In this document: piece by piece, positions 1 through 5,859 of the stretch
Position numbering within the stretch: position 1 is the stretch's first letter
Layout of the letters: each line of letters opens with the position of its first letter
Origin: a virus
Taxonomy: Duplodnaviria; Heunggongvirae; Uroviricota; Caudoviricetes
IMG/VR virus record: IMGVR_UViG_2534681998_000007
Strand: one strand, 5' to 3'
DNA length: 5,859 nucleotides
Made by a program: the position numbers and the translations under genes
The notes under the pieces: model-generated
Told to the model about the DNA's origin: nothing
The model's database searches: none
Seen by the model: the letters and a program-made list of their open reading frames with translations, nothing else

Positions 1-7
1 TACCACA

Positions 8-34
8 AATAAAAAAGCCTTCAGGACTGAAGGC
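8..34 (-). terminator. Rho-independent terminator downstream of the small winged-helix gene
   Basis: Plus 17-34 gccttcaggactgaaggc is an inverted repeat (7-bp stem GCCTTCA/TGAAGGC, 4-nt loop). On the minus-strand RNA it is followed by a U-run (plus A-run 11-16). The hairpin overlaps the TGA stop at 21-23. Confidence 0.6.
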
Positions 35-218
35 GTCTGTAACAACCAAACTGATAGTCTGCCAGACCCGCCATAACCAGCTGGGTCAGTATTAACTGGC
101 AGCGTTCGCGTGAAAGGTAAGTATTCTGCGCAATCTCCCCGACTGTCGCCGGGTCGGTAACGCTTAATTCATTAAACACCACTCTGGCGGTTTCTGTCAT
201 ATCCTGCTGTTTTAGCAT
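21..218 (-). CDS. Small (65 aa) putative winged-helix DNA-binding protein, PapI/FaeA-like
   Basis: C-terminal 65 codons of ORF 21..341. The ATG at 218 (MLKQQDMTETARVV...) has a GGGA-rich stretch about 9 nt upstream; the longer N-terminal extension is hydrophobic and has no SD. The pattern GEIAQNTYLSRERCQLILTQLVMAGL resembles the recognition-helix/wing region of small PapI/FaeA-type regulators, assigned from memory. Flanked by terminators on both sides. Confidence 0.45.
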   Translation of the reverse strand: MLKQQDMTETARVVFNELSVTDPATVGEIAQNTYLSRERCQLILTQLVMAGLADYQFGCYRRLQS

Positions 219-341
219 GTCTTTTTCCCTTTTCCGGTTAACGTGACATACCAATAACTCTTGTCGAAAAAGCCAGCAAGTTGAAAGAACGGTATTAATA
301 ACCACCAGCGAATTTATTGCGCTGCTGTATATTACGGACAC

Positions 342-362
342 AAAAAAACCACCTTCCGGTGG
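342..362 (-). terminator. Rho-independent terminator between the ORF6N gene and the small wHTH gene
   Basis: Plus 349-362 ccaccttccggtgg (stem CCACC/GGTGG, loop TTCC) is preceded on plus by aaaaaaa (342-348), so the minus-strand RNA has a hairpin followed by UUUUUUU. About 100 nt downstream of the ORF6N stop. Confidence 0.6.
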
Positions 363-461
363 CTTCCTTGTGCGAAAAAAACTTGCGTTTCGCCTCGCGA
401 TACAGCTTTGCGAAGCATACAGGAATTGAAGCAGTTTATGTGCAAAAATGCAAGAACTTTT

Positions 462-1043
462 TTAAAGCTGCATCAACCTTTCCACCAGTTTATCTCTGCG
501 AACAACAAACCAACCATTGGCTCTCGCCAGTTCCAGCCATGACTCAAGGGAAATAACAATATCATCATCCCGTAACTGAATTGTGGAAACAGTGACACCG
601 CCTCTCTGATAACAGAGAACTCGCGTGTCGTAACTTTTCTGGCATGAAACTGGCGCTGACGGATCCTTTTGTCTGAAATAGCAGTCTTCCAGCTTTTCGA
701 ACACATCCCACGCCTGATCGGTTTCCAGCATTTTGGCATGACGGGCTGCTCCGCGTTCTGTCCAGAGGATGAGGGAGCGGGCTTTCGGGGAAATTTGTAA
801 CCCTCTTAAAGATGGTTGCAAATTTTGTGAGTAGTTTAAAGCTACCCGCAAATTTTTCAGGGCATCGCCAGCCACTTTGAAAAAATGCTTTCCTTCAATA
901 AAGCGCTCAGCATTTCTGGCGTAGTTATTTTGAATGTTCTTAACTCCAGCACCGTACAACTGCGCCAAAAGTTCGGTGGTAATAACAGGAATCTGGTTAT
1001 GGGTGATCGGGGAGAGAGTTTCAACAGAAATTTGAGTTGTCAT
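462..1043 (-). CDS. ORF6N/KilA-N-type domain protein (Roi/antirepressor-like), 193 aa
   Basis: Complete ORF from ATG to TAA, with GAGGG SD about 8 nt upstream of the ATG at 1043. The N-terminal region ELLAQLYGAGVKNIQNNYARNAERFIEGKHFF...LWTERGAARHAKML matches the ORF6N-domain pattern as I recall it (LA.LYG...K.LN..V.RN..RF...F; FTE.G.AML). Confidence 0.7.
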   Translation of the reverse strand: MTTQISVETLSPITHNQIPVITTELLAQLYGAGVKNIQNNYARNAERFIEGKHFFKVAGDALKNLRVALNYSQNLQPSLRGLQISPKARSLILWTERGAARHAKMLETDQAWDVFEKLEDCYFRQKDPSAPVSCQKSYDTRVLCYQRGGVTVSTIQLRDDDIVISLESWLELARANGWFVVRRDKLVERLMQL

Positions 1044-1202
1044 AATGACGCCCTCTGGTGGTTTCTAAACCATCACCACCGTCAGGTTCCTAATCATCGG
1101 GTGGTGAGACGTACAGGGTTAGGAACTACCGGGAAACCAACCGGCGAGCTTTTCAGCTCCCCCATACGCCCCACCATAATTCAGATGTGCGCGTGCATAC
1201 GA

Positions 1203-1228
1203 CAATAAAAAACACGCTCGCGGCGTGT
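1203..1228 (-). terminator. Intrinsic terminator about 60-80 nt downstream of the late promoter (tR'-like)
   Basis: Minus-strand RNA reads ACACGC-CGCGA-GCGTGT followed by UUUUUUAUUG (plus stem 1212-1217/1223-1228, A-run 1203-1211). No T-run on the plus strand, so it is unidirectional. Confidence 0.65.
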
Positions 1229-1290
1229 GTCTGTCGCGGTCTCTATCCGGGGTTCCTAATCCCGACGCCAGATTTTGCTGGCGCGTGAGG

Positions 1291-1320
1291 AATATAGCCC
1301 CGGATAACAGATTGAGTCAA
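1291..1320 (-). promoter_or_regulatory. Sigma70 promoter overlapping the Q-like stop codon (pR'-like late promoter)
   Basis: Minus strand: TTGACT (plus 1315-1320), 18-nt spacer, TATATT (plus 1291-1296). The -35 hexamer contains the TGA stop of the upstream Q-like ORF. Predicted start near plus 1283, giving a roughly 80-nt RNA ending at the 1203-1228 terminator. Confidence 0.55.
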
Positions 1321-1871
1321 CAGACAGTTTTTAAATACCCGGAAGAGAATGCATCACGCATCGGCAGATAGAGCATATATTCAGCAAGATTTAGCCATAC
1401 ATCTACCCGACTGCAGCACGTCCGAAAACACCACTCAGGGTGTGCATCATTTAGCAATTCAGCCATTTTGCGCTTACTCATCCCCCGCCCTTCATATCTT
1501 TGCCGGAGGATACAAATCAATCCTGGGTGTTCTGCCAGCACTTCACTAATCACCCGATCAATGCATAACGCCTCTGCATCAGTACAATGCACCAGCCAGC
1601 TTTTTTGCTTGCCGTTGATCATATCCCGCAAAAAAGCCTCAAGTTCAGGTTTGTCCAGACCTGCTTTTTTCATCCTCCGGAGCGCCTCATTAATTGCCGT
1701 TTTTGTTAGCTTTTTAGAGGTCAGCAACTGGTTAAACATATTTCCCGTCTTACCGCCGCCAATATACGACCAGCGCCCCCACATACGTAGTTTTCCCTGA
1801 ATCCAGACACTTTCCAGCGTGGTGAGACGAAGGTGTTCTCCGCTTTTTCCTGTATTCGTTGGGTAAATCAT
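1317..1871 (-). CDS. Putative late-gene antiterminator (Q-like), 184 aa
   Basis: Start ATG at 1871 (MIYPTNTGK...) is preceded by AAGGAGG at 7-nt spacing; the upstream part of ORF 1317..1991 overlaps the DUF1364 gene in another frame and is not credible. ATGA overlap with the DUF1364 stop. The assignment is mainly positional (last gene before the promoter-plus-terminator module); I do not recognise the Q family from the sequence. Confidence 0.55.
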   Translation of the reverse strand: MIYPTNTGKSGEHLRLTTLESVWIQGKLRMWGRWSYIGGGKTGNMFNQLLTSKKLTKTAINEALRRMKKAGLDKPELEAFLRDMINGKQKSWLVHCTDAEALCIDRVISEVLAEHPGLICILRQRYEGRGMSKRKMAELLNDAHPEWCFRTCCSRVDVWLNLAEYMLYLPMRDAFSSGYLKTVC

Positions 1872-2158
1872 AAATATCCCTCCTTTCTCCAGATTTCTTG
1901 TGTGCGAAAAACACCTTCTGCATGCATCAGGCGTAATTCTTCTTTGGTGTAATCGCCGGTTTTTACCCGCCCGTCGATTAAATCGTGGCACGAGCTACAG
2001 GCAATCGCTGCCTGCATATCGTGTGGCTTTATCGCTGTTCCGCACGTTCCCGCCAGTCGGTAATGCGCCAGCACAGACGTTTCGGGATTGTGATTGCAGT
2101 AGCCAGGGATTCTGACCTGGCACATCTGGCCCCGCGCTGCTTTACGTAAATCCACCAT
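1868..2158 (-). CDS. ybcO: DUF1364-family protein (YbcO-like putative nuclease), 96 aa
   Basis: Complete ORF. MVDLRKAARGQMCQVRIPGYCNHNPETSVLAHYRL...ACSSCH closely resembles my recollection of DLP12 YbcO, with four conserved Cys. Start ATG overlaps the upstream TAA (TAATG) and the stop overlaps the Q-like start (ATGA). Symbol is by homology only. Confidence 0.7.
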   Translation of the reverse strand: MVDLRKAARGQMCQVRIPGYCNHNPETSVLAHYRLAGTCGTAIKPHDMQAAIACSSCHDLIDGRVKTGDYTKEELRLMHAEGVFRTQEIWRKEGYL

Positions 2159-2757
2159 TACGCAAACTCCAGCAGCTGCGCGGCCACATTTTCGACTTCC
2201 TCCAAAGAGGAGAATTTACGGAACAGGATCCAGTTCCACAGGACGTTAAGTACGGCTTTATAAACCTGTTGAAATTCAGTTTCGTCCATATTCGCAAAAG
2301 CAATGGACTTCGCCCGACGCCCGCGGCTACCGTCTGGATAAAAATGCTCGGTGTAGAAGCCGGCCTGAATGGTCACCCACTCGCGGAAAGCGTCAAATGA
2401 TTTGAGCAATGCCATATCCTGGGTTCTGCGTGTCGCAACGGTATTCAGATATTGTTCCGCGGCATCACTCAGAGCTGGCGTATGTTCCCTGCCTACTGAT
2501 TCACACAGGTAATCAACGAAGCCAAACACCATTTCTCGTTCGCGAGGTGTGATCGCCCCACCGATCGGAGTCCAGTAATCGAATCCGAGTTGCAGAAGTT
2601 TAAAAAAACGCTTATGGAATGCGTAGTTACGAACGCGCTTAAAATCAGCGTGTATCCACTCGCCTATTTTGATTTGATACAGAAAATCGCAACTCTCCGG
2701 CGTCGCCGGGAGAAGTAAACCAGAAGAAGTTTGTTTGACCAGTTGTATATGCGCCAT
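2158..2757 (-). CDS. DUF1367-like phage protein, 199 aa
   Basis: Complete ORF with GGAGAA SD 5 nt upstream of the ATG at 2757. Immediately precedes and is coupled to the DUF1364 gene, a pairing common in lambdoid nin regions. Family assignment is from memory. Confidence 0.6.
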   Translation of the reverse strand: MAHIQLVKQTSSGLLLPATPESCDFLYQIKIGEWIHADFKRVRNYAFHKRFFKLLQLGFDYWTPIGGAITPREREMVFGFVDYLCESVGREHTPALSDAAEQYLNTVATRRTQDMALLKSFDAFREWVTIQAGFYTEHFYPDGSRGRRAKSIAFANMDETEFQQVYKAVLNVLWNWILFRKFSSLEEVENVAAQLLEFA

Positions 2758-2828
2758 CGTAGTTCTCCGCTGGCGCAGTAGAATGGGTGTTCAGCCCGTT
2801 ATGTAGTATACCAGAATTAATGCCAATA

Positions 2829-3080
2829 CTAACAGGATGCTCTGACTCGCAATTCATCCAGCAGTTTATCATTTCCCATAATGTCACTTACCCTCATCGG
2901 TAAAAAAATTGCCTTTCGACCATTACGATACATCATTGATTTTGGGGTTTCAGGGAAGTAATCCATTTCGACTATAACTGACAGGTCATCACGACGTATG
3001 ACTGCGTATTTGCAACTAAATAGTTTCTTTATTTTTTCCACGATGCCTCCGAGTTTATAAGTACAAACGGTTATATCCAC
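2829..3080 (-). CDS. Hypothetical 83-aa protein in the AT-rich island (doubtful)
   Basis: ORF with a GTG start at 3080 and no recognisable SD; the internal ATG at 2966 also lacks an SD. Lies in a markedly AT-rich segment. The translation is not low-complexity, so it may be real, but support is weak. Confidence 0.25.
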   Translation of the reverse strand: MDITVCTYKLGGIVEKIKKLFSCKYAVIRRDDLSVIVEMDYFPETPKSMMYRNGRKAIFLPMRVSDIMGNDKLLDELRVRASC

Positions 3081-3226
3081 ATAGAGACAAAAATATTAAT
3101 CTGAGAAATATTTATTTCACGCTGTATATTTGATTATTTAATGTGCAGGTACAATGACTTTTATTTTTTGTTGTGTATATAATCAAATATATGGTTATTT
3201 TTCACCCTGCGCATTCAGCACGCAAC

Positions 3227-3249
3227 AAAAAACCCGCCGAAGCGGGTTT
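3227..3249 (-). terminator. Intrinsic terminator of the hok mRNA
   Basis: Minus-strand RNA: AAACCCGC-UUCG-GCGGGUUU followed by UUUGUUG (plus stem 3233-3237/3242-3246, extendable to 3230-3249). UUCG tetraloop. Located about 70-90 nt after the hok stop. Confidence 0.7.
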
Positions 3250-3251
3250 AG

Positions 3252-3267
3252 TGCGGGTGCGTTGAGG
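3252..3267 (-). promoter_or_regulatory. hok mRNA 3' complementary box (fbi-like), partner of 3630-3645
   Basis: Plus 3252-3267 tgcgggtgcgttgagg is the reverse complement of plus 3630-3645 cctcaagcacccgcag except for one inserted g, so the mRNA 3' end can pair with its 5' end across about 380 nt. Confidence 0.5.
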
Positions 3268-3316
3268 ATGCCTGACACATCAGAGGTGGCGGGAGATTAC
3301 TCCCCCGCCTGGTCTC

Positions 3317-3472
3317 TTACTTCTCAGATTCGTAGTCTACGAAGACAGCGACCTCCGTCTGACCGGTTCGGATTCGCACCTCGCAGAGGTCTTTCCTCGT
3401 TACCAGTGCCGTCACTATGACGGTTAAACAGATGACGATCAGGGCGATTAACATCGCCTTTTGCTGCTTCAT
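3317..3472 (-). CDS. hok: Hok/Gef-family type I toxin (51 aa), HokD/HokC-like
   Basis: MKQQKAMLIALIVICLTVIVTALVTRKDLCEVRIRTGQTEVAVFVDYESEK: single transmembrane helix plus the conserved LVTRKxLCEVRIRTG...EVAVF periplasmic motif of Hok/Gef proteins. ATG at 3472 with GGAG 8 nt upstream. Symbol given at family level only. Confidence 0.85.
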   Translation of the reverse strand: MKQQKAMLIALIVICLTVIVTALVTRKDLCEVRIRTGQTEVAVFVDYESEK

Positions 3473-3529
3473 AGCCTGCTTCTCCTTGCCTTTCGGCACG
3501 TAAGAGGCTAACCTACATGTGTTCAGCAT
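3317..3529 (-). CDS. mok: mok-like leader ORF (70 aa), in-frame N-terminal extension ending at the hok stop
   Basis: ATG at 3529 with GAGG about 9 nt upstream; shares stop and frame with hok, as in chromosomal mokC/hokC as I recall their annotation. Whether it is translated is inferred from locus architecture. Confidence 0.55.
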   Translation of the reverse strand: MLNTCRLASYVPKGKEKQAMKQQKAMLIALIVICLTVIVTALVTRKDLCEVRIRTGQTEVAVFVDYESEK

Positions 3530-3590
3530 GGATTGAGCCTCAGATTAATGTTAAGCGTCTTGCAGGACGCGTAATGTTAACTGGGGCTTT
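3521..3590 (+). ncRNA. sok: Predicted Sok-like antisense RNA (approximate coordinates)
   Basis: By analogy with hok/sok, the antisense RNA is encoded opposite the mok translation-initiation region. Only a weak plus-strand promoter is visible (TTGCCT 3486-3491, 17-nt spacer, TAACCT 3509-3514) and I could not find a clean terminator, so the ends are uncertain. Confidence 0.3.
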
Positions 3591-3629
3591 TCTCTATCTG
3601 CCGTTGGTGTTCATGCCCGAGGCAGATAG

Positions 3630-3645
3630 CCTCAAGCACCCGCAG
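3630..3645 (-). promoter_or_regulatory. hok mRNA 5' complementary box (tac/ucb-like), partner of 3252-3267
   Basis: Sits immediately downstream of the predicted hok promoter. The mRNA 5' sequence ...GGGUGCUUGAGGCUAUCUGCCUC... resembles the 5' end of plasmid R1 hok mRNA as I recall it. Followed by a 9-bp stem (3594-3602/3621-3629). Confidence 0.5.
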
Positions 3646-3647
3646 CA

Positions 3648-3675
3648 ATTCTACTTAACTATCCTTTTCCCGCAA
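3648..3675 (-). promoter_or_regulatory. Predicted hok mRNA promoter
   Basis: Minus strand: TTGCGG (plus 3670-3675), 16-nt spacer, TAGAAT (plus 3648-3653). Predicted start near plus 3640, giving a roughly 415-nt transcript to the 3227-3249 terminator, close to the known size of hok mRNAs. Confidence 0.45.
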
Positions 3676-3682
3676 ACCGTTT

Positions 3683-3766
3683 TTATCCCCAGCGGCAAAT
3701 CGAATACACCACCAGCGCCACCGCCATCGCAATTCCTACCGTTGTGAATGCTTCAGGCCAGGTCAT
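3683..3766 (-). CDS. Small 27-aa hydrophobic ORF (MTWPEAFTTVGIAMAVALVVYSICRWG), absent from the ORF track
   Basis: Translated by hand. The ATG (plus 3764-3766) overlaps the TGA stop of the DUF551-like gene (ATGA) and is preceded by AGGAGGTG at 5-nt spacing. Predicted single transmembrane helix; TAA stop at 3683-3685. Confidence 0.35.
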   Translation of the reverse strand: MTWPEAFTTVGIAMAVALVVYSICRWG

Positions 3767-4320
3767 TGATTCACCTCCTGCGGCGGTTCTGGTAGCGACA
3801 TCCAGTGGGTTGCTTGCCTAAGATCATTACCCGGACTAACTGCTATACCTCCGCGCCGGAACGTGCCTCCGAGATAGCGTGCGGAATATATTAATGGCCC
3901 AGCCTCGCTATCGATATTCATCGAAATAAGCACGTTCTGGCTCTTTTCAGGCATTCGCTCAGTACAGCTTATCCAGCCATCCAGAGTTATCGGAGATCTG
4001 GTTGACGTTTCCGAGATTTCCCGAAAATTGTTGGTTGACGAATTCTTATTTTCCCGAAAGTTTCCGGCCTGAAGCATGGCGACGCGGCAGGCGTTCCAGC
4101 CATCAGCATATGTTTTAGTTACACCGTCGAGATGGCAGGTAAGCAAATCCATTTCATCAGGCACTACCATTGCTATCGGCTCTGCTTCCAGTGATGCCAG
4201 CGCGATACGAAACACATTAGCCAGCAGGCTGTCTGAAGACTTGTTATCGTGCGCCGAGTCGCTCAGGAAGCCTGTGATGTATGATTTAATCTCCGCGCGT
4301 TCTCTGGTAATAGTGCTCAT
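3763..4320 (-). CDS. DUF551-like phage protein, 185 aa
   Basis: Complete ORF with AAGGAAA SD about 8 nt upstream of the ATG at 4320. The C-terminal region GWISCTERMPE...VLIS...GGIAVS...THWMSLPEPP matches the DUF551 pattern as I recall it. Confidence 0.65.
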   Translation of the reverse strand: MSTITRERAEIKSYITGFLSDSAHDNKSSDSLLANVFRIALASLEAEPIAMVVPDEMDLLTCHLDGVTKTYADGWNACRVAMLQAGNFRENKNSSTNNFREISETSTRSPITLDGWISCTERMPEKSQNVLISMNIDSEAGPLIYSARYLGGTFRRGGIAVSPGNDLRQATHWMSLPEPPQEVNQ

Positions 4321-4321
4321 A

Positions 4322-4540
4322 TCAGTTTTCCTTATACGGATTAATTTTATTGTGCAGTGCGCTGAATGATTCCCATGTCACATCGGTATATAGCTCAATA
4401 ACTGGTTCAAATGTCCTTCCAATTATCCAGACCAGTAATAGCGGGGATATCGGTATCATCAACACTATAAACAGAATGAAAAACAGAAACTCTGTTGTTC
4501 TGCTCTTTCGTGGGTAATTTTTTTCTAAATAATGTTTCAT
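4322..4540 (-). CDS. Small membrane protein, 72 aa, unknown function
   Basis: Complete ORF with a hydrophobic stretch FLFFILFIVLMIPISPLLLVWIIG (one predicted TM helix). Stop is 1 nt before the DUF551 start (TGAtATG). AGGAGG lies 24 nt upstream of the ATG, separated from it by a GNRA-loop hairpin. Confidence 0.5.
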   Translation of the reverse strand: MKHYLEKNYPRKSRTTEFLFFILFIVLMIPISPLLLVWIIGRTFEPVIELYTDVTWESFSALHNKINPYKEN

Positions 4541-4667
4541 TTCTTACCGCCCTTTCGGGCGGCCTCCTGATGTTCTGAGGGTGCAGGAATCCCTCCGGTT
4601 AAGGATTTAATAAAAATCGTTTCTGATTTAAATCTTCAGTATTTAGTTGTTAGTTGGTTTATCGCCT

Positions 4668-4979
4668 TTATGCTTCAGCCTTATTTCGCAACCAGACACA
4701 AACCGGGCCATCTTCCGTATCATGAATGGAACCAATAAACCAGCCATCGCCCTCTGGTCGTTCCGGTTCCCATGCAGAAATATCAGCATCACACGCATCA
4801 AGGTCAGCACATCCTTCATCTCTGAAGCAGAGGACGTATTGAAGATTATTTTCCTCCATCCAGGCGTTAAACTCTTCCGTTGAAATATATTCCCGACCAT
4901 CACAGAATTTTTCATATTCAGGATGTGTCCAGTAGCCATATCCGTCACGAACTACCGGCATTTCTTTAATTTCACTCAC
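4668..4979 (-). CDS. Highly acidic small protein, 103 aa, unknown function
   Basis: GTG start at 4979 with GGAGG 6 nt upstream (alternative ATG at 4961). Overlaps the upstream gene's stop (GTGAGTGA). By hand count 25 Asp/Glu versus 8 Lys/Arg, with 5 Trp and 5 Cys. Confidence 0.55.
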   Translation of the reverse strand: MSEIKEMPVVRDGYGYWTHPEYEKFCDGREYISTEEFNAWMEENNLQYVLCFRDEGCADLDACDADISAWEPERPEGDGWFIGSIHDTEDGPVCVWLRNKAEA

Positions 4980-5199
4980 TGTTAACCTCCTGCAACGCTA
5001 CACGATACGCCTTCTTTATCCACGCCTTACTGCCATATAATTTCGTCTTCATAATAAACACACCTGCACGACTCGCCGATATCCCCGGACAGGTTAACAG
5101 CACAGCATCCACCACACGGTTATGCTTCCGAAACTCCATTACAGTACTGCTGATAACCACCTGCCCCACCGGGCCGTAATCCTGATACAGGATTTTCAC
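4972..5199 (-). CDS. Small basic protein, 75 aa, unknown function
   Basis: GTG start at 5199 overlapping the upstream TGA (GTGA), preceded by AGGAGGGTG at 5-nt spacing. By hand count 11 Lys/Arg versus 5 Asp/Glu. Confidence 0.5.
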   Translation of the reverse strand: MKILYQDYGPVGQVVISSTVMEFRKHNRVVDAVLLTCPGISASRAGVFIMKTKLYGSKAWIKKAYRVALQEVNSE

Positions 5200-5477
5200 G
5201 CAGACACCCTCCTGTCGAAATAAACGTAGTTATTCACTATGCGCAGCGGCATGCCTAATTTTCTGGCAATTTCCCTTCTTTGCATGCCTCTCTGATGCAG
5301 TTGCCGCGCCAGCTCAATATCACGCTGAGAATATTTTGCCGACGGGTGAAAATCACCACGTAACATCATGCTGATGCCCAGCTCCCGTGCCTTCGTTCTC
5401 ACTGCCGCTTCAGTTCGTCCGATAAGTGCGCCAACGCTTTTTACCTTCATCGTTCCCGCACACTGCCGGAGTATCAT
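5196..5477 (-). CDS. Putative HTH DNA-binding protein, about 93 aa
   Basis: Start chosen at the ATG at 5477 (MILRQCAGTMKVK...); the alternative is ATG 5450. The upstream part of ORF 5196..5600 overlaps the end of the preceding gene in another frame and looks like GC-rich noise. Two HTH-like segments (GRTEAAVRTKARELGIS; RREIARKLGMPLRIVNNYV). The SD is weak for either start. Confidence 0.55.
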   Translation of the reverse strand: MILRQCAGTMKVKSVGALIGRTEAAVRTKARELGISMMLRGDFHPSAKYSQRDIELARQLHQRGMQRREIARKLGMPLRIVNNYVYFDRRVSA

Positions 5478-5509
5478 GATTTCCGCCCGGCACCACGTCT
5501 TCCACCCAC

Positions 5510-5859
5510 TCACCGCTGCTGTTCTCTGGTGGCGGTAATATCCCGGAGAATATCCCGGCACTTGTTCAGCTCCCGCAGCGCGGCGCAGACTCGCTCCCAC
5601 TTCTGAACCTGACCTTTTGCCCGGCGCAGCTCGCGGTTAGCCACATGCAGCGATGGTAAAATCAGACCATCCGGATGCTTTCTGGTGAACGACGGCTGTG
5701 ACTGCACTGTGACCGCCACACTTTCCGTTTTTATTTCTTCCTGTGTTTCCGCTTCCCCGACTGGTAACGCAACACCTGCTGGCTGAGGAAAGGCTTTACC
5801 ATCCGTTTCCGTTATGGATGCGGCTTTCGGCTCTGCCGGTAAATCAGCGCCCGGTATGC
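5510..5859 (-). CDS. 3' portion of a gene truncated by the window edge (C-terminal 116 codons), function unknown
   Basis: Hand translation shows this frame is open from the window end to the TGA at 5510-5512. The ORF-track entry 5510..5719 is only its GTG-initiated tail. C-terminus ...RELRRAKGQVQKWERVCAALRELNKCRDILRDITATREQQR. Confidence 0.55.
   Translation of the reverse strand, partial: IPGADLPAEPKAASITETDGKAFPQPAGVALPVGEAETQEEIKTESVAVTVQSQPSFTRKHPDGLILPSLHVANRELRRAKGQVQKWERVCAALRELNKCRDILRDITATREQQR

Follow-up and report, generated by a model that had tools for sequence, protein, structure and literature searches.

A predicted immI-type, RNA-controlled antirepressor cassette between a Q-like gene and a conserved downstream unit in a lambdoid prophage

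Results

The genes and signals discussed here lie on the minus strand of the window, by which we mean the whole stretch of 5,859 nucleotides analyzed, and their positions are collected in Table 1. Transcription would enter the region from a gene of the DUF1133 family (Pfam DUF1133, E = 1e-106), whose product belongs to PHROG 753, "anti-termination protein Q-like," and scores 27.5 bits against Pfam Phage_antitermQ (cut-off 26). The TGA stop codon of this Q-like gene (1317–1319) lies inside the −35 hexamer of a promoter (TTGACT, 1320–1315; 18-nt spacer; −10 TATATT, 1296–1291), and the promoter is followed, in this order, by an IsrK-type RNA, a C4-type RNA, and an ORF6N gene, with all three Rfam matches (isrK, c4-a1b1, and C4) above the gathering score. 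The initial annotation had covered positions 8–1043, and the key RNA elements, at 1044–1320, lie outside that range. Other Rfam matches in the window, to rpsB sRNA at 220–336 and to rsmX and a second isrK-like element at 3227–3314, fell below the gathering score and were taken as chance.

Table 1. Features of the locus, in the order of window coordinates
Feature	Position	Strand	Basis
Intrinsic terminator-like hairpin after the 65-aa gene	10..34	−	Terminator scan; fold z = −2.45
65-aa winged-helix gene	21..218	−	PHROG 331; AlphaFold2 fold
Conserved post-Q unit: promoter-like, leader, terminator	342..461	−	Same unit directly after the DUF1133 stop in relatives
Antirepressor-type gene, 193 aa; N-terminal ORF6N domain and C-terminal half	462..1043	−	Pfam; PHROG
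Operator region of the antirepressor mRNA	1051..1094	−	Read from sequence
10-codon mini-ORF, after the 27-codon upstream ORF	1097-1065	−	ORF list
27-codon upstream ORF (uORF)	1094..1177	−	ORF list; starts at a conserved AUG within the C4 5' stem
C4-type antisense RNA (equivalent of Gifsy-1 STnc1160)	1097..1181	−	Rfam; fold
IsrK-type small RNA, two hairpins and intrinsic terminator	1207..1284	−	Rfam; fold
Cassette promoter (PisrK-like)	1291..1320	−	Promoter scan, 10/12 matches
Q-like antiterminator gene, DUF1133 family, 184 aa	1317..1871	−	Pfam; PHROG

The IsrK-type RNA is ~77 nt long, starts 33 nt past the DUF1133 stop codon, and matches both Rfam isrK (RF01394; 69.4 bits, gathering score 50, at 1284–1207) and c4-a1b1 (RF03163; 47.8 bits, gathering score 46.7), its end being formed by an intrinsic terminator-like hairpin at 1228–1207. 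The loop of its second hairpin holds the element b1 (AUUAGGAAC, 1260–1252), and a1 (GAGACC, 1243–1238) is found in the single-stranded stretch 3' of that hairpin; hairpin 1 has an invariant loop, CAAAAUC, which was considered as a1 and rejected, as co-variation puts a1 past hairpin 2. The C4-type RNA matches Rfam C4 (RF01695) with 67 bits (gathering score 45) and folds, with a minimum free energy of −42.9 kcal/mol (z = −4.5), into the canonical shape in which a' is a hairpin loop (UUGGUUUC, 1140–1133) and b' is single-stranded (AGUUCCUAA, 1127–1119). The operator region of the mRNA contains b2 (AUUAGGAAC, 1094–1086) and a2 (GAAACCA, 1065–1059), the latter 3 nt before a Shine–Dalgarno sequence (AGAGGG, 1056–1051) that itself lies 7 nt 5' of the ATG at 1043; in relatives, a2 overlaps the Shine–Dalgarno sequence or the start codon. 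Within the window, the complementarity between b' and b2 and between a' and a2 is perfect, and because b1 and a1 copy the b2 and a2 sites, the IsrK-type RNA is predicted to be a decoy for the C4-type RNA.

The elements change together among relatives. Across six cassettes, b1/b'/b2 and a1/a'/a2 show three-way co-variation, while TTGAC and GGGGCTATATT of the promoter are invariant in all six, two of them nin-region copies with no Q gene upstream. About 120 IMG/VR loci yielded 78 unique leaders, in which at least 19 a' types and at least 12 b' types are reassorted into 30 a'/b' combinations. For the comparison of cognate and non-cognate C4/target pairs, perfect complementary runs were counted instead of relying on RNAduplex energies: cognate pairs have the lower energies (−31 versus −24, and −24 versus −18 kcal/mol), the cognate target being the best one in just 13–17 of the 30 types, and shared stem sequences blur the measure. 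In each of the 29 types scored (29/29), b' is complementary to its cognate b1 and b2 over perfect runs of 6–8 nt, those with b2 measuring 7–8 nt, and only 0.6% of non-cognate pairs have perfect runs as long. The IsrK elements b1 and a1 likewise co-vary with b' and a' throughout the 29 types.

The 27-codon uORF ends 51 nt before the ATG of the antirepressor gene (ant), and between C4 and ant only this frame and the 10-codon one were found, with no homologue of icd. Among 75 unique leaders, the length of the uORF varies from 8 to 76 codons once five leaders with in-frame fusions of the uORF to the payload are set aside, and its end is mostly more than 20 nt 5' of the payload ATG; the 27-codon uORF is probably not a conserved protein. 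A coupling ORF of the icd/orf45 type is not conserved, so that repression may not work in exactly the way it does in either P1 or Gifsy-1.

The ORF6N domain of the 193-aa protein (Pfam PF10543, E = 4e-19, 69.1 bits against a cut-off of 27.8) spans residues 12–105, and the full length of the protein matches PHROG 2379, "anti-repressor" (E = 1e-90). At least 1000 contigs carry a protein identical to it, which together with the domain and family matches supports the initial annotation in taking the open reading frame for a real gene. Over its full length, the protein is 58% identical to one from Salmonella that takes the equivalent place behind DUF1133–isrK–C4, the comparator being a homologue and not SL2578 (AnrP) itself. 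ORF6N, Bro-N, Rha, and AntA are classical antirepressor heads; the payloads of other cassettes carry one of these four as their N-terminal domain, and some of the alternative payloads have P22 antirepressor C-terminal domains. Judged by its homologies, the ORF6N protein is the antirepressor-family payload of a cassette predicted to be RNA controlled. It had been described, with its function unknown, as cargo in the slot where lambdoid phages carry morons, a view replaced here by that of a payload of a C4/IsrK module with a promoter of its own.

Behind the ORF6N gene lies a conserved unit in which a remnant of the 3' end of a Q gene (AAAAAAGTTCTTGCATTTTT) is preserved. It further comprises a −35-like TTGCAT (453–448), a 17-nt spacer, TTCAAT (430–425), a −10-like TATGCT (419–414), a conserved leader (416–391), and a GC hairpin with a U-run (~370–342), the terminator fold reaching −32 kcal/mol (z = −5.3); the 26-mer leader occurs once in the window against 0.00 occurrences expected by chance. 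The unit is found directly 3' of the DUF1133 stop codon in six related loci and in E. coli AVS0662, which represents an empty site where Q is followed by the post-Q unit and then by the 65-aa gene. Among IMG/VR cassettes, it stands 3' of the payload in 16 of the 21 that adjoin a Q gene versus 0 of the 81 that have no Q upstream, and among sequenced phages it was found in seven records, no model phage among them. The promoter scan of the window did not call the unit, because TTCAAT has no A at position 2, and it is consequently as a putative promoter that we treat it. The DUF1133 Q family probably has its native late promoter here, together with a short leader RNA and its terminator; for a role as pR', position and conservation are the arguments, and the −10 is weak.

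As the unit directly follows Q in cassette-free relatives, the hairpin previously assigned to the ORF6N gene as its terminator is part of the post-Q unit. The earlier statement that each of the two open reading frames has its own terminator thus holds in that hairpins are present at ~370–342 and 34–10, and fails for the former. Likewise, the ORF6N gene, described as following the late promoter and terminator, precedes the conserved post-Q unit; of the two genes, only the 65-aa one lies downstream of this putatively Q-dependent element. The sequence comparison places the cassette as an insertion between the Q stop codon and the post-Q unit. Region 8–1320 is accordingly made of two unrelated units, the antirepressor cassette (1320–462) and the post-Q unit (453–342) with the 65-aa gene.

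The slot behind the Q-like gene is variable, as had been proposed. Among 27 DUF1133-Q loci of different species, three, two of them identical, contain the antirepressor cassette, and the rest have tRNAs, STnc100, cspA, hok/sok, or nothing recognizable in its place. The suggested synteny comparison showed that the ORF6N and 65-aa genes are not core genes among relatives and that the lysis cassette does not adjoin them: the window contains no holin or endolysin gene, and E. coli prophages that are 99.6% identical have their first lysis gene ~4 kb past its left edge, with an AraC-type regulator, three tRNAs, TerB, and a NanS-p esterase lying leftward in these near-identical elements.

The first gene after the post-Q unit encodes the 65-aa protein, named "TrmB family transcriptional regulator" or "hypothetical" in RefSeq, and has the same post-Q position in phiP27, SfV, mEp460, and AVS0662. 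That the frame is a real gene is supported by its conservation across Enterobacteriaceae (80–98% identity), by the placement of 17 of 21 nucleotide differences at codon position 3 in two same-length homologues, and by a confident AlphaFold2 model of a winged helix (pLDDT 90.5; helices 4–16, 26–33, and 37–49, strands 53–56 and 59–62, i.e., H1-H2-H3 and a beta-hairpin wing). The proposed resemblance to PapI/FaeA did not survive: Pfam FaeA gave no match at E ≤ 0.01, with only a sub-threshold TrmB hit, PapI was absent from an HMM search of PDB sequences, and the fold matches in the PDB are generic, comprising IclR/MarR heads and methyltransferase winged helices, with TM-scores of up to 0.80 against IclR-family heads. 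The protein is probably a small DNA-binding regulator. The post-Q unit and the 65-aa gene occur together in 2818 of 5426 complete E. coli genomes and the cassette leader in 774, so that the 65-aa gene is cassette free in many more genomes and the two genes do not form a pair; it is a common small DNA-binding gene separate from the cassette, and a coupling to Q is plausible for it alone. The gene is followed by the hairpin GCCUUCAG-UCCU-CUGAAGGC with a U-run. Two further counterparts were considered and rejected, the post-Q unit as the IsrJ of Gifsy-1 and the 65-aa gene as IsrI, the transcript of a 62-aa ORF (PMC2330248). Rfam isrJ and isrI had no match in the window or the Salmonella locus (isrJ at E ≤ 10), and both analogies are positional only.

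Discussion

We interpret region 8–1320 as an immI-type, RNA-controlled antirepressor cassette inserted after Q, together with the ancestral post-Q unit and 65-aa gene, and give this reading a probability of roughly 80%. The RNA elements, their complementarity and co-variation, the membership of the payload in antirepressor families, and the insertion site are directly supported by our analyses. Translational repression, decoy action, and a repressor as the target are carried over from P1 and Gifsy-1 and would apply here by analogy. A constitutive promoter, its −35 lying over the Q stop codon, would produce the 77-nt IsrK-type RNA, with most transcripts ending at its own terminator, and those reading through would hold both the C4-type RNA and the mRNA of the ORF6N antirepressor. 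Pairing of the a' loop and b' stretch of C4 with a2 and b2, just upstream of the ribosome-binding site, would keep the antirepressor off during lysogeny; abundant IsrK could titrate C4, or open the inhibitory fold, through b1 and a1 and so allow translation of the antirepressor, which would then inactivate a prophage repressor and lead to induction. The repressor gene of the window's own prophage lies beyond the window; in the near-identical prophage of ML35, a 139-aa HTH_3 protein is the candidate repressor, and it lacks any match to a Pfam self-cleaving peptidase domain, which fits induction through an antirepressor. The post-Q unit and the 65-aa gene would be the ancestral contents of the slot, the former a putative Q-dependent late promoter with a short terminated RNA and the latter presumably reached by Q-mediated read-through towards the lysis genes.

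The layout of the locus lends itself to another interpretation, namely that 1320–1291 is a real Q-dependent late promoter with IsrK as a 6S-like transcript, that read-through under Q drives the antirepressor and the downstream genes, and that 453–342 is a relic of recombination. The −35 and the Q stop codon overlap in E. coli as well as in Salmonella, a promoter and a short terminated RNA right after Q make up the classical pR'–tR' arrangement, and in Gifsy-1, IsrK provided in trans increased the read-through transcript ~8-fold, with AntQ levels going up as well (PMC4825925). We nevertheless consider it improbable: no Q lies upstream in 81 of the 102 IMG/VR cassettes, which share the promoter (its −35 and −10 invariant), IsrK, and C4, and a copy of this kind, that of VT2-Sakai, resides in the nin region of a phage whose unrelated Q has its own downstream region. 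The retention of the post-Q unit behind cassettes next to Q, and its presence alone after Q in empty sites, moreover argues for function over decay. The "late promoter and terminator" placed at 1320–1207 by the initial annotation are thus better described as an IsrK-type small RNA gene of the antirepressor cassette together with its promoter; this promoter and leader also turn up in cassettes far from any Q gene.

Equally, the ORF6N and winged-helix genes could be a pair of morons downstream of pR'–tR', similar to Stx, with no role in phage regulation and expressed under Q or from promoters of their own. The variability of the slot after DUF1133 Q, the moron-like AraC-type regulator, TerB, and NanS-p esterase within the same stretch of near-identical prophages, and the terminator-like hairpin behind each open reading frame all speak for such a pair, but a complete C4/IsrK module precedes the ORF6N gene and co-varies with its ribosome-binding region, the protein belongs to antirepressor families, the conserved post-Q unit comes only after the gene, and neither of the two genes depends on the other in its occurrence. 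Where an Stx-type moron would benefit the host and be dispensable for phage regulation, the ORF6N product is of the antirepressor type and under RNA control in the style of phage immunity. The idea of a moron pair is largely refuted by the RNA anatomy, and we regard it as very improbable. Little more credible is that the same RNA switch controls another effector of the KilA-N/ORF6N type, acting in host killing, cell division, or anti-phage exclusion. Such heads are found in proteins of varied roles, and the C-terminal half of the 193-aa protein, presumably the target-binding one, matches just the unknown-function PHROGs 22471 and 340; the AlphaFold2 model of the whole protein, based on 14 close homologues, is poor (pLDDT 46), and the same 14-homologue alignment, used as an HMM against PDB sequences, gave no match. 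Against this stand the full-length antirepressor PHROG match, the full-length homology to the protein in the AnrP position, and the consistent use of antirepressor-type heads by the alternative payloads, some of them with the C-terminal domains of the P22 antirepressor; furthermore, AnrP alone was non-toxic and induced Gifsy-1 in published experiments (PMC4825925).

If the locus is an RNA-controlled antirepressor cassette, a gene annotated just as "ORF6N domain-containing protein" would be the output of an induction switch whose RNA parts have no annotation in RefSeq records. Carriers of the cassette leader among the complete E. coli genomes include O157 and O145 strains, and the cassette bears on non-SOS induction of lambdoid prophages, Stx phages included, and on cross-talk between co-resident prophages. 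The probable location of the late promoter in the DUF1133-Q prophage family is also corrected, affecting which cargo is predicted to be co-expressed under Q: the AraC regulator, tRNAs, esterase, and, in relatives, toxins. More speculatively, and with doubts outweighing our belief, IsrK-type RNAs might be programmable decoys for C4-type RNAs, the two elements forming a combinatorial address code, and a cassette placed between Q and the late promoter might make induction self-reinforcing. Were this true, the address code would let co-resident prophages keep their antirepressor switches separate, or cross-wire them, and read-through of the early operon would feed in extra decoy and antirepressor message. 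Neither idea appears in the abstract, early Results, first Discussion section, or related passages of the Gifsy-1 paper (PMC4825925).

Comparison with Known Systems

The late unit of lambda consists of pR', 6S RNA, and tR'. The unit at 453–342 resembles it in directly following the Q-like gene in cassette-free relatives and in having promoter-like hexamers, a −10-like repeat shortly after them, and, ~70 nt further, an intrinsic terminator; it differs in that there is no sequence similarity, the −10 is weak, and its dependence on Q is putative. For the cassette itself, the nin-region ant modules of Stx phages, such as orf34-ant-roi of VT2-Sakai, are close relatives, with 86–92% nucleotide identity to the window over the promoter, IsrK, C4, and the N-terminal half of ORF6N. 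The VT2-Sakai module lies after a ninE-like gene and upstream of an unrelated Q (Pfam Phage_antitermQ), and it has a P22_AR_C C-terminal domain and an a'/b' type other than that of the window.

Immunity region immI of P1 and P7 (c4, icd, ant1/2; Citron & Schuster 1990, cited through PMC8201110) shares the principle of an antisense RNA that derives from the transcript of its own target and controls an antirepressor, with a' and b' complementary to a1 and b1 upstream and to a2 and b2 at the downstream translation start. The specificity types differ between the relatives of the present cassette as they do between P1 and P7. Compared with the P1 region, however, the cassette has no icd homologue, its payload has an ORF6N head and not that of P1 Ant, and its host element is a lambdoid prophage where that of P1 is a plasmid prophage. 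The a1/b1 segment, furthermore, ends in a terminator of its own and would hence, unlike in P1 immI, give a separate small RNA, IsrK.

The nearest match in organization is isrK-orf45(STnc1160)-anrP-isrJ of Gifsy-1 in Salmonella Typhimurium, for which experiments have established that anrP translation is activated in an IsrK-dependent manner and that AnrP induces the prophage (Hershko-Shalev et al. 2016; PMC4825925). In the Gifsy-1 lysogen, IsrK, STnc1160, and IsrJ are transcribed under all tested conditions while lytic genes are silent (bioRxiv 10.1101/787010). Gifsy-1 has the same order after a DUF1133-type Q-like gene (PMC4825925), AntQ being in the position of the Q-like gene here, and comprises a promoter, a 77-nt IsrK with its terminator, a C4-like processed RNA, an ORF6N antirepressor, and a second short terminated unit. 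The differences are of detail: the uORF has 27 codons here against 45 in its positional equivalent, orf45, and does not abut the antirepressor start; the a'/b' specificity type is another; the place behind the antirepressor is taken by a different short terminated unit with no Rfam isrJ/isrI match; and the 65-aa winged-helix gene comes next, with the lysis genes, adjacent in Gifsy-1, several kilobases off. The Gifsy-1 paper compares its system with the CI RNA of P4, the words "phage P1" being absent from its available text (PMC4825925). By its sequence, the cassette described here belongs to a known kind of prophage induction switch, built to the design of P1 immI (c4-ant) and Gifsy-1 isrK-anrP, and is not a new kind of system.

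Results

The credible genes of the window all lie on the minus strand and run, from right to left, through a complete hok/sok toxin-antitoxin locus, DUF1367 and YbcO-type genes, the DUF1133 Q-like gene (Q), the ORF6N ORF and the 65-aa ORF, with hok/sok upstream of the DUF1367-YbcO-Q genes (see table). The DUF1133 protein also exceeds the Pfam cut-off for Phage_antitermQ (27.5 vs 26). An initial annotation had described the last two ORFs as cargo behind a late promoter and terminator; its observation was confirmed in part, and its interpretation found partial support. Both ORFs are real, given the ORF6N domain of the one, their wide conservation, and the winged-helix fold and third-position bias of the 65-aa ORF (17 of the 21 nucleotide differences among this gene and two same-length homologues). 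What had been taken for the late promoter and terminator is instead an sRNA gene, an isrK match between Q and the ORF6N gene and one of three Rfam matches that exceed the gathering score in this intergenic region. Just upstream of isrK stands a strong promoter whose -35 element contains the Q stop codon, and the C4 segment adopts the canonical long-stem fold (-42.9 kcal/mol, z=-4.5). RefSeq labels the locus only with "ORF6N domain-containing protein" and "hypothetical protein", and with no RNA features.

Features of the cassette and its surroundings, in window positions unless a comparison locus is named
Feature	Position	Strand	Basis
hok/sok locus, complete	3317-3641	-	Hok/Gef peptide, Pfam E=1e-22; sok antisense RNA, Rfam 113 bits vs 59
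DUF1133 Q-like gene	1871-1317	-	Pfam DUF1133 354 bits; PHROG 753 "anti-termination protein Q-like"
Cassette promoter, strong, sigma-70-like (TTGACT-18 nt-TATATT)	1320-1291	-	promoter scan
C4-RNA a1/b1 target motif	1297-1244	-	Rfam 47.8 vs 46.7
isrK	1284-1207	-	Rfam 69.4 bits vs gathering score 50
b1, loop of second IsrK hairpin	1260-1252	-	perfect complement of b'
a1, GAGACC	1243-1238	-	pairs with a', one G-U pair included
C4 antisense RNA	1181-1097	-	Rfam 67 vs 45
a', UUGGUUUC, hairpin loop of C4	1140-1133	-	predicted fold
b', AGUUCCUAA, single-stranded in C4	1127-1119	-	predicted fold
b2, AUUAGGAAC	1094-1086	-	perfect complement of b'
a2, GAAACCA, 3 nt before the ORF6N-gene Shine-Dalgarno AGAGGG	1065-1059	-	complementary to a'
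ORF6N gene, 193 aa	1043-462	-	ORF6N domain, Pfam E=4e-19
Post-Q unit	-35-like 453-448; TTCAAT 430-425; TATGCT 419-414; terminator ~370-342	-	same unit as in cassette-free loci
65-aa gene	218-21	-	conserved ORF; confident winged helix, pLDDT 90.5
65-aa homologue and methyltransferase-annotated gene	L032 (phiP27) 4001-5407; L033 (SfV) 3501-4897; L034 (mEp460) 3501-4907

By its matches, the payload of this cassette is an antirepressor-type protein: the ORF6N protein aligns end to end with PHROG 2379 "anti-repressor" (E=1e-90), and its N-terminal half matches a dozen further antirepressor PHROGs. At least 1000 contigs carry an identical protein, and the Salmonella protein at the equivalent place, after DUF1133, isrK and C4, shares 58% identity over its full length. 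Payloads elsewhere combine ORF6N heads with varied tails, the P22 antirepressor C-terminal domain among them, or have Bro-N, Rha or AntA heads.

The recognition elements of the C4 RNA vary together with their targets. Six aligned cassettes, from the window, an E. coli locus, a single Salmonella prophage (two copies) and the phages VT2-Sakai and pPE4, show concerted changes of b1, b' and b2, and likewise of a1, a' and a2. A promoter-plus-hairpin pattern retrieved ~120 IMG/VR loci, which reduce to 78 unique leaders with 30 a'/b' combinations (19 a' types, 12 b' types). All 29 types scored have a perfect 6-8-nt complement of b' in both their own b1 and their own b2, while only 0.6% of non-cognate b' pairs reach such a run; for a', complementary runs average 6.5-7.2 nt in cognate and 3.3-4.5 nt in non-cognate pairs. 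This co-variation shows that the pairings of C4 with b1/b2 and a1/a2 are real. A Salmonella enterica prophage (L007) has a cassette both in its nin region and behind Q (4272-5090 and 7570-8378). The two differ in both a' and b' (TCGGTGAT/AGTGCA vs TTCCTTTTTC/AAGACC) and encode antirepressors with almost identical C-terminal halves, as if a single output were secured by two orthogonal RNA locks.

What follows the Q-like gene varies among loci. Among 27 loci with DUF1133 relatives, taken from one genome per species, isrK and C4 directly follow the Q-like gene in three, two of them identical (E. coli/Shigella; Salmonella), and the remaining loci have tRNAs, STnc100, cspA, hok/sok or no Rfam feature after Q. 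Where the cassette is absent, a conserved post-Q unit comes directly after the Q stop codon, with the consensus TTGnnT, 17 nt, TTCAAT, 5 nt, TAYGCTTCGCAAAGCTGTATCGCGAGGCG, ~25 nt and a GC hairpin with a U-run; E. coli AVS0662 provides a clean empty site, in which DUF1133 is followed by the post-Q unit and then by the 65-aa gene. In the window, the same unit starts right after the ORF6N stop codon, its 26-nt core being an exact match where none is expected by chance. Immediately behind that stop codon (window 454-461; ~5440-5460 in the comparison locus L155) are ~20 nt that match the final codons of a DUF1133 gene exactly (AAAAAAGTTCTTGCATTTTT), apparently a recombination scar from the arrival of the cassette. 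Of the 102 IMG/VR cassettes whose flanks were long enough to judge, the unit follows 16 of the 21 with DUF1133 directly upstream and none of the 81 without a Q upstream. Together, the empty sites, the Q 3' remnant, the presence of the unit after Q-adjacent cassettes only, and the copies in nin regions show the cassette to be a mobile module, inserted between Q and what would be the original late promoter of this family with its short RNA and terminator. The post-Q unit is read in this way from where it lies, how it is conserved and how it is laid out; its -10 is weak, it was not called by the promoter scan, and the Rfam isrJ model did not match it. A terminator does follow the ORF6N gene, as the initial annotation had it, but it belongs to the post-Q unit and is not the gene's own.

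A second class of conserved post-Q unit, ATTGTGATAGGCTCGGGACGTTAAAGCGAACTGAGCA and then a terminator (~7550-7680 in locus coordinates), is found behind DUF1133 in loci of Klebsiella, Enterobacter, Buttiauxella, Pseudescherichia and others (L012, L016, L017, L019-L021, L023, L025-L027), which suggests at least two promoter/leader classes in this Q family.

It is the 65-aa gene, and not the ORF6N gene as supposed, that comes first after the post-Q unit. Its protein is 80-98% identical across Escherichia, Salmonella, Klebsiella, Citrobacter and Buttiauxella, mostly at 63-65 aa; a longer frame of 106 aa was rejected as an over-extension because its start precedes the conserved one and directly adjoins the terminator. 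The suggested likeness to PapI/FaeA dissolved into a generic winged helix. No convincing separate promoter was found upstream, and the gene could plausibly be expressed through Q-dependent read-through. In phiP27, SfV and mEp460 the homologue is likewise a post-Q gene, between Q and the lysis genes, followed after ~150 nt by a 350-352-aa gene annotated as a DNA methyltransferase (N6_N4_Mtase was confirmed by Pfam for SfV orf48 only). In the closest relatives of the window, an AraC-type regulator takes the place of the methyltransferase, and past it come tRNA-Ile, two tRNA-Arg, TerB, DUF3927, a NanS-p-type esterase, holin, YdfR, lysozyme and Rz; as had been proposed, the lysis cassette is not beside the two ORFs, and synteny puts it after the esterase. 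Left of the window equivalent in E. coli ML35 (L002, 7866-9884), the AraC-family regulator has 237 aa (PHROG 1450, unknown function), and the sRNAs AgvB and STnc100 precede the esterase; this stretch has a Stx-phage layout without the toxin genes.

Of 5426 complete E. coli genomes, 38 contain the whole 1-1400 arrangement with 99.6% identity (O145:H28, some O157:H7, and ML35), 774 contain the cassette leader, with up to four copies each, and 2818 contain the post-Q unit with the 65-aa gene. Three copies of one IS3-family element interrupt the prophage of E. coli O145 RM9872 (10569-11782 and other sites), in the AraC gene, the lysozyme gene and the early region, so this copy is probably defective, with an intact cassette. 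"Actinobacillus phage vB_Apl-pPE4" (PP818812.1) is 87% identical in nucleotides to window 389-1400, with a 98% identical Q-like protein, and a contig binned as "Candidatus Nanosynbacter" (JARKOR010000130.1) has a DUF1133 protein with 91% identity; neither host assignment looks convincing, the apparent sources being a lambdoid enterobacterial phage or contamination. In the Salmonella locus L007, a putative secreted protein of 254 aa (9128-9892) lies between antirepressor and lysis genes, with a putative IS element after it, and by eye resembles an ADP-ribosylating (pertussis-like) toxin subunit.

Discussion

We propose that the cassette promoter would be active in the lysogen and that most of its transcripts would terminate as IsrK; those reading through would yield C4 RNA, whose pairing at b2 and a2 would block antirepressor translation. 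A rise of IsrK relative to C4 would then titrate or remodel C4, allowing the antirepressor to be made and a repressor to be inactivated. A Gifsy-1 lysogen transcribes IsrK, STnc1160 and IsrJ under every condition tested, with its lytic genes silent (bioRxiv 10.1101/787010). The window does not include the immunity region of its own prophage, and the evidence on the repressor comes from the near-identical ML35 prophage: its candidate, a 139-aa HTH_3 protein, has no Pfam match to a peptidase domain, which fits induction by antirepressor, as described for Gifsy phages.

How C4 would block translation can be read in two ways. For Gifsy-1 and P1, a coupling step has been described, and the window does have an upstream ORF at the position of Gifsy-1 orf45. 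This counterpart has only 27 codons, however, and among the leaders its length varies from 8 to 76 codons, five in-frame payload fusions apart, usually ending well before the payload start; coupling thus is not a conserved feature of the cassettes, and occlusion of the ribosome-binding site by direct a'/a2 pairing is the more general reading. The payload Shine-Dalgarno or start codon is overlapped by a2 in many relatives.

The logic of the cassette is shared with the P1/P7 immI operon, whose c4 antisense RNA regulates Ant, an antirepressor (Citron & Schuster 1990, Riedel et al. 1993, as cited in PMC8201110), and its design with the Gifsy-1 isrK-orf45-anrP locus. There, according to PMC4825925, IsrK in trans raises anrP translation ~140-fold, the read-through transcript is processed to STnc1160, which is complementary to IsrK, and AnrP induces the prophage; the authors compare the system to P4 CI RNA, and a search of that text found no mention of "phage P1". 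Stx phages such as VT2-Sakai have the same cassette within their nin region, where the Q that lies downstream is unrelated. The window element is an E. coli member of this already known isrK/C4-antirepressor design. Mild novelty is confined to its site of insertion, with Q on one side and the probable late promoter on the other, and to a two-element RNA code that reassorts.

Follow-up and report, generated by a model that had tools for sequence, protein, structure and literature searches.

The immI region of phages P1 and P7 is said to have been described by Citron and Schuster, in 1990 and 1992, as an ordered array of a1 and b1, the c4 antisense RNA, a2 and b2 with icd, and ant. Covarying specificity alleles are the logic of P1/P7 heteroimmunity. 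The Rfam families RF01695 (C4) and RF03163 (c4-a1b1) originate from a later study (Weinberg et al., 2010; PMC2864571). The small RNA IsrK is treated separately from c4 in a 2025 review, and it is tied to the c4 logic of P1 by the comparison presented here.

IsrK belongs to a region of Gifsy-1 in which the order is antQ - PisrK - IsrK - orf45/STnc1160 - anrP - isrJ (Hershko-Shalev et al., 2016; PMC4825925). In that study, PisrK drove lacZ and was found to drive anrP transcription, a 77-nt IsrK was detected experimentally, and read-through was partial, with the read-through transcript ending at the next terminator, isrJ, after ~910 nt (PMC4825925). IsrK supplied in trans raised anrP translation ~140-fold and the long transcript 8-fold, and the antirepressor activity of AnrP was demonstrated (PMC4825925). 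The published model involves intramolecular alternative structures and orf45 translation, with no free C4 at the ant ribosome site. AntQ was studied by overexpression only, and the overexpressed protein antiterminates globally (PMC4825925).

Two further systems bear on the locus. In phage 21, the Q21 gene is followed by pR', which carries the QBE in its spacer, by a TAAGCT pause element at +2 to +7, and by tR' (Yin et al., 2019; OL657228). StxS and the lambda 6S RNA are short RNAs produced when transcripts of lambdoid late promoters terminate at tR' (StxS: PMC12197685).

The DNA analyzed here (the window, 5,859 nt in all) has every gene on its minus strand, as are all the features described below. 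Its positions 1320-1203 had been read, in an earlier note, as a late-control module of pR'-qut-tR' layout lying just downstream of a probable antiterminator gene. The Q-like protein, the short RNA and the overlap with the stop codon have stood up to analysis and the pR'-qut-tR' assignment has not. The element is of a known kind, the IsrK small RNA of a P1-c4-like antirepressor cassette. Very probably, 1203-1320 comprises a promoter and an IsrK-family RNA that together open a portable antirepressor cassette under RNA control, for which a decoy mechanism is proposed.

The promoter is of the sigma-70, PisrK type (1291-1320) and consists of TTGACT (1320-1315), an 18-nt spacer and TATATT (1296-1291). 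It was correctly described as near-consensus, matching 10/12 positions in a scan of the window, and the TGA (1319-1317) of the upstream 184-aa ORF (1871-1317) sits within its -35. When 12 related cassettes are aligned, every copy has TTGAC in the -35 (12/12), while the TATATT -10 and the 18-nt spacing are kept in 11, the Klebsiella copy deviating at the -10. Overlap of a -35 or -10 with the Q stop is recurrent among DUF1133 phages. The intrinsic terminator noted about 80 nt downstream is likewise found, as a stem ACACGC/GCGTGT at 1228-1212 followed by TTTTTTATT, the U-run occupying 1211-1206. Transcription from ~1286/1284 to ~1207 would thus yield an RNA of 77-80 nt, the homologue of which is the 77-nt species detected in Gifsy-1. 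The predicted fold (-24.3 kcal/mol) contains exactly the three hairpins that had been named, CGCGCCAG/CUGGCG(U), CGGG/CCCG, and the terminator.

The identity of this RNA (1207-1284, ~77 nt) is given by Rfam, in which the isrK model (RF01394) matches over positions 1-77 of 77 with 69.4 bits, against a gathering score of 50 (E 8.5e-14), and the c4-a1b1 model (RF03163) matches the same unit with 47.8 bits, also above its gathering score. Hairpin 1 of the folded RNA spans 1285-1265; hairpin 2 (1264-1248) displays box b1, AUUAGGAAC, in its loop (1260-1252), and box a1, GAGACCG (1243-1237), is single-stranded. These structures are preserved across the 12 cassettes, which come from four genera: 99.5% of the cells counted are paired and the covariation score is 0.359 as compared with 0.137 in shuffled alignments, none of which (0/500) reached it. 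Compensatory changes are observed in both 5' hairpins, with three of the six pairs of hairpin 1 changed on both sides and the five pairs of hairpin 2 paired in 98% of cells. The terminator hairpin is present in 12/12 cassettes, in a shifted register that keeps it out of the column counts. By homology, then, the unit is identified as IsrK/c4-a1b1 and forms the 5' portion of an antirepressor cassette of the c4 type.

Downstream of the terminator lies a C4-type antisense RNA (1097-1181), the equivalent of Salmonella STnc1160/'orf45', which scores 67 bits with RF01695 (gathering score 45) and folds with a long closing stem (-42.9 kcal/mol, z -4.28). It can be produced only from transcripts that pass the IsrK terminator. 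In the C4 fold, box a', UGGUUUC (1139-1133), is held in the loop of a hairpin, and box b', GUUCCUAA (1126-1119), remains unpaired. An ORF that begins at an ATG near the 5' end of C4 encodes 27 aa in the window and from 14 to at least 49 aa across the 12 cassettes, and its stop codons are unconserved; this variability in length and stops indicates that the region has been kept as RNA rather than as protein. No icd-like ORF was found between c4 and ant in the window, where the 27-codon ORF overlapping C4 is the only one. The second box pair is situated in the translation-initiation region of ant (1049-1094), and comprises b2 (1094-1086), identical to b1, and a2, GAAACCA (1065-1059), followed by the Shine-Dalgarno sequence AGAGGG (1056-1051) and the ant ATG at 1043. 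In the window a2 stops 2 nt short of the Shine-Dalgarno sequence, and in the pPE4 and Salmonella copies it overlaps that sequence itself. The ant gene (462-1043) encodes a 193-aa protein with an ORF6N domain (Pfam, 69 bits), which is predicted to be an antirepressor equivalent to AnrP/Ant; in phage records its homologues carry the annotation antirepressor.

The relationships among the boxes were examined in the same 12 cassettes. A search with the shared b1/b2 sequence gave two matches, against 0.04 expected, and in 12/12 cassettes b1 equals b2 and both are the reverse complement of b', even though seven alleles are represented, that of pPE4 being UUAGCAC. The window contributes a 1-nt insertion that is coordinated across b1, b2 and b'. 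Pairing of b1 with b' is complete (100%) and that of b' with b2 reaches 97.6%, the two unpaired cells coming from one Salmonella row misaligned at b2; each helix has four compensatory pairs, and the covariation score of the boxes was reached by 0/500 shuffles. Helices of 7-8 bp for the b boxes and of 6-9 bp for the a boxes, including the cognate a':a2, can form in all 12 cassettes. Duplex energies favor cognate over non-cognate combinations, with -39.2 as against -30.0 kcal/mol for C4 loops and IsrK in one example. The a-box helices are short and include some G-U pairs, and their own cognate advantage is modest.

The gene upstream of the cassette (1317-1871) encodes the 184-aa protein that had been supposed to be an antiterminator. 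The profile HMM comparison with Q families and DUF1133 that had been proposed for it gave 354 bits for DUF1133 in Pfam and 27.5 bits for PF06530, against a cut-off of 26. A single-sequence search of the PDB had produced a marginal match to Q21 (E 0.018); when it was replaced by a profile built from 18 diverse DUF1133 proteins, the Q21 chains 6p18_P and 6jnx_P were matched with E 6.4e-8. Alignment with phage 21 Q by hhalign (96.4%, E 1.1e-9) extended over Q21 residues 6-151. As compared with Q21, DUF1133 has an extra segment of ~30 residues and is without most of the long helix-turn[loop]-helix loop, which the alignment shows to be largely missing. An AlphaFold2 model computed from an alignment of 18 close homologues had a mean pLDDT of 51.5 and a pTM of 0.37. 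A literature search on the name DUF1133 returned no papers. In pPE4 and in E. coli ML35, which has an intact copy (NZ_CP025747, around 2,290,000), the DUF1133 gene is the last early gene ahead of the lysis cassette. From these sequence comparisons, the protein is classed as a Q-type antiterminator homologue, a distant, AntQ-like member of the Q21 family.

The layout of the window closely parallels that of Gifsy-1. Both have a Q-like gene (87% identical in the Salmonella relative L013) whose stop lies inside the isrK -35, a terminated 77-nt sRNA, a C4-like stable RNA, an ORF6N antirepressor, and a second short promoter-terminator unit after the antirepressor, followed by the lysis genes. They differ in that the boxes of the window are another allele, UUAGGAAC, which has an extra base in all three copies, and in that the upstream ORF of the window has 27 rather than 45 codons and does not overlap the start of ant. 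The interpretation also departs from that of the Gifsy-1 study, since the middle RNA is read here as a C4 antisense RNA repressing ant at its ribosome site. With P1/P7 the window shares a C4-fold RNA, two loops of which are complementary to an upstream box pair and to a pair at the antirepressor start, with alleles that covary. It differs from P1/P7 in having no icd-like gene, in its antirepressor, an ORF6N protein of a lambdoid prophage, and in the intrinsic terminator between the a1b1 RNA and C4, as a consequence of which a free decoy RNA would be made.

These parallels suggest how the cassette may operate. The IsrK promoter would fire without Q, and most transcripts would halt at the intrinsic terminator to give a 77-80-nt RNA with b1 looped and a1 single-stranded. 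Transcripts that read through would carry the C4-type antisense RNA, then b2 and a2, the latter abutting the Shine-Dalgarno sequence, and then ant. We infer that the a' and b' loops of C4 pair with a2 and b2 so that ant is kept untranslated, and that IsrK, through its own copies of the boxes, frees the ant ribosome site by competing for C4, either free or within the long transcript. The antirepressor would then inactivate the prophage repressor, allowing expression of the early genes, including the Q-like gene, the product of which would presumably act at its own late promoter (453-339). The cassette was apparently inserted between the Q gene and that promoter, which would account for the IsrK promoter still overlapping the Q stop. 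From Gifsy-1 come, by analogy, the activity of the promoter, the 77-nt RNA, partial read-through and the activation of anrP translation by IsrK in trans, as all functions proposed for the cassette are carried over from Gifsy-1 or P1. A pure decoy model does not predict that cis mutations of IsrK in Gifsy-1 should raise basal anrP translation, as they did, rather than lower it (PMC4825925). Also counting against it, co-expression of STnc1160 failed to relieve IsrK toxicity (PMC4825925).

An explanation that is compatible with the decoy mechanism, though on its own we regard it as unlikely, is attenuation of the P4 type, in which C4 pairs with nascent a1/b1 and promotes termination at 1228-1212, so that IsrK is mainly the product of C4-dependent autoregulation and not a decoy. 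C4 and the P4 CI RNA share the Rfam clan CL00128, the Gifsy-1 authors liken seqA/CI to IsrK/STnc1160 (PMC4825925), and a1 ends only 9 nt upstream of the terminator stem; the 8-fold rise of the long transcript with IsrK in trans would also be expected if titration of C4 relieved termination. However, the terminator is canonical, consisting of a hairpin and a U-run that need no helper, and the presence and covariation of b2 and a2 flanking the ant ribosome site would be left unexplained. In Gifsy-1, moreover, constitutive expression of STnc1160 worsened IsrK toxicity (PMC4825925).

Comparably improbable is that the mechanism proposed for Gifsy-1 applies unchanged, with IsrK opening the orf45 ribosome site and ribosomes re-initiating at ant through a stop-start overlap. 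In Gifsy-1, activation is reduced by mutation of the orf45 start codon or by premature stops in orf45, and the stop overlaps the start as AUGA (PMC4825925); the window retains both in-frame ATGs (1177 and 1165, separated by 12 nt). Against this, the stop of the 27-codon window ORF begins 53 nt ahead of the ant ATG, and across the cassettes it is the RNA fold and the pairing boxes that are conserved instead of the length and stops of the ORF.

Homology with Stx phages begins exactly at 1320, the -35, where the cassette has its left boundary, and the promoter and leader of the Stx-phage copies are 77-94% identical. On one side of these copies is a ninE, ninB or methylase gene and on the other roi or ninG; the Q genes there, which are unrelated and have their own pR', follow 2-3 kb downstream. 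The cassette is also carried by O145:H28 RM13514. Conversely, isrK adjoins only 3 of the 25 complete or near-complete DUF1133 genes taken from representative genomes. The cassette is portable; it and the Q gene are not co-inherited. A search for tRNA genes 3' of the unit, as they occur in Stx phages, found none.

What does accompany DUF1133 genes is a second unit (339-453), located directly after ant and ~870 bases downstream of the IsrK promoter. It has a -35, TTGCAT (453-448), a 17-nt spacer, a -10, TTCAAT (430-425), and, 5 nt past the -10, the -10-like hexamer TATGCT (419-414), a candidate sigma-dependent pause element; a leader of ~77 nt (RNA 418-342) would end at a strong terminator (372-339), and the unit folds with -36.7 kcal/mol (z -4.46). 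In cassette-free phages the DNA directly following DUF1133 genes aligns with this unit, whose leader core is found only just 3' of such genes or, where the cassette is present, after ant, the position that the DUF1133-specific promoter and leader occupy in the window, pPE4 and one Salmonella prophage. The motif TT[CG]AAT-N5-TAnGCT has 23 hits in 456 kb, all adjoining or just downstream of a DUF1133 stop and including the window copy (TTCAAT-N5-TATGCT, 430-414). The same -10, or a close variant, followed after 4-7 nt by TAnGCT is present at 28 of 31 informative DUF1133 loci; locus L011/L012, where an IS element interrupts ant, was left out of this comparison. In ML35 and pPE4 the lysis cassette lies downstream of the unit. 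The promoter (453-425) is weak by consensus, its -35 matching at 3/6 positions and the site being absent from the promoter-scan list. The spacers of both promoters, inspected by eye, contain no convincing 8-bp direct repeat of the Q21 QBE type.

The late-control role that had been assigned to 1320-1203 is probably better placed at 453-339, which is a candidate for the true late promoter matching the DUF1133 Q. As in phage 21, TAnGCT here lies 4-5 nt past a -10 and a short leader runs up to a terminator, and the 184-aa protein is a distant Q21 homologue; 1320-1203, in contrast, is without the pause element and is not co-inherited with the Q gene. The resemblance to StxS and 6S RNA, a terminated RNA of ~75-80 nt near a promoter just downstream of a Q gene, is shared by the IsrK unit, but those RNAs come from a Q-dependent promoter, which in the window fits the RNA at 418-342 and not that at 1284-1207. 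No Rfam family matches 453-339. Neither the window nor the Salmonella locus is hit by the isrJ model, even when short stretches are searched at E 10; the second unit of the window differs from Gifsy-1 in this respect and is therefore tied to isrJ by position only. The comparison suggests that the Gifsy-type RNAs in the isrJ position are late-promoter leaders, and it places DUF1133 (AntQ) in the Q21 family together with a late-promoter signature, TT[CG]AAT, 5 nt, TAnGCT.

It is very doubtful that 1320-1203 is a Q-dependent pR' with a qut and tR', at which DUF1133 loads and from which the 80-nt RNA arises as a 6S-like leader. Such a reading accords with the start of the unit at the Q stop, its -35 lying over the TGA as in other DUF1133 phages, and with the short leader and intrinsic terminator, the lysis genes downstream in intact relatives, and the genuine membership of the 184-aa protein in the Q21 family; in the Gifsy-1 paper 'qut' is absent and AntQ at this terminator is not addressed (PMC4825925). 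Nevertheless, the same promoter and leader stand far upstream of different Q genes in Stx phages, and the large majority of informative DUF1133 loci have the other unit, represented in the window at 430-414. The RNA starts with CCTCACGCGCCAGC, in which there is no TAnnnT, nor is there one within the first 7 transcribed bases, and the sole -10-like hexamer, CAAAAT (+8 to +13), is not conserved, being CGAGTT in 2 of the 12 cassettes; the promoter spacer also bears no relation to the spacer conserved at DUF1133 genes, with its terminal AAACTGC. Furthermore, the next gene after the unit encodes an antirepressor and is not a late gene, and read-through in Gifsy-1 stops at isrJ (PMC4825925), the matching distance in the window being ~944 nt.

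The possibility that 1320-1203 is a functionless chance pair of promoter-like and terminator-like sequences, with which the numbers of such sites in the window (5 promoter-like against 8.0 +/- 2.9 in shuffles and 7 terminator-like against 5.4 +/- 2.3, neither above chance) and a fold z-score of only -1.39 would agree, is refuted by the Rfam E-value, by conservation and covariation in 12 cassettes of four genera, and by the experimental detection of a homologous RNA. Thermodynamics alone does not set the IsrK region above chance, and the unit is accepted as real because of homology, in Rfam and in the cassette alignment, and not because of consensus or folding energy.

The existence of seven b-box alleles among the 12 cassettes and the action of IsrK in trans raise a more speculative idea, that the box pairs act as an address code by which IsrK unlocks the ant of a co-resident prophage bearing the same allele and leaves others silent. 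This we hold only tentatively. One Salmonella prophage bears two different box alleles. If the idea were true, it would imply a network of RNA cross-talk or insulation among the many lambdoid prophages of EHEC and Salmonella, which here would be coupled serially to a late switch of the Q21 type, the promoter of that switch having been pushed 870 bp downstream by the cassette. The general picture of prophage control is unchanged by these findings, and their practical value lies in correct annotation of a unit that is easily mistaken for a late promoter. The Q/isrK junction is present in 108 of 5426 complete E. coli genomes, and in RefSeq, among the best 8 of those 108, the DUF1133 gene alone is annotated at the junction.

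The sizeable ORFs of the window all lie on the minus strand, so 1203-1320 is to be read as its reverse complement. On that strand, the −35 hexamer TTGACT (1320-1315) and the −10 hexamer TATATT (1296-1291), separated by 18 nt and matching the consensus at 10 of 12 positions, precede a predicted RNA extending from ~1286/1284 to ~1207, which folds into three hairpins, the last being the terminator hairpin, ACACGC-CGCGA-GCGTGT (1228-1212), followed by TTTTTTATT. The TGA of the upstream 184-aa ORF (ATG at 1871, stop at 1319-1317) lies inside the −35 hexamer. The earlier note described this promoter, leader and terminator accurately; spacer, TGA overlap and the same three hairpins were all found again. 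By consensus itself, the unit is not above chance: scans returned five promoter-like sites in the window, vs. 8.0 ± 2.9 in shuffled sequences, and seven terminator-like sites, vs. 5.4 ± 2.3, and the fold z-score of the RNA is −1.39. What establishes the unit as real is homology. An Rfam scan of the window gave four matches at or above the gathering score, among them isrK (RF01394; 1284-1207, minus strand; 69.4 bits, E 8.5e-14, model matched end to end), c4-a1b1 (RF03163; 1297-1244, minus strand; 47.8 bits) and C4 antisense RNA (RF01695; 1181-1097, minus strand; 67 bits). The first ORF after IsrK and C4 is ant (1043-462, minus strand), which encodes an ORF6N-domain protein, and the protein encoded upstream of IsrK belongs to DUF1133. 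This layout is that of antQ-isrK-orf45-anrP-isrJ in Salmonella Gifsy-1 (PMC4825925). The element is a member of described families, namely IsrK, C4 and c4-a1b1 (Weinberg et al. 2010, PMC2864571, defined the latter two motifs), and the Gifsy-1 locus; a 2025 review carries IsrK and c4 as separate entries. Modestly new are the assignment of DUF1133 to the Q21 family, a family-wide late-promoter signature and its place after ant, an explicit three-way box code, and the suggestion that RNAs at the isrJ position are late-promoter leaders.

The unit at 1320-1203 had also been taken for a lambdoid late promoter dependent on Q. That assignment fails because the cassette is portable and absent after most DUF1133 genes, and because a separate conserved DUF1133 promoter unit exists. 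The cassette is portable, with the −35 itself as its left boundary: the stretch that the window shares with Stx phages starts exactly at 1320 and extends into the N-terminal half of ant. The VT2-Sakai copy is flanked by ninE and roi and lies 2.5 kb ahead of Q, a gene with a promoter region of its own, after which come tRNAs and stx2. The cassette is similarly placed, in the nin or early region, in Min27, PhiR12_2, PhiR5_2, phiSTEC1589 and phi346. When a single genome was scanned for each species, 25 complete or near-complete DUF1133 genes were recovered. In only three, those of E. coli, Shigella flexneri and Salmonella, is the stop codon followed by isrK and C4; the cassette is also absent in phages 683R6, 673R7, Rac-SA53 and several Klebsiella phages.

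Read locus by locus, the DNA 3' of DUF1133 stop codons contains a common promoter-leader-terminator unit. Its motif, TT[CG]AAT-N5-TA[N]GCT, has 23 matches in 456 kb of DUF1133 loci, all on the Q strand, positioned at −1 to +22 relative to the stop, at +605 in a Pantoea prophage, where hok/sok has been inserted ahead of it, and at +860 to +889 in the window, phage pPE4 and a Salmonella prophage, where it comes after the isrK-C4-ant cassette. Near variants occur in five further loci, and one locus, in which ant is interrupted by an IS element, is uninformative. In the window, the candidate late promoter stands directly after ant on the minus strand (TTGCAT at 453-448, 17 nt, TTCAAT at 430-425, 5 nt, TATGCT at 419-414), with a ~77-nt leader and, at 372-339, a strong terminator. 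In 673R7 and 683R6, the DNA that directly follows the Q gene can be aligned base for base with this 453-339 unit, which matches no Rfam family. The curated phage 21 record, used as the reference layout, places the −35 seven bases after the Q21 stop, then a Q-binding element in the spacer, the −10, the start site, a sigma-dependent pause element (TAAGCT, +2 to +7) and a terminator beyond. The 453-339 unit shares this layout, its TTCAAT-N5-TATGCT resembling the phage 21 −10 and pause element, whereas the 1320-1203 unit has no counterpart of the pause element: TAnnnT is absent from its first transcribed bases, and its only −10-like hexamer, CAAAAT (+8 to +13), lies in the loop of hairpin 1 and is replaced in 2 of 12 cassettes. 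The position of isrJ in Gifsy-1 corresponds to that of the 453-339 unit, and Salmonella IsrJ and other RNAs at this position may be late-promoter leader RNAs. DUF1133 genes of the Klebsiella/Enterobacter type (192 aa) run through their own late promoter, with the motif at −1 from the stop (loci L007, L008, L018, L022, L023, L026, L028-L030, L032, L034 and L035); here the −35 forms part of the reading frame, which ends at a TGA within the −10 TTGAAT, so that the last ~12 residues are encoded by promoter DNA.

The proposal that the upstream protein is a Q-type antiterminator homolog was borne out, and the protein, previously considered unplaceable in a Q family, groups with Q21 in profile comparisons. 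It matches DUF1133 at 354 bits and PF06530, the Q21/Q933W family according to Yin et al., at 27.5 bits, barely over the cut-off of 26. A profile built from 18 diverse members of DUF1133 matched the solved Q21 chains (E 6.4e-8), and hhalign against phage 21 Q gave 96.4% probability over Q21 residues 6-151. In this alignment, DUF1133 differs from Q21 by an extra segment of ~30 residues and by the absence of most of the long loop of the helix-turn[loop]-helix, which fits recognition of a different DNA site; an 8-bp direct repeat like the Q21 element was not found. The structure model (mean pLDDT 51.5) was too poor for use. In the intact relatives pPE4 and E. coli ML35, no Q-like gene other than DUF1133 precedes the holin-endolysin cassette. 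No paper mentioning DUF1133 was found in the literature searched.

Q genes followed by the cassette differ in their C-terminal tail. In the Salmonella copy, the old Q end, ...aaaaaacggc(ccg)tTGA, is joined to the cassette −35, at the point where 683R6 has ...aaaaaacggctTGAtttttt, and aaaaaagttcTTGCAT downstream of ant resembles the 3' end of another type of DUF1133 gene (L019). The simplest reading of these junctions is that the cassette was inserted between the Q end and its late promoter, and that the TGA of its TTGACT now ends the Q frame, which would explain the overlap of −35 and stop codon. In Pantoea osteomyelitidis (L021, 3553-4200), hok/sok, not the ant cassette, stands between the DUF1133 stop and the late-promoter signature. 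The junction between Q and its late promoter seems to have received insertions repeatedly.

Twelve cassettes were aligned, from the window, pPE4, an E. coli genome, one Salmonella prophage (two copies), VT2-Sakai, four other E. coli phages, Min27 and one Klebsiella phage. In all 12, box b1 in the loop of IsrK hairpin 2 is identical to b2, ~45 nt upstream of the ant start, and b', an unpaired stretch of C4 RNA, is the exact reverse complement of both. The b1/b'/b2 trio reads UUAGGAAC/GUUCCUAA/UUAGGAAC in the window, UUAGCAC/GUGCUAA/UUAGCAC in pPE4 and UUGGCGU/ACGCCAA/UUGGCGU in VT2-Sakai; there are seven alleles, and the one additional base of the window allele is present in b1, b' and b2 alike. 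The a boxes (a1 1243-1237, a' 1139-1133, a2 1065-1059, minus strand) behave as the b trio does; the helices are 6-9 bp, and a2 ends 2 nt from the ant Shine-Dalgarno sequence. Pairing of b1 with b' is 100%, with four of seven pairs changed on both sides, and IsrK hairpin 1 has three compensatory pairs; for the b1:b' and IsrK hairpin count, the covariation score was 0.359 vs. 0.137 for shuffles (0 of 500 as high), and slid controls fell to 20-50% paired. Pairing of b' with b2 is 97.6%, with four compensatory pairs, the two unpaired cells stemming from one misaligned row. The C4 region folds strongly (−42.9 kcal/mol, z −4.28); box a' occupies a hairpin loop, and b' is left unpaired. The Salmonella prophage (L013, Salmonella enterica CP191473) carries its two isrK-C4 cassettes at 290-476 and 3588-3768, one in the nin region and the other after the Q-like gene; the two have different box alleles (UUUGCAC vs. 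UUGGUCU), so cross-reaction between them should not occur.

Cassette anatomy, box complementarity and covariation, portability and the location of the Q-linked signature are observed here. In Gifsy-1, experiments demonstrated activity of the isrK promoter, from which anrP is transcribed, a Rho-independent terminator that ends the 77-nt IsrK, partial read-through to an RNA of ~910 nt with its 3' end at the isrJ terminator, a ~140-fold increase in anrP translation with IsrK in trans, and higher antQ operon expression and prophage induction in response to AnrP; the orf45 region yields STnc1160, a stable processed RNA (PMC4825925). In the proposed mechanism, C4 RNA, formed from read-through transcripts only, would pair with b2 and a2 and block the ant ribosome site; IsrK, bearing the same boxes, would compete for C4 and release ant. 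The antirepressor would then turn on early transcription, including that of the Q-like gene, and Q would act at 453-339. An intramolecular switch, as published for Gifsy-1, is a possible contributor, as is a P4-like effect of C4 on termination; the Gifsy-1 authors liken their system to P4 seqA/CI (PMC4825925). Two observations speak against a pure decoy role for IsrK: cis mutations in the Gifsy-1 IsrK box raised basal translation, and extra STnc1160 failed to counteract IsrK (PMC4825925).

The ORF opened by the 5' ATG of C4 varies from 14 to at least 49 codons among cassettes and its stop positions are unconserved; conservation of the region is therefore at the level of RNA, not of protein. 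In the window it has 27 codons (1177-1094, minus strand), and 53 nt separate the start of its stop codon from the ant ATG; the stop-start coupling of Gifsy-1 cannot work in that form here. This ORF is the counterpart of Gifsy-1 orf45, shortened by a 1-nt insertion in box b'.

The Q/isrK junction was found in 108 of 5426 complete E. coli genomes, in 40 of them at ≥99% identity; in the best eight of the 108, the only annotation under the junction is the DUF1133 gene. Two records with DNA or protein 90-98% identical to the E. coli-type prophage region, L002 (PP818812, "Actinobacillus phage vB_Apl-pPE4") and L017 (a "Candidatus Nanosynbacter" MAG contig), have host or bin assignments that look doubtful. 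A toxin-antitoxin module, hok/sok (3317-3641, minus strand; sok, the fourth of the Rfam matches, scores 113.5 bits at 3641-3467), with a 70-aa Hok/Gef-domain ORF (3529-3317, minus strand) and a terminator at 3249-3230, lies further upstream and is unrelated to the IsrK unit; a weak, sub-threshold Rfam match (24-27 bits) of isrK-like and rsmX-like type at 3314-3227 probably reflects no more than this terminator region. The first ORF after the second terminator (window 20-341, minus strand) is a 65-aa hypothetical protein in RefSeq, or 106 aa if a GTG start is used. In E. coli ML35 (L044, 2729-4055), an HTH protein and three tRNA genes (Ile, Arg, Arg) come after the 65-aa ORF, at the position that tRNAs and stx occupy in Stx phages. 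In O145:H28, the prophage is truncated by an IS3 element just past the 65-aa ORF.

Follow-up and report, generated by a model that had tools for sequence, protein, structure and literature searches.

The hok and mok reading frames and their genomic context

The window, by which we mean the whole 5,859-nt stretch of tailed-phage DNA that was analysed, carries on its minus strand an open reading frame of the Hok/Gef toxin family (3317..3472). The 51-aa protein translated from 3472 to 3317, MKQQKAMLIALIVICLTVIVTALVTRKDLCEVRIRTGQTEVAVFVDYESEK, matches Pfam PF01848 (HOK_GEF) with E=1.1e-22 across the whole profile, positions 1-42 of 42, and has the same sequence as HokW of 933W/Sp5. The mok gene (3317..3529, minus strand) begins 57 nt upstream of the hok start, is read in the hok frame as far as the hok stop codon and encodes 70 aa. 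Its product matches PHROG 251, 'MokW-like host killing', with E=2.7e-32, and its sequence shows zero nucleotide differences from mokW of 933W. The initial annotation of this DNA had proposed both the Hok/Gef toxin gene and an in-frame mok-like leader, and both frames are indeed open (mok from 3529 to 3317). Each is preceded by a Shine-Dalgarno (SD) sequence on the minus strand. That of mok, GAGG at 3538..3541, lies 8 nt before the AUG, is spanned by the complement of the Sok antisense RNA and was found to be invariant in 14 of 14 diverse loci aligned, while that of hok, AGGAG at 3482..3486, is read directly from the sequence and is conserved in the alignment of relatives. Two plus-strand ORFs that overlap the locus (3154-3420 and 3517-3747) are antisense to the conserved gene and RNA and were treated as spurious.

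All large ORFs of the window are located on the hok strand, and the same-strand neighbours are, in order, DUF4014, DUF551, hok, an 83-aa ORF, DUF1367, YbcO and a DUF1133 Q-like gene. This is the segment of a lambdoid prophage that separates the replication genes from Q, in agreement with the nin-region placement suggested earlier. The hok terminator is followed by a low-GC block (23-39% GC, ~2830-3230), with the 83-aa ORF, which belongs to PHROG 1813, and then DUF1367. No transposase-family match was obtained among the window ORFs scanned against Pfam or PHROGs, and no IS element was seen adjoining the locus.

The cassette is widespread. A megablast search with positions 3200-3700 returned a match in 4,716 of 5,426 complete Escherichia coli genomes. 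More than 8,500 indexed assembly blocks contain the exact Mok protein, usually in the same gene order as here (replication genes, DUF551, hok, Q), and more than 10,800 contain the exact upstream DUF551 protein. Two positions are common in E. coli prophages. In the first, the cassette is part of the early-right operon, in the order cro, replication genes, DUF1627, DUF4014, DUF551, hok, BOF/YgiW-like gene, DUF968, RusA and Q; in the second, represented by 933W/Sp5, it adjoins attR and is accompanied by AntA, DksA/TraR, DUF4752, Ea22/DUF551 and, after hok, a BOF-like gene. The window shows the first arrangement, which is the commoner of the two. In most copies, as in 933W, homology to the window ends at 3250 and a BOF/YgiW-like gene follows, but the version with a terminator was also found elsewhere, at locus L019 and in E. 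coli matches covering 100% of the query. The alternation between a terminator and a YgiW-like junction is mosaic recombination at a module boundary and not a new kind of element.

Promoter, transcript and terminator

Upstream of mok, the minus strand contains a putative hok/mok promoter formed by a -35 box, TTGCGG (3670..3675), and, after a 16-nt spacer, a -10 box, TAGAAT (3648..3653). The -35 box is identical in 933W hokW and matches TTGACA at 3 of 6 positions. The hexamers and spacer of the promoter proposed in the initial annotation are, therefore, present as described, but the two boxes together match the consensus at only 8 of 12 positions. The consensus promoter scan missed both the hok and the Sok promoter, as each falls below its threshold of 4/6 per hexamer, and the assignment of promoters relied instead on the alignment with hokC and R1 together with a published -10 mutant. 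In this alignment, the -10 box of the window falls on TATAAT of K-12 hokC and on TATGAT of R1-type hok, and its spacing from the conserved start GG(G/C)(U/C)GCUUGAGG is the same in all three.

The Rfam model of the hok leader, RF01794, matches 3641-3467 (minus strand) over the full model (1-157), scoring 113.5 bits (gathering score, 59; E=4.4e-26). The match begins at 3641, coinciding with the transcription start expected 7 nt after the -10 box. A full-length hok/mok mRNA starting at G3641 and ending at the U tract of the terminator would be ~415 nt long (3227..3641, minus strand). The Rho-independent terminator (3227..3249, minus strand) comprises an 8-bp stem, a UUCG loop and a U tract, and its sequence is AAACCCGC-TTCG-GCGGGTTT followed by a T run. 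This UUCG-loop terminator, already recognized in the initial annotation and read here from 3249 to 3227, is the only terminator-like site in the interval 3050-3800. The hok 3' UTR (3227-3314) also gave weak matches to the Rfam families rsmX and isrK, which were rejected: their E values of ~0.04 are far below the gathering score, and they are look-alikes consisting of a hairpin plus a terminator.

The Sok antisense RNA

The plus strand harbours a Sok promoter at 3486..3514, with the -35 box TTGCCT (3486-3491), a 17-nt spacer and the -10 box TAACCT (3509-3514); the sequence is identical in 933W. Primer YO-421 of Takada et al., designed for a promoter-less sokW mutant, changes exactly this TAACCT box, and the sokW mutant with the altered -10 box lost its antitoxin activity (PMC8621323). 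The predicted Sok RNA, of ~71 nt, extends over 3521..3591 (plus strand), where the sokW feature of AF125520 maps, and its complement includes the leader hairpin as well as the SD and start codon of mok. Its predicted fold (-31.5 kcal/mol, z=-5.2) leaves ~9 nt free as a 5' tail, followed by a long hairpin and then a U tract. It differs from sokW at a single base, position 3564, located in the hairpin loop.

Fold-back pairing of the hok mRNA

In hok mRNAs, the 5' end carries the tac (translational activator) box, which pairs with the fbi (fold-back inhibitory) element near the 3' end. In the window, tac is GGGUGCUUGAGG at 3630..3641 and fbi is CCUCAA-C-GCACCC at 3255..3267, both on the minus strand; the position of fbi is conserved and its sequence covaries in related loci. 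A complementarity of 15/16 nt between the two ends had been noted previously. It is real in the DNA, where it consists of 9 bp, a 1-nt bulge and 6 bp, but the pairing in the RNA amounts to only 12 bp because the likely start, G3641, leaves 3 of the 15 complementary bases (3642-3644) outside the transcript. Moreover, the partner of 3644, window position 3252, differs in 933W. The RNA pairing is thus made of 6 bp, a bulge and 6 bp, joining GGGUGC-UUGAGG (3641-3630) to CCUCAA-C-GCACCC (3267-3255). A repeat finder with a minimum arm of 10 nt did not list this pairing, given that the one-base bulge leaves arms of 9 and 6 nt.

Folding of the ~415-nt minus-strand transcript yielded what the initial annotation had anticipated, with the tac/fbi closure included in the minimum free energy (MFE) structure and the mok SD paired. 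The full-length transcript has an MFE of -175.3 kcal/mol, with z=-7.3 relative to dinucleotide shuffles, and each of the 12 tac/fbi pairs has a probability of 0.97-1.00 in the partition function of the 415-nt transcript. In the full-length ensemble, the mean unpaired probability is 0.20 for the mok SD and 0.08 for the mok AUG. In the consensus structure of RF01794, the mok SD (GAGGC) is paired with ucb (upstream complementary box, or anti-SD), which in the window is GCCUCUUAC at 3500..3508 (minus strand). The ucb is invariant across the aligned loci and is also complementary to tac; the duplex between tac and the ucb region is predicted at -17.2 kcal/mol, and the same complementarity is found in relatives.

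The tac/fbi pairing is more than a chance complementarity, and the case for it rests on conserved position and covariation. A shuffle control, which is weak for E. coli-type loci owing to their GC-rich 3' UTR, gave 1/100 with the window and as many as 26/100 with some relatives. For the comparison, we used 47 loci encoding Hok relatives, obtained from a scan of one genome per species. In ~30 of these 47, the 5' box pairs with a segment located 45-56 nt after the hok stop codon, and this position is conserved in Escherichia, Kluyvera, Citrobacter, Pantoea and Photorhabdus. Among 13 distinct sequence combinations, compensatory changes on both sides occur at 3 of the 12 pairs, the remaining pairs being invariant or G-U. 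Pair 4 is U-A in Escherichia and C-G in Photorhabdus and Pantoea, pair 12 alternates between G-C and A-U, and pair 11 is A-U in Citrobacter. Using RNAalifold on 14 full transcripts, the outer 6 tac/fbi pairs were recovered (pair 4 being UA in 7, CG in 6 and UG in 1), along with the 3'-UTR hairpin and the leader hairpins.

Degenerate copies were also found. Locus L006 is a decayed prophage copy with a mutated tac box and mok out of frame, whereas L014, at the hokC position of another E. coli chromosome (~13.6-19.8 kb, as in K-12), is devoid of the conserved fbi pairing. The identification of L006 as the relBE-hokD locus was considered and rejected, since its ORFs show a different decayed prophage copy and not relF; it is still usable as a decayed control. 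Given that tac and fbi are present in the window, whereas decayed-looking copies lose the pairing, the window copy is intact by the hok family's own criteria.

A further element, the 3'-UTR hairpin GGCGGGGGAG-UAAU-CUCCCGCC (3288..3309, minus strand), appears in all folds and is conserved in the alignment of relatives, where it shows compensatory changes. By analogy with R1 hok, for which a protective role of the 3' hairpin has been described (PMC9841398), it would be expected to protect the truncated, active mRNA at its 3' end. In the prediction for an RNA shortened by 43 nt at the 3' end, the 5' end leaves fbi to form a hairpin of its own, and the mok AUG becomes more accessible, with an unpaired probability of 0.41. 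The predicted mok SD, on the other hand, stays paired with GCCCC at 55-59, and neither the MFE structure nor the ensemble shows it open. We treat the absence of SD opening from the predicted truncated RNA as a probable limit of the prediction, rather than as evidence against the mechanism. As thermodynamic folding did not reproduce the opening of the mok SD, the activation step is taken from the R1 literature.

Comparison with R1 and K-12 hok loci

The hok/mok/sok (parB) locus of R1/IncF plasmids has the same architecture as the window, with a weak promoter, tac, an in-frame mok of 70 codons and a hok of ~50 codons, and likewise with an antisense Sok promoter inside mok, ucb, a 3' hairpin, fbi and a terminator. 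R1 hok/sok and the window match the same Rfam model, RF01794, and the R1 tac box is GGCGCUUGAGG, compared with GGGUGCUUGAGG in the window. K-12 hokC (gef)/mokC/sokC and hokD (relF) belong to the same family and have the same layout. When R1-type hok, K-12 hokC and the window are aligned, the -10 boxes coincide, mok is in frame, and the 5' end GG(G/C)(U/C)GCUUGAGGCU is conserved, as are ucb, the hok SD and the region of the stop codon. The layout is, therefore, common to the three, and the hallmarks of inactivated copies (lost tac/fbi, frame-shifted mok) are absent from the window.

Several differences were also observed. In the Sok-target region of the leader, the window and its closest relatives possess an additional hairpin of ~18-20 nt with respect to hokC and R1. 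The Hok of the window shares 92% identity with HokD-type proteins, and RefSeq names close relatives hokD. K-12 hokC is abutted by IS186, whereas the window copy has every element. The K-12 hok copies are regarded as inactive, as reportedly concluded by Pedersen and Gerdes in 1999. The R1 replicon is a plasmid, on which the role of the locus is post-segregational killing, and R1 Hok is only 44% identical to HokW (Takada et al., PMC8621323).

Comparison with hokW of 933W/Sp5

The hokW/mokW/sokW locus of 933W (= Sp5) encodes Hok (51 aa) and Mok (70 aa) proteins identical to those of the window. Over 3250-3700, the two sequences are 98.7% identical, and mokW, hokW and sokW have been annotated in 933W since 1999 (AF125520). 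The 424 nt running from the hok -35 box to fbi contain 4 differences (99.1% identity), none of them in the coding sequence of mok or hok: 3661 falls within the spacer of the hok/mok promoter, 3564 within the loop of the Sok hairpin and 3252 just past fbi, while the difference at 3309 adds one pair to the 3' hairpin. Both loci have in common the upstream flank, which is the C-terminal part of the DUF551 gene. Homology stops at 3250, beyond which 933W continues with a YgiW/BOF-like gene and the window with its own Rho-independent terminator. Furthermore, the 933W cassette adjoins attR, while that of the window belongs to the early-right operon, with the replication genes on one side and Q on the other. 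These two differences, in terminator and in operon position, are minor, although because of them the induction response of Sp5 may not transfer unchanged to the window copy.

The Sp5 locus has been studied experimentally (Takada et al. 2021, PMC8621323). It functions as a type I toxin-antitoxin, and after induction it makes the host lyse sooner and raises phage release two-fold. The checks suggested in the initial annotation have thus for the most part been carried out on an allele with identical proteins and 99% identical RNA. HokW is toxic and stops growth; sokW expressed from its own promoter neutralizes HokW, sokW in trans partly rescues the -10 mutant, and RNase III and Hfq add to the antitoxin effect of sokW (PMC8621323). 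Both hokW and sokW RNAs were seen on northern blots before induction, and after mitomycin C, sokW vanishes and HokW appears in the inner membrane, in a RecA-dependent manner and ~1 h before endolysin (PMC8621323). Deletion of the Sp5 locus delayed growth arrest by ~40 min and halved phage yield, and left growth unaffected without induction (PMC8621323).

Identity of the cassette and proposed mechanism

The complete hok/mok/sok type I locus claimed in the initial annotation is borne out by the analysis, as the toxin, the in-frame mok, the leader RNA, tac/fbi, the terminator and a Sok gene were all found. Judging from its sequence, the minus-strand region 3227-3675 is an intact hokW/mokW/sokW toxin–antisense-RNA cassette, an ordinary member of its family. 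The view of it as an apparently intact rather than decayed copy also holds, with tac, fbi, mok and the Sok promoter all intact and ~99% identity to the tested hokW-sokW. Taken as a whole, the best explanation is a hokW/mokW/sokW type I toxin-antitoxin with the standard family mechanism, to which we assign a probability of about 0.9. The cassette is already known, having been annotated in 933W in 1999, studied functionally in Sp5 in 2021 and given its own phage protein family, PHROG 251.

For the window copy, we infer the transcript ends, the 3' processing, the toxicity and the Sok activity from homology, the mechanism being taken from R1 hok/sok and hokW, as summarized in PMC9841398. The weak promoter at 3675-3648 would produce a stable hok/mok mRNA of ~415 nt, running from 3641 to ~3227 on the minus strand. 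The 12-bp tac/fbi pairing would hold this mRNA closed, with the mok ribosome-binding site paired, and in the closed form mok and hok would be untranslated and Sok unbound. Slow trimming at the 3' end would strip the terminator and fbi, after which the 5' end would refold and the mok site would open. In the lysogen, the short-lived Sok RNA of ~71 nt would then pair with the mok start region and block mok translation. Since hok translation is coupled to that of mok, this block would also stop the synthesis of Hok, and the duplex would be marked for RNase III. If Sok were lost, the 51-aa Hok would insert into the inner membrane and damage it.

Possible roles in the prophage

The most likely role of the cassette in the prophage, by analogy with what was measured for hokW in Sp5, would be that of a lysis helper. 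Upon induction, Sok would disappear and Hok would be made ~1 h before endolysin, advancing lysis and phage release.

It is conceivable, albeit rather unlikely, that an active cassette mainly serves the retention of the prophage, with the stable hok mRNA causing post-segregational killing of prophage-free cells. Such killing is the founding function of the hok family (PMC9841398), the annotation of 933W reads 'prophage maintenance', and a 2026 preprint reports an enrichment of hok genes of ~four-fold in prophages (bioRxiv 10.1101/2025.08.07.668861). However, deletion of the Sp5 locus had no effect on the growth of uninduced cells, and the phenotype that was measured concerns lysis and phage yield (PMC8621323). 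Prophage retention does not exclude the lysis-helper role.

The probability is lower still that the cassette acts for the lysogen chiefly as an abortive-infection or exclusion module, in which a lytic phage would stop transcription, Sok would decay and Hok would kill the cell ahead of maturation of the invader. Defence genes are frequent in prophages, and R1 hok/sok is cited in PMC8621323 as having cut T4 plating by 42% and plaque size by ~85%, but this effect of R1 was small and required a high copy number, having been obtained with a high-copy plasmid. In addition, according to 10.1101/2025.08.07.668861, hok genes are not enriched beside defence systems. Prophage retention and abortive infection may be regarded as possible additional roles.

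That the locus is a decayed, non-functional hok relic like K-12 hokA-E, intact in looks only, is highly improbable: many chromosomal hok copies are inactive, L006 (mutated tac, out-of-frame mok) and L014 (without fbi pairing) are decayed examples and RefSeq labels close relatives 'hokD', but all the elements are present in the window and pair correctly, the locus has 99% identity and identical proteins with respect to a hokW-sokW locus proven toxic and regulated, and the window ORFs scanned against Pfam and PHROGs gave no transposase-family match.

Possible transcriptional read-through upon induction

In both common positions of the cassette, hok lies downstream of an antiterminated early operon and is co-oriented with it, namely the early-right operon in the window and the early-left operon in 933W/Sp5. 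No terminator was found between the DUF551 stop codon (3763) and the start of hok, so antiterminated early transcription must pass through hok in sense orientation, head-on to the Sok promoter. Besides, of the intrinsic terminators on the hok strand between the Q-like gene and the replication-side genes, that of hok is the clearest. In 933W, hokW lies on the minus strand beside attR, and int, xis and N, which run to attL, are on that strand too; with this gene orientation, the early-left transcript would reach hokW only after the genome circularizes. A search of the whole window for a LexA box that might account for the RecA dependence found none, even with 1 mismatch allowed.

We tentatively propose, as an idea with perhaps a modest chance of being correct, that induction may drive sense read-through over the locus, colliding with the convergent Sok promoter and giving 5'-extended hok RNAs, and that the hok terminator may act as an N-dependent checkpoint before Q. 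If true, read-through would explain why sokW is lost in a RecA-dependent manner and why HokW appears when it does, and would provide a concrete, testable induction switch for a question left open by Takada et al.

Significance of the window copy

As a discovery, the locus carries little weight, the cassette being annotated, functionally characterized and present in most E. coli genomes. The value of the window copy is that of a clean, canonical example of the hok cassette. Because it keeps the family's own terminator directly after fbi, unlike the tested Sp5 copy, it is a better template than Sp5 for studying the behaviour of a hok mRNA embedded in a phage early operon.

Boundaries of the hok cassette

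Similarity to phage 933W extends upstream of hok as far as the alignment's upstream limit (3760), with scattered differences, whereas on the other side of the cassette it ends sharply at 3250. A DUF551-domain gene directly precedes hok in both common genomic contexts, namely the early-right operon and the 933W/Sp5 position next to attR, and the C-terminal end of this gene travels together with the hok cassette. As a negative control against the intact copy in the window, we used a decayed hokD-type copy from Escherichia coli strain ECMA0423 (locus L006, CP178302.1 1945310-1951462; copy at ~2740-3160 of the locus). In this copy, the tac box, the 5'-end pairing element of the hok mRNA, is mutated (GACUGCAUGUGG), mok and hok lie in different frames, and pairing between tac and the 3'-end element fbi did not exceed that of shuffled sequences.

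The Q-like gene and a putative anti-repressor module

For the DUF1133 Q-like gene, the longest predicted ORF (1317-1991, minus strand) encodes 224 aa from a GTG start and shares ~120 nt with the end of the YbcO gene. Its Pfam match begins at residue 41, and the E. coli relative is annotated at 184 aa; the true start is probably an internal ATG near 1871. Directly after this gene, the minus strand at 1097-1320 carries a strong promoter-like site (TTGACT-18-TATATT, 1320-1291), a terminator (1228-1212) and three Rfam matches above the gathering threshold: a C4 antisense RNA a1/b1 target (1297-1244, 47.8 bits), isrK RNA (1284-1207, 69.4 bits) and C4 antisense RNA (1181-1097, 67 bits). An ORF6N anti-repressor gene (1043-462) follows immediately downstream, and together with it this region looks like an antisense-controlled anti-repressor module of the P1 immI/Gifsy-1 IsrK type, located where lambda has PR'/6S RNA.

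The low-GC block downstream of hok

In 933W and most E. coli prophages, hok is followed by a YgiW/BOF-like gene, whereas the window has in its place a block (~2830-3230) of 23-39% GC, compared with 50-58% in hok. This block includes an 83-aa ORF (3080-2829, minus strand), which belongs to PHROG 1813, of unknown function, and has no match in Pfam, as well as an AT-rich spacer, in which lies an inverted repeat with 16-nt arms (3125-3140/3176-3191, 94% complementary). Also located in the spacer are two plus-strand promoter-like sites (3101-3183; CTGAGA-18-TATATT and ATGACT-18-TATAAT, 10/12 matches), a count not above chance for the region, which are directed at the hok 3' end. If active, they would produce an RNA antisense to the hok terminator (3227-3249) and fbi (3255-3267).

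Follow-up and report, generated by a model that had tools for sequence, protein, structure and literature searches.

Mosaic joining of two accessory genes in a Rac-like lambdoid prophage, and a widespread acidic protein family as an anti-defence candidate

Small, strongly acidic proteins of phages and conjugative plasmids include several DNA mimics: Ocr and gp5.9 of phage T7, Arn of phage T4 and plasmid ArdA. DNA mimics are encoded by dispensable accessory genes, often located near DNA methyltransferases. The 103-residue protein considered here, p103, resembles them in all of these respects. In lambdoid phages, lambda Ral, Rac Lar and the products of nin or pL ORFs are encoded in non-essential early or delayed-early mosaic slots, a niche which they have in common with p103; in lambda, ral occupies the slot after N. 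Small acidic inhibitors of nucleases are also a well-known pattern.

The p103 gene lies in a window of 5,859 nucleotides (the whole stretch of DNA analysed). Pfam and PHROG scans, together with the RefSeq annotation of a 95%-identical locus from E. coli O111:H8, assign the window to a Rac-like lambdoid prophage of E. coli. All substantial ORFs of the window are carried by the minus strand. In order of transcription, the features around p103 and its 75-residue neighbour, p75, are as follows:

5510–5859, minus strand: DUF1627 gene, cut by the window end, first in transcription order
5196–5477, minus strand: gene for an HTH 'DNA-binding protein', annotated by RefSeq at 94 aa; the longest ORF extends to 5600
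5208–5213, minus strand: AGGAGG, the Shine-Dalgarno (SD) sequence of p75
5196–5199, minus strand: GTGA overlap of the HTH gene stop and the p75 start
4972–5199, minus strand: p75, GTG start, 75 aa, phrog_1001
4986–4990, minus strand: SD-like GGAGG for p103, 6 nt upstream of its GTG and inside the p75 coding sequence
4972–4979, minus strand: 8-nt overlap GTGAGTGA, containing the p103 start GTG and the p75 stop TGA
4668–4979, minus strand: p103, GTG start, 103 aa, phrog_1372
4541–4667, minus strand: 127-nt gap 3' of p103, which ends a tightly packed three-gene run
4322–4540, minus strand: DUF4014 gene, after the 127-nt gap
3763–4320, minus strand: DUF551 gene, after DUF4014

Beyond DUF551 follow hokD with sok, DUF1367, a YbcO-like nuclease, a DUF1133 protein, the C4 and isrK RNAs and an ORF6N antirepressor. 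The DUF1133 protein gives a weak antiterminator-Q match. Upstream of the window genes, the longer RefSeq locus carries a repressor/cro-like pair, YdaT and replication genes. This gene order places p75 and p103 between replication genes and Q, in a nin-like accessory region of delayed-early type, consistent with the association with phage early regions suggested on first inspection.

The original prediction described a basic 75-aa protein coupled to an acidic 103-aa protein, and apart from the strand, which is the minus strand, the description is accurate. The RefSeq coding sequences are identical to the two ORFs (WP_000699809.1 for p75 and WP_000034815.1 for p103, both annotated 'hypothetical protein') and show the same 8-nt overlap. 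p75 contains 11 Lys and Arg residues and 5 Asp and Glu residues (net charge +6, pI 9.8). p103 contains 8 and 25 respectively, giving the predicted net charge of -17 and a pI of 4.1, with 5 Trp (4.9%) and 5 Cys. Placing the p103 start at this GTG fits the N-terminal sequences of homologues in other genera (MxxIxALPVERD...). Both are genuine genes rather than chance ORFs, since p103 is found at 37–67% identity in 25 other species and a profile search with p75 finds 816 homologous clusters. The predicted overlap with an internal GGAGG is likewise present, and from this arrangement we infer that translation of p75 and p103 is coupled. The HTH gene also overlaps p75, which has an AGGAGG of its own, and the run is therefore one of three tightly packed genes, not two. 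It would presumably be transcribed from the early rightward promoter; a consensus scan for promoters and terminators around p75–p103 returned no minus-strand signal.

Several RNA features lie downstream. A GC-rich hairpin with a 7-bp stem (4546–4563, minus strand; GCCGCCC-GAAA-GGGCGGU) separates an AGGAGG from the ATG at which the DUF4014 gene starts (4540), and might affect DUF4014 translation or make the transcript more stable. The whole 127-nt gap folds with z=-2.3, and no T-run terminator was found there. A complete hok/sok type I toxin–antitoxin locus occupies positions 3317–3641 (minus strand), in which a Hok-family ORF (3317–3529; Pfam HOK_GEF, E=1.1e-22) overlaps an Rfam match to the sok antisense RNA (3467–3641, 113.5 bits). 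Further Rfam matches on the minus strand are to the C4 antisense RNA (1097–1181), its a1/b1 targets (1244–1297) and isrK (1207–1284). The C4 and isrK matches sit between the Q-like DUF1133 gene and the ORF6N antirepressor (462–1043), an arrangement resembling the C4 antisense control of an antirepressor in P1 and P7.

Coupling of a basic to an acidic protein raises the question of whether the two form a functional pair, as had been proposed for this locus. The proteins would then bind one another, acting as regulator and effector, as chaperone and inhibitor or in a toxin–antitoxin-like manner, with coupling setting their ratio. The two charges are indeed opposite, the 8-nt overlap exists and so does the internal SD, and of 5,426 complete E. 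coli genomes 797 match the segment and 521 match across both p75 and p103. This co-occurrence is, however, confined to one near-clonal DNA segment and one 84% variant. In p103-anchored loci, p75 is found only where p103 is 98–99% identical to the window copy; together with the 84% variant, these cases belong to one E. coli lineage. p75 is absent from 25 of 25 p103 loci of other species and from about 50 other viral loci, while p103 is absent from 28 of 28 divergent p75 loci (55–61% identity, with sequences like those of Salmonella and Citrobacter proteins), where several unrelated genes follow instead. Close copies of p75 (93–97% identical) are followed by p103, by a methyltransferase-like gene (157–162 aa) or by an Ead/Ea22-like gene (153 aa). 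Every divergent locus of either family lacks the other gene.

Counts across larger collections give the same picture of conserved co-occurrence or adjacency being absent across divergent genomes. When profile HMMs were run on every ORF of 186 loci, a set which includes contigs sampled twice, both families were found in 66, p103 only in 80 and p75 only in 40. Relatives of p103 occur on 2,042 plasmids, 1,761 of them conjugative, as against 32 plasmids, mostly non-mobilizable, for p75. No p75–p103 fusion was found among the fusion proteins examined. Long p103 homologues (162–174 aa) were considered as candidate fusions and proved to be frameshift read-throughs or to carry an unrelated Cys-rich N-terminus instead. 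Searches for components of defence and toxin–antitoxin systems matched neither protein (PADLOC at E up to 1; NCBIfam).

Small genes 5' of p103 in other elements were also considered as remote homologues of p75. Three of these, D6_95 (74 aa), mEp213 gp46 (74 aa) and PY54 ORF47, each lie upstream of a p103 relative; hmmsearch and hhalign were negative for all three (hhalign probability below 1%). Together with an 84-aa ORF of E. coli, these small ORFs are unrelated to p75 and to each other. The genes upstream of p75 are variable too: the HTH gene precedes p75 in E. coli loci (67–100% identity) and not in Salmonella and Citrobacter loci. In Pantoea stewartii and Erwinia sp. (loci L016, 4294–4632, and L019, 4294–4638), a 61–64% identical HTH homologue lies directly 3' of a p103 relative and overlaps it. 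This order is the reverse of that in the window and p75 is absent, so that association of the HTH gene with p103 may be more frequent than that of p75 with p103. In phage TL-2011c, a DUF1627-domain gene (L188, 2004–2734) lies just upstream of a p75-family gene in an exo-xis-type region of the Stx group. The window shares DUF1627 upstream of p75, with the HTH gene between them, which hints at a loosely conserved DUF1627–p75 block.

The junction itself is instructive. A megablast match to phage Rac-SA53 stops at window position 4978, exactly at the p103 start codon. Nucleotide alignment of junctions reveals a single 8-nt overlap architecture (GTGAGTGA, GTGAGCGA, ATGAATGA) with different genes on either side. 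At other loci the NTGANTGA joint links p75 to the methyltransferase-like or Ea22-like gene, and p103 to the different 84-aa ORF, so that the same joint couples each gene to unrelated partners. The seam is found at 4972–4979 in the window, at 3221 in loci L139, L143 and L147 and at 4001 in L054–L086. The E. coli genes downstream of it all start with Val or Met, then Ser or Asn, then Glu. Because the same architecture joins different genes, the overlap can be read both as a coupling signal and as a modular recombination seam, and alignment of these junctions suggests that the short conserved linker is such a seam between modules. The 84-aa ORF, which contains CPFCG and is coupled to p103 in many E. 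coli prophages, was considered as a possible Lar-like protein; it resembles a zinc ribbon, and Pfam does not detect Lar in it.

The comparative data thus already largely refute the pair that had been predicted, and on these genomic comparisons it is highly improbable. Phages, species and plasmids each show the two families assorting independently, and their junction is a mosaic joint that can be reused; p75 and p103 are very probably two independent accessory genes. Their adjacency is one product of mosaic recombination at the short NTGANTGA joint, which doubles as a stop/start overlap, and each of the two large families moves independently. Coupling thus reflects the dense packing of genes in this region, not a two-component system. 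The wider reading, in which the genes are independent and p103 acts as an inhibitor, is moderately probable as a whole. Of the two proteins p103 is the anti-defence candidate; p75 is not.

The p75 family (residues 1–74 match the full-length phrog_1001 HMM, E=8.3e-38) is basic throughout, with a mean net charge of +6.7. Relatives are found beside xis and int in the exo-xis-type region of Fels-1 and many Stx phages. The lambda exo-xis ORFs were examined as possible relatives, and no match was found in lambda between 28.8 and 31.5 kb. The predicted fold is tentatively beta-beta-alpha-beta-beta-alpha, similar to ACT or ferredoxin-like domains; it is tentative because four of the five AF2 models have a pLDDT of 40–50, only one being confident, and sequence identity to ACT domains is 8–15%. 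This fold is very common, and p75 lacks a ligand-binding motif. Unlike ACT and ferredoxin-like domains, p75 is basic and has a conserved EFRKHNRVVD helix. It would thus be a small basic alpha/beta protein, possibly ACT-like, with a role unrelated to that of p103.

The p103 family is larger in range. Residues 1–102 of p103 match the full-length phrog_1372 HMM (E=4.1e-56), and an exhaustive profile search finds 690 representative clusters, defined at 50% identity, at E up to 1e-3 and 224 at E up to 1e-10. Phage relatives come from Escherichia, Klebsiella, Erwinia, Yersinia (PY54), Pectobacterium, Serratia, Providencia, Pseudomonas, Burkholderia, Ralstonia, Vibrio and Nitrincola, and from the P1-like phage D6; all are annotated as hypothetical. 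As originally stated, neither family is a recognised one: p103 and p75 have no match in Pfam, NCBIfam or PADLOC, and phrog_1372 and phrog_1001 carry no functional annotation, so that membership merely names the proteins. Clear homology to a structural or metabolic family was looked for and not found, sequence and profile searches of the PDB with p75 and p103 giving only noise (best E=0.01, over 22 residues of DDA1). Neither family turned up in the literature, whether searched by accession, PHROG identifier, peptide motif or topic, or in the supplements of one screen of enterobacteriophage accessory genes (PMC12373910).

The AlphaFold model of p103 (pLDDT 82, pTM 0.73) begins with a short strand followed by two helices; a second strand, an acidic loop of 27 residues and a C-terminal beta-hairpin complete it. 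The loop (residues 53–79) is variable, has a mean pLDDT of 63–67 in 10-residue blocks and carries about half of the charge, whereas the hairpin is highly conserved (GWFxGSIHDTEDGxVCxWLR). Strong acidity is a conserved trait of the family: across 131 representatives the mean net charge of the domain is -13.3 (5th–95th percentile -18 to -7), with -5.1 in the N-terminal half and -6.5 in the loop, and acidity is conserved at few individual positions. Invariance is seen at R11, G15, W17, H19, P20, W40, W70, P72, P75, G77, G79, W80, F81, I85, G91, W96 and R98. Since charge and an aromatic and polar framework are both conserved, both appear to be under selection, which fits a binding module better than an accidental composition. 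The pattern is not the signature of any known mimic. R11, H19 and R98, together with the HDTEDG turn of close relatives, might just as well belong to a catalytic or ligand-binding site.

How p103 compares with the DNA mimics is of particular interest, as its composition had been taken as typical of them. It has their strong negative charge and small size. Its richness in Trp is real (mean 5.7 per domain in the family) but, to our knowledge, Trp-rich composition is not a recognised hallmark of DNA mimics. Homology to a mimic was not found: sequence, profile and fold searches with p103 detected no similarity to any solved DNA mimic or known anti-defence protein. In contrast to the mimics, the p103 model is a small alpha/beta sandwich whose acidic loop is floppy, the Trp/Gly/Pro/His skeleton is strongly conserved, and the plasmid copies lie outside the leading region. 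A mimic of this kind would present its carboxylates in a rigid surface array matching the phosphates of B-DNA; the share of the p103 charge in the variable, low-pLDDT loop bears on this indirectly. With respect to Ral and Lar, neither p75 nor p103 matches Lar_restr_allev (PF14354) or is homologous to either protein, and the 84-aa zinc-ribbon-like ORF of E. coli prophages is not scored as Lar either. A Lar-like domain appears solely as a fusion partner of p103, in three representatives, and not in p103 itself.

The genes found next to p103 relatives in phages bear on several explanations of its role. In mEp213 the relative lies in the pL operon just downstream of N, which is the ral slot of lambda, and upstream of cIII, kil, erf and abc2. 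In PY54 the p103 domain forms the N-terminal part of ORF48, which has gene 46, a 'recombination associated protein', on one side and an exonuclease and Dam methylase on the other. The D6 relative precedes the ppp phosphatase gene. In other species, Pfam confirms methyltransferases beside p103 relatives (a Dam+Dcm fusion and a SAM methyltransferase), together with RecT, TraU, a DndB-like protein, an Rv2179c-like exonuclease, ParB-HTH and a TraR zinc finger. The p103 domain is also fused to many partners, in either order. Among 53 long representatives examined with Pfam and PHROG, these are Lar-like in three (P0274, P0349 and P0376), a Tad2-like Thoeris anti-defence domain in one and RdgC in one; others are Rv2179c-like and further exonucleases and DHHA1, while the majority are PHROGs without an assigned function. 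As genes overlap here, some fusions may be gene-calling read-throughs, and they are best read as evidence of neighbourhood.

Some long homologues have distinctive architectures. P0265 (305 aa) contains two tandem p103 domains (residues 15–121 and 169–271). P0069 and P0072 (162–163 aa) carry a Cys/His-rich N-terminal extension of about 45 aa (MKIIFVNGKSKCGCEMRFSDGCGEYSDIHEITLCETH...), and the MKIIFVNGKSKCGCEMRFSDGCGEYSDIHEITLCETH motif also starts a separate neighbouring ORF in L019 (4877–5299). A recurrent fusion partner is a domain of about 95 aa, 'ERxRQ..EGWT.EHDD..GELA.AA..Y...WPW..WKP..RR.LVKAGALILAEIERLDR' (core 'ERxRQ...WPW...AEIERLDR'), which is attached at either end in at least seven representatives (P0282, P0299, P0301, P0345, P0352, P0356 and P0359) and is a near neighbour of p103 in one genome locus (L009, 5226–5984). 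A Pfam scan of P0282, P0299, P0301, P0356 and P0359 at E up to 0.1 returned nothing significant, the one weak match, to DUF1523, being sub-threshold (E=0.032).

One explanation of these data is that p103 is a true DNA mimic which, like Ocr, ArdA and gp5.9, inhibits type I restriction-modification, BREX or RecBCD-type enzymes. In its favour are the charge of -17 over 103 aa, the conservation of acidity in 131 family representatives, the occurrence of the family in both phages and conjugative plasmids, the adjacency or fusion of its members to orphan DNA methyltransferases and Lar-like domains, and the location of the mEp213 copy in the slot after N. Such mimicry is quite unlikely. The contexts themselves (methyltransferases, Lar-like and Tad2-like fusions, the mEp213 slot) are suggestive, not specific; the neighbours of p103 are typical of any phage early region, and guilt by association is therefore weak.

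On plasmids, p103-family genes are found in 2,042 PLSDB entries, 1,499 of which are from Klebsiella. Known plasmid anti-defence genes cluster in the leading region, and the plasmid copies were accordingly sought there, beside ardA, psiB or ssb; they are located instead in tra-operon and finO–repA slots, filling several variable positions of F-type transfer regions:

Klebsiella IncFII: finO, PIN, DUF2726, p103-like (WP_004152383.1), phospholipase D family, repA, in that order, with a 4-nt DUF2726 overlap
Enterobacter and Kosakonia plasmids: p103-like gene between traW and traU
Serratia plasmid: p103-like gene between traF and trbB
Yersinia ruckeri plasmid: p103-like gene before repA
Coordinates of plasmid p103-like genes: L189, 8983–9291; L190, 6983–7306; L191, 4989–5339; L192, 4986–5333; L193, 3998–4303

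Alternatively, p103 could serve not in counter-defence but in DNA transactions of the element that carries it, helping for instance in recombination, replication or conjugative transfer, or could be a small enzyme or a ligand-binding domain; its location inside F-type tra operons, between traW and traU or traF and trbB, is consistent with this. The presence of RecT, Erf, exonucleases, ParB-like proteins and an RdgC-like protein among the neighbours of p103 also favours such a role, and the invariant polar residues R11, H19 and R98 hint at a defined site. Against this, p103 is dispensable, patchy in distribution and always in variable slots, and it is absent from lambda and most lambdoid phages. 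No catalytic family signature was detected in it, and a protein of about 100 aa with a long acidic loop looks like a binder rather than an enzyme. A role in the element's own DNA transactions is therefore unlikely.

The Klebsiella IncFII arrangement raises another explanation, namely that the family consists of immunity-type inhibitors of an adjacent nuclease, comparable to barstar and the Im proteins, and that the phage copies are orphan inhibitors. There the p103-like gene overlaps the DUF2726 gene by 4 nt and is followed by the phospholipase D family gene; DUF2726 is covered in a survey of the PD-(D/E)XK phosphodiesterase superfamily (PMC3424549). The adjacency to DUF2726 is, however, restricted to one plasmid backbone lineage. 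On other plasmids and in all phage loci p103 lies beside unrelated genes, and DUF2726 occurs in none of the 53 fusion proteins, which makes an immunity-type origin very unlikely.

Our preferred reading is that p103 is a small soluble alpha/beta domain in which bulk negative charge and an aromatic/Gly/Pro/His/Arg skeleton would both be under selection. It would bind and block a nucleic-acid-handling protein of the host or of a rival element, for example a nuclease or a restriction-type enzyme, and would thereby act as a factor in counter-defence or host takeover outside any known DNA-mimic family. An inhibitor role of this kind, counter-defence being taken in the broad sense, is put forward tentatively; its support from context is weak, and homology lends it none. 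That the family, shared by temperate phages of many Proteobacteria and about 2,000 mostly F-type conjugative plasmids, makes up a new, widespread class of acidic inhibitors which neutralise nuclease or restriction-type defences of the host, using a fold unlike those of known mimics and anti-defence proteins, is the more specific proposal and a rather doubtful one.

As a coupled anti-defence or regulatory pair the locus is ordinary: it is a chance juxtaposition of mosaic accessory genes, typical of lambdoid nin and pL regions. What the analysis does show is that one short overlap joint (NTGANTGA) serves as both a translational-coupling signal, as far as its SD and overlap indicate, and a recombination seam. 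The useful remainder is the p103 family, with no Pfam model, no literature, conserved acidity, 690 clusters and about 2,000 plasmids, among which are clinically important Klebsiella IncFII(K) backbones. Its breadth, conserved charge and lack of annotation make p103 a reasonable, low-cost candidate for counter-defence screens. If the family did prove to act in counter-defence, it would bring a new fold into the anti-defence repertoire, with consequences for how phages and resistance plasmids are seen to become established in new hosts.
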